A DNA stretch of 64,000 nt, from NCBI GenBank assembly GCA_044226015.1, contig JBGAHS010000001.1, positions 128,001 through 192,000 on the forward strand, read 5' to 3'. This DNA comes from Candidatus Obscuribacteraceae bacterium (GTDB lineage Bacteria > Cyanobacteriota > Vampirovibrionia > Obscuribacterales > Obscuribacteraceae). The notes under the pieces are model-generated. The model saw only the letters and a list, made by a program, of their open reading frames with translations. It ran no database searches and was not told the origin of the DNA. Each line of letters starts with the position of its first letter. The first letter of the stretch is position 1. Made by a program: the position numbers and the translations under genes. Positions 1-64,000 of the stretch are shown in pieces.

Positions 1-172
1 CAATCTCTTTGACTTTGTCGCGAGATTCGTTGAACTTATCAGAACCCTGAGATTTGTATTCTGTGGCTTTAGCAGTCGCAGCATCGAGGCAATCCTCAAC
101 GCGCTCACGACCTACTTCGAAAGCAGCTTTAGCCAAGAACAATAGTTTTACGACTGGCCGAAACACTGGCAT
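1..172 (-). CDS. Partial hypothetical protein (N-terminus only; helical, possibly phasin/granule-associated-like)
   Basis: Manual translation: ATG at 172 preceded by GGAGG; reads MPVFRPVVKLLFLAKAAFEVGRERVEDCLDAATAKATEYKSQGSDKFNESRDKVKEI with no stop to the window edge. Confidence 0.55.
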   Translation of the reverse strand, partial: MPVFRPVVKLLFLAKAAFEVGRERVEDCLDAATAKATEYKSQGSDKFNESRDKVKEI

Positions 173-525
173 TACCTCCATCTGGTGAGAAGCTACATAG
201 CTTCGTCATTTCTAGGACTTTCCAACGGCTGCCTTTCTGCTCAGTCTTGTGATGGGCAGCCTCGGCAACAATTGCTCGGGAAGAGAGACAAAAGATGCTT
301 GAGATTATACACTAGGAGCTTGCATGGATCCCTCGATATATGCCGCGGGACTCCTTTCTATGACGAAGACGACACAAAGCGCTAAAAGCCCGCAGGTTGC
401 TAATTTCAGGGAGAGCAGCGCTTGACTTTAAAAACGGGTAGAATTCTCGCAAGCCGGGCTACTGCTCCTTAAATACAGTCTACGTGCCGAATTCGGAAGA
501 CTACATTCATCTCAAAAGCGAATAT

Positions 526-1503
526 ATGAAAAATTTAGCAAATCAGCCAAAGTGCACTGTTCAAGATCAAAAAGAGCACCCATTGAAGGGGACTAAAGAA
601 GTAACGCTTATTTACGTGCCGATTTTTATCGGAGGTCAACATAAGGGCGCTGCTATGGGTCCAGCGGCTCTGAAAGTGGCAGATCTTCCGAAACAAATTG
701 AAAAGTTAGGGTTTAAAGTTGCCAATCAGGTGGAAATAACAATGCCGCCTGACGCCTGCTGGTACGAAAAGAATGTGGGCGGCTCACGCTGTTTGCCAGA
801 AATAAAACAAGTTTCGATTGACGTTGCTGAAGCCGTGGAAGCGGCTATGAAAGCCGGCACCATTCCAATCACCGTAGGTGGTGACCACAGTCTTGCCATA
901 GGCAGCATCGCTGGTGTCTCAAAATACTACAAAGACAGAAAAGAGGAATTTGGTCTGGTCTGGTTTGACGCGCACGGTGATATCAATACTCCTGATACCA
1001 GTCATAGTGCTAATCTCCACGGAATGCCTCTGGCGATTTCTCTGGGCAAAGGTGATGAGCGCCTCACGCAGTTGCAGGGCTTTTCGCCAAAAGTTGAAGG
1101 GAAACGTACAGTTCTTATTGGGCTTCGCGACGTCGACCCAGGCGAAAAAGACTTGATTCGCGAACTCAACATTCACTCGTTTACGATGAGAGATATCGAT
1201 CAATTGGGAATGGGAATGTTGAGTCAGCTCGTGCTTGAACTTGTTGGCTCAGATATCGATGGCATCCATCTTTCCTTTGATATTGATGTGATGGACCCTG
1301 AAATCGCGCCTGGTGTAACAACGATGGCACCTGGTGGCATGAGTTATCGCGAAGCTCAGCTCGCGCTAACGATGCTTGCAGAAACAGGTTTGATTCGCTC
1401 AATTGATTTTGTGGAACTGAACCCAGCGCGAGATATTCGCAGTCGCACTGCCGAGTTGACGATTGATTTGATCAAGACAACGCTGGGTCATCGCATTATG
1501 TAG
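526..1503 (+). CDS. rocF: Arginase (ureohydrolase family)
   Basis: Motifs GGDHSLAIG, WFDAHGDINT, NLHGMP and SFDIDVMDP (Mn-binding). The ATG at 526 is preferred over the GTG at 484. Confidence 0.9.
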   Translation: MKNLANQPKCTVQDQKEHPLKGTKEVTLIYVPIFIGGQHKGAAMGPAALKVADLPKQIEKLGFKVANQVEITMPPDACWYEKNVGGSRCLPEIKQVSIDVAEAVEAAMKAGTIPITVGGDHSLAIGSIAGVSKYYKDRKEEFGLVWFDAHGDINTPDTSHSANLHGMPLAISLGKGDERLTQLQGFSPKVEGKRTVLIGLRDVDPGEKDLIRELNIHSFTMRDIDQLGMGMLSQLVLELVGSDIDGIHLSFDIDVMDPEIAPGVTTMAPGGMSYREAQLALTMLAETGLIRSIDFVELNPARDIRSRTAELTIDLIKTTLGHRIM

Positions 1504-1525
1504 AGGCCAGTTCGAAGCGCATGCA

Positions 1526-1552
1526 GGCTTGAATCACATTTGCGTGATCGAG
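1526..1552. terminator. Hairpin between convergent arginase and kinase genes
   Basis: GGCTTG-A-ATCAC / ATTTGC loop / GTGAT-CGAGCC imperfect stem; no clear U-tract. Confidence 0.35.
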
Positions 1553-1734
1553 CCAGAGCGAGCGAAACGAATTTCATTAAGCATTAAGCGTCAAAGAGTC
1601 AGTTTACGACCTGCGGATAGACTGTGGCGCTATAGATCTGCTTAGCGCTTTTCATACAATTCCTATGGATCGTTTCGCTTAGCGGCTCAGGCTGTGCCGT
1701 TTCGATTTGCTATTCAAGCGAACTTCCTGTCTAG

Positions 1735-4734
1735 CTAACTCGCGATTGGCAGAATGACCCTGGTTTCAGTACCCAAATTGCTGGATGAAATTTCCAGTGA
1801 ACCGCCGTGAATTGCGCTCAAGCGCTGCGCTAATGGCAAGCCTAATCCTGTAACTGGCTTTCCATCAATAAAACGGAAGCGGTCGAAAATCTGGGGCAAA
1901 AGTTCATTATCGATTCCTGGTCCCTGGTCGCGGAATGAAACTGACAATTTGTCACCGGTTCTGTTGATTGCCAGTCCGATGGTGCTGCCTTCTGGAGCCG
2001 CATTAATTGCATTGGACAAAATTATTGAGAATTCGCGTTCGATGAGAGCTTTGTCTCCGCTAACAAGAATTTCCGCACAGTCTGGAGAAACCTCAGCGGT
2101 GAGTTGAATGCCGCGCTCTTCAGCGCTAGCATCAAAGCTTTTGGCTGCTGCTCGAAAAACTGGTATTAGTGGGAATCTCTCATTGCTTAACTGGTAAAGC
2201 CCGGCGTCAATCTTCTCGATGAGCAATAAATCGTTTATTTGTTGGAGCAGTTTTGTCAGTTCTCTTTCAGCTTGTTCGCTAAGTTCCTTTTCGTTCCTGC
2301 CTAATTCTCCATATCCTGCCGCCGATATGAGTTCAAGCCCATTGATGATTGATGTGAGAGGTGTTCGGAGGTCATGATTAATAACCGCAATCAGTTTTTG
2401 CCGTTGAGAATCTGCTTCTCTGATATTGGAAGCAACTTCGCAAAGTCTTGCATCAAGAAACGCAATTTCATCGTTGCCGAGGTAAGAAGCTTTGATTTCA
2501 TGTCCTTCAGCAAAGGTTTTTGCCTTTTCTTGCAGCCCGCGAATTTTCTCGACTATTTTCAATGAGTATGCGCCAACACCAAATATTAGAAGAGCGTTCA
2601 TCAAAGCGGCGAATGTCAGGGCATAAAGAAGTTCGGAGTGAACTGACATTGCTCCGCTATAAGATTTTTCGGTGAATGAGCCTTCTTGCAACATCACTTC
2701 GAAGAGGTCATCCTCAGCGTCGCCGGCAAGAATTTTTGCCTGGCCCACAAGGCGTGGGAGAACCGCCATGCTCAGATTCTCGCCGTTCTTTTTCAGATAG
2801 ATGCCGAATTTCCTGAGCTTGTTGATTGCCGATCTCGAACGTTCTAAGCGGGGATAACTAGGGCTTTGATGTGAAACATGCTCAAGTAACCAATCAAGAT
2901 CTTCAAGTTGTTCATTTGCTAATGGTTCGCAGGCGCCGACGCCCGAAAAGTTCTGCTTATCTAAAGCGCTTGCGACATCAAGCTTCCAAATAAGATGTAC
3001 AGCTAACAGTTCCTCCAATCGAAGCATCACTTCTTTCTGATTTGTAAAAGTCTGAGAGCGTTTTACTTCAGTTTGAAACATGCTGTTCAGCCGATACAGA
3101 ACGACTGATTGAGATAGTGTCAGCGCAAGAAGAACCAAAAGGAAGATGCGAGCCAGGCTACCTTTTGATTTTGCGAAACGCTTTTCGCGAACGGGAACTT
3201 CTGCTGTTTTTGAAGGTGTGATGTTAGCAGGTGAGTTTGGTATCTTGAACCAGAACGCGCTGCCCTCATTCACCACACTGTCTATTCCTACCTGGCCGCC
3301 GTGCGCCTCCACGATTTGCTTCGAGATGAGCAAGCCCAGCCCTGTGCCTGACCGTTTGATTCCGTCTGCAGCTGCCACCTGGCTGAACTCTTTGAATAGC
3401 TTTTCCTGGTCTTCTTGAGAAATTCCAGGTCCTTTATCTATGACGCGAAATTCAATTTGATCTCCTGATTTCTTTACTTCAAGCCGTATCTCTGCACCAT
3501 CTGGAGAGTATTTAATTGCATTGGACAGGAAGTTTACGAGAACTCGTTTAAGCAAGTTGCCGTCTACCTGGCATTGGAAATCATCACCCCTCTGTTGCAG
3601 CTTCACGCCTTTCTTCAGCAATAACGATTCAACTTGATTAGCACAATCAGTAATCAATTCGTTGGTGGACCAATTTTCGTAAACTGGTTCAACATTAGTG
3701 TTTGCGTTAAAGCTTAGTGCCTCTGTCATCGATTTAAGCAGATGCATCAGAGTGTTTAGATTGTTGCGAGCCTTTTGAATATTCTTTCTTGCTCGTTCTT
3801 GCAATGTGGATTTTGCAAGAAGGCTATCAAAGCATCTTCGCACGTCTTCCAGCGCAGCGCTTTGCACCGATTGAAAAAACTCAAGGAAGCTGTGCCTTCG
3901 TTTTTCGTTCTCACTGATCACCGTAGACATCTTATAGAAGCTGTCTTCCAGTGCATTGACTTCGTTTCTGATTCGCTTTGGCGCTGGAAGTAACTCGGCA
4001 TTCATGATGCGCTGGCAACTGTCGGAGAGTTTTGTGATGGGAGTAATAATTACTCTGCTAATCATTTGCATGAGAATTATTGCCAGCAAGATGTTCATGC
4101 CGCCCGCGATGTACAAGAGTACTTGCGGTGAAATGCCCATCAAAGATAGGTTGGAGGGCTGAATTTTTGTGGACAGTGCCGAGTGAATGCGTTTGAACTC
4201 TCCGATGAAACCACGGTAGAGTCCTGTGGTTTGCATCAATACGGCTCTGAAGGAGGCTTTGCCATCCTGATTAAGCTCAGAGTCTGTAATCACCCGGCTC
4301 ATTACTCGAGCAATATGGTAAAACCGACTTCCCAGCTCTTCTACTGGTTTTGTGTCGAGTTCGCACTTCTCCAGCTGTTTTATCAGAGTGCTAACAGCAC
4401 GTTTTGTCTCATGAACACTTTCCTTGAAATATTCGAATGTTCGTGGATTGCCAGCTGCTTTACGCGCGGCGTCTCCCGCGTCAAATGTTTTCTGAGCATC
4501 TTGAAGCAGTTTTGAAACAAGGTTTGAGCATTTGAGAAGCTCATATTCTTTTTCCGAAGACTTCGATGCATTTTGTACTTCGACGCTTAGAACACCGAGA
4601 AAACCTGCTTCGATAGTGGCTACCATCAAGAAGACAGAGAGAAGAGACATTGCAAGCGGCGACGAGAAAACAGCGCGCCAGTTTCTGCGTGCGAACTTTG
4701 TCGTTTTAGTAGTGGTTCCGACGGCCGCTGTCAT
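1735..4734 (-). CDS. Tandem (double-module) membrane sensor histidine kinase
   Basis: Two TM-sensor-TM-HAMP-DHp-HATPase units. Unit 1 has NFLSNAIKYS, DKGPGI and GTGLGL; unit 2 has NHDLRTPL, DQGPGI and TGLGL. Confidence 0.85.
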   Translation of the reverse strand: MTAAVGTTTKTTKFARRNWRAVFSSPLAMSLLSVFLMVATIEAGFLGVLSVEVQNASKSSEKEYELLKCSNLVSKLLQDAQKTFDAGDAARKAAGNPRTFEYFKESVHETKRAVSTLIKQLEKCELDTKPVEELGSRFYHIARVMSRVITDSELNQDGKASFRAVLMQTTGLYRGFIGEFKRIHSALSTKIQPSNLSLMGISPQVLLYIAGGMNILLAIILMQMISRVIITPITKLSDSCQRIMNAELLPAPKRIRNEVNALEDSFYKMSTVISENEKRRHSFLEFFQSVQSAALEDVRRCFDSLLAKSTLQERARKNIQKARNNLNTLMHLLKSMTEALSFNANTNVEPVYENWSTNELITDCANQVESLLLKKGVKLQQRGDDFQCQVDGNLLKRVLVNFLSNAIKYSPDGAEIRLEVKKSGDQIEFRVIDKGPGISQEDQEKLFKEFSQVAAADGIKRSGTGLGLLISKQIVEAHGGQVGIDSVVNEGSAFWFKIPNSPANITPSKTAEVPVREKRFAKSKGSLARIFLLVLLALTLSQSVVLYRLNSMFQTEVKRSQTFTNQKEVMLRLEELLAVHLIWKLDVASALDKQNFSGVGACEPLANEQLEDLDWLLEHVSHQSPSYPRLERSRSAINKLRKFGIYLKKNGENLSMAVLPRLVGQAKILAGDAEDDLFEVMLQEGSFTEKSYSGAMSVHSELLYALTFAALMNALLIFGVGAYSLKIVEKIRGLQEKAKTFAEGHEIKASYLGNDEIAFLDARLCEVASNIREADSQRQKLIAVINHDLRTPLTSIINGLELISAAGYGELGRNEKELSEQAERELTKLLQQINDLLLIEKIDAGLYQLSNERFPLIPVFRAAAKSFDASAEERGIQLTAEVSPDCAEILVSGDKALIEREFSIILSNAINAAPEGSTIGLAINRTGDKLSVSFRDQGPGIDNELLPQIFDRFRFIDGKPVTGLGLPLAQRLSAIHGGSLEISSSNLGTETRVILPIAS

Positions 4735-4870
4735 GCAGGTCTGATAATCCTCTTGGGAATTATCCTAATTGCATTATATTCCAATGTAGGCGATTGCGGG
4801 CGCCCGAAATGCCCGAAAATGTTCGCTGATGGGCTATTTCAGATTTTTCGTTACCTTATCGCTTTGGAAC

Positions 4871-5182
4871 CTAGCAAACGGGTCCTGATGGCATTCTTCC
4901 ACCGCAAGCTTTCAGTACTGAGTCGATACGCGCTACCTTGAACACTTTGTAGACGGATGGAGTTACATCTTTCAGTTGAACCAATGAGCTAATCGATTGA
5001 GCCCGCAGCAGAAGTTCTTCCAGCCATTCCAAACCTTCTACAGTGATGAATTTGCACTGAGAAAAATCGAGAACGAGGTCAACATTTCCGTTTGCGAGAG
5101 TCAAATCTACATCATCAACTTGCTTTGATAATGATGCAGGCATTACAAACGTTGCTTGATTTTTTGCTTGAGCAGCTTCCAT
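4871..5182 (-). CDS. STAS-domain protein (anti-sigma factor antagonist-like)
   Basis: LVLDFSQCKFITVEGLEWL...VTPSVYKVFKVARID matches the STAS/SpoIIAA pattern; 103 aa. Confidence 0.75.
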   Translation of the reverse strand: MEAAQAKNQATFVMPASLSKQVDDVDLTLANGNVDLVLDFSQCKFITVEGLEWLEELLLRAQSISSLVQLKDVTPSVYKVFKVARIDSVLKACGGRMPSGPVC

Positions 5183-5209
5183 TTCTAAATCCTCAAATCT
5201 GGTTGTGAG

Positions 5210-7843
5210 CTAGGGACGAACGCGGCGTGGATAGCTGATTTCGTACAGCTCTTTGATGTCTTGAAGCAGTGCCATGCGTGGGTTTGTTCGCAAGCTCATA
5301 TCTTCGAATGAATTTTTCACGAGTTCAGGACCCGCCATAAGCACGTCGCCCGCTGGAATTCCCAGTTCCTCAATGGAGAGCGGCTGACCTAACGAGCTTA
5401 GCAAATCGAATATTGCTCTTCTAAGCAGTACGCAAAGTTCGTCGTCATTGAGTTCGGGGTGCTTGTCGGCAAGTCCCAGGAAGCGAGCTGCTCTTGCATA
5501 TTTTTTCGGAGCGACGAAATGTGTGTGGGTGGAATGCGGGGTGATTTTTCTTGGAACCTTAGAGTTGTATTCTAGAGTCGAGAGAAGGAATACACCATTG
5601 GCGCGACCGTGCGGAATATCGAATTTAGCGCCGAGGCTGTGAGCCAGAGCATGGTTCACTCCAACTGATGCGTTTCCGATTGCCATACCTGCCAGGCATG
5701 CAGCGTTGTGGAGTTTGTGTCTCCAGACAACATTTGAGCCATTCTTAATCGCTTCAGGAAGTGCTTCGAAAATCAAGCGAATGGCTTCAAGAGCGAGCCC
5801 ATCTGTATAGTCAGACGACATGATTGAAACCAGCGCTTCAAGGGCGTGAGTCAATGCGTCTACTGCTGTGTCGACCGTAATTTGCGGTGGCAAGCTGCGA
5901 GTTAGTTGTGCATCAAGAATGGCAACGTCTGGCAGTAGTGACTCGTCCACGAGAGAGAACTTCGTGTGTGAATTGGAATCTTTGAGCACCGCGAATGGTG
6001 TCACTTCAGAGCCAGTGCCTGAGGTGGTTGGAATGGCTACCAGTTGTGTAGAGGCGCCCGTTGGGAAGCGCACAACACGTTGGCGGAAGTCTAAGAATGG
6101 TGTTGCAACTTCTGAGAGTGTCAAATTCGGGTGGTCATAAAAGAGTCTCATGATTTTTGCGGCGTCCAAAACTGAGCCACCACCGAGTGCGATGATAGTG
6201 TCTGGTTGGCTCTTGCGCATCATTGCGACAGCCTTCTCAACTGTGTTGAAATCTGGCTCGACTCCGACCTGGCTGAAAACATCAACGCGACATGATTCGG
6301 GTAAGCGTTCCAACACCATTGATAAGTGACCGCGACTAGCAGCTGAACCTGATGTTACTACGAATGCTGATTTTGTTTTCAAACCGCGCAGGTGCTCGAT
6401 GCTTCCCGGGTTGATATAAATATTCTTGGTCGTCTGGAAGCTCAGTACAAAGTTCTTTCTATGCGGAACCCTCTTTAAGTTGAGCAGGTTTGCCACGCCG
6501 ACGTTGTCTGTCGTGATGTTGCCGCCGCCTGTGCCGCAGCCAAAGCTGAGGGTTGTGCTCAAGTTGTTGTAGACGCCACCAAGTCCACCAATTGACGTTG
6601 GTGAATTCACGATGACACGACCTGCGTTAATTGCCGTAGCGTATTCCTCTATCACTCGTTCATCGGTGCTGAAGATGCCCGCAGTGTGACCTGTTCCGCC
6701 AGCGTAATTTACGTCGAGTGCTCTGTTTATACCTTCTCGCTCGCTGTCGACTGCGACTACGCCGAGTACAGGCATCAATTTTTCAACTGCCAGCGGGTGG
6801 TGTCTCAGTTCTCCTTGCAGAGGACAGAGCAAAATCTTCACGTCCGGTGAGCAGTTTAAGCCTGCGGCTTCAGCGATGAGGCGGGCGGGCTGACCAACAA
6901 ACTTGTAGTTCATACCTTTGGTGCGTTGGTCGATAACAGTCTGAGCGACCTTCTCTACTTCTTCTTGCGAGCATACATAGCAGCCCAGCTTGCTGAAGGT
7001 TTCAAGAGTTTTCTCATAAATTTCCTGGTCGATGACGAGTGTTTGCTCTGATGGGCATTCGGTGCCGTTGTCGAAGGTTTTGGAGATGATTACGTCAGTA
7101 ACGGCTCCTTCGATGTAAGCAGACTTGTGAATGTAAACCGGCGTATTGCCTGCGCCTACACCAATTGCTGGTTTGCCAGAACTATGTGCTGCGCGAACCA
7201 TCTGCGTTCCACCAGTTGCAAAAATCAAGTCAACATCGGGGTGAACCATCATGAGCTCGGTTTCTTTTCTCAAGCGAGATGATTTTTCAACCCATGTGAT
7301 GAAGCCTTTCGGTGCACCCGCAGCGACGCCAGCTTCATACAACACTTTTGCAGCGAAGTTGCTGCTGTTTGCTGCCATCAAATGTGGGCTGAAGATGATG
7401 CTATTTCTGGTTTTTGCAGCGCAGAGGCTTTTGAAAATTATGGTCGAGGTAGGGTTGGTTACTGGAGACAGCGCGAGGATAACTCCCATCGGCTCTGCAA
7501 TTTCAACCATGTTGTCTTCTGGAAATTCTCGGACGATGCCAACTGTTCGCTTGTCCTTGATTTGGTTGTAGAGAAACTCTGATGCCACGAAGTCTTTCAG
7601 CATCTTATCTTCTAGCTGGCCCATTCTTGTCTCTTCGTGGGCCATTTGAGCAAACTTGTAAACGTTTTCCAGGGCTGCCAGGGTCATAGCGCGGACTATT
7701 CTGTCCACATCTTCCTGTGTCATCTGTGTGAAAACAGCGGCTGCCAGTCGGGCTTGCCGGACCATATGGTCAACATGCTCGATTAAAGATCGCTCATTCT
7801 CGGTCTTCTGATTGCCGGAGCCTACTGATTGTTGTTGTGACAT
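5210..7843 (-). CDS. adhE: Bifunctional acetaldehyde-CoA/alcohol dehydrogenase
   Basis: ALDH half (EPMGVILALSPVTNPTST, ATGG, GVGAGNTP, KTFDNGTECPSEQ) fused to an Fe-ADH half (GGGSVLDAAK, IPTTSGTGSEVT, NHALAH...PHGRAN). Confidence 0.95.
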   Translation of the reverse strand: MSQQQSVGSGNQKTENERSLIEHVDHMVRQARLAAAVFTQMTQEDVDRIVRAMTLAALENVYKFAQMAHEETRMGQLEDKMLKDFVASEFLYNQIKDKRTVGIVREFPEDNMVEIAEPMGVILALSPVTNPTSTIIFKSLCAAKTRNSIIFSPHLMAANSSNFAAKVLYEAGVAAGAPKGFITWVEKSSRLRKETELMMVHPDVDLIFATGGTQMVRAAHSSGKPAIGVGAGNTPVYIHKSAYIEGAVTDVIISKTFDNGTECPSEQTLVIDQEIYEKTLETFSKLGCYVCSQEEVEKVAQTVIDQRTKGMNYKFVGQPARLIAEAAGLNCSPDVKILLCPLQGELRHHPLAVEKLMPVLGVVAVDSEREGINRALDVNYAGGTGHTAGIFSTDERVIEEYATAINAGRVIVNSPTSIGGLGGVYNNLSTTLSFGCGTGGGNITTDNVGVANLLNLKRVPHRKNFVLSFQTTKNIYINPGSIEHLRGLKTKSAFVVTSGSAASRGHLSMVLERLPESCRVDVFSQVGVEPDFNTVEKAVAMMRKSQPDTIIALGGGSVLDAAKIMRLFYDHPNLTLSEVATPFLDFRQRVVRFPTGASTQLVAIPTTSGTGSEVTPFAVLKDSNSHTKFSLVDESLLPDVAILDAQLTRSLPPQITVDTAVDALTHALEALVSIMSSDYTDGLALEAIRLIFEALPEAIKNGSNVVWRHKLHNAACLAGMAIGNASVGVNHALAHSLGAKFDIPHGRANGVFLLSTLEYNSKVPRKITPHSTHTHFVAPKKYARAARFLGLADKHPELNDDELCVLLRRAIFDLLSSLGQPLSIEELGIPAGDVLMAGPELVKNSFEDMSLRTNPRMALLQDIKELYEISYPRRVRP

Positions 7844-8181
7844 TTGTTGTACCTGGGGTTGTGTAGGGCAGCTAGGCTGCTTCTGTTTTAATCAGGGTGT
7901 TCGGTATGTTTCAGCACTGTGACCGGGTTTTGAGCTTTTGGGGCTCTGCCACGGCGCAAAATCGCTATGCAAACTGAATACCCGCTGATAATCAAAGTGT
8001 ATGGCAGGAACTAATCTATTCAGTACTATTTTAGAAAGTTTTGAGAGAAGTTTGAGAGAATAGGTTGCTTTGCGGGAAACACCACTTGGCAATAAATCGG
8101 TGACTGCCTAGAATAGGCTGGTCAGAGTGTATTCTGGCATCTGGAATGGCGCAAAATTAGGCTCGCTTAAGGTTTCTAAAG

Positions 8182-11070
8182 ATGACCGTAAACATCAGGG
8201 CGGAGAAGGTGACAGGTTCAAAAGAGCAAACGGGACAAATAACCCTGCTTTTGCTAATGGCATGTAGCGTTCAGATAGTGCCGGCAAATGCGGCAGATTT
8301 TGCACACGCTCAAAAGGTCGTAGTTCCGGCGAGTTCTTACAACCGGCACATAGACTTCAGCTCAATTCGAGAGCAATATTCGAAAACTTCAAAGACAGCG
8401 ACCAGCACATCTAAATCTGGAGCCAAACCTGCTTCGAGCAAAACCGCTTCAGTGAAGACAGCCAGCAAGGCGCCAGTCAAAACAGTTGCAAGCGCAGCGC
8501 CGAAAACTGCTGCTCCTGTTAGCTCTGCGGCTCACTCCTCGAGCGCTGTGCACGCAGTTTCAAGCGCGTCTCATGCCGCTTCGACTGCCCCTAAGCCTTT
8601 GAGCAGCCGCACCTTGGGTGAACTGGCACAGTCATTCAAAGAAAAAGTTCCTTCGTCTCTTGTGACCAAAATGAAGGCTCAAGCTGAAGCTCTTCAGAAG
8701 AGTGGCAAGCTAGATGAAGCTCAAAGAGTTTGGACGAAGATTGTTCAGATGAAGCCAGAGGACAAGGCCGCACTCCAGCAGGTTGCCGCAGTATCTGTTC
8801 AACGAGCCAAAAACTACGTCAGCTCAAACAAGTTGCCAGAGGCTTTATTGGCAGCACGACAGGCTTTGGCTGCAAACCCATCTGACACAGAAGCTCATTC
8901 TTTGCTTTCTGATCTATATAAGAAGGTAGGAGTCGACCCCAACAATATCAACAGCCGCTTGCAAACGGCGCACAGTCTCTATTCGCAGGGACGCTATCAG
9001 GAAGCTGAAGTCGAGTATCGAGCTTCGCTGAATGTGAAAGCGACCCCTGATGCGCATATAGGCTTGGGCAAAGTCGCCCAGAAATTACAGGGTGACACGG
9101 CTGGCAAGGCTCATTTCGAGCATGCGTTGGAGCTGGACTCTAATAGTTCTGCGGCTCATCGAGAGCTTGGTGTTCATCATTTCAAATCGGGCGACCTTGT
9201 GTCTGCCAACTCTGAATTGAGTCGTGCGCTGATTTTAGACCCCAAAGACAAAGATGCAGGTCAGTCGTTGGTGAATCTATGGCAGGGGCAAGTGTCGAAG
9301 ATGCCGAATGCTAACTCACACCTGGGGCTGGCGCGTGCCTATCAGTTGAGTGGCGACTTGCCCTCGGCTCAGGCTGAGTACCGCGAAGTTGTTCGCATTG
9401 ATCCGAACCATCCATCTTTGGCAGCTGCAAGGCAGAGTTTCAAGATTGCCCTGGCGAAGCAACAGGCGGAAAAGGCCGTTACTGCCGCTAAGACTCTTGA
9501 GTCACAGGGTGTTATTAATGAAGCCTACCAGAAGATGACCGAGGCTGTTGGCTTTGCACCGGGTAATAGTGCCTACAAGATTTATCAAGGTGAACTGCTT
9601 GAGAAAATGGGGCAGACTGCGCAGGCGAAGCAAATTTATCTCACTGTTCTAAAGGATGACCCGCAGAATTTGACAGCGGTTCAGAAAATTAAGTCTCTCG
9701 GTTCAGTGGCGGTTGCAGCAGCTGCAACCGGACTTGGTGCTGCAGGGCTCGCTGGTGGAGGATTGAGCGCGGGCTTGCTTCCAGGTGGAAGCGGAGCCAT
9801 AGGTCAGCCATATGGATTTCCGGGAACAAAGTTTCCTCTCGATATGACTGCTGATTCAAGCATGCTGTCTGCAACGGGTGCTCAAGTTGACCATGTTGGC
9901 GTGCTCTCCAATTTCATGACTGATGTTCGTAACCACATGTTGACCACGAATGTCACAAACAAAAAGGCGGAAGATGCAGCGCATAAAATCATCAAGCAGT
10001 TGACAGACCCAGATCCTGAACCTGTTGCCAGCGGTGCAGGTGGTGGTGCCTCGGCTGCAGGGCAATCTGACGACGACATTATAAAGAAAATTTTGGCAAG
10101 TCCCTCTCCATCAGCAAGTGCATCGAGTTCATCTGCTGAGTCTGGAGCCGCTTCGGCTCTAGCAAGTGCTGCTGCTGCTCTGGCTGCTGCAAAAGGTGGT
10201 GCTGTAAGTTCACCTGCTGCAAGTTCGGCTGCGAAATCTGCACCATCTGCGGTGCCTGCGGCGACAAAGCCTTTGACGAAATCGTCTGCTTTGCCAAGCA
10301 CAAATAGCAATCAGCTTGCTGAGCTGCAAAGGCAGAACCAACAATTGCAAGAGCAATTGAAGTCTCTTCAAGCTCAGGCGCAAACAAATGCTATGCCGAT
10401 GCAGGCACCAGCAAATAGCATGGTTTCTGCTGGCGGAACGCAAGTTGGTGGATTTCCTCAAGTAGCTCCAAGCTTTAACCCCTCTTCGAGTCTTCCGGGA
10501 CAGTTGCCTTATGCAGCTGCATCAAGTCTTCCGGGACAGTTGCCTTATGCAGCTGCAGATAGTATTCCTGGACAATTACCTTATGCTGCAGATTCAACTC
10601 TGGCAATGGCATCTCCATTGGGTGCTGTTGCCGCTAATTCTTCGCTGCAACACGTGCCGGCGGGGTTTTCAGATTTTGCTGTTGCACCGCCGTCGGAAGC
10701 GACGGCGCCACAGTTGCGTGGTATGTCTTTAATTGGTAATTCTTCTTCGAGCCCTGTGAAATTTGAGTTGAAGAATATAAAACCCACATTGACTCATGTT
10801 CAGCTCAAAGTGGCTCTGACTAACGATTCTGGTTCTGCGCTCGAAATACCTGGAAATCTTCAGGCTGTTGTGAAATATCCAAATCAATCGGAATCTGAGA
10901 TGAAGATTGCGTTTGATTCGAAGACTGTGCCTGCTCATGGCGCGGTCGAGGGAGTCGTGAAAGTTCCATTCAATAAAGTGGATCCATCGGCTGATATGGT
11001 TTTGCGTAATCTGATTCCAAATCAGGAACTGCACATCATCAAGACTGGTGTGACAGTGGCTCAGCAATAA
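8182..11070 (+). CDS. Secreted TPR-repeat protein with low-complexity linker and C-terminal beta-sandwich-like domain
   Basis: Signal-like segment ending VPANA-A; many TPRs (AHIGLG, AHRELG, SHLGLARAY); Ala/Ser-rich linker; beta-rich C-terminus. Confidence 0.8.
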   Translation: MTVNIRAEKVTGSKEQTGQITLLLLMACSVQIVPANAADFAHAQKVVVPASSYNRHIDFSSIREQYSKTSKTATSTSKSGAKPASSKTASVKTASKAPVKTVASAAPKTAAPVSSAAHSSSAVHAVSSASHAASTAPKPLSSRTLGELAQSFKEKVPSSLVTKMKAQAEALQKSGKLDEAQRVWTKIVQMKPEDKAALQQVAAVSVQRAKNYVSSNKLPEALLAARQALAANPSDTEAHSLLSDLYKKVGVDPNNINSRLQTAHSLYSQGRYQEAEVEYRASLNVKATPDAHIGLGKVAQKLQGDTAGKAHFEHALELDSNSSAAHRELGVHHFKSGDLVSANSELSRALILDPKDKDAGQSLVNLWQGQVSKMPNANSHLGLARAYQLSGDLPSAQAEYREVVRIDPNHPSLAAARQSFKIALAKQQAEKAVTAAKTLESQGVINEAYQKMTEAVGFAPGNSAYKIYQGELLEKMGQTAQAKQIYLTVLKDDPQNLTAVQKIKSLGSVAVAAAATGLGAAGLAGGGLSAGLLPGGSGAIGQPYGFPGTKFPLDMTADSSMLSATGAQVDHVGVLSNFMTDVRNHMLTTNVTNKKAEDAAHKIIKQLTDPDPEPVASGAGGGASAAGQSDDDIIKKILASPSPSASASSSSAESGAASALASAAAALAAAKGGAVSSPAASSAAKSAPSAVPAATKPLTKSSALPSTNSNQLAELQRQNQQLQEQLKSLQAQAQTNAMPMQAPANSMVSAGGTQVGGFPQVAPSFNPSSSLPGQLPYAAASSLPGQLPYAAADSIPGQLPYAADSTLAMASPLGAVAANSSLQHVPAGFSDFAVAPPSEATAPQLRGMSLIGNSSSSPVKFELKNIKPTLTHVQLKVALTNDSGSALEIPGNLQAVVKYPNQSESEMKIAFDSKTVPAHGAVEGVVKVPFNKVDPSADMVLRNLIPNQELHIIKTGVTVAQQ
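10486..10593 (+). repeat. Intragenic 36-bp tandem repeat x3 (SSLPGQLPYAAA)
   Basis: Units start at 10486, 10522 and 10558. Confidence 0.85.
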
Positions 11071-11073
11071 TTT

Positions 11074-11312
11074 TCACTTAGCCCCGGCTTTTACAAGTAA
11101 CTGTATTATTTTTTTCGCGCTCGATCTTGGATGCATGGCTTCCTGTGCCGCTGCGTCCTGAGCTGGCTTTAGCTAGCCTGATTGGCGAAGTGCCTGCGGC
11201 ATTCTTGAGATTTACATCCGCAGCATGCGCAATCAATGCTTCAACTGCGCCTGTGCAACGAGAGCGTACTGCTCGATGAATCGGAGCTACTCCGCTTTGA
11301 CTCGTTGGGATC
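11074..11312 (-). pseudogene. Ankyrin-repeat gene remnant (C-terminal fragment, frameshifted)
   Basis: Minus strand reads DPN../SGVAPIHRAVRSRCTGAVEALIAHAADVNLKNAAGTSPIRLAKASSGRSGTGSHASKIERE/KIIQLLVKAGAK*. There is a +1 shift in a T7 run (11109-11115) and no start codon. Confidence 0.7.
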
Positions 11313-11435
11313 CGTATTGAATCCCCCGGTTAAAGTGACCGGAATTCTTGTGCTGCAAGGGCTTTACATTTAAGTGCGTAAGCTCAGGGAACGGGTACAA
11401 AGTGCTAGAAAGTTCCTGTCTTTGAAAGGTTCTAC

Positions 11436-13295
11436 ATGTCAGCAAGGGGTTTGCGCTTATTAATATCGGTCATGCTTGTTTTTGGGATTTTCGTCTACAT
11501 TCTTTCGACCCAAATGAATGCGCTAGTTCCGGTGAAGTCTGCTGATGAAGGATTGCTCGGCGGTCCACTGCCGGGCTTGACCAAGTGGCAATTGGAAAAA
11601 TTCAAGGAGGGAAAAGAGCTTTTTGCGAAGAATTTTTCGCCGCAGGAAGGGCTTGGTCCTCTATATAACGGCAGCTCATGCGTTCAGTGCCATTCCGAAC
11701 CAATGATGAAGGCGCTTGACCCGGCTAAATCGTTGAGCAAAGATGATGCATCAGGAAAAGCTGTGGTGGCGAGTGGTGCTAGTAAGAATATGGGCTCGTC
11801 GAGTGATACTAAATCTGGTGTCATTGCTGAGGTGGGTAAGGCTGAGGAAAGCAAATCTAAGGCAGAATCAGATACTAGCAAATCGCTCAAATCGACTGAG
11901 AAGAATGCTGGTGAAAGTAAAGCTGGCGCTAAAGATGCTGTAAAAAACTCAGACACGCTGTCAGTGAAGAGCAAAGGCGAGAATGTTGATAGTCAAATCA
12001 AATCCTCTGCTAAAGAAGGTTCAAAAGCTTCCAAAGGTAGTGAGAAGGATAAGGTCAAAGGTGATGGCAGATTAAAAGGCGTCGACAAGAAGCCTGCTGT
12101 CACTGCAGGTGGTGGCGACTTGCCTTCGCCGGTTTTGTCGATGGAGCCAAGCTTTCCTGAGCTGGCACAACAGACCGTATACTTAGTGGCAAAGCGAGAC
12201 GAGAAAGGACGGTATGCAAGCGAGCCGATAAGTTCGTTGTTGAGTAAAGCCGAATTGAAAGACCTGGAGCGGATGATTCGTAAAGGTGGACCAATTCTCG
12301 TGCGCAAATCTATCAGTGAAGAAAAGCTGGTTGCTGTACCAGCTGATTGCAAGATTGATTCTGCCAAGAAATTGCCTGAAGGTACTGAATTCCTGTCGAA
12401 GCGTGTGGCTCATCAATTGTATGGACTGGGGTTGGTTGATAGTGTTGCAGATGGTGCCATTAACTATAATGCGGCCAGGCAGCGCATGCTCAAAAACGGA
12501 CCCCACGGTCGAGCAGTAGGACTTCAACGTACTTACTATGTAAATCCGACGTTTGGGCGCTTTGGTTCGAAGGCTCAATTTAGCTCTGTAATGAATTGCG
12601 TTGGAAACGAGATGGGCGTTAACCTTGGACTAAGTAATCCGCTGTTTCCGCATACACTTTCTCTTGCTGGGCTTGATGCAGAACCGCCATGTTTTAAGAC
12701 TTTAGCTGCATCACCCAATGACAAAGGCGCAACGCTGTTGAAAATCAATTTTTATTTGCTTACACTATCCCCGCCTCCCCGAGGACCTCGCAATCAGCAG
12801 GTCGAAAAGGGTGAACGTCTGTTTTCTAAAATGGGATGTGCTGTTTGCCATCTCCCCGAAATGAGAACACCGGAGAAGGTCATGGTGATGAATCCAGACG
12901 GCGATGTCGAGCAGGGGTTCGCGGGGTTGAGAGAGGCGCCTCCATTCATCTCAAGCGAGCAAAATCGTTTTGGCATATCTGCTGAGCCTAAGTGCATTGA
13001 GTTGCGAGCGCTGGAGAAAAAGGTATTTTATCCCTATTCTGATTTCCTTGTGCACGACATGGGCGCAGCTCTTGCAGACGGTGTTGCACAGAATGGCACT
13101 ACAGGCGGTGAATGGAAAACTGCTGCGCTATGGGGGCTGCGTCATCGAAAAGTTTACTTGCATGATGGACGGGCACGTACTTTGAACGCTGCTATCCAGG
13201 CACATGGTGGTGACGGTAAGCATGCCTCTGACGAGTTCGCTAAGCTCACTGATTCTGAAAAGGAATCGCTTACGGCATTTTTGCAGAGTCTTTAG
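11436..13295 (+). CDS. Di-heme oxidoreductase family protein (DHOR/DUF1111-like)
   Basis: N-terminal TM; GLGPLYNGSSCVQCH, GRFGSKA, MGCAVCH, YSDFLVHDMG, WKTAALWG and YLHDGRARTL motifs. Confidence 0.85.
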   Translation: MSARGLRLLISVMLVFGIFVYILSTQMNALVPVKSADEGLLGGPLPGLTKWQLEKFKEGKELFAKNFSPQEGLGPLYNGSSCVQCHSEPMMKALDPAKSLSKDDASGKAVVASGASKNMGSSSDTKSGVIAEVGKAEESKSKAESDTSKSLKSTEKNAGESKAGAKDAVKNSDTLSVKSKGENVDSQIKSSAKEGSKASKGSEKDKVKGDGRLKGVDKKPAVTAGGGDLPSPVLSMEPSFPELAQQTVYLVAKRDEKGRYASEPISSLLSKAELKDLERMIRKGGPILVRKSISEEKLVAVPADCKIDSAKKLPEGTEFLSKRVAHQLYGLGLVDSVADGAINYNAARQRMLKNGPHGRAVGLQRTYYVNPTFGRFGSKAQFSSVMNCVGNEMGVNLGLSNPLFPHTLSLAGLDAEPPCFKTLAASPNDKGATLLKINFYLLTLSPPPRGPRNQQVEKGERLFSKMGCAVCHLPEMRTPEKVMVMNPDGDVEQGFAGLREAPPFISSEQNRFGISAEPKCIELRALEKKVFYPYSDFLVHDMGAALADGVAQNGTTGGEWKTAALWGLRHRKVYLHDGRARTLNAAIQAHGGDGKHASDEFAKLTDSEKESLTAFLQSL

Positions 13296-13366
13296 TCGCT
13301 GGCGAAGACCACGCATTCCCGAACAGTTTGTGTGGGAGTGTGTTGGCGCTAGGAACTTAGATGAAT

Positions 13367-13597
13367 CTATTCTTCAAAATTTTCCCAGTAGTCGGTGCGT
13401 TCTTTCCATGCGCAACCATCGTTTCCGCAGATGAGAGTTACCCTTGCTCCGTGAGAATCGATTTCTTGAATATTGAAACCGTCGCGCACGGCATCAATGG
13501 TTTCTGCATATTTCTCAAATTTTGAAATTGGCTTCTTGCATTTAGGGCAAAATAATTTTTTGCCTTCCAAAGCGCTTTTGAATTCCTGCAGCGACAT
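13367..13597 (-). CDS. Small putative zinc-ribbon protein
   Basis: CPKC...CGNDGC; 76 aa; GGAA upstream of the ATG. Confidence 0.65.
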   Translation of the reverse strand: MSLQEFKSALEGKKLFCPKCKKPISKFEKYAETIDAVRDGFNIQEIDSHGARVTLICGNDGCAWKERTDYWENFEE

Positions 13598-13874
13598 ATT
13601 GGCTTCTATTCCTTTCCGAACCTTGTTTAGCCCATCAGTATACTCTGCATGCCAACTTTTTTCATAAGTAAGGCGATAAGTAAGGCGCTAAACCGTCCTG
13701 AATCGATAATGGTCAAGAGTCGGGGGCTATGTTCATCTAGACAGTTTGATAAGACCACCGTTCTTCCCGTGCCAGGATTTGCATACGCTAATGCAAATTC
13801 ATGTTTCGCCCCGAATATGACCCGAGACTGACCTTAATTTGCTCCTTAGCTGAACTAAAGTAGGCTGGTCGGGG

Positions 13875-14282
13875 TTGGAGATGAAGCTCATGATGAAGCT
13901 ATTGAAATTATTGTCCGTGGTAATTGCTATTGGCTCGCTATCCGCCTGCAGTGGATTCACGCTGGAAGAGAAGATTCATCTAGACAATGGGGTGACCCGC
14001 ACTGATGTTCCGAAATACCAGGCTACGCTTCTTGATTCAGAGTCACTGCACATAATTTCGGCGCAGACCTCACCCATTAACGTTACTACTGATGTGAAGC
14101 GTTGTCCTAATTCGCATTTACTTTGTGCGTCAGATCAAAATGGTTTTGAAGGTTTTTACAAAATTGGCGAAGCTAATAACATTGTTGAGTCTAAAGAAGT
14201 TGCCGTTGTAGTAACAGCAATCTTTCTGCTTATGGCTCTCGCAATAGCATTCAATGCTACAAGAATCATCGTGAGTTTATGA
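13875..14282 (+). CDS. Hypothetical lipoprotein with C-terminal TM helix
   Basis: Lipobox LSAC and hydrophobic C-terminus; start uncertain (ATG at 13881 or 13890). Confidence 0.55.
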   Translation: MEMKLMMKLLKLLSVVIAIGSLSACSGFTLEEKIHLDNGVTRTDVPKYQATLLDSESLHIISAQTSPINVTTDVKRCPNSHLLCASDQNGFEGFYKIGEANNIVESKEVAVVVTAIFLLMALAIAFNATRIIVSL

Positions 14283-15079
14283 AGCTGCCTGCTCCTCCTG
14301 GTTTGAGTATATATGGAGACGCAATTGTATTTTGCAACAATGGGAAATCTCTTGTTTGCAAAACTGATTCAGGGCTCGCGGTTTTTCCTGATATCAAGTC
14401 GCATCACTACATTACCATTGAGTGTCGTGTGCGTTGTCTGTTTTTAGATGCTGAATCCACCGATGTATTCATTTTGACTAGTGATGAGGGCAGTTCCAGT
14501 TATCGTCTGGACAAAATTAACGTTTTGAATGGCGCAACACAAAAGAATTTTTTCGAACTTGGTGAGTACAGCCAATCTGAGCTTCCGCCGTACAGGAAGT
14601 ATTTGTACGATGCGAAAAGCTCTCGTATTTTATTGCTTGGAGTAGCGTCGAAATCTTCAAGGCTTCTCGACTCAAATTCCGGAGAGGAAATCGCAAATTT
14701 CCAAACTGATGTTAGCGACGTCGATGTATTTGGAGGTGCTTCCGCTAATCGTTTTGCTTTGATGAATGGGCGTCTCTTCAACATGGCAAATGGGGAGTTG
14801 ATGAACATATTTTTTCTCAAGAATGCCAGGGCTGTAACGATAAGTGAGGACGGCAGCAAGTTATACATTGCAAATTTCGAAGGCGATGTTGAGCACCCCG
14901 CTGGTCGGCTAGTGGCTTTTAGCTTGGGAAAACGCGAAATCGTTGCTTCTGTTTCCTTCAAAAATACACCGCAGCAAATTCTGCCGTTAGCAGATCATAA
15001 GTTATTGGTTCTGAGTCAAACACAACCTTTCAATGCCTATCTTGGTCATTCGCATAGTTATGAGTTCAAGCTTAAATAG
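14279..15079 (+). CDS. Hypothetical beta-propeller (YncE/WD40-like) protein
   Basis: ATGA overlap with the upstream gene; repeats such as AVTISEDGSKLYIAN and TPQQILPLADHKLLV. Confidence 0.6.
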   Translation: MKLPAPPGLSIYGDAIVFCNNGKSLVCKTDSGLAVFPDIKSHHYITIECRVRCLFLDAESTDVFILTSDEGSSSYRLDKINVLNGATQKNFFELGEYSQSELPPYRKYLYDAKSSRILLLGVASKSSRLLDSNSGEEIANFQTDVSDVDVFGGASANRFALMNGRLFNMANGELMNIFFLKNARAVTISEDGSKLYIANFEGDVEHPAGRLVAFSLGKREIVASVSFKNTPQQILPLADHKLLVLSQTQPFNAYLGHSHSYEFKLK

Positions 15080-15249
15080 GGTTTCACACCCGTCTTCGAT
15101 ATGCGAGGCTGTCCGGACTTGCCTTGCTTTCTGCCGAGAAAGTGTTTCCTTCATGAGAGTAATTGTTATGTGTTTTGGATATTCATTCTGATACTATTTC
15201 TCATGGCGCCTGGCGTAGACAGGCTGTACTTCGACTACGGAAATAGAAT

Positions 15250-18200
15250 ATGAGCAAAGCCAAGTTTTACTGCACGCTTCTAGCGTTGATGCACATCTTT
15301 CCGCTTGCCGCGCGCGCGCAGGGGCGTCCTGGCTCGACTCTTACGCCTGCCACAAATTTGAATTTGTCATCTACGCAACAAAATGTTCCTGCTTCAAGTT
15401 CTGGTTCCATCATGGTTGGAGGTCATGCCAGCCACGGTTCGATCGTGGGTGCCACAACAGTTCCGATTGCTAAAGGGCAGCTACTCACGCCTGCTGAAAA
15501 CTTGGCTCTGTCGCAGGCTCTAGCCGGTACGCAGAGACTTATTCTCGACGCAACGGGCGCGGCAATTGCTGGGCGGGTTGCCGTGTCGCCGATGGTGAAT
15601 AATAATTCGATTTTTGTTGGAACTAGTCTCTCTTCAATTGTAGTGCCGAAGGGGGTAACTCTCAGTGCGATAGGTTTCAATGGTGGTTCGCCAATGAATG
15701 TCGCTGGAGACGCAAGTATTTCCGGAAAGGTCTACGCTCTGCAAACTCTTCCTGGTTTGAGCGCGGTTTTGAATTTTGCCAATGATTTGAGAGTAGAAGC
15801 TGGCGGAGTCTTAAGTGCGCTTGCTCCTGCTGGTGCAAGTTTCGCGGGTCTGTTCTCGTCTCAAAATCTCAACATCAATGTTGCGAATAATCTAGTAAAT
15901 GCAGGCACTATAAGGAGTGGCGGAGAGCTAAATCTAAATGTTGGTGGGGTTCTCTCAAATATTGCGACTGGGCAATCTGTTGGAACGCTGCAAGCTCAGA
16001 ACCTCAACATATTCAGTACCTCAGGGACCATTGTGAATTCTGGGTTGATGAATGCTCTCGACTCGGTTTCGATCACGACATCGAATGCAAGCGGCAGATT
16101 AAGCATAAACAACAATAGCGGAGTCATTCAAGCGCTCAACAGCATCGCGTTGGGCGGAGCTTCTAATTTGAGTGCCGTAAGTTTAAAGGTCGATGGAGGG
16201 AGTTTGCTCAGTGACCAGTTGAATATTGTCGCTGGAACTGGAACAGTCGAACTTTCTGTTAACAACATTTCAGGGCAGACGAACCTGTCTGCTGGATGCG
16301 CTTATGTTTATACAAAAGATGCTCCGATGCTGAGACTTGGCAAAATTGATATTTCTGGAGACCCGACGTTTTGGAATGCGGGAGGCGATGTCACCATTGG
16401 CGGTGACATCACATATTCGTCTGCTGACATAGGAATAATTGCTAGCAGAGACATCTATACGACAGGTGGCGGCACCTATAAGCTTGATTCCAACAGCTCA
16501 GGCACTGGCTCTGGTTCTATAACTCTTATTGCTGGTGCCAATATTACGACACCTGGTTCAGGGTCTGCCGACAATTCAACTACCGTAAGCTACAAGGGCG
16601 CAAGTAGCACCGGTGGTAACATCATTCTCGAAACTGGCGTGACAGATTCTTTCGGGAATACCTCCTCAGGTTCAGTTTCACTTATAAGCACCAGTAGTTC
16701 AGCAAACGCCGGCAACATTAAGCTGATTGCGTTCGGCAATAGTTCTCATGGTGGTGCCATTGCTGCGTCATCGACCGCATTGCAATCTTCCAGCGCTGCT
16801 GGAAACAATAACGGCAGTGTTACAGTTATCGGTGGTGATACGTCTGCTGAGAACATTGGCGTTCGTCTGGGTTCTGTTGATGCATCTGGTGGTACCGGTG
16901 TTGGTTCGGGAACTGTGGCTTTGGCTAATGCCTCAGTTAACGATAACGGTGGTGGTAGTGTTACTGATGGTGCCTTGACTGGCACATTCACCGCCGGTGC
17001 CTTGCAGACGGTTGGAGTTTCGACAGAGTCAATTGTGGCTTACGGAAACATCACTGTCTCAGCGGCTTCGTCGTCTATGACTATCAAGTCTGTGGCGAGC
17101 TCGACAGGCACTGTGACGCTTCAGAATAGTGGCGGGATAACTGTAACGAAGACGGTGCAAGCTGGCGGTGATGTTTTTGTAAGCGCGAACGGTGATTCCA
17201 ATTCGAAAATTTCAATTTCGTCAGGAGCTACAGTCAGCAGCAAGAGTGGAACTGTCACTTTAGACACCGCATACTTAGAAAATAACGGAGTTGTAGGCGG
17301 TGATGCTGCAACCGGCGTGAAGGTGCAAAACTCTAATGGCGTTTCGCTCTCCATCGCAGGTGTGGGCACATTGAACTCTGGCAAAGCAGGTTCTAACACC
17401 GCAATTTCAACGATTTTTCTCACACTGATTGATGGTATGAAGCAAACTGTTTCTAACGGAAATTCAGTGGCTATTTCTGCTGGCTACGCTCAGGTCAGCG
17501 GGACATCAGAGTTTGTAGGCACGGGCAAATTGACAATGCCTGGTTTGGCCAATGCCACTGGAGATGGAACCCTAAAAACTGGTGGCGATGCTGATATTGC
17601 GTTGGGTGACTTTGCAAGTGTTACTCTTGGCGTTGCGCTGTATGCTCAGGGAACAATAAACATTAGGCTTAATAGTGGCTTTGAAAGCTCCAAACCTGCG
17701 GGCACCACTTTTCTTGCGTCTGACAAACAAATCAATATTGAGCTCGCGTGTTGTTCTTCAATCTACGGGGTCAGTGCACCAGAAATTTCCTTTGATGTAA
17801 GCAGTAATATAGATTTATTGATCACCACGCCTGGCACCACAACGATCGCAGGTAATTTTAATGATAACGGCGGAAATATCCGTTCCAACAACAGCGTCAT
17901 TGTTGGAACCGTGAATGGTATCAACGGGATTACCAACGTCAATCAAATTTTGTTTATCGACACATCGTTAGGGACTGGTTCTCTTACGGTGAATCAGCCA
18001 GTTAGTCCGAGTGGTGAGACCATACTAAATTTGAGTTCTGCGGACTTGACCATCAACGTGCCAATTACCGGCTATCACAGTGTCGGTCTGGTTGGTGATT
18101 CAATTAAGCTGGGTGCTTCAGCTTTTATATCCACAACTCATGCTGTTGGAATTGCACCTTTAACCGCGGGACGTGACGTGTCTCTGAATGGCTCTGCACC

Positions 18201-21200
18201 TGGGGAATTATCTCTCAGTTCGGGATTTCTTTCAAAAATTACGACGCAACAACTGTTTTGTTGTGCCCCCACAACACTTTTTATTATGCCTACGGCGAGT
18301 TCCGCGGGCTCGATTACCCTGAGAAGTGATTTGGATTTGTCTGGCGGTTCTGCAACTGCTTATCCCGGCGACATCCCTGGAAACTACCAGCTTACACTTT
18401 TCGTAAACGATGCATTCCATCAAAACGGTCATTCTATAAAAGTCGGGCAGTCCTCCGGATTATCAATTTATCCTTTGAACTTTCTACAACAGGGAACAGT
18501 TGAATTGAATTCAATTTCCGGACCAGTGGATTCGGCTTTCACCCTGGGCAATTTCAAAACATTAGTTTTCAATGCTGGTACCTTTAAGGGTCTGGTATGG
18601 GATATGACTGTGGTTGCCAAAGATCCGATTCAAGTGAATGGTGATGTAACCTTCGATACGAGTTTAAGCGTTGGGTCGCGAATTGTTGCCGGCTCTGCAG
18701 CGCCGTCATTGCATTTCTTGCAGCAAAGCACCATTAATGGTGATGTCGATCTCAGGTTCGCTGATAGTGATGGGGGCAGCTTTGAGTTCGTTGCAGGCAG
18801 CATCAATGGTTCTATTCTGACTGATGGAGCAGCGGGGAAAAAGGCTGGCAACGTTTCGTTTTCCGGCAATTACCTGCAGGGCAGTATTTCTGCCGCTGGT
18901 GCTGGAGCCACACCTGGAACTGTAGCGATAGTTGAAGCAGGTTCATTGCGCATAGCCAATGATGCAAGCTCAACCATTCAGTCTATTAGCGGTGGAAAAG
19001 TGTCTTTGTTTGCACAGTTGGGAATTGAAGTACTGGGAAGTGCTCTAACTAGCACAAGTTTGGAAATTTATTCGCAGACCAAGCTCTCTGTTTTGAAAGG
19101 GTCCCCGTTATCTTCCTCTGGAGATGTGACCTTACGGGCCGAACAGATTATTAGCACAGAGCAAATTATTGCAGGCAGTGGAAGTGGCAATTTAACTGTA
19201 GCTCCGTTTCTTGATAATTCCACTATTGGTATTAATGCTGGTGCAGGAACCTTCCAAGTCTCTTCGTCTTTGACTTCTTTGTTCTCCGCCGGGAAAGTAA
19301 CGATTGGCACCGCGAATGGGGTCGGCGCAATAGAGTTAAATTCTGTGGGCGGGTCATTCAAGGCTCCGTGGAATCTGTCAATTCTGAGTGCTACTAATAG
19401 CGCGACAAACAGTTTCAAGAACAATGGTGTCATTGATGTGGCAGCGCACGATCTTACAGTGCAGGTGGGAGGTCAGGTTTTAACTGGACAGATTACTTCT
19501 GCAAACACCGCCAGCATAAATGTCACGGCCAGTAAATTTACTGTTGGATCGAAAGAATCTGTTTCTAGCGGGGCTATTCAAATATCGGGAGCCGCAGGCT
19601 CTAGTCTTGAAATTGATAACGCGGGAAAAATTTCATCCACTGGTGCTGGCGGCATAACTGTGTCCAGCGCGGCAGGAAGCGACATCAAGTTCACTTCGAA
19701 GACGGGAACCTTCAGTTCGCCTTCGGGTCTGGTGATTGCTCTGGTTCCTCTTGCAAATACCCCGAACAAAGTCGAATTTGCAGCAAATCAATCTTTGTTC
19801 GCTAACACAACTGTGAATGCTAGCTCTGGCGGGCAATCTGTCGTGATAGATGCTGGGGTCAAAATCAATCTGCCAAGCAACTATACTATGACTGTAAATA
19901 CCAGTGATTTCTCGAGTTCGGGCAGTGTAGGCCCTGGCAAACTGATCTTAAATAGCACCGTTCCTGCGGTCTATCAAAATCCTAGTGGCTCTGTGACCCT
20001 GAGCAATTTCCATTTTACCGGGCCTTCGCTGACAATAATTGCAAGTCAGGATATCATCGTAAGTGGCACCAAAAACTCAGTCACTATTGATGAGGGGTCA
20101 GGAAATAGCGGACCTATTTTACTGCTCGCCGGATATCAGTATACTGAGTCGTTACTTTCAGGTAGTCCGCTATTCACTATTGTTTCTGCATCTTCGAAGC
20201 CTGGAAAAATTTCTATGGGTAGCCTTGGGCTTAGCACCATCGCGGCTAACTCGTCGGGGAATGTAAGTGCCATCGCCAGCGGAAGCATCTCTCTGGGAGC
20301 TGTGAACGCAACTTCACCGGGGACGGCTGGTTCAGTTAGCATTCTTGGGAATGGAATTTCGGTTGGCGATGTTAAGTCTGGAGGTTCTGTTTCAGGCTCT
20401 GTTTCCATCTCTTCCGGAACTGTTGCTTCTGTTGGATCCGTGCAGGTCTCTGCAGGCAAAATAAGCAGCGGAGCCTTTCAAACAGCTACACCAGGCGGAA
20501 ACATATCGCTCAAGTCCATAAATGCTGGGTCTGGGTCTGTTTCATTGTTAACTGGTGGTTCTGGCAATATCTCGCAATCGCAGCCCGTTAGTTGTGGCTA
20601 TCTTTCTGTCACCACGGGCAGTGCTGGTGTAAATCTAAAGGTTGCAGCTGATAAGGTAGCTGTTCATACTGGCGGTAGTGCCACCATAACCAACACAGTC
20701 CAGATGGATTTTGCTGATTCCAATGTTGCGGGAAGTTTGAAGCTTACTTCGAGTGGTGCTGTTGTTGCTGGTGCTGCGGCGCTTGTGGCAGGGAAAGACC
20801 TGAAAATTAGTGCTGCGCTTGTAACTCTTTCGGGGACTACTCTAAGCTCGAACAACGGTTCGATCTCGGTCGAGAGTCAAAAAGGTTTAGCATTAACGAT
20901 TGGCGACAATTGCAGCATCAAAGCTGCGAAGAGTGTTTCGCTAACAGCGTTAGATGTTCAATTCTCAGATAATGTGTCGATTTCAGCTGGGAATAATGTT
21001 GCTATTACTGCATCAGGAAGCGACTCGTTTATTTATTTTGGTAATGCAAATACCATTACGGCAGGCACATTGAATAAAGCATCCACGATTCCAGTCTCTC
21101 CTTTGCCGCTCGTGAAAACTAGCAACCCTGCGACCTCAAACATAGGCAGTGCTGGTTATATAAAAATGAGTGCTTCCGGAACTCAGGGTATTTCAGGATT

Positions 21201-22929
21201 GTCCGGCAACACCTTTACGAGTAACGGTGGCGATATTAATTTCACGTCCAGCAAGGGCGATATCAGTCTGGGAGATTCGAGTACGGTCCAGGTTAATGGC
21301 GGGTCTCTGATTATGTCAGCTAAAGGTGCTTCGGTTGATATCGGAAAAAATACTGTAGGTAGTTCGCTGACCGCACGAACTCTGAATAACGCCAGTGGAA
21401 ACGTGACCATAACTGGACAAAATCTGACTTTGAGTAAAGTCGATATCGCAGCAGGTTCTTCCGTGTCAATCACATCAACTCCTGTTTCTGGTAAGACTTT
21501 GAGTAGTGCAACAATTGTTGGTGGTACCTTGCAGTCCAACAAAACTGTTGCATTGTCAGCTAATGGAGTTAGTGGAACTCTGAGTGTGGGCGATAACACC
21601 ACCATTGTTACGGGAGTTACGTTTGGCTCGGCTATAGGAGCTGGTGGGCTCAATTTGAGTTCAGGTGGAACAGTACAAATCGGCAGCAAATCAAGTCTAT
21701 CCTCTAATGGTGGAGATTTGAAAGTTGTCGCTAACAATGGTGACGTGCAGATTGGCTCACAAAACAGTTTTGTGGCAACGGGTGGCAATATTTTGGTTTT
21801 TGCCAAGGCTGATATCGAAGGACAGAATTCTAACAGTTTTCACGCCACCGCTAGTGGTAGTCCCTCCGCTCCCGCGCAGAGCAAGGGCGGTGGAATAGAA
21901 ATTGGTGCTGGTTTGACTTCTAGTACAAATCTCAACGCAGCGATGAATAAGCATAATGTGGGAACTGGCGTAAATCCTCCAGCAGGCGCACTGGGCGCGG
22001 GGGTAGTGTATGGACCTTCGAACAATAAAGGTGGAGTGATACAAGCTAATGTCAGTGGCGCGGGTAGTTTCATTAACCTGAATGCTGGTGCTAATGGACC
22101 TTCCACGTTGTTATTGAACAAGGGTGCGCAAGTATTTGATTCGAAAAATGGAAGTCACGTGAACTTAGACCATTCGAGTTTTCAGACGGATGCTTTCAAG
22201 CCCATAGGGATGACTGAGTCTTCTATGCTAGAACGCGTTTCAAGCTATGAGCTTGAACCCGATAGGAGCATAACTACTGGCGCAGGATTAGCAGAAGTGC
22301 ACATAGTCGAGGGTCGCGATGGTTCTCGTAACTGCGAGTTGCTGATCTCCACTAAGCCAAGTGGAAAGAACTCAACAGTCATTGGCAGGATCTTTTCAGC
22401 CTCTAATAGCGAATATTCAGTTTCTAAATCTGGTGGTTTGTATGTTCATCGTGGTGAGATGTTTGCCCACATTTCGGAGAATATTCGAATTGACGCCCGA
22501 GATATTAGCATCGCGGCTCAGAAGGGTAGCGTGCTTGCTGTCAGGCTTGAAGACGATTCTACAATCGTTAGAGCTTGCACCGGCGTGGGTGAATTGTTAG
22601 TTGAAGTTGATGGACATCTAATCAGGCTTAATTCGGGAGAGGAAATCGCAATCTCTGCAGTCAGAGGTACTCGTCATTTTGCGCAACCTTTAGATGGCGT
22701 GGCAAGGCGAAATAGCAAGGTGCTGAACCTTGGCTCTCATGTTGTGAGGATCAGTGATTTTTCGATAATCTCCTTCCTTATGAAAGAACGCGCACCAAAC
22801 AGTTTGTTCCGTTCGTCCAATAAAGCAGATAAGCAGTTACTAGCAAAGGTTCTAAAGACTGCTGCAACTGTTGACACCGTATTAAAAAATCGCGGTGCGT
22901 ATTTCGTCTCGAACAATAGTAGTTTGTAG
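15250..22929 (+). CDS. Giant secreted filamentous-haemagglutinin-like beta-helical protein with FecR-like C-terminal domain (2559 aa)
   Basis: Signal peptide ending LAARA-Q; G/S/N/T-rich beta-strand repeats (NNLVNAGTI, SGDPTFWNAGGDV, GGNILVFA); distinct ~245-aa C-terminal domain. Confidence 0.8.
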   Translation: MSKAKFYCTLLALMHIFPLAARAQGRPGSTLTPATNLNLSSTQQNVPASSSGSIMVGGHASHGSIVGATTVPIAKGQLLTPAENLALSQALAGTQRLILDATGAAIAGRVAVSPMVNNNSIFVGTSLSSIVVPKGVTLSAIGFNGGSPMNVAGDASISGKVYALQTLPGLSAVLNFANDLRVEAGGVLSALAPAGASFAGLFSSQNLNINVANNLVNAGTIRSGGELNLNVGGVLSNIATGQSVGTLQAQNLNIFSTSGTIVNSGLMNALDSVSITTSNASGRLSINNNSGVIQALNSIALGGASNLSAVSLKVDGGSLLSDQLNIVAGTGTVELSVNNISGQTNLSAGCAYVYTKDAPMLRLGKIDISGDPTFWNAGGDVTIGGDITYSSADIGIIASRDIYTTGGGTYKLDSNSSGTGSGSITLIAGANITTPGSGSADNSTTVSYKGASSTGGNIILETGVTDSFGNTSSGSVSLISTSSSANAGNIKLIAFGNSSHGGAIAASSTALQSSSAAGNNNGSVTVIGGDTSAENIGVRLGSVDASGGTGVGSGTVALANASVNDNGGGSVTDGALTGTFTAGALQTVGVSTESIVAYGNITVSAASSSMTIKSVASSTGTVTLQNSGGITVTKTVQAGGDVFVSANGDSNSKISISSGATVSSKSGTVTLDTAYLENNGVVGGDAATGVKVQNSNGVSLSIAGVGTLNSGKAGSNTAISTIFLTLIDGMKQTVSNGNSVAISAGYAQVSGTSEFVGTGKLTMPGLANATGDGTLKTGGDADIALGDFASVTLGVALYAQGTINIRLNSGFESSKPAGTTFLASDKQINIELACCSSIYGVSAPEISFDVSSNIDLLITTPGTTTIAGNFNDNGGNIRSNNSVIVGTVNGINGITNVNQILFIDTSLGTGSLTVNQPVSPSGETILNLSSADLTINVPITGYHSVGLVGDSIKLGASAFISTTHAVGIAPLTAGRDVSLNGSAPGELSLSSGFLSKITTQQLFCCAPTTLFIMPTASSAGSITLRSDLDLSGGSATAYPGDIPGNYQLTLFVNDAFHQNGHSIKVGQSSGLSIYPLNFLQQGTVELNSISGPVDSAFTLGNFKTLVFNAGTFKGLVWDMTVVAKDPIQVNGDVTFDTSLSVGSRIVAGSAAPSLHFLQQSTINGDVDLRFADSDGGSFEFVAGSINGSILTDGAAGKKAGNVSFSGNYLQGSISAAGAGATPGTVAIVEAGSLRIANDASSTIQSISGGKVSLFAQLGIEVLGSALTSTSLEIYSQTKLSVLKGSPLSSSGDVTLRAEQIISTEQIIAGSGSGNLTVAPFLDNSTIGINAGAGTFQVSSSLTSLFSAGKVTIGTANGVGAIELNSVGGSFKAPWNLSILSATNSATNSFKNNGVIDVAAHDLTVQVGGQVLTGQITSANTASINVTASKFTVGSKESVSSGAIQISGAAGSSLEIDNAGKISSTGAGGITVSSAAGSDIKFTSKTGTFSSPSGLVIALVPLANTPNKVEFAANQSLFANTTVNASSGGQSVVIDAGVKINLPSNYTMTVNTSDFSSSGSVGPGKLILNSTVPAVYQNPSGSVTLSNFHFTGPSLTIIASQDIIVSGTKNSVTIDEGSGNSGPILLLAGYQYTESLLSGSPLFTIVSASSKPGKISMGSLGLSTIAANSSGNVSAIASGSISLGAVNATSPGTAGSVSILGNGISVGDVKSGGSVSGSVSISSGTVASVGSVQVSAGKISSGAFQTATPGGNISLKSINAGSGSVSLLTGGSGNISQSQPVSCGYLSVTTGSAGVNLKVAADKVAVHTGGSATITNTVQMDFADSNVAGSLKLTSSGAVVAGAAALVAGKDLKISAALVTLSGTTLSSNNGSISVESQKGLALTIGDNCSIKAAKSVSLTALDVQFSDNVSISAGNNVAITASGSDSFIYFGNANTITAGTLNKASTIPVSPLPLVKTSNPATSNIGSAGYIKMSASGTQGISGLSGNTFTSNGGDINFTSSKGDISLGDSSTVQVNGGSLIMSAKGASVDIGKNTVGSSLTARTLNNASGNVTITGQNLTLSKVDIAAGSSVSITSTPVSGKTLSSATIVGGTLQSNKTVALSANGVSGTLSVGDNTTIVTGVTFGSAIGAGGLNLSSGGTVQIGSKSSLSSNGGDLKVVANNGDVQIGSQNSFVATGGNILVFAKADIEGQNSNSFHATASGSPSAPAQSKGGGIEIGAGLTSSTNLNAAMNKHNVGTGVNPPAGALGAGVVYGPSNNKGGVIQANVSGAGSFINLNAGANGPSTLLLNKGAQVFDSKNGSHVNLDHSSFQTDAFKPIGMTESSMLERVSSYELEPDRSITTGAGLAEVHIVEGRDGSRNCELLISTKPSGKNSTVIGRIFSASNSEYSVSKSGGLYVHRGEMFAHISENIRIDARDISIAAQKGSVLAVRLEDDSTIVRACTGVGELLVEVDGHLIRLNSGEEIAISAVRGTRHFAQPLDGVARRNSKVLNLGSHVVRISDFSIISFLMKERAPNSLFRSSNKADKQLLAKVLKTAATVDTVLKNRGAYFVSNNSSL

Positions 22930-22943
22930 AGGTTAGAGAGAGA

Positions 22944-23687
22944 ATGCCCGACGAGATGTTTTGGCAAGTGCACAGTGGACTGCCACGCGAAGGTCCTGGC
23001 GACAACGATTCTACAGGTAGAGCTTTTGCAATGATGGCCGCGCTGCCGTCAACACCCTGTATATTGGATATTGCGTGTGGACCGGGCATGCAGACTATAC
23101 ATCTGGCGCAAATCAGCAAAGGAAAAGTCACGGCGGTAGACAATCATCAGCCATTTCTTGATGAGCTTAATAAGCGTGCCAGAGAGGCTCGAATTGACGA
23201 GCAAATCGAAACCGTGAATGCCTCTATGTTTGACTTGCCTTTTGCGGAAAATTCATTTGATGTAATATGGTGTGAGGGTGCTCTCTATATGATGGGCATC
23301 GAAGGTGCTCTATCAGGCTGGCGAAGGTTTTTGAAGTCGCAGGCTTATATCGCTTTTACTGAACCGGTTTTCTTGAGCAATGAAATTTCTGATGAGGTGC
23401 GTAAGCACTGGGTGGATGATTACCCACTAATGGGTGATGTCGAAAATGCCTTGGGTATAATTGCATCTGCCGGATACGCCACAATTGGTCATTTTACTAT
23501 TCCAGATGAGTCCTGGTGGCATGACTATTACAATCCAATGCAGCTGCGGATAAATCAGCTGCGCGAAAAATATAGCGGCGACCCTGGGCGCATACTGGCA
23601 CTCGATGATGCACAGAAGGAAATAGATGCACATCGCAAATTTGGCGCTGCATACGGCTATGAGTTCTTTGTCGTGCAAAAACAATAA
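22944..23687 (+). CDS. Class I SAM-dependent methyltransferase
   Basis: ILDIACGPG, VTAVD, SFDVIWCEGA and YGYEFFV motifs. Confidence 0.9.
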   Translation: MPDEMFWQVHSGLPREGPGDNDSTGRAFAMMAALPSTPCILDIACGPGMQTIHLAQISKGKVTAVDNHQPFLDELNKRAREARIDEQIETVNASMFDLPFAENSFDVIWCEGALYMMGIEGALSGWRRFLKSQAYIAFTEPVFLSNEISDEVRKHWVDDYPLMGDVENALGIIASAGYATIGHFTIPDESWWHDYYNPMQLRINQLREKYSGDPGRILALDDAQKEIDAHRKFGAAYGYEFFVVQKQ

Positions 23688-23779
23688 ATCTAGCTGACCC
23701 TGGGGCTTAATTCAATCTAGCCGACCCTGGGGCTTAATTCAATCTAGCCGACCAGAGACTTATTCAGGCTAGCGACCTG
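23687..23779. repeat. 27-bp intergenic tandem repeat (~3.5 copies)
   Basis: AATCTAGCYGACCCTGGGGCTTAATTC at 23687 and 23714, degenerate at 23741 and ~23766. Confidence 0.85.
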
Positions 23780-23806
23780 AGGCGGAATTGGATTTGAGCA
23801 ACAAGT

Positions 23807-25063
23807 TCAGTGTTTGAACAATCCAAAGAATGTTGCGGCGCCAAGAGCGATTAGTAGCACCACCATAATGGCTAAGACAGTTCCGCCTATCATGAGTGCC
23901 TTTTGCATTTTTTGAATTGCAAGACCTTGCTCCATCTCGGCTTGCTGCATTCGCAAGAGTGCTTCGAGCTGCGCGTGCAATTGAGCAATGCTGTCTGCTC
24001 TATAACTTGGATCTTTCTCAAGACATTTCTCGACTAAAGCCTCCAGTTGTTTAGGGCGCGTGTTGTCAAACTTCGCATCGCAAATTCGTGGGGGTAATTT
24101 TAGCGCATGCAAATTCTTTATCTCGCGCGCATTGCCGTCACTGAAAGGTGCCTGTCCCGTAAGAAGCAAATAACCGATGCTTCCAATCGAGTAAATTTCA
24201 GATCTTTCGGTGTAGTCCATGTTTCTTGCTTCATCAGCAGAGATATAAAACAGATCTCTAGCATCAGCGGCATCTTCCAAAACATCGCCTTTGTACATAG
24301 CAAAATCGGTTAACAAAATTGTCGGGTCTGAATTTCTATCGTCGTAGAAAAGCACGTTGCCAGGCTTTATATTCCGATGGAGAATACCTTGCTTTTGAGC
24401 TGCAAGAATTGCTTCGCATATTCCAGCCATTATCTTTGTGCTCACGTCATGGCTTGGAGTTCCATAACACGCTAAGCATTGTTCAAGATTCATTGCTTCT
24501 TTGTAATCGGTCACCACATATGGTGTGCCGGCGCTGCTCATTCCGAAGTCGATGATTTTTACAATGCTGCTGTGATTAAGCTGTTGTAGTTTCTTTGACT
24601 CGTTCAGGAATGAAGCTTGCAATGCTGCTGGTAAGCGCTTGAAGCACTTCACCGCGACTTTTCCGCCGCGTACTTTATCTCTCGCTAGAATTACTGTGGC
24701 TCTTCCACCGTCGCCCAGAATTCCAATTGGCGAATATCGCTCTAAAGGAAAGTTTGCCGCAGTCATTCTTAGAGAAGCAATGTCAAACTCAAGCGCGTCC
24801 TTCTCTGTTGCTTTAATTTGGGATGGAGCTTTTCTTGCTGCAGGATTCAAACACGAGCATATTCCGCTGACTGCCTGCATGGTATTTGCAGCTGGTGGAA
24901 CTGGCTGTTTGCAGGTATCGCAGACATCGAGTGAAAACCTGGTACTGGGCGAATATGGACGGTCGCATCTACAGTTGGAAAACCACTGTGAATCTATTTG
25001 ATTTGTTGGACCGGGCTTTGGTCGAAAACAAGTCTTGCATTTTTCGACAGTAGCAATCTCCAT
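23807..25063 (-). CDS. Hanks-type Ser/Thr kinase-like protein (probable pseudokinase) with Cys-rich N-terminus and C-terminal TM
   Basis: LGDGGRATV, VAVK, HRNIKPGN, TDFA and EIYSIG subdomain motifs; N-terminal CKTC/CRC/CDTC/CSC. Confidence 0.85.
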   Translation of the reverse strand: MEIATVEKCKTCFRPKPGPTNQIDSQWFSNCRCDRPYSPSTRFSLDVCDTCKQPVPPAANTMQAVSGICSCLNPAARKAPSQIKATEKDALEFDIASLRMTAANFPLERYSPIGILGDGGRATVILARDKVRGGKVAVKCFKRLPAALQASFLNESKKLQQLNHSSIVKIIDFGMSSAGTPYVVTDYKEAMNLEQCLACYGTPSHDVSTKIMAGICEAILAAQKQGILHRNIKPGNVLFYDDRNSDPTILLTDFAMYKGDVLEDAADARDLFYISADEARNMDYTERSEIYSIGSIGYLLLTGQAPFSDGNAREIKNLHALKLPPRICDAKFDNTRPKQLEALVEKCLEKDPSYRADSIAQLHAQLEALLRMQQAEMEQGLAIQKMQKALMIGGTVLAIMVVLLIALGAATFFGLFKH

Positions 25064-25152
25064 GGCATCTCACTCGGCATCCGTCTGTAATTTCGCATAA
25101 GATTACCACTTATCGATGAAATTTTGATTCAATAAAAGACAGATTTGTCCGT

Positions 25153-26127
25153 CTATGCTTGCTCATTTACTTGTGTTGCAGGAATATTGTTACCCAGAAA
25201 TTGCACGTGCTCCCAGAGCCATGTTCGTGTCTTTGCCGCTGCCCATTCTATGTCTCTGGCAGGAATGAATATGACAAGGCTAGCAATCATTATGTGTTCA
25301 AATATTGGAATGTTCATTGCATAGTCAATTCCAAGGTGGAGTGCAAGCAATGCCAACAAGACAAAATAACGTGTCTCGTTGAACCAGATTAGCGTCCAAC
25401 CAGCAAACTCAATGAAGAGTGCTGACCATGTGAAGAGCTTCATCAAGAAAAGATTTTGTGGAACAACCGGAACTGTAAATCTGCTGAATTCTGTATGTCT
25501 GAAAACGTAATAAAGCGCTGTTCCATCCCACCAGGTTGAGCCTGCCAATTTTGCCCAGGATGTTTGCCAGTAAATCAACGCAAATTGTAGTTGATATGCC
25601 TGCATCGCCCAAAGGCTAACCGGCTCGGGGGGTCCATCTGGCAGCGTTTTCCAAACATGCACTTTCAAGTACCGGTCAACTGATAGAGCGGCACCAAGTG
25701 GCGCAAACATCATATAAAAAGCCGCGAGCACCATTAAATGGTCGCCACTGTGGTGCACGTAAATATTTCGATGCAAAAATGAAATTAGCCCGAGGTAGAC
25801 AAGAATACTTGCTGTCCGGCTGCAGAAGCCGATGGTGAAGCACACGCAAGAAAGAATGAAGACAAGAAAAAAGGCTATCAGCCATCCATCTCCAGGTGGA
25901 AGTGTTGCTAGGAGATTTATCACAGGCACCGCGAATATGTTCTTAAGGGTGGCGACTCGGAGTATTCCATTGCTGTCGCTGAAGCAGGTGACCAATTCTG
26001 GTGCCATTAGAAAACAGTATTCCAGCAGCACAAATCCGAAGCAGATGCGGAACAAGCACAGCGGTAAAGGTGATTGAGGTTCTAGCCAGAACTGTTTTAT
26101 TTTTGAGATTAATTCAATGATGCTCAC
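25153..26127 (-). CDS. HTTM-domain membrane protein (SdpB / vitamin-K-carboxylase-like family)
   Basis: PLCLFRICFG, HRN...HSGD, QLQFALIYWQTSWAKL...WWDGTALYY and LHLGI motifs. Confidence 0.85.
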   Translation of the reverse strand: MSIIELISKIKQFWLEPQSPLPLCLFRICFGFVLLEYCFLMAPELVTCFSDSNGILRVATLKNIFAVPVINLLATLPPGDGWLIAFFLVFILSCVCFTIGFCSRTASILVYLGLISFLHRNIYVHHSGDHLMVLAAFYMMFAPLGAALSVDRYLKVHVWKTLPDGPPEPVSLWAMQAYQLQFALIYWQTSWAKLAGSTWWDGTALYYVFRHTEFSRFTVPVVPQNLFLMKLFTWSALFIEFAGWTLIWFNETRYFVLLALLALHLGIDYAMNIPIFEHIMIASLVIFIPARDIEWAAAKTRTWLWEHVQFLGNNIPATQVNEQA

Positions 26128-26645
26128 ATCAAATCCTCTGCGCTAATTTGTCCTGTATATAGAATGTTATAACCGTCTTGATTGCTTGCAACTGCCTGTC
26201 CGGGTTCTGGTATCCACTCCCAGTGTCTGACTATAGAAACTTCGACTGGTGGGTTGTTCGGATTTGCATGCAATCGTGCAATATAGCGAACTGCATCGGG
26301 CCAGAGATATGGTTTACTTTCATCGCTAACGCAGTCGTTGCTCCACCGGCGGTATCGTTCTTTGAACATTTTTTCAACAATTCCCAGTTTTTCCATTCGT
26401 GGGAATTCCCACTCTTTGGTGCTGCCATCTTTGAAAGCAATGGTTGCAGTAAGGTATCCGTTGTACTTTCTCGGCTTTTCGAAAACTGACCACCCTTGCC
26501 ATAACCCAAAGAAATTTAGATATCCAATGAATGGTGTAAGCAATTGATCACGCAGAGGACATGCGGGTGAATCCCAGAGAATGACACCAGTGAAGTGCCA
26601 TGCCAAAAACAGCAATATAAGGGGGCCGCGCACCTTCTTCCACAT
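26124..26645 (-). CDS. HTTM-associated partner protein (SdpA/DUF5819-like)
   Basis: N-terminal TM, GYLNFFGLWQGWSVF motif and ERYRRW; stop overlaps the HTTM start (ATGA). Confidence 0.7.
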   Translation of the reverse strand: MWKKVRGPLILLFLAWHFTGVILWDSPACPLRDQLLTPFIGYLNFFGLWQGWSVFEKPRKYNGYLTATIAFKDGSTKEWEFPRMEKLGIVEKMFKERYRRWSNDCVSDESKPYLWPDAVRYIARLHANPNNPPVEVSIVRHWEWIPEPGQAVASNQDGYNILYTGQISAEDLM

Positions 26646-26937
26646 TAGAAGTCTCCTCGAAAGCCTGTCGCCTCAATACGATGCACTGTGACGGGGGGGG
26701 CGTTAATTTAGTTCCATAAAAAAACTGAGAAAAATTGCATATCGCTGAATATGGCAGCCGGAGAGCGTTCTGTTGTCATTAACAAGCACGCTAGTCAGTT
26801 ATCGTCGAAAGAAAAGGCGGAACCACATTGGTGTCTTCGCGTCCTCGCCTACGCAACGACATTTTCAAAATCGTTTGTCAGGCATCCGAACTACAGTACG
26901 AGCAGATCACTTTACGAGCAGAGTAAAAGGTTAGACC

Positions 26938-29900
26938 ATGTTTCGAAAAACTATTTGTATCATGTTCTCCGTGAGCATGTGCTCACCGCAGGCTGTCCTT
27001 GCACATGGTGCGGACAGTCACAATATGGCGTGTTCCCCAGGTGGACACCAACTTAGTTCGGGTGCTTCGCACTGTATGCGTGCGGTGCCCGTAGACATCC
27101 AGGCTGGAGCTCAAATTCAGTCGATGCAACGCGTGATGACGCCTCAGATACCGCAGGCGGTATCGCATGTGATGCCCCCAGTGGTAAGCAATCAGTTATC
27201 GCAAAACATTGCTAATCTTACTCAAAACACTGCAGCTACTGTTGCTACCCGCGCAAATGTTCCGACAAACCCCGCAATGACTGCGGCTTTGACTAACAAT
27301 ATTTGTACTGCCACCAACATAAATGCGTGTGCCACTCCAGTAAACGTCAATATTCATCACCACCATCAGATGCCAATGGCGGGAGTAATAAACCAGCTTC
27401 CTAGTTGTGCTCCGGTTACAAATGTTCTCTCACACATTCATGATCATTCTGCAGCATGTGATATTGCTTCCCATATTCAATGTTCGCCTGCAGCGCAGCT
27501 GGCTACCAGCAATGCTGTTGCAAGTGCTATGGCTCAAGTAGCCCCTAATGGAATCGGCGCTGTTGCTCCTGGTCTTCACCACCATGATGGACATGTTCAC
27601 GGATTGCCAGGCGTTAACGTGGGTCAGATGGCAAATTTACCATCGATGAACCAAAGTCTCATAAATACCGTTAGCCAGCTTTGTGCTGCACCGAACGTGG
27701 TGGCAGGACCTGGAGCGTGCCCAGTTGCTGTGCATATAAATGGAACGGGTGCAATAAATCATCAGCATAATGTTTCTCCTGTTGGTGCACTTCTCCATGA
27801 ACACCATAGCTCCGGTGTTGTGATTCCTGTTAATGGAGGACCTAACTGCGTTCTTCCAGGAGTGGCTCAGACCCACCACCATTTGCAAGGTGTGAATCTA
27901 GGCATGGGACTTGGACATCATCCTCAATTACCTTCGAATTGTGCTCCAGTTGCAATTAATTGTGAGCCACCAAAGAATTCGTGTCCGGTGCCACCAATTT
28001 GCTCGACACCAATCGAGCATGGTCATGGTGCGCACGGGCATCGACCTGGGTCGTTCGGAATACCAGGATTGCCAGGCGTAGGTGGACATGATCATGCTCA
28101 TCATCCAGGGCTGCCGGGCTTGCCTGGTTTGCCGTCTGGTGATGGTCACGATCATGGTCATCATACTGGAATTCCTAATTTGCCAGGACTTCCTGGTGGT
28201 GGCGGACACGGACGTGGTCATGATGATGGTGGCATTTGTTTGCCGAACTTGGCAGGTGGCATTGGGCACGAACACGACCATCATCCGGGGCATCCTGGTG
28301 TGCCTGGGCTGCCTGGCGGTACAGTGAACCTGCCACATCATGACCATAACGGATCATGTCAGCCTGTGATTCCTCCAGTGTGCTCGTCGCATCCAACGAA
28401 TCCGTCGCATCCAACTAGCCCTACTGCTCCGACGCATCCTTCTGAACCGACATGCACCACGGCACCGACCAGCCCAACGCACCCAACACATCCGACACAT
28501 CCGACATCGCCTACGCATCCAAGCTCGCCGACAAGTCCGACGCATCCAACACATCCGACGTCGCCAACGAGCCCGACGAATCCTACTGAACCAAGTTGTC
28601 CATCCGGACCAACGAGCCCGACAAATCCGACGCATCCAACACATCCAACCTCGCCGACGAGCCCGACGAATCCAACACATCCAACCTCGCCGACGAGCCC
28701 GACGCATCCAACACATCCAACCTCGCCGACGAGCCCGACGAATCCAACACATCCAACGTCGCCAACGAGTCCGACATCGCCAACGAGTCCAACGTCGCCA
28801 ACGAGTCCGACATCGCCAACGAGTCCGACATCGCCAACGAGTCCGACATCGCCAACGAGTCCAACTTCGCCAACGAGTCCAACTTCGCCAACGAGTCCAA
28901 CTTCGCCAACGAGTCCGACATCGCCAACGAGTCCGACATCGCCAACGAGTCCAACTGCCAACGAGTCCGACATCGCCAACGAGTCCGACATCGCCAACGA
29001 GTCCAACTTCGCCAACGAGTCCGACTTCGCCAACGAGTCCGACATCGCCAACAAGTCCGACATCGCCAACGAGTCCGACATCGCCAACGAGACATCGCCA
29101 ACGACATCGCCAACGAGTCCAACATCGCCAACGAGTCCAACTTCGCCAACGAGTCCAACTTCGCCAACGAGTCCGACATCGCCAACGAGTCCAACTTCGC
29201 CAACGAGTCCGACATCACCAACGAGTCCGACATCACCAACGAGTCCAACATCGCCAACGAGTCCGACATCGCCAACGAGTCCGACATCGCCAACGAGTCC
29301 GACATCGCCAACGAGTCCAACTTCGCCAACGAGTCCAACATCGCCAACGAATCCAACATCGCAACATCGCCAACGAGTCCGACATCGCCAACGAGTCCGA
29401 CATCGCCAACGAGTCCGACATCGCCAACGAGTCCGACATCACCAACGAGTCCGACATCGCCAACGAGTCCCACATCGCCAACGAGTCCAACTTCGCCAAC
29501 GAGTCCGACATCGCCAACAAGTCCGACATCGCCAACGAGTCCGACATCGCCAACGAGTCCGACATCGCCAACGAGTCCAACTTCGCCAACGAGTCCAACT
29601 TCGCCAACGAATCCAACTTCGCCAACGAGTCCGACATCGCCAACGAGTCCGACATCGCCAACGAGTCCCACATCGCCAACGAGTCCAACTTCGCCAACGA
29701 GTCCAACTTCGCCAACGAGTCCAACTTCGCCAACGAGTCCAACATCACCAACGAGTCCCACATCGCCAACGAGTCCAACTTCGCCAACGAGTCCGACATC
29801 ACCAACGAGCCCGACATCACCAACGAGTCCAACCTCGCCAACGAGTCCGACAAGCCCGGGTGGTATCACTTTGAACAATATTCCGGGATTGCAAATACCC

Positions 29901-32273
29901 TTCAATTTCATCACGCCAAATCAGTACGTCTTCATGGTCAACCAGACCAAAGAAAGTTACCTGGAGCACATCACCAACTCGCCCGCCGCTCGCACTGCAT
30001 TACTTAATGGCGGAGTTGTTCTAACAAAAGGACAAAACGTAGTTGAAGGCGGAGACAAAGGTGAGACTATTCACATGGATGTCGCCGATGTAGAAGTTCC
30101 ACCGCATGGAATGGTGGTCTTGCAAACCTCCGACAGCGCCAGAATAGGCGTAATATCTTTCACCGATATCGAGCGTGGAACTGTAACCATAAACATTCAC
30201 GGTCATGGCTCCTATCCGATTCCGAGTGGAGAGCAAATAGTCGTAGAAGTGCCTGCGAACGCCACTGTGTTCCGTGGCGATCGCCACAATCGACACAACA
30301 TCGCGACGAACAATCCAGCAATGCGCAATGATTCACGTGGACCAGCCATCGCCAGCAACAATGGCGTGATGAGAACTGACTCCATCGGACCAGCAAATAT
30401 TGCAAAACCTGACACCGTGATGCGCAATGATTCACGTGGACCAGCCATCGCCAGCAACAATGGCGTGATGAGAACTGACTCCATCGGACCAGCAAACATC
30501 GCAAATTCCAACACCGTAATGCGCAATGACTCACGTGGACCAGCAGTCGCCAGCAACAATGGTGTGATGAGAACTGACTCCATCGGTCCAGCAAATATTG
30601 CAAATTCCGACACAGTGATGCGCAATGATTCGCGTGGACCATCCATTGCCAGCAATGGCGTGATGAGAACTGACTCCATCGGACCAGCAAATATTGCAAA
30701 TTCCGACACGGTGATGCGCAATGATTCGCGTGGACCAGCCATCGCCAGCAAACGAACTGCCAAAGGAAATGGCGCGCCAGGTCCGAGTACCATCGCGGCT
30801 GCAAACAACATTGTGCGCAATGACTCTCGTGGACCGGCTGTTTCTCAACCAGCCACTCAAATGGGCAAGGCTGGACCGAGCACAATTGCCGCGGCAAATA
30901 ACGCTATGCGCAACGACTCTCGTGGACCCGTCGCAACTCCAAATGGAGTACCTCTGGACACGATTGCTAAGCAGCCATTATCGATTAACGGCGTTAGCGT
31001 CAACCGGCTAGACTCGGAAGGACCGGCGGTGCAGAAGCTACCGCAAGGAGTGAACAACTATCCGAACGGTTCCTCACTAATTGGCAGTATGCCTGGTGTC
31101 ACTATCAACGGTGCAGGCACTGCTGGTGGTGCGACCGAGCGGGTGGGCGAGATTGCTCCAATCGAAAATTCCACCGTTGCAGCACAAGTATTCCCACGAG
31201 GCGAGTATAAAGACTTGAACTACAAGACATACGCTGCTAGCGCCTCTGGAACGAAGCGATTGACTAACGGTACAGAGACAGACTTCACAATGACGCCGGA
31301 CTCAGCCGACGCTCCTAATAACAGAAAGGAGCGAAACGAGCAAATAGCCTTGCTCTCAGGTGAAGAGCCGGTGAAGACCCTTGAGGGTGAACTCACTGTA
31401 GACGAAGAAGTTCCGCAGATTATGAAAGCGATGGTGAAGATGCCGGAAGAAGTTCCGAAAGAACTCATCTGGAACACCACCTACCACCACTTTAGATACT
31501 GGCTGCCAATCCACAGGAATGGTGCCGTGGGAGGTAGTGAGGGCTGCGGAGTACGCGCTGCATCAATCGACCGCGGTGAAGTCACTGGCATGAACGATAG
31601 AAACAAGACGGGTATCATCTCATCGCAGGATAAGCTCAACCCAATCGCGTTTTCGTCATCACTGCCGCTGGCAGCTACGAATATTCGCCAGACCGTAGGC
31701 AGCATTATTGAGCAAGCTGAGCCATCCATTTACAGGATGCACACAGGAAACGCCCTTTTCGACGGTGCTCAAGCTTGCAATGTTGTCACTCCGCACGGCG
31801 AAGTCGTGATTAAGAAGGGGGCTGTTGTTCAGGTTTGCGTGACCCCACAAGTGACCTACGTCCGCAATTTATACGATAACTCCACACATGATGTAAGCAC
31901 TGTGGTGAACAACTACAAGCTCCAAGTTCACCCTGGTCAGGAAGTGGCAATGGTAAATGGTTCCAGAACTCGTGTTCGAGATATCGTTTACAACGACAGT
32001 GTAGCTCGGCGTGATTTGCAAGTCTTCTCGGTTGATCAAGATAAGCATGTCGCAGTGAGTGACTTCTCTCACGTGAACTTGATGTCTTGCGACCCGATAT
32101 TGCACCAGATAAGAACGTCACCAGTAGATCAAGACAAAAAGCTATACGGCAAGCTAGAAAAAATGGCTGCTGTCATAACTACTGTTCACGATCGAACTCG
32201 TGCACCCTATGTGGTTCCTTATGAACCGATTACGGCGGCACGTGTGGCATCGAAGAGCAAGCCCGAAATCTAG
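26938..32273 (+). CDS. Large secreted His/Cys-rich, (Thr-Ser-Pro)n-repeat protein with FecR-like C-terminal domain; single gene (~1780 aa) interrupted by frameshifts in the repeat
   Basis: ORF 26938 gives the signal peptide, His/Cys-rich region and TSP repeat; ORF 28596-32273 continues TSP into the globular C-terminus. Indels at ~28956, ~29091, ~29103 and ~29362 explain the frame changes. Confidence 0.8.
28390..29858 (+). repeat. ~1.45-kb 9/18-bp tandem repeat (ACGAGTCCG/ACATCGCCA) encoding (T-S/H/N-P)n
   Basis: Directly visible array; heterogeneous THP/TNP/TSP units at the 5' end become pure TSP downstream. Confidence 0.95.
30321..30930 (+). repeat. Intragenic 99-bp (33-aa) repeat MRNDSRGPAIASNNGV-MRTDSIGPANIAxxxTV x4 plus degenerate copies
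   Basis: Units start at 30321, 30420, 30519, 30618 and 30714; RNDSRGP recurs near 30815 and 30905. Confidence 0.9.
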
Positions 32274-32291
32274 TTGAATAAACTAGCGAAG

Positions 32292-32331
32292 AGAAGAAGA
32301 GGACAGATTTCGTTTCTGTCCTCTTTTTCTT
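32292..32331. terminator. Intrinsic (probably bidirectional) terminator
   Basis: Stem AAGAGGACAGA/TCTGTCCTCTT with 7-nt loop, T-tract downstream and A-rich run upstream, between convergent genes. Confidence 0.8.
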
Positions 32332-32343
32332 AACGGCTCAGAA

Positions 32344-32400
32344 GTCGCCAGGATGGCGGCGCTCCCAGGCTTTAGGCTGCCAGGATGGCAGTGCCCAGGC
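32344..32400. repeat. Pair of REP-like palindromic elements
   Basis: GTCGCCA-GGA-TGGCGGC-GCTCCCAGGC and GCTGCCA-GGA-TGGCAGT-GCCCAGGC. Confidence 0.6.
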
Positions 32401-32401
32401 A

Positions 32402-33754
32402 TTAGAATCCGTCGCTAGCGCGTTCTTTCTTAACAGGCACTACGGGAGGAGCAGACTCCACCGGTGTAGGAATCGTCTCGACATCGTCTTTGTGCTTTTT
32501 CTTCTTCTCTTTCTTTTCAGGCTTGTCGTCCTTCGCTTCGTCTTTCTCGCGTTTTGTTTTGCTGCCGGAATCGGACGATGTTTCAATATTTCTTTGAGAG
32601 CGAGGCTCAGCAGGTGATGAGCTTCGGATTCTATACCCTCCGCGACCGCCGCCACTGCCACCGCCATTGCTGGTGTCGTCCTGTCCATAACCGCTTTCTA
32701 CTGGCTGTGATGGCTGACCGCCAGTCTCTTGCCCGATATTGCCCGACTCCGAACCAGATGATGAGCTTGAACGAATTTTGTAACCGCTGGCTCTAGGAGA
32801 ACTCTGTCCTGGTTGCTCGTCTGGAGAGGTTTGATTTTGCTGTGCCATCACGGATGGTGCGCTATATCGTGGCGGAAGCATTAAGTATGCAGGCGCTTGC
32901 TTGTAAAGCCAGCGAACGGTCGCTTTGTCAGAATTAGACAAGTATTTTGCAATGCCGTTCACACACATCAAGTCATCATTGTATGGACTGTGCTCTTTTA
33001 TTCCCAAGGCATGGCCGAATTCATGAGCTATTCTCGCTTGCAGCTTCTCAAACTCTGGAAGTGCTACAACCTCAATAATTACGGGAGTTCCATGAACAGG
33101 TTTGCCGTGTTGTGCTTCCGCTTGATGCACTTGATTTGCGTCATACAAAATTGCAACGGTATTGCCGCCGGTGCTCACCCCTCCAGCAGACTCATCGCCT
33201 GTCAATCTGTCTGCCCAAAAAAGCAATATGTTAGCCTGTGTGGGGTCGTCGACAAACTGGAATGAGAACAATCCCTCATTCTGGAATTCTCGCCATTGCT
33301 CTATGCCTTGAATAGCAGCCTGGTTCATGTCAGGAGTCCACGCTGCGCACTGCTGGAGACCTGCAATTGCGTTCCGGTCCTGGTTTAGCATGTTATAGAC
33401 TTCTTGCGGTCTTTGCGCGTTGATTGTTTGAATGGGCTCTTCAATCAATTTTTTGCCTGGGCTGATCCATACCTTTAACGGCATGAATCTGCCTTCCCAG
33501 TGCACTAGCTTGTGTCCCAATTTGGGTTCGCCGGGGTCGTAGATTTGCACCGAAGAGTTCTTTGGACGATAAGCTCCATCTTGTAAACTCACACCAGCAG
33601 CGGGTCCTGGCTGAGCACCATTTCCAAAGTGATTATTGAAGTTAGCGCGAGGTAAAGCGCGAGTTTGCGCTAGCGCAAATTGAGGCGAGACGACAGAATT
33701 AAGGAATATAACTGTTGAGATTAACAGTTGAAGATTGCTATCATTTGCAGCCAT
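32402..33754 (-). CDS. Secreted matrixin-family (metzincin) metalloprotease with disordered C-terminal tail
   Basis: HEFGHALGIKEHS zinc motif, Met-turn DDLM, MPLKVWI and a signal peptide. Confidence 0.85.
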   Translation of the reverse strand: MAANDSNLQLLISTVIFLNSVVSPQFALAQTRALPRANFNNHFGNGAQPGPAAGVSLQDGAYRPKNSSVQIYDPGEPKLGHKLVHWEGRFMPLKVWISPGKKLIEEPIQTINAQRPQEVYNMLNQDRNAIAGLQQCAAWTPDMNQAAIQGIEQWREFQNEGLFSFQFVDDPTQANILLFWADRLTGDESAGGVSTGGNTVAILYDANQVHQAEAQHGKPVHGTPVIIEVVALPEFEKLQARIAHEFGHALGIKEHSPYNDDLMCVNGIAKYLSNSDKATVRWLYKQAPAYLMLPPRYSAPSVMAQQNQTSPDEQPGQSSPRASGYKIRSSSSSGSESGNIGQETGGQPSQPVESGYGQDDTSNGGGSGGGRGGYRIRSSSPAEPRSQRNIETSSDSGSKTKREKDEAKDDKPEKKEKKKKHKDDVETIPTPVESAPPVVPVKKERASDGF

Positions 33755-33878
33755 AATTAAAGAGAACTAAGTTGAGTGAGGTGGGGCTTGTCAGGTGACC
33801 ATCCTATTCATTGTATCCATACCCAGCATCTTAGTTGTTTTCGCTGTCGTTTTTGGCTGATCTGGAGCATATAATTTA

Positions 33879-34598
33879 ATGTTGCTTGAACTTACCACCC
33901 CGACAATTGAAAGAGAAAGGTTGAAATTGCCCCAGGAGGGATATCAAAGTCTCAGCAAGATCGTGGCAAACGTCATTGCTGATTTGATTAAGGAAAAGCC
34001 CGATGTCTGCCTAGGTTTGCCGACTGGTAGAACGCCCCTTGCTTGCTACAACTATCTTACTGAGATGTCCAGCGACGGTGCAGTCGACTGGAGTCGGGTT
34101 CAGTGCTTCGGTTTGGACGAGTATGTCGATGCCGCCGAACAGCATTCTTTCAGAAAATTTTTGAAAGACAATTTGTATCAGCATACAAATGTATCTAAAG
34201 AGAACCTACACAACCCGATGTTTTGCGATAACTACGATGAGCAAATCGCATCGCTGGGCGGGCTTGACCTCTGCGTTTTGGGGCTAGGTCGAAACGGACA
34301 TATTGCATTTAATGAACCTGGTACCCCGCGCAGCAGTTGGACGCACTCTGTAGTTTTGAGTGAATCGACGCGGCAGGCAAACGCTGAATTCTTTCTGGGC
34401 GGCAAAATTCCGACCCGCGCTGTCACGATGGGGCTGAGTACAATTCTCTCGAGTAAGAGAATTATTTTGATGGTTTCGGGTGATTCCAAGAAATCGATTT
34501 TGACAAAAGCAATGCGTGGACCTGTCACAAGCGAAGTGCCTGCCTCGTTTTTGCAAGAACATGAGAATGTCATGGTTCTGGCTGACTTCGATTACTAA
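33879..34598 (+). CDS. nagB: Glucosamine-6-phosphate deaminase
   Basis: LGLPTGRTP, LDEY, LGLGRNGHIAFNEPG and PASFLQEH motifs. Confidence 0.92.
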   Translation: MLLELTTPTIERERLKLPQEGYQSLSKIVANVIADLIKEKPDVCLGLPTGRTPLACYNYLTEMSSDGAVDWSRVQCFGLDEYVDAAEQHSFRKFLKDNLYQHTNVSKENLHNPMFCDNYDEQIASLGGLDLCVLGLGRNGHIAFNEPGTPRSSWTHSVVLSESTRQANAEFFLGGKIPTRAVTMGLSTILSSKRIILMVSGDSKKSILTKAMRGPVTSEVPASFLQEHENVMVLADFDY

Positions 34599-34643
34599 AC
34601 TTAGTTAGCCCGACTGCTATCTTCTTGATCACCGCTATTTGCA

Positions 34644-35615
34644 GTGAGACAATATGTCCTTGCTGATTTAGTAATGAGTAAGATGAGCAGGGCAGCTAAG
34701 TTCGCCAGAAAATTTTTCGTGGGTTTCATCTGCGTTGCGCAAATTTCGGCAATTGCGATGCCTGCTTTTGCTGAAAGCAATTTGGCGATTCGTCCGGCTC
34801 GTCCACTATTGGGACAAATTCTCAACGTTTCACAGCTTCCTCCTTCAGATCGTGAGCTCGCCGAAGAACTCGAGATTTGGGACATGCTAGTCGAGCTGTA
34901 CGACGCTGAACATCCGCCGACGCCCGCAAGGCGAGAAGTCTTGAGGGCAAAAATTCACGAAACAATCGTTGAGAGTTATCTCGATGTTGCCAGTGTTCAA
35001 GCTGAAGCCAATCGTGAGGCTGGCTTGCTGGATGCGTTGCGTGATAGTGCCCTCGACAAGCGTGACCGCAGTGTAGATCGAAATAATGCGGCTAACTTTA
35101 TTGCATCGGGAACCTTGAATACGGTGGGTTCAGTGCTTGGATTTACAAATGCGATTCCGCCATTTCCTGGTAACTTGAACCAGATGCTTTCCGGTGTTGT
35201 GTCAACTTCGATGTCAACCTACGCGATGAAGCAGAGTGCGGGCGGCAAAACAATAGGACTCGGTAAACCGACTTTGCTTGCAGAGTTGTTTGGGCGCCCA
35301 ACCGATGAGCGTACAGTTTTTCCAGAGAGTGTCTGGAGGTTTTTGCATGGGCATTCGCTCGACCATCAGGACAGGAGTCGAGCCCAGGTTTTAGAAGACT
35401 ATTGGATTGATAAAAAGCACCTGGAAAAACATGGCAGTCGGCGAGAGCAGTTGAAGCTTGATATCGTATGTGGTGTGCCCATGAAAAAGAAAGTGGTCAG
35501 CATTGATGATATGAATGATCAGATTCATATGATTAACGATATCGGTTCAACAGTTGCACGAATGGCGCACCATCTGCGTGACCTTATCTGCTTAATTGAC
35601 ACTGACGTTATTTAG
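34644..35615 (+). CDS. Hypothetical exported helical protein
   Basis: Long ORF with signal-like segment ending AMPAFA-E; true start probably at a downstream ATG (34674 or 34683). Confidence 0.7.
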   Translation: MRQYVLADLVMSKMSRAAKFARKFFVGFICVAQISAIAMPAFAESNLAIRPARPLLGQILNVSQLPPSDRELAEELEIWDMLVELYDAEHPPTPARREVLRAKIHETIVESYLDVASVQAEANREAGLLDALRDSALDKRDRSVDRNNAANFIASGTLNTVGSVLGFTNAIPPFPGNLNQMLSGVVSTSMSTYAMKQSAGGKTIGLGKPTLLAELFGRPTDERTVFPESVWRFLHGHSLDHQDRSRAQVLEDYWIDKKHLEKHGSRREQLKLDIVCGVPMKKKVVSIDDMNDQIHMINDIGSTVARMAHHLRDLICLIDTDVI

Positions 35616-35725
35616 TTTTTTTTGAAAATGTAGCAATCCTTTCTGCTCAATTTTTTGAAAGCAGTTCCGATTTGTTCCAAACTCAGTTTTGGAAATATTC
35701 CGACCATGTGTTTCAGTATTTCCAG

Positions 35726-37183
35726 TTACTTTTTTTCTTCGTCGGTATGCGGTTTGACTGCTAGCGCAAGAAAGCCGGCCAGAGCCAGAGATGCGGCCAG
35801 TGCAGCCAGCGAGAACTTGAAGTCGGAATTGAAGTGCTTTATGAAGCCAACGATTGAGGGACCAGCGAATCCACCTAGATTTCCCACGGAATTGATGAGT
35901 CCGATGCCTGCGGCGGCTGCTTCTTCATTCAAGTATGATGTAGGCATTGCCCAGAATGGACCAACAGTTCCCCAGATGCCAAATGCAGTAATGCTCAAGC
36001 ACGCTAATGCGAGAATGGGGTCTTTGAAAAATCCACATGCTAACAAGCCGAATGCTGCGAGTATCGCAGACGCGAATACATGCCAACGACGTTCTTGTTT
36101 TTTGTCTGAATGCATCGCGACAAAGACCATGCCCAATCCCTGAAATACGGCAGGTATAGCCGAAAGCAGCGCTGCGGTGGAGTCTTCGCCAGATTCATTG
36201 TGTGCGCTTACCGCTTGAGTTGCTGCGCTTGCAACTGCAGAGTGCTCTTCGAAGTTCTTTATGATTTGTGGCAGCCATAGTTGAAAACCGTACATACCGA
36301 GAGCAAGCAAAAAGTAGAGTAAGGCTAGATGCCAGACTCGACCGCTAGTAAATACATTCTGTTTTGCAGTTTTGGTGTTTGCTTTTGAATCAAGTTCTGT
36401 GACTTCCGATGGCTCAGCAGATTCACTTGGGTTAGCTTCTTCAGTGTGCTGCCACACAGTTCGCTTTTGCTCAGAAATTTTGTTCAGAAGCCAATTTTTT
36501 TCATCGTCTTTCAGCCATTTGCATTCATGCGGACCGTCAAGCAACACGAAATAAACGATTAGTCCCAGGAAAATTGCTGGCGTTCCTGTGATGATGAAAA
36601 GCCATTTCCACCCTGGAAGACCCATTACTCCGTGCATCAGCAGTACCCGCGAACTCACCAAGCCGCCGACAACTCCAGCTAGAGGTATTGCGGTCATAAA
36701 TCGAGCTACCGCTTTTGCGTGTTCTCTTTTTGGAAACCAAAATGTCAAATATAAAATCATGCCGGGAAAAAATCCGGCTTCTGCAACACCGAGCAAAAAT
36801 CGCATTGCGTAAAACCAGTAAACATCTTTCACCATGCACATGGAGGCTGAGATGCCGCCCCAGATAACCATGATGACAGCTATCCACTTTCGTGCGCCTA
36901 GCCTTTTCACCATGATATTGCTCGGAACTCCGAACAAGAAATATCCAATGAAAAACGCGCCTGCTCCGAGTCCAAAAACGCCCTCGTCAAATCCGAGGTC
37001 TCTGTTCATTTGCAAACCCGCAAATGAAACATTGATGCGGTCCAAGTATGCCACCACATATAGCAGCAGCATAAATGGAATTATTTTCCAACTGACCTTG
37101 TCTAGAACGTATGCATACTTGCTATCAAATGCCGCTTTCTCAGCGTCATCTTGTGGTGCACTTTGTTCAGGTGTTTGTGTCAA
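35726..37183 (-). CDS. MFS transporter, anion:cation symporter (TtuB/HpaX-like) family
   Basis: AYLDRINVSFA, RFLLGVAEAGFFPG, GWKWLF and GLINSVGNLGGF motifs. Confidence 0.9.
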   Translation of the reverse strand: MTQTPEQSAPQDDAEKAAFDSKYAYVLDKVSWKIIPFMLLLYVVAYLDRINVSFAGLQMNRDLGFDEGVFGLGAGAFFIGYFLFGVPSNIMVKRLGARKWIAVIMVIWGGISASMCMVKDVYWFYAMRFLLGVAEAGFFPGMILYLTFWFPKREHAKAVARFMTAIPLAGVVGGLVSSRVLLMHGVMGLPGWKWLFIITGTPAIFLGLIVYFVLLDGPHECKWLKDDEKNWLLNKISEQKRTVWQHTEEANPSESAEPSEVTELDSKANTKTAKQNVFTSGRVWHLALLYFLLALGMYGFQLWLPQIIKNFEEHSAVASAATQAVSAHNESGEDSTAALLSAIPAVFQGLGMVFVAMHSDKKQERRWHVFASAILAAFGLLACGFFKDPILALACLSITAFGIWGTVGPFWAMPTSYLNEEAAAAGIGLINSVGNLGGFAGPSIVGFIKHFNSDFKFSLAALAASLALAGFLALAVKPHTDEEKK

Positions 37184-37880
37184 AACAATTCTCGATTGCT
37201 CGAATTGACTCCACTTTGAATAAGAGGTCGTCTGCTTCTTCTGCTCGCCCTGTTTTTGCTAGAACATGAGCATAGTTTTCGAGGCACATTGCTGTTTTTG
37301 CATGCTCTAAACCAAGCACTGAAATCCAGATATCTAGAGCGCTTAGAAAAAGATTTTCGGCACGTTCCAGATGACCATTTTGAGCATAAACCCATCCTAG
37401 ATGGTTCAAACTCTCAGCAATTGCGGAATCGAAAGGTTCCAGCACACATAGTCTAATAAATAGAGAACGCTTTAGTAAAGACTCGGCAACGTCGAACTTG
37501 TCTCTGTCGTGATACAAGGCGGCGAGGGAGTCGAGCACGGTGGCTAAAAATGCGTCCTCGGGGCGGCACTCAGATTCATAAATATCGAGGCAGCGTTCAT
37601 ACTCTAGCTTTGCGGCGGCGAATTCTTCCCGCTCAAAGTAACTCAAGCCTATATAGTAGAAGAGCTGAGTGATTGTTTCATCTTGAGGGTCAACTGAAAC
37701 TCCGCGTATTGCAAGTGCCTTGCGGAAAGAAGTTTCAGCTGTTTCGGCGTCGCCTGCTTCGAGCTGTTTCAAACCCAGCGAAACCCAAGCATCGGCGACT
37801 GCAAGGTGGTCTGAGCCCAGAAGCTCAGTTAGTCGAAAAACGTTTTCTTTTAGAGCTTGCTCTTCAGTGCCAGAAATCAT
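37167..37880 (-). CDS. TPR (kinesin-light-chain-type, TPR_12) protein
   Basis: 42-aa-type TPRs (SLNHLGWVY...AENLFLSAL; LGLEHAKTAMCLENYA). Confidence 0.8.
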   Translation of the reverse strand: MISGTEEQALKENVFRLTELLGSDHLAVADAWVSLGLKQLEAGDAETAETSFRKALAIRGVSVDPQDETITQLFYYIGLSYFEREEFAAAKLEYERCLDIYESECRPEDAFLATVLDSLAALYHDRDKFDVAESLLKRSLFIRLCVLEPFDSAIAESLNHLGWVYAQNGHLERAENLFLSALDIWISVLGLEHAKTAMCLENYAHVLAKTGRAEEADDLLFKVESIRAIENCFDTNT

Positions 37881-38030
37881 TTTGCCTCACTGAAATAGTT
37901 CTTATTCCAGTGTAGCAGTTAAAGCCATATGCGGCGAATCTTGTCAGGGGGAATGTGCCAAAACCTATAATTCATAACCCATGGCGCGTTTCAGGTTGTA
38001 TTGACAATATACAGCTCTACGAGTCCGAAT

Positions 38031-38372
38031 TTAGTGCAATGTGGGTGGGTCTTGCAGCACAGGCGGGTGCTTCGCTGTTGAGCGTGGCGGCTTGTAGGGG
38101 GCAGGATTTAGCGCATCGGCTTCTGCGCGATTTTCCATCTGGTGAACGATTTGCGAAAGGCTAATATTCAAACCGTTGCAGATGAACCAGAGAGCGCCCA
38201 ATGTTAGATTGCGAATGCCGCGTTCAACATCGCTAACGTAGGTTCTATGCAGTCCAGATTTGTCAGCCAGCTCTTCCTGAGACATGCCCAGAGAAACCCG
38301 ACGTTCGCGGATTACTCTGCCGAGTGCCTCGAAGGTTGGTTCTAATTCTTTCTTCAGTACGGTTGATTCCAT
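38031..38372 (-). CDS. XRE-family helix-turn-helix transcriptional regulator
   Basis: RRVSLGMSQEELADKSGLHRTYVSDVERGIRNLTL; GGAGG upstream. Confidence 0.88.
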   Translation of the reverse strand: MESTVLKKELEPTFEALGRVIRERRVSLGMSQEELADKSGLHRTYVSDVERGIRNLTLGALWFICNGLNISLSQIVHQMENRAEADALNPAPYKPPRSTAKHPPVLQDPPTLH

Positions 38373-38510
38373 CCGTCCTCCATTCCGTGCAAGCTCCAGT
38401 TCAAACCGGATTGCAATAAAGCTAAAGCTGATTCCGTGCCCGGAATACTTTTCAGACCATACTACCGCGACAGTCTTTCATATATCTTTCAAGGCGCAAA
38501 GCCCTGTGGC

Positions 38511-39704
38511 TCAAATGCCTTGAACTTCTACACCAAGAATTCTGTCCTGTGGCGTGATGCGTTGCACTGCTTCCATGCCGCTGAGTACACCACCAAATAC
38601 GGTGTATTTATTGTCAAGTCGTGGTTGCGGACCCAGAGTTATGTAAAACTGGCTGCTGGCTGAGTTCATATCGTTTCCGAATCTAGCCATAGCGACAACA
38701 CCAGCGGCATTGTGCTTTAGCAACTGGTGTAACTCTAGCGGTATATTTCGGACCTTTGAATCTCCTGGAGGAATGTAACCTCCCGTGCCGTCCCCTTTGG
38801 GGCAGCCCGTTTGAATTACGAATCCTGGAACGACTCGATGCCAGCTCAAATTGGTGTAAAAGCCTTTCTGCGCTAGTTCAAGAAAGTTGGCGACCGTTTG
38901 CGGAGCATACTTTCGGAACAATCGAACTTTAATGGGTCCCTTTGTTGTTTGAATAATCGCAACTGGGTCAGGTTTTTGTTGGGCAGCTGCGGCCTTGGCG
39001 GCTTCTTCCGCCGCTTTGCGCTTGCACATGGGACAATCTTTCTCGCCGTTTGTCGAGGGTCCAGCGAGCCCGTCTGCACTGAGCTGCGGGTTTCCATCAT
39101 GATCATGGTGGATCTGAGCCTCCCCCGCACCGCCCTGTCCGGGCATTTGCAAGACGGGGTTGCCTTGAGATGGTGTCATGCCAGGCTGGGACGGATAGCC
39201 CTGTGATGGTGTCATGCCAGGTTGGGAGGGATAGCCCTGTGATGGTGCCATTCCAGGCTGTCCCGCATAACCCTGCGATGGTGCCATTCCAGGCTGTCCG
39301 CCCATCGATTGTGCAGCCATGACTTTGTTCATGAGCCCCTGCGTGTACGCATTCACATCGCCACCGCCTGCTTGTCCTGGCGGGGCTGCGCCGTCAAATG
39401 GCCATCCTGACGGAACAAAAGGTTGTATTGGTGGACCCGATTGTGCTGCCATACCCTGTCCCGGCATCTGCCCAGGCATGACTTGTGCGCCCGGCATTCC
39501 CTGTGGGCCTTGCATTCCCGGGGTTGTCTGGGCGGGCGGCGGGGTCGATGTTGCGCGAGGCATGCTCGGTGCGCCCGGCATGGGAAGCACTACTTCTGGC
39601 GGAAGAAGGTCTGGGTCGGCCGGGCTTTGAGCCACGGCTCCTTGCGGGGCGGAAATGCTTATAAATAAGGCAAGTAGTAAGTTGGCTTTTGTGGTCTTTG
39701 TCAT
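38511..39704 (-). CDS. Secreted cyclophilin-type peptidyl-prolyl isomerase with Pro/Gln/Gly/Met-rich N-terminus
   Basis: C-terminal APQTVANF...WHRVVPGFVIQTG...SASSQFYI...YTVFG. The ATG at 39704 begins a signal peptide. Confidence 0.88.
   Translation of the reverse strand: MTKTTKANLLLALFISISAPQGAVAQSPADPDLLPPEVVLPMPGAPSMPRATSTPPPAQTTPGMQGPQGMPGAQVMPGQMPGQGMAAQSGPPIQPFVPSGWPFDGAAPPGQAGGGDVNAYTQGLMNKVMAAQSMGGQPGMAPSQGYAGQPGMAPSQGYPSQPGMTPSQGYPSQPGMTPSQGNPVLQMPGQGGAGEAQIHHDHDGNPQLSADGLAGPSTNGEKDCPMCKRKAAEEAAKAAAAQQKPDPVAIIQTTKGPIKVRLFRKYAPQTVANFLELAQKGFYTNLSWHRVVPGFVIQTGCPKGDGTGGYIPPGDSKVRNIPLELHQLLKHNAAGVVAMARFGNDMNSASSQFYITLGPQPRLDNKYTVFGGVLSGMEAVQRITPQDRILGVEVQGI
39158..39300 (-). repeat. Intragenic 36-bp repeat x4 (QPGM[AT]PSQGYxx)
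   Basis: 36-nt periodicity, e.g. TGGTGTCATG at 39171 and 39207. Confidence 0.85.
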
Positions 39705-40054
39705 GATCGACTTTCGAGCGAATGTTCCTTCACAAATAACATAATTCGATGCAGCTCGCAATGAAAAGTATGGGGGAAGTCCCATTTGTGAACTTGGGAG
39801 CAGCATTACTGTCAGGTCTCGATCACAAATATGCTTTGATTTTGACACTACATTCAGTGGCGTCTCGTGGCGAGCTGCATGATTGTGCAGTTACATACTG
39901 CGAATCATCACAGCGCCGCTTTTGCTTGTCTAGCCTCGATTTTAGGGTGTTCCAGTATTAATAAAATTCCAGTTTGCGACTAGATGGGGATTTTACGGCT
40001 AGGCGTAATTCGGTCTGCCATTTACCTTGAACTTTGTTGCGGGGGGGAAATGTG

Positions 40055-40927
40055 ATGGATAACGTTTGCAAACCACTAAATGTCTTGGACTGGAACGGGT
40101 TTGACATGGTGCGCGAGAATACGGATTGCTCTGCGTATACAACAGCACGAAAGATGTATGACGAGGTTTCGAACAGCACAGTTCTCGTGGAGACAGGCAA
40201 TGATGCGTATCCGCGCAGCCCGAGCTCAGCGCATGTAGGCACCGGCTTTTTTGTAAACAATGGCGATGAGATAGTAACCAATTCGCATGTTGCTGCTATT
40301 GATGATTACGTTGATGTGTTCACTAATGATGGGCGACACTTCCATGCAAAAATTGAAAAGCTTGACACTGAAAATGATCTAGCCTTGTTGAAAGTAGAAG
40401 GTATTGAGCCCGATCCTAAGCGAGCTTTAAAGCCGGGTTCAAGCAAAAATCTTGCGAAGTCAGACGAGGTTATTTCGTTTGGACGTCCGGATGGCTACCC
40501 TGAGACTGTTGCCTCTCCCGGGGTGTTCATCAACAGGGATGAATTAGGAAAGCTGGTTACGGACAAGTCTCGTTTTCCAGATTTGAAGAAAATGATTGAG
40601 CTTGGGCAAACAACGACTGACCCAGTTTTGTCCAGGGAAATTTCGAACTACCTTCAGTCAGAGCGTCTGCATATGCGTATGAATATTCACCATGCCAACA
40701 GTGGTTCGCCATTGCTTGACGCCAATGGCAACTTAGATGGAGTTGTTGCCAATCGTATCAGTGCTGCGCATGCACTTGTGATACCGGCGGAGAAAGTCAA
40801 AGACTTACTGGAAAAGCCGGAAAGCAAATTTAAGTACGAGTATTCTACGGATGCTGCTGGTAACAATAAGCTGCTCGGCATTAAGAGGCTGGATGGAAGC
40901 GACACGCCTCCTGTTGTTTTGAAATAG
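40055..40927 (+). CDS. Trypsin-like (S1C-type) serine protease without PDZ domain
   Basis: GTGFFV, VTNSHV, NDLALL and HANSGSPL catalytic triad motifs. Confidence 0.85.
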   Translation: MDNVCKPLNVLDWNGFDMVRENTDCSAYTTARKMYDEVSNSTVLVETGNDAYPRSPSSAHVGTGFFVNNGDEIVTNSHVAAIDDYVDVFTNDGRHFHAKIEKLDTENDLALLKVEGIEPDPKRALKPGSSKNLAKSDEVISFGRPDGYPETVASPGVFINRDELGKLVTDKSRFPDLKKMIELGQTTTDPVLSREISNYLQSERLHMRMNIHHANSGSPLLDANGNLDGVVANRISAAHALVIPAEKVKDLLEKPESKFKYEYSTDAAGNNKLLGIKRLDGSDTPPVVLK

Positions 40928-41056
40928 ACTAGTTTGGTAGAAACCTTACTTGAAAGAATTACAAGTTGATGCAAAAGTCGAAATTTCGACTTAATCTTTG
41001 CCATTAGTGGTAAAAGTAGAATATCAACATCGTATAAGACAAGAAAGGAGCAGGGA

Positions 41057-42490
41057 ATGCTTCTTAGCATTAGCACGACTCATCGTCCGGCTACGGACCT
41101 TGGATTTCTTCTACTAAAAAATCCAAACAATCTAAATAGTTTTGAACTCAGCTTTGGGAAGGCTCATGTTTTCTTTCCCGAGGCAAGTGACGAAATTTGT
41201 ACAGCTTGCCTTCTTCTTGATGTGGACAGCGTAACGCTGGTTCGCGGAAAGGGGCAGCAAGACGGAATTGAGCAATATGTGAATGACCGACCATATGTGG
41301 CGTCATCATTTATGAGTGTTGCGATAGCACAGGTCTTTGGTACCGCTCTTGGTGGCAGAACGAAACATAAGCCTGAGCTTGTGGATGTTCCTATTCCGCT
41401 TAAGGCCTCTATCAGTGCTCTGCCCTGTCGCGGGGGTGAGGCGCTATTAAAGAGCCTCTTTGAGCCGCTAGGTTACGAGATTTCGGCCCAGCGCTTGCCG
41501 CTCGACGAGAAGTTTCCTGAGTGGGGCGAGAGCCGCTACTATGCACTTGAACTTACTCAAACTCTGCCTTTGAAAGATCTGTTAAAACACCTGTATGTGC
41601 TTATTCCTGTTCTTGATGACGAGAAGCACTATTTTGTGGGTCAAGAAGAGGTTGATAAGCTTTTGCGTCATGGTGGCAGCTGGCTTGCAACTCACCCTGC
41701 AAAAGAGTTGATAAGCAAGCGCTATCTAAATCATAAATACAGTTTGGCGCAACTCGCCTTAAACCAGCTTGCTGAGCAAGGGGAAGACTGCTCTGAGGAA
41801 CAAGTTGAGCAGAACAATCAGGAAGAAGAAGTTGAAAAACCCTTGAGTCTAAATGAACAACGCATTCAAAGTATATTGAATTGCTTATTGGAGAATTCCG
41901 TGCGCAGCGTAATTGATATGGGCTGCGGGGAAGGGCGCTATCTAAAGGCTTTGCTCGAGCAAAAAGAATTCGACAAAGTTGCAGGAGTCGATGTGTCTCC
42001 TCGAGTGCTCGAACGCGCCGCAGACCGACTGCGCCTTGACCGCATGCCTGAACGGAAACGCGAGCGGCTTAATTTGTTTCAAGGCTCGTTAGTTTATAAG
42101 GATGATCGGCTTAGCGATTATGACGCAGCTATTTGCGTAGAGGTAATCGAGCACATGGACTTGCCGCGTTTACCCTCATTTGAAAAGATGCTGTTTCAAT
42201 ACAGTCGTCCGAAAATTGCGATAGTTACAACGCCGAATGTCGAATACAACGCAAAGTTTGAAACATTACCGGCTGGCAAAATGCGTCATGCTGACCATCG
42301 ATTTGAATGGACCCGCGCAGAATTCGAGTCGTGGGCAAGTCGAGTGGCGAGTACCTTTGGATATTCGGTTAGCTTTAATACGATCGGTCCGGTTGACGAG
42401 CTTTTGGGGGCGCCCACGCAAATGGCGGTGTTCAAAATTTTGAGTGAGGAAGAGCTTCTTGAAGCAGTCTCAGAAAGGAGGGCAAAATGA
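41057..42490 (+). CDS. hen1: 3'-terminal RNA ribose 2'-O-methyltransferase Hen1
   Basis: Hen1-N (MLLSISTTHRPATDLGFLL, YVNDRPY) plus MTase domain (DMGCGEG, EVIEH, TTPNVEYN, RHADHRFEWTRAEF). Confidence 0.95.
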   Translation: MLLSISTTHRPATDLGFLLLKNPNNLNSFELSFGKAHVFFPEASDEICTACLLLDVDSVTLVRGKGQQDGIEQYVNDRPYVASSFMSVAIAQVFGTALGGRTKHKPELVDVPIPLKASISALPCRGGEALLKSLFEPLGYEISAQRLPLDEKFPEWGESRYYALELTQTLPLKDLLKHLYVLIPVLDDEKHYFVGQEEVDKLLRHGGSWLATHPAKELISKRYLNHKYSLAQLALNQLAEQGEDCSEEQVEQNNQEEEVEKPLSLNEQRIQSILNCLLENSVRSVIDMGCGEGRYLKALLEQKEFDKVAGVDVSPRVLERAADRLRLDRMPERKRERLNLFQGSLVYKDDRLSDYDAAICVEVIEHMDLPRLPSFEKMLFQYSRPKIAIVTTPNVEYNAKFETLPAGKMRHADHRFEWTRAEFESWASRVASTFGYSVSFNTIGPVDELLGAPTQMAVFKILSEEELLEAVSERRAK

Positions 42491-45048
42491 AAATTGAATT
42501 GCCAGAACTTTCACTGGTCGTTTTGATTGGCTGTTCTGGAAGCGGAAAGTCAACCTTTGGAAAGAAGCACTTCAAGGGCAGCGAAGTTGTTTCGTCTGAC
42601 TTTTGCAGATACATGGTGGCTGATGATGAGAACGATCAGTCTGCATCTCGACCTGCTTTTGAGTTGCTCCACTATATTGTGGGCAAGCGTCTCGATGCTG
42701 GCAGATTGACTGTTATTGACGCCACCAGTGTTCAAGCTGAAGACCGCAAGCAACTTATCGAGCTTGCAAAAGCGCACAATTGCCTGCCAATTGCCATTGT
42801 ATTCAATATTGACGAGGAAGTCTGTCAGCAGAGAAACTTACAACGTCCCGACAGAAATTTTGGACCGCATGTAATCAGGCGCCAAAATAAACTGCTGCAG
42901 CGGTCTTTTAGAGGCATCAGAAAAGAAGGTTTCAATAGAACTTTCATTTTTAATTCGCCTGAGGAAGTTGAGCAGGCTGAGCTTGTACGGACTCCGCTCT
43001 GGAACAATAAAAAAACTGAGCACGGACCTTTCGATATCATCGGCGATATACACGGATGTTTCGATGAGACTATATTGTTGTTGGAGAAGTTGGGTTACAA
43101 GCTTAGCAACGATGAGTCAGACCCACTTCGGTATAATGCCAGTCATCCAGATGGTCGCTGCGTAGTTTTCGTCGGAGACCTGGTTGATAGAGGTCCGAAA
43201 ACGCCAGATGTGTTGCGTCTTGTGATGAATATGGTGAATACAGGAAACGCGCTATGCGTTGCTGGCAATCACGACGTGAAGTTGATGCGCAAGCTGTCTG
43301 GTAAGAACGTGAATATGACTCATGGATTGCTTGAGTCATGGCAGCAACTTGAGTCTGAAACTGATGAGTTCAAGTCTACTGCTTGTAAGTTTTTAGATGC
43401 GTTGATCAGTCACTATGTTTTCGATGATGGTAACCTGGTTGTTGCTCACGCCGGTCTAAAAGAAGCATTTCAGGGGCGCAGCTCAGGGCGAGTTCGTGAG
43501 TTTTGTCTTTATGGTGAAACCACAGGTGAAACTGACGAATATGGTTTGCCTGTTCGATATAACTGGGCAGCCGATTATCGTGGACGGGCAATAGTTGTTT
43601 ATGGACACACTCCTGTTCCCAGTGCGGCTTGGGTGAATAATACAATTTGCCTCGACACTGGTTGCGTATTTGGTGGCGAGCTGACGGCGCTGCGCTACCC
43701 TGAAAGAGAATTGGTTTCGGTTCCTGCGGCTCGCATGTATTATGAGCCAATGCGCCCTCTGGCTCATGTCGAGTCAGGTCCGCACGGCTACCGTACAGAA
43801 GATGATATGCTCAGCATCAATGATGTTTGCGGCAAAAAAATCATAAACACGCGCTTACAAAAATCGGTTACAGTGCGCGAGCAAAATGCTGCCGCTGCGC
43901 TTGAAGTGATGAGCCGATTTGCCATTAACCCGCGTTGGTTAGTCTATCTGCCTCCAACAATGTCTCCCTGCGGCACATCAAAGGTGCCCGGTTTTCTAGA
44001 GCGTCCCGAGGAAGCCCTAGATTACTACGTGCAGATGGGACAGAGTCGCATTATCTGTGAAGAGAAGCATATGGGTTCTCGCGCAATAGTAGTTGTATGC
44101 AAGGACGAAGCCAGCGCCCAAAAACGATTTGGAGTCGCTGATGAGGGCATTGGTGTTTGTTATACACGAACGGGTCGGCAATTCTTTTCTGATGAGAAGC
44201 TCGCTCAGCAGTTTCTCACTAGAATTCGCGACGCTGCCAATGAGTCGGGCTTTTGGGAAGAGTTTCAGACCGATTGGATGCTTCTTGATTGTGAGCTGAT
44301 GCCCTGGTCAATGAAAGCCCAAGAGCTGATTCGCAGGCAATACGCTTCGACTGGTGCAGCTGCTAGCAGGTCAATGATTGACGCTCAATCAGCCTTAGCA
44401 AAGGCTGGCAGCCGTGGCGTGCAGTTGGCAGACTTGCAAGATTCTTTCCGTGCGCGAACCGCTATGGTCGAGAAGTATGTGAATGCTTATAGAAGGTATT
44501 GCTGGAATGTGGATTCGCTCAGCGATGTGAAACTTGCACCGTTCCATCTTTTAGCGACCGAGGGTGTCGCGCATACGGACAAACCGCACATATGGCACCT
44601 TTCAGCTATCGCGAAATTGGCGCGTGCGGAGGGGGAGGAGATGATTATCTCGACGCCGTTTCGCGAAATTGATCTTTTGTCCTCAGACTCTGTAATTGAG
44701 GTTATTCGCTGGTGGGAGGGGCTCACCGCTGGTGGTGGCGAGGGTATGGTTGTAAAACCCTATGAATTTGTTGCGCATGGTCCGAAAGGTTATTTGCAGC
44801 CTGCCGTAAAGTGTCGTGGTAGCGAGTACTTGCGCATAATTTATGGTCCCGAATACGATGATGAAAGGTATCTAGAGCGCTTGCGCCATCGCGGGTTGTC
44901 TACAAAGAGATCTCTTGCGATGCGAGAGTTCTCGCTGGGTGTGGAAGCTGTTGAGCGGTTCGTTTTGCGAGAGCCTTTGTATCGCGTACATGAGTGTGTG
45001 TTTGCAGTTCTTGCAATGGAAAGCGAGCCCGTCGACCCGCGTTTGTAG
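42487..45048 (+). CDS. pnkp: Bacterial polynucleotide kinase-phosphatase-ligase Pnkp
   Basis: Kinase GCSGSGKST; phosphoesterase IGDIHG/GDLVDRG/GNHD; ligase EEKHMGSR, EGMVVKP and EPVDPRL; ATGA-coupled to hen1. Confidence 0.95.
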   Translation: MKIELPELSLVVLIGCSGSGKSTFGKKHFKGSEVVSSDFCRYMVADDENDQSASRPAFELLHYIVGKRLDAGRLTVIDATSVQAEDRKQLIELAKAHNCLPIAIVFNIDEEVCQQRNLQRPDRNFGPHVIRRQNKLLQRSFRGIRKEGFNRTFIFNSPEEVEQAELVRTPLWNNKKTEHGPFDIIGDIHGCFDETILLLEKLGYKLSNDESDPLRYNASHPDGRCVVFVGDLVDRGPKTPDVLRLVMNMVNTGNALCVAGNHDVKLMRKLSGKNVNMTHGLLESWQQLESETDEFKSTACKFLDALISHYVFDDGNLVVAHAGLKEAFQGRSSGRVREFCLYGETTGETDEYGLPVRYNWAADYRGRAIVVYGHTPVPSAAWVNNTICLDTGCVFGGELTALRYPERELVSVPAARMYYEPMRPLAHVESGPHGYRTEDDMLSINDVCGKKIINTRLQKSVTVREQNAAAALEVMSRFAINPRWLVYLPPTMSPCGTSKVPGFLERPEEALDYYVQMGQSRIICEEKHMGSRAIVVVCKDEASAQKRFGVADEGIGVCYTRTGRQFFSDEKLAQQFLTRIRDAANESGFWEEFQTDWMLLDCELMPWSMKAQELIRRQYASTGAAASRSMIDAQSALAKAGSRGVQLADLQDSFRARTAMVEKYVNAYRRYCWNVDSLSDVKLAPFHLLATEGVAHTDKPHIWHLSAIAKLARAEGEEMIISTPFREIDLLSSDSVIEVIRWWEGLTAGGGEGMVVKPYEFVAHGPKGYLQPAVKCRGSEYLRIIYGPEYDDERYLERLRHRGLSTKRSLAMREFSLGVEAVERFVLREPLYRVHECVFAVLAMESEPVDPRL

Positions 45049-45125
45049 GGCGCGAAGATATTTTTGAAAACTGCAACGGTACCGGTGGAGTTCTCTGGTT
45101 TTTCTGGTTTTTCTGCTTTTTCAAA

Positions 45126-46085
45126 TCACCACGCGCGCTGGCGAAGCTGCGGGGAATGTGGGTCGGTAACCGGAATGGCTGTCTGCCATCCAATGCCATT
45201 CATGTGTCCGAGGCGGACGTGATCATGATGGCTCAGCCTCTGTGGGCGATAGCTGCCGATGACGGACTTCACTGCATTCTCGAGTTCATACTTGCTTGCG
45301 CCAGGTCCAAGTTGCACCCTGGCTGTGGCTTCTGTGCCAAATAGATTAGGTTCCACAAAAACGTAACCAGAGGAGATATTCGCGCCCCTAACCGTCTTCA
45401 AGTCGTTTGCGCTTGCGCTACTGTAGACCATTTTTCCGATGAATTGGTCTGACCAGGCCACTGGTGCCAGAGCCTGCGACAGGCGTTGCCGCTCTGCTTC
45501 TGTACGTCCCACCACTATTGCCAGTGGTCGTTTATCGCAAGCGGCGACGTCGATAGCCAATCGAAGCGTATCAACTGCGGGAAGTGCGTCTGGCTGAGCG
45601 CCTCTGCCAGCGCTAACATAATGTCTGGAAATATCGTTCATCGCCCGCGCCATGTCGGCCGAGTCGCGAAAAACGTGTATTGGGCTGCGTCCGCCCAATA
45701 GTATTGGTCTTGCCCATGGGTCAAGAATAGCGAATACAGTGTTCTCTAGCGGTGCATCAGGTCTCCATAATTGCTTCAAAACTTGGGCTTCGCTTTCGCT
45801 TTCATACGTCATCATCCGCACGCAGACGAAGTTTCTGGAAGCATTTATCACATCAGTTTGCGTCAGGAACCTCCCGTCCGTGTCTTGCTTGCCTGGTCAC
45901 CACATGCCAGGTACGCCGCCGCATTGCGGTGCGGCTGCCATAAGTAGAATTGGTTTACCGGTTTTGGCTGCTTGTTCCTGGGCTTGCTTCCAGGTTGGAA
46001 TCCAGCCAATGCCCTCGCTCGCCTCTGCGGCTGAGCAGCAAAACAAGAACATGACACACAGGAACTGCAGGACTTTGACTCTCAT
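45126..46085 (-). CDS. Exported thioredoxin-fold protein with in-frame TGA (candidate selenoprotein, 319 aa)
   Basis: ORFs 45897-46085 and 45126-45851 are in the same frame, separated only by TGA at 45897-45899. Read-through gives IGW..W..A...A..TGKPILL...QCGGVPGMW-U-PGKQ...FLT..DVINASRNFVCVR, a thioredoxin_7-like pattern. Confidence 0.72.
45864..45876 (-). promoter_or_regulatory. Candidate bacterial SECIS hairpin
   Basis: CGGGA-GGU-UCCUG stem-loop at +21 to +33 after the UGA, with G at the first loop positions. Confidence 0.45.
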
Positions 46086-46357
46086 AGGTCGCCACCTCTG
46101 ATTACTTCTCTAACCAGTATAGGAATTCATTGTGGATTAAAAATGGAGGATTTGGTCGCCCAAAGTCGGCTTGAGCATTAAACCCGCTACGTAGTTTCCC
46201 ATTCAGTGCTAAACTATCAGACGCTGGGCGATCCCCAAGATGATGTAAAATTCAGCTTTTCGGGGAGATCCGCCGGGAACATTTTCGGTGGGAAGAACAC
46301 CATTGTATACAGTGCACTGTGCATTTAAGATTCAGCCATCAGTTAGAGATTCCCGCG

Positions 46358-46648
46358 ATGAACTTACCAAATAACCCCTGGAGCGAATATAAAAGCCAGA
46401 ACCCGGCCAGTGCGGCAAGCATCAAGAACCTGTTTTTTCGGGCATGCTTTGTTGTAATCACTATCGGGTTCACGATTTACGCTTTGAAGTGCGTGCCGTT
46501 CCAGAGCACTTCGATTGGCGCAACTCCCACAATCATCGCTCCGGAAGTTCGCAATGCCTCTGCTGATGAGCTTTCGAAATTGCCTTTTGCATCACACATT
46601 TCACTTACCAAGAAAAAAATCGCTGCCAGCCATCCCAGCGGAAGTTAG
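46358..46648 (+). CDS. Small hypothetical membrane protein
   Basis: ATG at 46358; a single hydrophobic helix ACFVVITIGFTIYAL. Confidence 0.5.
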   Translation: MNLPNNPWSEYKSQNPASAASIKNLFFRACFVVITIGFTIYALKCVPFQSTSIGATPTIIAPEVRNASADELSKLPFASHISLTKKKIAASHPSGS

Positions 46649-46765
46649 TCTAAGATTACCTGACCATCTGCCTGGAAAAACGTGTACCAGTCTTATAGCA
46701 AGCCTTTTGCTGAGGTTTGTACTGAGTCGTCTAAAGCAGCGCTTACTCATTCTTGAGTTCTTTAG

Positions 46766-47911
46766 TCAAACCGCGCGATTATCTATCTTGGTACTTTTTC
46801 CGGTCGGTGACCACATTATCAAGCCCGTAATTGCCATGATGAGTGGGGCAAATCCAATGAAACACCAGATGATTTTTGATGCCACTCCCGCGAAACTTCC
46901 GAAGTGAATGCGTGGAAGCCAAACCATAAAGATATCACCAGTGGTGCGTGACTCAGGGCGTACTACAGCAACAGCTCTCTTTGCTTCCAAATCAATGTCG
47001 ACTTCGGTCGCATCAACTTTGTCGTTGCTATTTGTATTTGTCAGCCAGAATTTGACCAGCGAATCTTTCTTGCCAGGAAGCGCAACCCTGCTCAATCGCT
47101 GCCCGGGGCACTGGCGCATTGACAGTTCAGCTGCTGCATCGATTAACTCTAATTCGTCTGAGCTGGAACTTGCCAGCGCGAGCGATTCATTCGTCAAATT
47201 GCTAGTGCTGGTTCTTGTCTTATCGATTTCTGAAATGACAGTTGATACCGGCAAAAATAAATTGACTATCTTCTCAAGTTCGTGATGAAAGCCGAAGCTA
47301 TAAGCGCTGATGCCCCATGTCAGAAACATGGGCAGCAAGATCGCACCAAGTTTCTGATGCAAACTCCAGCTCACGACGCGTCTGCTTCCCGTGTTTTTCA
47401 TTCTGAAGACGTGCAAGCAATAGGACGCTCCTCTTAAGAAAAGCGAGATTCCGGTAATTGAAAGCACAATGAAAGTAATTCCGCCGAACGCGTTGACCTT
47501 TCGTCCAGTAGTGCCATTTAGCAAATTGAAATGTAGTTCTTGCAAGAATTTGAGCACTGAATTCTCGTGCGCTACACCTATGACAGCACCTGAGCCCGGC
47601 TCTACATTTACGTGTGTGCTTGAACCTTCGCCTTTCTTCGCGAAAATCATTACAGGTTTGTGAGGCGTGAGCGGCAAAATAATTCCTGTGATTCTGTACT
47701 CTGGAAATTTTTCGCGCACGTTGCGAATCAGTTCAGAGAGTTTCGCTGAGTTAGAATAATCAGCTGCAACTGGCGGCTTGTTGAGTAGTTCTTCAAGTTC
47801 GTCTCGGAAAACCAAACTTACGCCAGTAATGCTCATCATGCAGAAATAAAGACTGGCAATTACTCCAATCCAGCGATGCAGAGAGGTCAATAGTGCTCGA
47901 TATCGAATCAA
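46766..47911 (-). CDS. PepSY-associated TM helix domain protein
   Basis: LHRWIGV...SITG, LQELHFNLL, LHQKLG and IHFGSFAG motifs. Confidence 0.88.
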   Translation of the reverse strand: MIRYRALLTSLHRWIGVIASLYFCMMSITGVSLVFRDELEELLNKPPVAADYSNSAKLSELIRNVREKFPEYRITGIILPLTPHKPVMIFAKKGEGSSTHVNVEPGSGAVIGVAHENSVLKFLQELHFNLLNGTTGRKVNAFGGITFIVLSITGISLFLRGASYCLHVFRMKNTGSRRVVSWSLHQKLGAILLPMFLTWGISAYSFGFHHELEKIVNLFLPVSTVISEIDKTRTSTSNLTNESLALASSSSDELELIDAAAELSMRQCPGQRLSRVALPGKKDSLVKFWLTNTNSNDKVDATEVDIDLEAKRAVAVVRPESRTTGDIFMVWLPRIHFGSFAGVASKIIWCFIGFAPLIMAITGLIMWSPTGKSTKIDNRAV

Positions 47912-48014
47912 CTTAAAATCCTACGTTCCTTCAAAGCAAGGTTTGGGAACTCATGCTAGCACAAGCTCGATTTTTAACTGCATAGCTAGAGAATCGAGGT
48001 TTCGCTTTTTGTGC

Positions 48015-48791
48015 TCAGTAAGTGCGATTAATGATGGTGGTGCTGCTGCCGTCAGGATTTTGTTGAGTGGCAGAGGTATTCGGGCCGGGTGCTCGTATGA
48101 TGACCGGCTGTCCGTTTGGCGCATTAAGAATGACTGGTGACGCATCGCTGTAATCAACAGACCCGTTGGGGCCCTGCATGGAATAGCCGCTTCCGTAAGC
48201 TCCGGGGTAGCCAAAGCCGGGCATTCCGTAGTTATTTGTTGTGTTTCGCTGAAACCCGCCGAAGGGTGTGTTCACGCCAAAGGAAGAATTTGTTCTGATG
48301 TTTTGCATGCCGCTGTTCACCCATAAAGGTGGGCTACCGCTTAATGGTGTCTGCTGCGGTGAAGCTCCGCCAGCCGGCGTCTGAGCCGACCTAGCTGTGG
48401 CTTCCGGAGCATCTGCTGTAGTGTCTTTCGGAGCTTGTTTCAGGAAAACGCCAGGTTGCATCGAGAACGGCGAGTCGTTGGAAAGCACTCTCGGTTTGCG
48501 CGACTTTGCTAATTTCGCTGCCTCCGCGGTGAACTCTGTAGAGTCCTTGCCCTGTGCCTGGTAAAGCACTGCCAGATTGTTGTATGCGGCTTCAAGTGTC
48601 GTACTGTCTGTCTCTTCTGCCAAAACCTGGCGATAGAGCTTTTCGGCACGCTGGTAGTCTCCGGCTCTATAAGCCTTGATACCCTCGCTGTTTAAATCGG
48701 CAGCCAGTGCTGACGCAGAGGACACTAATGCGACTACTGCAAGCGATAGGTAATTTCTCTTGTTCATAGATGCTCCGTTTGATTTTTCCAT
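48015..48791 (-). CDS. Secreted TPR protein with disordered G/P/N-rich C-terminus
   Basis: Signal peptide ending ASALA-A; GIKAYRAGDYQRAEKLY and AAYNNLAVLY; start may be 48767. Confidence 0.7.
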   Translation of the reverse strand: MEKSNGASMNKRNYLSLAVVALVSSASALAADLNSEGIKAYRAGDYQRAEKLYRQVLAEETDSTTLEAAYNNLAVLYQAQGKDSTEFTAEAAKLAKSRKPRVLSNDSPFSMQPGVFLKQAPKDTTADAPEATARSAQTPAGGASPQQTPLSGSPPLWVNSGMQNIRTNSSFGVNTPFGGFQRNTTNNYGMPGFGYPGAYGSGYSMQGPNGSVDYSDASPVILNAPNGQPVIIRAPGPNTSATQQNPDGSSTTIINRTY

Positions 48792-48912
48792 TTTCCATCA
48801 ACGCGTCGTCTTGAGCAAGAGCTGAGCTAGACTTCTAACTTATTCTGATAGTCTGTGTAGCCGTCAACGATGGTACGGATGAACAATTCGGGGGGCGCTA
48901 ATGCTTTGCGGT

Positions 48913-49989
48913 TTAGTCTTCGTCCATATATTCGCGAAGTCTGCGGCTGCGATTTGGATGACGCAATTTTCGCAGGGCTTTGGACTCGATCTGGCGAATG
49001 CGTTCGCGCGTCACGCCGAACAGCTGTCCCACTTCTTCAAGTGTGCGTTGTCTGCCATCGTCGAGTCCGAAGCGAAGGCGAAGCACATCTCTTTCACGCG
49101 GTGATAGACCAGCCATAACTTCGATGATGTCATCGCGCAAGAGGTCCTGAGTTACATTGGTTGATGGAGTAGCTGCGTTACTATCTTCAATGAAATCGCC
49201 CAGCTTGCTGTCTTCTTCTTTCCCTACTGGAGTTTCTAGCGAGACTGGTTCTTGTGCAACTTTCACGATTTCGCGAAGCTTGTGCAGCGAAATTTCCATT
49301 GCTGAGGCAATTTCTTCCTCTGTTGGTTTTCGTCCTTTATCTTGCGCGAGCTTGCGGGTAATCTTTTTGAGTTTGTTGATTGTTTCAACCATGTGCACCG
49401 GAATTCTAATGGTGCGTGCCTGGTCTGCGATGGCTCTTGTGATTGCCTGGCGAATCCACCATGTTGCATACGTGCTGAACTTAAAGCCGCGCGAATGGTC
49501 GAACTTTTCGGCAGCTCTGATGAGACCCAGATTTCCTTCTTGAATCAAATCAAGAAAGAGCATTCCTCTGCCAACGTATTTTTTTGCGATTGATACCACA
49601 AGTCTCAAGTTCGCTTGCGTCAACTTTCGTTTTGCAATTGCGCCTTCAGCACCGCCTGCTTCAATCTTTCTTGCGAGCTCAATTTCCTGCTGCGCTGTGA
49701 GAAGTGGAATTTTTCCAATTTCGCGAAGGTACATTCTGACCGGGTCGTCTGAAGAGAGTCCCGCGGTTGCTTGTTTCGCGAATTCGTTAGGGTCTTCTTC
49801 TACGCGCGCATCGTCATCGTCAATGAAAAAGTCTATGTCATCAGTTCTCGATGCTCGTACATTGTTGCCACCAAGATCGGATTCTTCATCATCCATGATT
49901 TCATCAAGATCGGCAGATTTTGATTTGTCATTTTCGTCATCAGAACTAAGGCTGTCTGCAAAGTCTTCTCGTTCTTTTCCTTTATTCAC
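48913..49989 (-). CDS. rpoD: Primary RNA polymerase sigma factor (SigA/RpoD)
   Basis: [47 protein letters not shown] and [10 protein letters not shown] motifs. Confidence 0.96.
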
Positions 49990-51890
49990 GACTTAGTCTC
50001 CAACAGAAGGGCATCCAATCTCTCTCTCAAACTTCTCAATTCTGCGTCTGGCGTTCCTAAAAGCTTTGCTTCGATTTGCTTCATTTGAAGAATCTTCTGC
50101 GATATGACTTCTTCTTCTCGTTCATCGGGGCTTTGACGCAACTTCAATCTCAATTCGCTCATACCTCGGGAAAGTCTCTCTTTAATAAGACGAGACTCGC
50201 ACTCGATAAGAATAACGTGAATTGGAGATTTTTGCTGCTTCACTTCCTCAGCTTTTGCGGCAAGATCCCACAGTCGCTTGCTCGCTTCGAGGTCGGGTGA
50301 AAGCTTGTTCTGCAGTTTCTGCCAGAACTCATCACTGTTTGCATATTCACCGATGTCCTCGATGGCTTCCTTGATGCGCTGAGAAACAGGGTCTATCATG
50401 CGCTCGTCTTTTAGTTTTTCTCGCAGCCTCGAGTAATCATCACTGGAAATCAAGTAAATCGCCAACAAAGATAGCTCTGCTTCCGAGCCACCCTCTTTGG
50501 GCATGTTTTTCGGAATTGCTGGCGCTTTTGGTCTGTCTGCTTCCGGTGAGCCCAGGCGTTGCTGCCTTCTAAATTGAGTTACATCTGACAGCAACTCTTC
50601 TTCGCGCAGACCTAATTTCATTGCCCATTGACGAACGTATTCTCCGCGAGCAACATTGTTTTTGATGTTCGCGAGAATAGGCAATAAGGCTTTGGATGCT
50701 TCAATTCTGCCATTATGCGAATTGAGATCAACCGAAGCCGCTGCCTTGTCGAGTTGATAGTCTATGAGCAGCGGTGCATTCTCAATGCAATGCTCGAATC
50801 CTTTAGGACCTGCGTTAGGATCTGATGAACGCAGTGACTCGTCCGGATCTTTCCCACCTGGCACACGAATCACGCGCATTTCGATGCCGATGCCTTCGGC
50901 AATCTGATTCAGCGTTTCCATGCCGCGGTTTACTGCCGCTTCGCCGGCATTGTCTGAGTCAAAGCAGAGATAGACGCGCTTGCCTTCTGTGAAACGAACA
51001 AGTAGTTTGCCCTGGCGTTCTGTTAATGCTGTCCCTAAAGTAGCAACTGTATTTTTGAAACCATAGAGATGCGGAGTAATCGCATCGAAATAACCCTCAA
51101 CCACGATGACCGCATCTTTCTGTCTGATGTGATCTTTCGCCTGGTATAGCCCGAAGAGATTCTCACCTTTTATGTAGATTGGAGTTTCGGGAGAGTTGAT
51201 GTACTTTACGTTGTCGTCAGGGCTTAAAGCTCTGCCACCAAATGCGATGACTCTGCCTTGCACATCTTGAATCGGAATCATCAATCTGTTGCGGAAAAGA
51301 TCGTAAAAATGATTTGTCTCTTGTTTGCGGCGAACAAGCCCAGCTTCAAACAATGTTTCGTGACTAACTTTGTTTGCATCAGCAAGGTACGTCAAAAGAC
51401 CATCCCACGCCATCGGCGCGTAGCCTAATTTGAAACTAGCAATTGTTTCGTCGTCTATTCCACGTTTGTGCAAATAGTCGCGAGCAAACTGCCCTTCTTT
51501 TTCATCGAGCAATAAGCGTTGATAGAATTCGGCTGCTTGCTGGTAAAGCATAAGCATTGTACTGCGCTTATCGTATGCATTCTGATCTTCCTGTGACTCG
51601 ATAAGCTGCACGCCGTATTTCTGGGCTAACTCTTTCACGGACTCAATGAATCCAATCTTTTTTGTTTTCTGTATAAACGCAAATACGTCGCCGCCCTCGT
51701 TGCAACCGAAGCACTTGAAGATGCCACGCTCTGGGTTGACAAAGAATGAAGGTGATTTTTCGTTGTGAAAAGGGCAGAGTCCCTTGTAATGCTTGCCAGC
51801 GCGCTTTAATACAACGAGTTCGGAGACTATGTCTACGATTTTCGCCCTGTTGCGTACTTCAGCAATGACTTCTGTGGTGACACTTTTCAC
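49986..51890 (-). CDS. dnaG: DNA primase
   Basis: CHC2 zinc finger ([11 protein letters not shown]...CFGC), KYINSPET and Toprim ([15 protein letters not shown]); coupled to rpoD. Confidence 0.96.
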
Positions 51891-52101
51891 GGTCTGTATC
51901 CAACTGATATCTTGCGCTTATATCCCGGGCGAGCGGGAGAAGCTTGTCTCCAGCTGCCTGTTTGTTTGAGCTATAGTTTGGCACAAATCTAGTGATTGGT
52001 TGTTAAAAGCAAGCGATAGTGGGCGCTGCCAAGTGGCGCTAGGGCGACCAGAAACGATATGATTTCGGAGCAGTTTCGACCACGCTGGAAAGTTTGGAAT
52101 A

Positions 52102-53682
52102 ATGTTCTTTAAATTCTTTGCAAAAGAATATTCACCTTTGCGCTTACAGTCTGCGACTGCTGCGGTTTGTCTGCTGATTTTGTCCATGAATGGCGGCAAT
52201 CTCTCAGCTTTAGCAGAACAAGCAGAGAAGCATCAGGCTGAAGAAGTTCACGAAAAGTCCGGTTCACCTGCTGAAAGCTCAGAAATTGACAAGGCGAAAA
52301 GCAGGAAGAAGTCGGGAAAAGATGGTAGCGCCAAAGAATCTGCTGGCGATGTGGCTGCTAGAGAGAAGAAACGAAGCAAAGACCACGACAAGGAGCAATC
52401 TGAGCAGCCATCTAAAGCGAATGACAAAGAACAGCCGCTGCCGCAGCGTGTTTATCATCAAGCCTGGGAGCTGATCAAGAAGTCTTTCTATCTTCCTGAG
52501 TATAACGACCAGAAGTGGGATCGTTGGGAACACAAGTACGACAACTTGCTGAAAACAGATGAAGATGAGCAAAAGGCAATCGACACCATGTTGGCGAGTT
52601 TGGGTGATAAATACACGAGATATCTGAACAAAGCTGCATTTGAGGATGAGACGACTAGCATCAAGGGGGCGATTGGTGGCATTGGCGTGCAGATCGCCTA
52701 CGACCAGAATGGAGAGCTAGTAGTTCTCGCTGCGCTGGAAGGAACTCCCGCAGGCAAGGCTGGTGTGCAAGCCAACGATAGAATCGAGCTGATTAACGGC
52801 GAGCCCACCAAGGGGCTGACGGTGCAGCAAGCCTCGTCCAAGTTGCGAGGTGAAATTGGCACAGATGTTGTTATAAAAGTTCTGCGCAACAAAGTGCCTT
52901 TGGAATTCAAATTGACGCGTGATGAAATTGTTTTGCGGTCTGTGCAGAATGTGGAAATGTTGAATTCTGATATCGGCTATATTCGCCTTAGTACCTTTCT
53001 TTCATCGCGTGCTGGACGTGAAGTGCAAGAAGCTCTTGTGCAGCTGACTCCGGCGCGGGGAATAATTCTTGACCTTCGAGAAAATCCAGGTGGTTTGGTA
53101 TCAAATGCTATCGACATCTGTAGCTTGTTCATTAGGGCAGGCGTTGTTGTTTCTACGGTCGATAGAAACGGGCACTCCGGCGATGCACGTGTTAATGGGC
53201 GGTTCATCAGCAATCAGCCGCTTGTTGTTTTGTTGGATCAAAACACCGCGAGCGCAGCAGAAATTACCAGTGGTGCACTGAAAGATACTGGACGTGCTTT
53301 GCTTGTGGGTGCGAAACGAAGTTTTGGTAAAGGGCTCGTGCAGTCTGTAACCCGTATGGAGGACGGTTCTGGGGTTAATTGCACAATCGCAAAATATGTT
53401 ACGCCGAATGGCGTCGACATCAACAAAAAAGGAATTGAGCCTGATTATATTGTTGAGTTGGACAACAACGATTACAAAGAGGGACGTGGTCCATGGTGGC
53501 GCTACCCCGGAAAGGACAATACTAAGCCGACTCCGCGTGATACCAAGGATATTCAGCTAAAGAAAGCACTTGAGGTTATTGAGCAGAAAGTCAAATCTGA
53601 GGCGCCGCAGTACGAGTTGAAACTTCAACCGGAAGAGAAAAATTATGAGCTCAAGCTTCAGGTGCCATTCGGCGGTCGCTAG
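52102..53682 (+). CDS. ctpA: Carboxyl-terminal processing protease (S41A) with PDZ domain
   Basis: LGDKYTRY, GIGVQI PDZ, ILDLRENPGG, TASAAEI, SFGKGLVQ and GIEPD motifs. Confidence 0.92.
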   Translation: MFFKFFAKEYSPLRLQSATAAVCLLILSMNGGNLSALAEQAEKHQAEEVHEKSGSPAESSEIDKAKSRKKSGKDGSAKESAGDVAAREKKRSKDHDKEQSEQPSKANDKEQPLPQRVYHQAWELIKKSFYLPEYNDQKWDRWEHKYDNLLKTDEDEQKAIDTMLASLGDKYTRYLNKAAFEDETTSIKGAIGGIGVQIAYDQNGELVVLAALEGTPAGKAGVQANDRIELINGEPTKGLTVQQASSKLRGEIGTDVVIKVLRNKVPLEFKLTRDEIVLRSVQNVEMLNSDIGYIRLSTFLSSRAGREVQEALVQLTPARGIILDLRENPGGLVSNAIDICSLFIRAGVVVSTVDRNGHSGDARVNGRFISNQPLVVLLDQNTASAAEITSGALKDTGRALLVGAKRSFGKGLVQSVTRMEDGSGVNCTIAKYVTPNGVDINKKGIEPDYIVELDNNDYKEGRGPWWRYPGKDNTKPTPRDTKDIQLKKALEVIEQKVKSEAPQYELKLQPEEKNYELKLQVPFGGR

Positions 53683-53696
53683 TTCTGGAGTGAAGG

Positions 53697-55256
53697 CTAC
53701 CAGATATCGCCTTTCTCTTTCTTCTTGCCCTTGCCTTTGCCCTTATTCAGGTCAAGTCCGCTGATCATATCCTGGCTAATAGCAGCTTCAATTGATTTGC
53801 GTTTCTCTTCTGGAATTTGCGCTGCAATTCCATCTGCGCGCGTCAGAAGATCCTCATAAGCACCTTGCTGTGCACCCTGCAAAATCAAGCAGTTGCCCAG
53901 GTTGCGCAGTGCAGCAACCAGCGAGGGGTTTTTAGGACCGAGGGTCTTTTCTCTGATTGAAAGTTCTCTTCTAAGCAGATTTTCTGCTTTCTTATATTCA
54001 GCTTGTGAAACGAAAATTTCAGCCATTCCGTGGATGTTAGCGATCATATCCATGGGGTTTTGACCATCTAATTTCTCTTGAATCGCAAGCGACTTGTTGA
54101 AAGCATCAAGCGCATCCTGATTCTTTCCTTGTCGAGAAAGTCGATAACCAAGATTTGAATAGGTTATCGCTACTTGCATATTCGAATTGCCAAAGAGCTT
54201 TTGGTAGATTGCCAGAGCTTTTCTCGATAGTGTCTCCGCTTCTGCATACTTTCCCTCTGCGAAGTATGTCGTGCCGAGTTGTTCGGCGCAGATTGCTGTT
54301 GCCAATTTGTCTGGAGCTTTCTTTTCGAAGATGCCTATGGCGCTCTCTAAAAGTGGTGTCGCCTTTGCAGCTTTGTGTTCGCGCATGTAAAAAGATGCCA
54401 GGTCAGTCATGCATTGAGCTGCTTCGGGGCTATCAGTTCCGAGTTTGCTCTGGAACATTTTGATCGCGAGCTGTTCCTCAGCTTCTACTTCTTTTGGTTT
54501 GTTCATTCGTTGATAAAGCAGAGCGATATTTGCATGAACGGTGGCTTCGTCAGCTGATTCTGGTTTGTTCTTTTTCACGAGCGCGAGAGTCTTGCGGTAA
54601 AGTTCAAGTGCATCTTCGTACTGCTCTTTTGTTTTGTATAGCGACGCAAGCTTGCTCATTACCGCGGCTAGTTCAGCTTCGTTCTTTGCTATTTCTGCTC
54701 GGGCGATAACCTGTTTGTACATTGCTTCTGCTTCAGGATGTCTTTTCTGTGCGCGATACAAATCTGCAAGCACAAGGCAGACTTGAGTTCTGTTAGCATC
54801 AGAGTTTCCTTGTGACGCTTCCATCTTCAGTGTGTCTTTCAAAAGTTTTTCGCCTGCAGCAAATTTTCCTTCCTGCAGCGCTTTAAGCCCATCGTTGTAA
54901 TTTTTTGCGAACGATGGCGCTGCGGCAGAGCTAGCTGGCTTTGGATCTGTGGCGGTGGCTGATTTCGGATCTGCTGACTTTGAATCCGCGGGTGCGCTGG
55001 ATTTTGGATCTGCGGGTGCGCTGGATTTTGAATCCGCAGGTGCAGCAGAGTTTGCATCGGCCAAATAGTTTCGTCCCATAGCCCTCTGCTGACTATGCGT
55101 ATCATTTTTCGAGCTCTGCTGACTCAGAGCGGATTTAGGCTCTGTTGCTTTTGCCTCGCTCTTGCCAAAGTCTTCGCCGAGAGCTGGGCTATTTGTAAGA
55201 CTCAAAAATGCCGTAGCTATTGAGGCTAGCACTTGGATACGCCAGAAGTTCAACAT
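53697..55256 (-). CDS. Secreted TPR_12-repeat protein
   Basis: Signal peptide; short APADSKSS repeats (~54940-55045); ~8 kinesin-light-chain-like TPRs. Confidence 0.82.
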   Translation of the reverse strand: MLNFWRIQVLASIATAFLSLTNSPALGEDFGKSEAKATEPKSALSQQSSKNDTHSQQRAMGRNYLADANSAAPADSKSSAPADPKSSAPADSKSADPKSATATDPKPASSAAAPSFAKNYNDGLKALQEGKFAAGEKLLKDTLKMEASQGNSDANRTQVCLVLADLYRAQKRHPEAEAMYKQVIARAEIAKNEAELAAVMSKLASLYKTKEQYEDALELYRKTLALVKKNKPESADEATVHANIALLYQRMNKPKEVEAEEQLAIKMFQSKLGTDSPEAAQCMTDLASFYMREHKAAKATPLLESAIGIFEKKAPDKLATAICAEQLGTTYFAEGKYAEAETLSRKALAIYQKLFGNSNMQVAITYSNLGYRLSRQGKNQDALDAFNKSLAIQEKLDGQNPMDMIANIHGMAEIFVSQAEYKKAENLLRRELSIREKTLGPKNPSLVAALRNLGNCLILQGAQQGAYEDLLTRADGIAAQIPEEKRKSIEAAISQDMISGLDLNKGKGKGKKKEKGDIW

Positions 55257-55480
55257 TATCTAATCTCGCTCGCAATCTTATGTATGTTGGAGAGTTTGGG
55301 GCTAGTATGTGAGCAATTTTCGGCCAAGTTCTAATCATTTGTATTAGCAACTGGCCATCTGACGGGGAATCACTAAGTAGTAAGCATCAGTTCTGTATGG
55401 ACCCATTGAGTTCTTCGCATCTGATAGATCCGCTTCATCATAGGTAACCAGACGTAATCCCAGCCTCAGGAACTAGAGAA

Positions 55481-56902
55481 ATGAAAACACTTATCAAGAA
55501 TGGACGCATTGTAACCGCTGTAGATGACTATCGTGCAGACATTCTCGTTGAGGATGAAACTATTACGATGATCGGCGCGAAACTTGATGTTCAGGCTGAC
55601 AAGGTAATTGATGCAAATGATAAGCTCGTTATTCCTGGAGGCATCGACCCACATACTCACATGGACATGCCTTTTGGCGGCACTACATCGGCTGATGATT
55701 TCTTGACTGGAACAAGAGCTGCTGCGCACGGTGGCACAACAACGATTATCGACTTCGCAATTCAAAGCAAAGGCGAGTCGATGTTGAAAGCGCTTGAAGT
55801 ATGGCACGAGAAAGCCGCAGGGAAGGCGGCGATCGATTATGCGTTCCACATGATTGTCACCGACCTTTCTCCAAAAGATCATGTGCCTGAGATGCGTCAA
55901 CTAATGAAGCACGAAGGTGTGCTCAGCTTCAAGCTGTTCATGGCTTATCCTGGAGTTCTTCTTGCCGATGACGCCACCATATTCCGCGCAATGACGGTGG
56001 CTGGTGAAGAAGGCGGGCTAATTTGCATGCATGCAGAAAATGGCATTGTTATCAATGAGATTGTTGCCAAAGCGCTAGCTGAAGGTAAGACGGCTCCCAA
56101 ATACCATGCTTTGACTCGACCAACAAAGGCTGAAGCTGAAGGTGTCTATCGCTCAATTTGCCTTGCAGAAATGGCTGGCACGCCGGTGTACATTGTTCAC
56201 CTTAGTTGCTATGACGCATTGCGCAAGGTGAAGGAAGCAAGAGATGAAGGCATTCCAGTGTTTGCGGAAACCTGTCCTCAATACCTTTTCCTCGATCATA
56301 GTCATTATGAGCAAGAAGGCTTCGAGGGCGCGAAATATGTTATGACGCCAGCACTTCGCGAAAAATGGAATCAAGACGAACTCTGGATTGGTCTGCGGAT
56401 GAACGATTTGCAGCTGGTGGCAACTGACCATTGTCCGTTCTGTTTCAAGGACCAAAAACAGCTCGGCAAGGACGATTTCAGCAAAATTCCTAACGGCGGA
56501 CCTGGTGTAGAAAATCGCATGAGCCTCATTTATAACGGTGGCGTGGCGCAAAATCGTATCTCTCTTAATCGATTTGTTGAGATAACTTCAACTGCGGCTG
56601 CAAAGATTTTTGGACTATTTCCGAAGAAAGGAACCATTGCTGTAGGCTCGGATGCAGACATCGTTATCTTTAATCCGAATAAAAAGATGACAATAAGTGC
56701 CAAGACACATCACATGAACGTAGACTACAATTGCTACGAGGGAATGGAAGTAACTGGCGTTACCGAAACAGTTCTCAGCCGAGGCAGAGTTGTCATCGAG
56801 GATGGCAAGTATCTAGGAAAACCAGGAGATGGTAAATTCCTGAAGCGCAGCAACATTCAGCAAGCTCTGAGACCGTTGCAATCAACAGGGCGCAGACAGT
56901 AG
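55481..56902 (+). CDS. hydA: Dihydropyrimidinase / D-hydantoinase
   Basis: PGGIDPHTH, SFKLFMAY, MHAENG, YIVHLS, ETCPQY, ATDHCPF and KIPNG motifs. Confidence 0.93.
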   Translation: MKTLIKNGRIVTAVDDYRADILVEDETITMIGAKLDVQADKVIDANDKLVIPGGIDPHTHMDMPFGGTTSADDFLTGTRAAAHGGTTTIIDFAIQSKGESMLKALEVWHEKAAGKAAIDYAFHMIVTDLSPKDHVPEMRQLMKHEGVLSFKLFMAYPGVLLADDATIFRAMTVAGEEGGLICMHAENGIVINEIVAKALAEGKTAPKYHALTRPTKAEAEGVYRSICLAEMAGTPVYIVHLSCYDALRKVKEARDEGIPVFAETCPQYLFLDHSHYEQEGFEGAKYVMTPALREKWNQDELWIGLRMNDLQLVATDHCPFCFKDQKQLGKDDFSKIPNGGPGVENRMSLIYNGGVAQNRISLNRFVEITSTAAAKIFGLFPKKGTIAVGSDADIVIFNPNKKMTISAKTHHMNVDYNCYEGMEVTGVTETVLSRGRVVIEDGKYLGKPGDGKFLKRSNIQQALRPLQSTGRRQ

Positions 56903-56945
56903 GCAACAGGTGAAAGCGGGAATCAAGGGAATCCGAGGGGAAATC

Positions 56946-57869
56946 ATGTCATCAAAGATCACTGTAAACACAGCTTTCAAGAGCCTGATCACTGAAGAGC
57001 GCAACAAGAGAACAATGAATCTCGACACGCTCAGCACGGAAGATCTTGTTCGTACAGTTCAAAGTGAAGACATCGAGGTCGCCAAAGCTGTTAGCGAGTG
57101 TGTTCCTTCAATCGCGTTGGCTGTTGAGCTTATTGCAGAGCAACTTTCGCAAGGTGGAAGGCTAATTTATTTTGGAGCAGGAACAAGCGGTCGCCTCGGT
57201 GTTCTCGATGCGACCGAATGCACTCCAACATTCGGTGTTGAGGCGCACATGGTGCAAGCTTGGATTGCTGGCGGCAAAGAAGCAATGTTCACCTCGTTTG
57301 AAAACGCTGAAGATTCCTACGAAATGGGTGAGGAAGATGCGCAACGTGCAAACGTTAGCGATAAGGATGTAATCATAGGCATTTCCGCAAGTGGCAGAAC
57401 CCCTTATGTTTTGGGAGCAATGAAGACATCGAAAGAGCGCGGCGCCAAAGTAGTAGCGGTAATAAACAATCCTCTCTCTGCGATGGCATCAATGGCTGAT
57501 GTGAGCATCGCTGCTGTCGTCGGTCCTGAAGCTATCACTGGTTCCACCAGAATGAAAGCTGGCACTGCTCAGAAAATGATCTTGAATCTTTTGTCGACGA
57601 CCGCAATGGTCAAGCTGGGTAAGGTTTACGAAAACCTGATGGTTGACTTGAAGCCAACAAACGATAAGTTGAGAGAGCGTGCTCTTTCCATCATCTGCAC
57701 GGTTTGCGATGTTCAAAGACCGATTGCTGAAGGTGCTCTCGTTGCTTCTAACAACAAAGTGAAGACTGCAATTTTGATGATCAAGCGTAAGTTGGGTCGC
57801 GCTCAAGCTGAAGAGTTGCTCGTGAAGTGCAAGCATTCGCTGCGTCTGGCTTTAGACCAGCAAAAGTAA
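56946..57869 (+). CDS. murQ: N-acetylmuramic acid 6-phosphate etherase
   Basis: TEERN, GAGTSGRLGVLDATECTPTFG, GPEAITGSTRMKAGTAQK and NLMVD motifs. Confidence 0.95.
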   Translation: MSSKITVNTAFKSLITEERNKRTMNLDTLSTEDLVRTVQSEDIEVAKAVSECVPSIALAVELIAEQLSQGGRLIYFGAGTSGRLGVLDATECTPTFGVEAHMVQAWIAGGKEAMFTSFENAEDSYEMGEEDAQRANVSDKDVIIGISASGRTPYVLGAMKTSKERGAKVVAVINNPLSAMASMADVSIAAVVGPEAITGSTRMKAGTAQKMILNLLSTTAMVKLGKVYENLMVDLKPTNDKLRERALSIICTVCDVQRPIAEGALVASNNKVKTAILMIKRKLGRAQAEELLVKCKHSLRLALDQQK

Positions 57870-57914
57870 GTTCGACAATTGTGCTATATTGACCAGGTCA
57901 AAGTAGAGGTGCTT

Positions 57915-58742
57915 ATGAAATCTGCAGCCTGGTTGTCTGTGCCATTGTGTTTATTGATCTTGCAGGCGTGTTCGCCACAGCAAGGAAAATTGGCGCCGAC
58001 GGACAATAGTGCACAGACTACTAGCTCGACTGATACAGCTTCGAGTCAGCAAGCCGCTGGTGATGCTAACCCACAGGCTGCGCAAGGTGGTGCACCCGAT
58101 GCGTCTGGAGCTCCAAAGGGCAACCCTGCCGGAGCACCGCCATCCCCACCAGGCAGCGAGCCGACTAAAGAGCAGCTTTCAGCAATGCCAAAATCACAGC
58201 GCTTGTTTGAGGCATCTAAAGCTGCATTGAAGCGCAATGATGTAAAAGGATGCTTTGAGATTTTAGACAATGCGGTTCTTGCTGCTAAGGACGAGCACAA
58301 CATTGCTGCTGTAATTTTGTGCCGTGAGACTCAGGCTAAAATTCGTGCGGCTGAGCACAAAAACAAAGAAGCCATCGATATTCTGGAAAAGACCTTGAAG
58401 GAGTACGACAAGCCTGGGCTGGATGAGAATACATCCATGCGCATGGACACTCCAAAGGGTTTGCTGGCGAATTTGAAGGCTGTGGTTGATGGACCTGCTT
58501 CCGCAGAACCAATGTATGTGAAAGGGCTTGAAATAGCCAAAAAGCAGAAGCCTGTGAATCATGCTCGTGTTGCTTTCTGGTTGAATAATTGCGCTGAGTT
58601 CTATCACTTCAAGAAAGATGATAAGAAGGCGAATGAATATTCCAAGCAGTTCAAAGCTGAGATGGACATCTTGCAAGCGCAGCAGCCTGGACAGGGCATG
58701 CCACCTCAAACTGCACAAAAGCCAAGCAAAGGCAGCCATTAG
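57915..58742 (+). CDS. Lipoprotein with TPR-like helical domain
   Basis: Lipobox LQAC, Pro/Ala linker and helical repeats; GAGG RBS before ATG 57915. Confidence 0.72.
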   Translation: MKSAAWLSVPLCLLILQACSPQQGKLAPTDNSAQTTSSTDTASSQQAAGDANPQAAQGGAPDASGAPKGNPAGAPPSPPGSEPTKEQLSAMPKSQRLFEASKAALKRNDVKGCFEILDNAVLAAKDEHNIAAVILCRETQAKIRAAEHKNKEAIDILEKTLKEYDKPGLDENTSMRMDTPKGLLANLKAVVDGPASAEPMYVKGLEIAKKQKPVNHARVAFWLNNCAEFYHFKKDDKKANEYSKQFKAEMDILQAQQPGQGMPPQTAQKPSKGSH

Positions 58743-58764
58743 TTTTCGTTTGCCGTGGTGATAG

Positions 58765-59379
58765 ATGTCTGCTGAGGAACTGATTCAAGCACACATCAAT
58801 GCTTTAAAGAAATGCACGCTCTGTCCTAAGATGATTGGACCGGTGATTTCACATCGTCCAGTAATCAGCAAAATTTACTTGTGTGGGCAAGCACCAGGCG
58901 GAAGGGAAGGAGCGTTGGGCAGACCGTTTGCTTGGACTGCGGGCAAGACGCTTTTTCGATGGCTTGCTAGTGCTGGAGCCGATGAAGAGACATTTCGTTC
59001 TCGTGCTTATATCGGCGCAGTTTGCCGCTGTTTTCCAGGAAGAAACAAAGCTGGTGGTGACAGGGTGCCTGCAGCTGACGAGATTGCGAATTGCTCGCGA
59101 TGGATGAAAGCAGAGTTTGAGATTCTAAAGCCTGAGCTCGTGATACCGGTTGGAAAACTAGCCATTGAGCTGTTTTTGCCGAAGCAGAAACTGACTGATG
59201 CGGTGGGTAATACTTTTCGTAGAGAGCTATATGGCACCACATTCGATATCATTCCCCTTCCGCATCCATCTGGTGCTTCATCGTGGTTTAAGATTGAGCC
59301 CGGGAAGTCTCTAACTGCCAAAGCTTTAGCGCTGATTGCTGAGCACCCAGTGTGGCTAGAAACTTTTGGGAAGGTGTAG
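58765..59379 (+). CDS. Uracil-DNA glycosylase family protein (Fe-S type)
   Basis: CTLC, GQAPG, RPF, CRCFPG, C-SRW and PLPHPSG motifs. Confidence 0.88.
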   Translation: MSAEELIQAHINALKKCTLCPKMIGPVISHRPVISKIYLCGQAPGGREGALGRPFAWTAGKTLFRWLASAGADEETFRSRAYIGAVCRCFPGRNKAGGDRVPAADEIANCSRWMKAEFEILKPELVIPVGKLAIELFLPKQKLTDAVGNTFRRELYGTTFDIIPLPHPSGASSWFKIEPGKSLTAKALALIAEHPVWLETFGKV

Positions 59380-59650
59380 CTGCATCCAGGATCCTGCGGC
59401 AAGTTTTGGGAAGGTGTAGCTGCGTCCAGGATCCTGCGGCAAATTCGGGAAGGTGCAGCTGCATTCAGGATCCTGCGGCAAATTCGGGAAGGTGCAGCTG
59501 CATTCAGGATCCGGCGGCAAGTTTTGGGAAGATGCAGCTGCATTCAGGATCCGGCGGCAGGTTTTGGGAAGGTCTAGCTGCGTCCAGGAGCCTGCGGCAA
59601 GTTTTGGGAAGAAGTGGGAGCATCCAAAGCTTCCGGAAACTTTTGGGAGA
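59361..59650. repeat. 39/40-bp tandem repeat (6 copies plus degenerate 7th) overlapping the UDG 3' end
   Basis: AAGTTTTGGGAAGGTGYAGCTGCRTYCAGGATCCKGCGGC-type units at 59361, 59401, 59441, 59480, 59519 and 59559, partial at 59599; no spacers. Confidence 0.92.
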
Positions 59651-59717
59651 ATAAAGCCGCACTCAAGGTCTGTAAGGCGTTGAAACGTAGATGCTGTTAA
59701 CTTCAGTCTGCGGAACC

Positions 59718-59743
59718 TCATGACAAGAGCTTTCTTGTCATGA
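59718..59743. terminator. Perfect 11-bp inverted repeat (terminator or operator)
   Basis: TCATGACAAGA-GCTT-TCTTGTCATGA; a T-run lies ~14 nt downstream. Confidence 0.55.
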
Positions 59744-60036
59744 AAGTCTCGCTTCAGTTTTTTTTCCGTGCAAAATCTCTGTAAAAAACCAAATGGGTTT
59801 CTCTTGAAAATAATGCTCGCAATAGCCTTGAAACCTTTTGTATGGGGACGGTTTGGGCATTATTTGGCAATTTGTAAGCTTAAACGTTCATCTATGGAGT
59901 AGATTGCCAAGGACCTAAAATACAGGGCGATATAGCAAGGACGGTTGGCTTTTACGCTAGCCTGTATCGGTTGATGTCACTGTCCTCTCCATAAGTTGGA
60001 AGGCAGCTTTACTAAAAGAATTTTGGGAGACGATAT

Positions 60037-60591
60037 ATGCGAATTCGCTCAATCGGTGTTGTCAGCATGATTGCTGCCTTGGCGCTCATAGGTGGCGCAG
60101 ACGCTGCACAAGCCAAATCAGGAAGACATGCGCACTGCAAGGCAGGAAAGCATGTTTGTCATAGCAGCCATTGTTGCAAGGCTGACAACAGTGCTGCATC
60201 AATTTTGTCCAAGAAAGGCAATTTCAAGACCGAGCTAGCAATGGCTAAGCAAGCTGGTCTCTGCAATTCTATTTGTGGAAAGAAGGGTTCTTACACCTGG
60301 TTTGCTCCTACAGATGAAGCTTATGCCAAGCTTGGAAAAGCGAAGCTGGAAGATTTGAAGAAAGACCCGAAGAAATTGGTCCACTACCACATGGTCAATC
60401 GCAAAGTAATGGCAGGCGACCTCAAAGCTCCTGGTTCACTCGTGACCCTGGAAGGCGAATCGCTTATGAGCAACGTCAACAATGGCAAAGGCGAAGTTGA
60501 TGGTTGCCTTATCATTGAACAAGACATCCCATGTGCTAACGGTGTGATCCACATTCTCGATGAAGTGCCGGTTCCAGAGCGCGGAAAATAA
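60037..60591 (+). CDS. Secreted fasciclin (FAS1) domain protein with His/Cys-rich N-terminus
   Basis: YTWFAPTDEAY, LVHYHMV and NGVIHILDEV motifs; signal peptide ending AAQA-K. Confidence 0.9.
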   Translation: MRIRSIGVVSMIAALALIGGADAAQAKSGRHAHCKAGKHVCHSSHCCKADNSAASILSKKGNFKTELAMAKQAGLCNSICGKKGSYTWFAPTDEAYAKLGKAKLEDLKKDPKKLVHYHMVNRKVMAGDLKAPGSLVTLEGESLMSNVNNGKGEVDGCLIIEQDIPCANGVIHILDEVPVPERGK

Positions 60592-60634
60592 TTTTCCGAC
60601 GAATTCAACAAATCTAATAGGTAGGGGCAGTGCG

Positions 60635-62005
60635 ATGCGTTGCCCCTACCTCGCGTTGGTGAGCGCGTTTGCAATTTCGGTGTTGTTGACCAGCGCTGGC
60701 TCTGCACAAATGAGTGAGTATGACGCCAGGGTGCGAGCGACTCAGCTGTATAACGAGTCGATTGGATTAATCAATGATGGAAATGTCCAACGTGCCGAAC
60801 CCAAGCTGGCTGAAGCCTATCGTTTGTGTCCAAACGATGCAAATATATTGAATAACTACGGTCTTGTTTTGATGAAGCTGGGCAAACTTCCAGAGGCAAG
60901 AGGTGCTCTAGAGCGTGCGTTTTCCATTAACCCACGATTTGATGCGATCAGTCTGAACCTGGGGCTTGTTTGTGAAAATCAGGGTGACCTTGCTACGGCT
61001 AAGAAATACTTGGTGAACTATGTTGCAATAGCGACAGATCGCAACCAGGCTGAGAAAATGCGCGATCACATCAATATCATTGATCGTACTCTTGCTCGTG
61101 GTGGTGGCGCTGGCGGTGTCAATTCAGAGGACTACCTAGGGCAAATGCAACCGGAACAAATGCATCCCTGGCCTAAAGAGAGAATGCCATTGAAAGTTTT
61201 TGTTGCTTCAGGCGAAGGCATCGAAGGCTACAAAGAGAGTTATGGGCAAGATGTTGAGAATGCTCTTGCAAGTTTTGAACAAGAACTAAAAGGACTGGTC
61301 AGCTTTCAACGGGTCAAAGCTGAAGAGGGTGCTGATATCACATTTAAGTGGACGCATGACACGCAAAATGCCTTACTTAAAGCGGAAGGCGGCGATTGTA
61401 AGTACACCGCCAATGGTGCTGGCATGACTCATGCAAACATTCAGATTTTGACTATCGACCCATCTCGCTCTGACAGGCTGAATGATTTCAAAGTGAGTTG
61501 GGTTGCCTTGCATGAGATTGGACATGCCCTCGGAATTGCAGCACACAGCAATTCACCTGATGACATAATGTATTTCACGGCTCCGATGAAGAATGCATTT
61601 TCAAATCTCAGCTCGCGTGACATAAAAACTTTAACGAGGCTTTACTCCGAAAAGCTTCCCGACACCTGGTTGTCTTTGAACGAAGAGGCAATAAGGGCGA
61701 TCAAAACCAAAGACTACGAAACTGCTGCTGTCAAACTGGAAGCTGCAATCAAGCTAAATCCAACGCAAAAAGTTCTACAGAGCAATATGGTTCTGGTGCA
61801 AGCCCGGCTTTGCGAAAGTCTTCTAAATCAAAACAAAAACGAAGAAGCAGCAGCGCACTTCATTAAGGCTCTGGACATGGAGATGATTGAGCGAGACGAG
61901 AATTTCAAGTGGCTGCTTTCAAATTATGCAGAATGCCTTCATCGTCTCGGTAGAGACTCCGAAGTTGATGCTATGTACAAGAAATACGGTAGTAGCAGCA
62001 AATAA
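60635..62005 (+). CDS. Secreted TPR-matrixin-TPR metalloprotease
   Basis: Signal peptide from ATG 60635; TPRs; WPKERMPLKVFV; HEIGHALGIAAHS...DIMY. Confidence 0.87.
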   Translation: MRCPYLALVSAFAISVLLTSAGSAQMSEYDARVRATQLYNESIGLINDGNVQRAEPKLAEAYRLCPNDANILNNYGLVLMKLGKLPEARGALERAFSINPRFDAISLNLGLVCENQGDLATAKKYLVNYVAIATDRNQAEKMRDHINIIDRTLARGGGAGGVNSEDYLGQMQPEQMHPWPKERMPLKVFVASGEGIEGYKESYGQDVENALASFEQELKGLVSFQRVKAEEGADITFKWTHDTQNALLKAEGGDCKYTANGAGMTHANIQILTIDPSRSDRLNDFKVSWVALHEIGHALGIAAHSNSPDDIMYFTAPMKNAFSNLSSRDIKTLTRLYSEKLPDTWLSLNEEAIRAIKTKDYETAAVKLEAAIKLNPTQKVLQSNMVLVQARLCESLLNQNKNEEAAAHFIKALDMEMIERDENFKWLLSNYAECLHRLGRDSEVDAMYKKYGSSSK

Positions 62006-62065
62006 CACTTTGGAAAGCGGCCATCTTCTGGCGGAATCTTGTTCAATCGAGTGTGGTGCTATTTC

Positions 62066-62269
62066 TTAATAGACTCTATGTCGGCAGAGTGCGCAGAATG
62101 CTTTCAACCCATTGGGTTGGTAGTAACGTATTTCCGCCCAATTGCGGTTGTAGACCATGTAGAGCTTATCGTCAGCTTTTCCGCGATATGCAATGTGAAC
62201 CATTTCCGAGCAACATGGCACAGTTACTTCTTCTGTTTCCTCTTTTGTTTCTTTGTCGTTATCTGCCAT
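62066..62269 (-). CDS. Small Cys-containing hypothetical protein
   Basis: 67 aa; acidic N-terminus, PCC and CALC motifs; AGAGAAG upstream. Confidence 0.6.
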   Translation of the reverse strand: MADNDKETKEETEEVTVPCCSEMVHIAYRGKADDKLYMVYNRNWAEIRYYQPNGLKAFCALCRHRVY

Positions 62270-62298
62270 AGTCTTCTCTTGTGCTTTCTATCTTGATC

Positions 62299-63783
62299 TT
62301 AACCGAGTAATTTCACAGGCAAATGAATGATGAAGGTCGAGCCCTGTCCGAGCTGCGAATCAACGTTCACTGTGCCATGATGGCGATTGATGATTTCGCG
62401 GGTAATGGCGAGACCGAGTCCAGTCCCACCAGCTCCAGAGCGACTTCTGGCTTTGTCTGCTCTGTAGAAACGATCAAAAATATGTGGCAAGTCTTTTGGA
62501 TCAATTCCAGTTCCTGTATCTGCAATCTTTATTTCAACAAGCGTTGCATCTACTTTAGAGACATAAGCAGTTACCTTTCCGTTTGACGGAGTGTGGTTCA
62601 CCGCATTTGTTAGCAAGTTGATAATCGCTCGCTGCAATTGAATTGCATTTCCAACTACAACCAGATCTTCTGTGCAATTCTCTACATTCAAGTGCACGCC
62701 TTTGCGCTCTGCTAGCGATCTCACCTGGTCTACTGCTTCTCGTATAGTTTCAGCAATGTGAACTTCGGCACTCCATTGCAGCTGAGTGTTTGCGTCGAGC
62801 TGTGCTACATCCAATAGGTCGCGCAGTAAGCTCGTCTGTCGCTCAACAAGATTTTCAAGCGAACGTAAAAACTTATGGCGAAGTTCGGGGTCTTCAGCAG
62901 CGCCGGCTTGAAGGGCTTCCACGACTGAGCCGATCGCCATTGTAGGTGTCTTTAATTCATGGCTGGCGTTAGCAATAAAATCCTGTTTGAGCTTTTCTTC
63001 TTGTCGAAGTCTTGCGATCATCTTGTTAAATGAGTCAACAAGTTCACCAATCTCATCGCTTCTTGATGAAGGCACAAAAGCCGTTATGTCGCCAGAATTG
63101 GCTACATACTCAGATTGCGCACTCATGTGTTTGATTGGCAATGTCACGCGCTTTGCCAACCAAATACTGATAATTGCTGTGACTACCAGAGTTGCAACAA
63201 TTATCTGAAGGAAGAAAATCAAATCTGAGTTTAGTCGTTCTTTCAGCTTGGTTAGCTCGACTCCAAGCCTGATGACGCCCAGAGTCTCTCCCGGTGATGA
63301 CCTCACAGGATAAGCAAAGAAGAGCCAGTCTTGTTTTTTTGCGCGACCAGTGCGGCGTTCATCAAAAACAACTATTCCAGAAAGTGCTTCGTTGATTTCT
63401 GGTTTGTTCGATATATTTTCGCCCGCACTATTTTTTTCCGCGCTGGGATCGATAGATGTTGATTCAGCCAAAACGTGTCCGCTCTTGTTCACAACCGTGA
63501 TGCGTACATGCAATCTGCTGGCATGTCGATCAACTGCAGCCTGAATGCGTCTTGTTGCTTGAGGCGAGTCAAGTGCAAGGTCGTTATCAATTTCCAAGCC
63601 CAAATGCATAGCTCCGACTTCAAGAGCATTGCGTTGGTTACTCATTGATTCAGATTTAATTGTGAACATCGCCCAAAATGTCACGACTGCTAAAGCGAAG
63701 GCCGTGACAAGTAGGTAAGTGCTCAAAAGCTGGTTGGCCAGAGACTTTGTGAACCAGTTATAGCATTTCTGAAGTAAGCCCAT
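62299..63783 (-). CDS. HAMP-domain sensor histidine kinase (PhoR/BaeS-like)
   Basis: Two TMs, HAMP, ANASHELKTP, NLLTNAVNH, DTGTGI, FDRFYRAD and GTGLGLAI motifs. Confidence 0.92.
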   Translation of the reverse strand: MGLLQKCYNWFTKSLANQLLSTYLLVTAFALAVVTFWAMFTIKSESMSNQRNALEVGAMHLGLEIDNDLALDSPQATRRIQAAVDRHASRLHVRITVVNKSGHVLAESTSIDPSAEKNSAGENISNKPEINEALSGIVVFDERRTGRAKKQDWLFFAYPVRSSPGETLGVIRLGVELTKLKERLNSDLIFFLQIIVATLVVTAIISIWLAKRVTLPIKHMSAQSEYVANSGDITAFVPSSRSDEIGELVDSFNKMIARLRQEEKLKQDFIANASHELKTPTMAIGSVVEALQAGAAEDPELRHKFLRSLENLVERQTSLLRDLLDVAQLDANTQLQWSAEVHIAETIREAVDQVRSLAERKGVHLNVENCTEDLVVVGNAIQLQRAIINLLTNAVNHTPSNGKVTAYVSKVDATLVEIKIADTGTGIDPKDLPHIFDRFYRADKARSRSGAGGTGLGLAITREIINRHHGTVNVDSQLGQGSTFIIHLPVKLLG

Positions 63784-63938
63784 GAGAACCGGATATATCG
63801 CAGGTTGTGTACACAGCCTTAAAACTATTGGAGAAATGTGATTTCTAACCCTACAGGTATCTATAATGTCATATCACCTGGCACAAAATCCATTTCATGT
63901 GTCAGAGTGGGAATCAAATTGAGGGAGGTTCCTTCCAA

Positions 63939-64000
63939 ATGTCCAGCGTTCTCAGTGTGACCGACAACACTTTTGAGCAAGAAGTTCTCAAAGCTGAACT
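63939..64000 (+). CDS. trxA: Thioredoxin (5' fragment)
   Basis: GAGGGAGG RBS followed by MSSVLSVTDNTFEQEVLKAE..., a typical TrxA N-terminus; the active site lies outside the window. Confidence 0.7.
   Translation, partial: MSSVLSVTDNTFEQEVLKAE

Follow-up and report, generated by a model that had tools for sequence, protein, structure and literature searches.

Does the single TGA triplet inside a long minus-strand frame of an Obscuribacteraceae genome terminate a gene, or is it read as an amino acid? The frame runs from 46085 to 45126 of the window (the whole 64,000-nt stretch of DNA that was analyzed) and contains one internal stop only, the TGA of codon 63 (45897-45899), which comes after GVPGMW, eight residues past Cys55; the gene's own terminator is also TGA (45126-45128). 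The original prediction had described two open reading frames in one minus-strand frame with this single TGA between them, and had quoted the joined peptide with a cysteine at position 55; both descriptions are exact. The gene is present in a single copy in the genome. Standard gene calling recovers the C-terminal piece alone, and this piece is listed in databases as a protein, every database name seen being "hypothetical protein". The best explanation, which we consider quite probable, is one gene whose TGA is recoded as selenocysteine (Sec) and whose product would be an exported two-domain oxidoreductase carrying Sec63 and Cys55. Judging from sequence comparisons, Sec would almost certainly be incorporated at codon 63; redox chemistry between Cys55 and Sec63 is rather likely. 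The features of the locus are as follows.

45126..46085, minus strand: whole gene, 319 residues with the TGA of codon 63 read as Sec
46094..46099, minus strand: purine-rich AGAGGT, 8 nt ahead of the ATG, a putative ribosome-binding site
46017..46085, minus strand: predicted signal peptide, residues 1 to about 23 (10-residue hydropathy 2.96)
45606..46016, minus strand: domain 1, thioredoxin fold of the Trx7/DsbH/DsbD-gamma type, residues about 24-160, with a weak match to Pfam Thioredoxin_7
45921..45923, minus strand: Cys55, likely redox partner of Sec63, a Cys in 45/45 full-length rows and 80/80 metagenome loci
45897..45899, minus strand: in-frame TGA, putative Sec63, directly ahead of the active-site helix
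45861..45879, minus strand: SECIS-like hairpin inside the coding sequence, +18 to +36 past the TGA, with the loop AGGUU at 45872-45868
45822..45824, minus strand: Cys88 of the FVCVR strand, invariant (146/146 rows) and common to the Trx7/PDZ selenoproteins
45741..45743, minus strand: Asn115 at the expected cis-Pro place, 145/146 rows
45246..45587, minus strand: domain 2, thioredoxin fold without CxxC, residues about 167-280
45162..45230, minus strand: conserved C-terminal segment H-x3-G-x3-G-x2-W-x3-IPVTD, not His-rich as a family

No sigma-70-like promoter was found for the gene. By a crude measure, leader hydropathy reaches 2.0 or more in 97 of the 119 loci with enough upstream sequence. The structure model built from a 146-row alignment, with Sec modelled as Cys, has a pLDDT of 95.6 and starts a helix at residue 64; a model from 23 rows, only 5 of which cover the N-terminus, leaves residues 53-69 below 50. 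The redox residue 63 is thus predicted to stand where the active-site helix starts, in the position of the thioredoxin nucleophile, in agreement with the earlier proposal that the TGA falls at the redox-Cys place of a thioredoxin fold. The second thioredoxin-like unit proposed at the same time is likewise supported by the model, in which both domains match thioredoxin folds. Domain 1 resembles DsbH, the DsbD gamma domain, AGR3, and similar folds (2ju5, 1vrs, 3f9u, 3ph9; Z 9.8-11.7), the closest being 3f9u (Z 11.7, rmsd 2.8, 121 aligned residues) and DsbH 2ju5 (Z 11.4, rmsd 2.9, 117 aligned), and domain 2 is matched by 9nce (Z 9.1, rmsd 2.6, 98 aligned). A sequence search of solved structures gave nothing below E 0.14, and the Trx7-type structures share 11-17% identity with domain 1 and lack Sec. 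An extracytoplasmic redox role is likely common to the DsbH/DsbD-gamma-type folds and the present family.

The DsbH, DsbD gamma, and AGR3-type folds have CxxC or CxxS and a cis-Pro. The active site of the present family reads C-x7-U-x2-K, and none of the CxxC, UxxC, or CxxU motifs occurs in it. Asn115 is presumably the cis-Pro equivalent, an assignment made by strand order and the T-x-x-x-L-D-P pattern. Domain 2 is likely non-catalytic, its one Cys (183) being found in 115/146 rows. Tandem thioredoxin domains of which one is active and the other lacks CxxC are also known from PDI, ERp44, and QSOX, the top Foldseek matches; whole-chain TM-scores against the PDI family are 0.26-0.29, so the domain arrangement differs and the analogy is one of architecture only. 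The His-rich tail noted earlier is local to this copy and not a family trait: residues 284-296 contain 4 His here, whereas 90 of 146 aligned rows have at most one, His289 being the only conserved one (130/146).

In the proposed mechanism, SelB bound to the hairpin just downstream would recode the TGA as Sec, and the hydrophobic leader, a signal peptide by hydropathy, would direct export. Sec63 would then attack the substrate, with Cys55 likely resolving the intermediate as a selenenyl-sulfide; Cys55 would take the place of the usual second cysteine, the +3 position being Lys. By analogy with the inactive domains of PDI, domain 2 may bind the substrate, and re-reduction would likely be provided by a DsbD-type membrane protein, two genes for which are present in the genome. 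A narrow substrate is more probable than a role in general disulfide shuffling, since the cis-Pro is missing and many surface residues are invariant.

A different reading, which we regard as unlikely and yet as the most serious competitor, also makes the protein a selenoprotein and lets Sec63 act alone, in a peroxidase- or deiodinase-like manner or as a metal or metalloid ligand, Cys55 being structural, e.g., paired with Cys88. It is consistent with the absence of a second Cys at +3 (Lys in 43/46 rows), with Asn at the cis-Pro position, with the otherwise unexplained invariance of Cys88, and with the seven-residue spacing, which is not among the motifs of the 119-family table in the 2026 catalogue (PMC13188914). 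However, both the exact spacing and Cys55 are kept in TGA and Cys forms of the family alike, Cys55 is placed by the model in the loop that links strand 1 to the active-site helix, and members of the nearest selenoprotein family, the Trx7/PDZ proteins of NF041199, also have a Cys upstream of Sec in that loop. These points speak against Sec63 acting alone.

The identity of codon 63 in relatives bears directly on recoding. Among 46 genome loci examined, 44 span this codon, which is TGA in 40 and TGC in 4 (36 and 4 distinct contexts, respectively). TGA with the seven-residue spacing was found in 29/29 parsed Planctomycetota loci (30 fetched), and TGA together with Cys55 in 80/80 metagenome loci (the best 80 of 331 matches, 65 of them distinct), a set biased by a seed pattern that does not fit the main Cys clade. 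Codon 63 in relatives is TGA or Cys and no other residue, never Trp, across the genome, metagenome, and Planctomycetota loci, as expected from the original prediction. Homologues without the interruption read C-x7-C-P-G-K; among the best 150 cluster representatives, four are full-length with C-x7-C and the remainder start past the codon.

The hairpin CGGGA-GGU-UCCUG described earlier at +21 to +33 is present in this genome, where it is convincing only as part of the family alignment. By itself, this copy folds at -5.7 kcal/mol (z 0.82; 163/200 shuffles as good), is among the weakest of the family, and misses the limit of -7.5 kcal/mol for the consensus given in the available part of the 2026 review (PMC13188914); 34 of 36 distinct TGA loci reach -7.5 kcal/mol in a 26-nt window, the published window and program being different. 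Since the single copy is no better than chance, the reality of the hairpin rests on the aligned family, in which a stem from +18 to +36 surrounds a loop AG(G/U)U(U/A). The seven pairs of +18..+24 with +30..+36 are formed in 96% of 252 cells across the 36 distinct TGA loci, vs. 29-53% in slid controls, and 23 stem cells are changed on both sides, with 0/500 shuffles as high; these values were obtained for a structure derived from the same sequences that were scored, and the related loci are not independent. The number of pairs with a double change (4/7) is not unusual, being matched by 133/500 shuffles. Many double changes alter amino acids (Arg/Leu to Gln/Trp, Met/Met). The loop codon +9 is only AGT or AGG (36/36), and 6 or 7 of the 7 pairs are kept in all 80 metagenome loci. 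In this genome, the stem is interrupted by an A-A mismatch at +20/+34 and left unpaired at +18/+36.

All four Cys loci have lost the hairpin, with folding energies of -2.0 to -4.4 kcal/mol vs. -5.6 to -13.6 kcal/mol for the TGA forms. The geometry of the hairpin (loop at +25 or +26, stem of 5-7 pairs) agrees with the SECIS description in the available part of the review, namely, a loop of 3-9 nt that has G in its first two places and lies 16-37 nt past the UGA, and a stem of 4-16 bp (PMC13188914). The loop AGGUU also follows the TGA of a SelW-like gene in this genome and of the Trx7/PDZ selenoprotein genes. A covariance model misses the four Cys loci and the SelW-like gene, which was not counted as proof, since the model also encodes coding sequence.

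The machinery for Sec is encoded in the host genome (92% complete), in which selA, selB, selD, and the tRNA-Sec gene selC all score over curated cut-offs, so that the proposed search for these four genes came out positive; the host SelD itself has Cys. Co-occurrence was assessed in 30 of 33 genomes, three having been dropped as sequence duplicates. Of the 26 genomes with the TGA form, 23 have selA, 23 have selB, and 25 have one or both, vs. none of the four Cys-form genomes, which are small, related MAGs and possibly incomplete. Exceptions with the TGA form include G136, in which no selA was detected, and G213, which yielded neither selA nor selB. In the survey of the host's class, selA was found in 10/11 full-length carriers. 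Four observations support Sec63: relatives have TGA or Cys at this codon, the hairpin covaries, the genome encodes the Sec machinery, and this machinery co-occurs with the TGA form. The codon comparison, the hairpin, and selABCD also favor what had been proposed at the outset, a protein that would be a Sec-containing thioredoxin-fold redox protein with unusual Cys-Sec spacing.

The same data make it very improbable that the TGA is a true stop in a conserved split gene, encoding a 62-residue peptide and a second protein restarted at a Met six codons on. Met does occupy the restart position in 106/132 rows, and the C-terminal piece stands in databases as a protein; yet 14 of 36 distinct TGA loci, including that of the window, have no ATG there, TAA or TAG is found at codon 63 in 0/149 TGA-bearing loci, and the Cys homologues are one chain. 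A split would also break up a thioredoxin domain, with the signal peptide remaining on the short fragment, and the hairpin and selA/selB track the TGA form.

No more credible is an altered genetic code, or a suppressor tRNA, under which TGA would mean Trp, Gly, or Cys. This reading could draw on release factor 2 (prfB), which was not found in this assembly, where RF1 and a short GGQ protein are the only ones seen, nor in 39/104 genomes of the host's taxonomic family, more than completeness suggests. Against it, TGA is an ordinary stop genome-wide: it terminates 582/2237 long frames, and the median number of open codons after the stop is 12 for TGA, 13 for TAA, and 14 for TAG. The sole tRNA with a TCA anticodon is tRNA-Sec. 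Since relatives with the TGA gene, e.g., G184 and G511, do have RF2, its absence from this assembly is likely a gap. Finally, a nonsense mutation or assembly error, for which only the weak hairpin of this copy could be adduced, is refuted by TGA in all 32 full-length copies of the host's family (the window's included) and by independent contigs, those of runs X2, X4, and X5 (three separate studies) and of X3 (a possible source sample) covering the codon without difference, with neither TGG nor TGC at 45897-45899 and with 16, 1, 0, and 1 differences elsewhere in X2, X4, X5, and X3, respectively.

Two further selenoproteins of known type were identified in the genome. The SelW-like CxxU protein (L069:1727-2077, minus strand; G000:C1:283726-284076) scores over the cut-off of TIGR02174 and has a strong hairpin (loop AGGUU, -12.6 kcal/mol). 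The second (L079:1609-2463, plus strand; G000:C8 near 209217) combines a signal-like leader, TPR, and a thioredoxin domain with WUGPC and is, by its sequence, a Sec-thioredoxin fused to a TPR domain. In addition, a small exported helical protein (L071:1768-2265, plus strand; G000:C5:194767-195264), with no family match over cut-off, ends in Gly-Gly-Gly-Cys-TGA-His-stop, the TGA having a hairpin with the loop AGGUC. No Sec-type FdhA was found in the genome, and no internal stop in 12 AhpC/TSA matches. Genome-wide hairpin scans are noisy and only family-confirmed matches were kept, so this selenoproteome is a lower bound.

The present protein stays below the cut-off of every NCBIfam (June 2026) and Pfam family, and the nearest three atlas clusters are "hypothetical protein". 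The closest known system is the Trx7/PDZ family NF041199, whose N-terminal Trx7 domain is homologous (profile match 96.7%, E 3e-10, 64 columns). It also has the FVCVR strand, a TGA equally far upstream of the helix Asp, and a hairpin that begins at +19 with a loop AGGU(U/G) like that of the present family, and it co-occurs with the latter in the same Planctomycetota genomes. The two differ in that NF041199 combines C-x2-U-x2-C with PDZ-type domains, whereas the present family has C-x7-U-x2-K, a loop 8 residues longer, and a second thioredoxin domain; the NF041199 profile gives 15.9 bits against a cut-off of 300, and 14/146 rows match it weakly (best E 2.4e-4). The profile alignment sets Cys55, not Sec63, opposite the Trx7/PDZ Sec: counted from strand 1, also in comparison with AGR3, Cys55 is the first redox residue, and counted from the helix it is Sec63. 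One Trx7/PDZ selenoprotein gene (L169) carries two TGA codons, giving U-x2-U where its relatives have C-x2-U. The VPGUxxT families NF041382 and NF041383 are also thioredoxin-fold selenoproteins with VPG shortly before Sec, whereas the present motif is VPGxWUPGK, with two extra residues between VPG and Sec and Lys at +3; compared by motif and profile score only, they match 7/146 rows weakly (best E 8e-4).

The protein family is large, with at least 131 clusters at 50% identity reaching E 1e-30 or better. In an even draw of 301 Planctomycetota genomes, the phylum of G215 (whose record title says Planctomycetaceae), it was found in 37 (~12%), and all 43 matches contain a TGA. In the host's own taxonomic family, 37/104 genomes match, and 32 (~30%) have full copies, all with TGA; the family was not found in 153 other genomes of the host's class or in 300 other genomes of its phylum. 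Found mainly in Planctomycetota and patchy in the host's own family, it is not an invention of the host's lineage. The closest named relatives of the window's protein are Obscuribacterales/Melainabacteria records (61-64% identity), among which it groups in trees, so that the lineage named in the original prediction is probably correct. Many Obscuribacterales copies (L025, L026, L036, L038-L043, L047), the window's not included, bear a Gly/Pro-rich extension ending in a motif like Q-x-Y/H-I/V-R-E-Y-R, a possible sorting or binding signal.

Seven of the Cys rows group in a single clade (100/100), and two others lie on long branches elsewhere, outside the second tree, which kept 53 of 146 rows and was rooted at the midpoint only. 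Both the sister rows of this clade and the rows branching next outside them are truncated and start with MDRSFLS, the peptide encoded by the hairpin. Because a metagenome scan for these sister rows found nothing, we infer their TGA from the truncation and the MDRSFLS start, which make a Sec-to-Cys reversion likely. The Obscuribacterales copies are one clade, including one row whose record title names Proteobacteria, inside a wider radiation in which the rows with names belong to Planctomycetota; transfer of the gene into a Sec-competent host is a guess from a tree without a root.

The use of Sec in the host lineage is broad: selA was found in 39/47 genomes of the host's family and 4/4 in two small related families, vs. 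0/149 in the eight remaining families of the class. Elsewhere in the phylum, selA is present in 23/300 genomes, in five families; psbA is absent in the one genome tested for each of them, and none of the five (G231, G241, G255, G277, G323) has the present protein family. Among the genomes examined, Sec machinery is confined to apparently non-photosynthetic branches of the phylum. The available part of a 2006 survey (PMC1794560) reports no Sec trait in Cyanobacteria, so Sec machinery and selenoproteins are placed here inside a phylum where that survey had none, and PMC5029168, in its available part, names Cyanobacteria only for orphan SelD.

A thioredoxin-fold family with this Cys-to-Sec spacing is apparently undescribed. 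Planctomycetes and Cyanobacteria are not mentioned in the available part of PMC13188914; the accessible genome list of PMC13326102 includes Vampirovibrionia rows and no Obscuribacter or Melainabacteria; and the family is not described in the available parts of PMC2398784, bioRxiv 2022.07.06.499078, or the other literature searched, a bounded result, since Haft and Tolstoy 2025, Deng et al. 2026, or supplements could hold it. Searches for the motif returned unrelated papers only, and "selenocysteine" occurs in none of the 18 listed papers that have three or more host-lineage terms. Thioredoxin-fold selenoproteins are the commonest kind known, so the novelty is one of family and motif and not of recoding mechanism. 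We lean slightly toward a broader picture, in which these are undescribed, widespread, and almost wholly selenium-dependent envelope oxidoreductases with a new Cys-x7-Sec site without cis-Pro, concealed by every annotation in the form of two fragments; Sec would be ancestral, with Cys arising by reversion after loss of the Sec machinery, and Sec use would be common in non-photosynthetic relatives of cyanobacteria. The family would add a large member to the prokaryotic selenoproteome, and its active site, unlike the motifs in the 2026 catalogue, offers a test of how much lengthening the thioredoxin loop tolerates. It also runs against two statements in the accessible text of that review, that Cys homologues usually outnumber Sec forms by far and that the Sec-to-Cys change is rare in bacteria (PMC13188914).

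Gene neighbors indicate no substrate, none being shared beyond close kin among 34 loci; the adjoining Hen1-Pnkp operon and PepSY-TM gene were therefore rejected as parts of the system. No fusions were found among proteins of 878-2505 residues, a weak result, as lengths of 560-878 lie outside the search. The Hen1-Pnkp RNA repair operon (window 41057-45048, plus strand) is convergent on the gene. Just past the gene lies a dispersed repeat (window 45047-45106) with 101 blastn matches across the genome, some of them arranged in tandem at periods close to 51 and 69 nt, and with very high contig depth in run X2.
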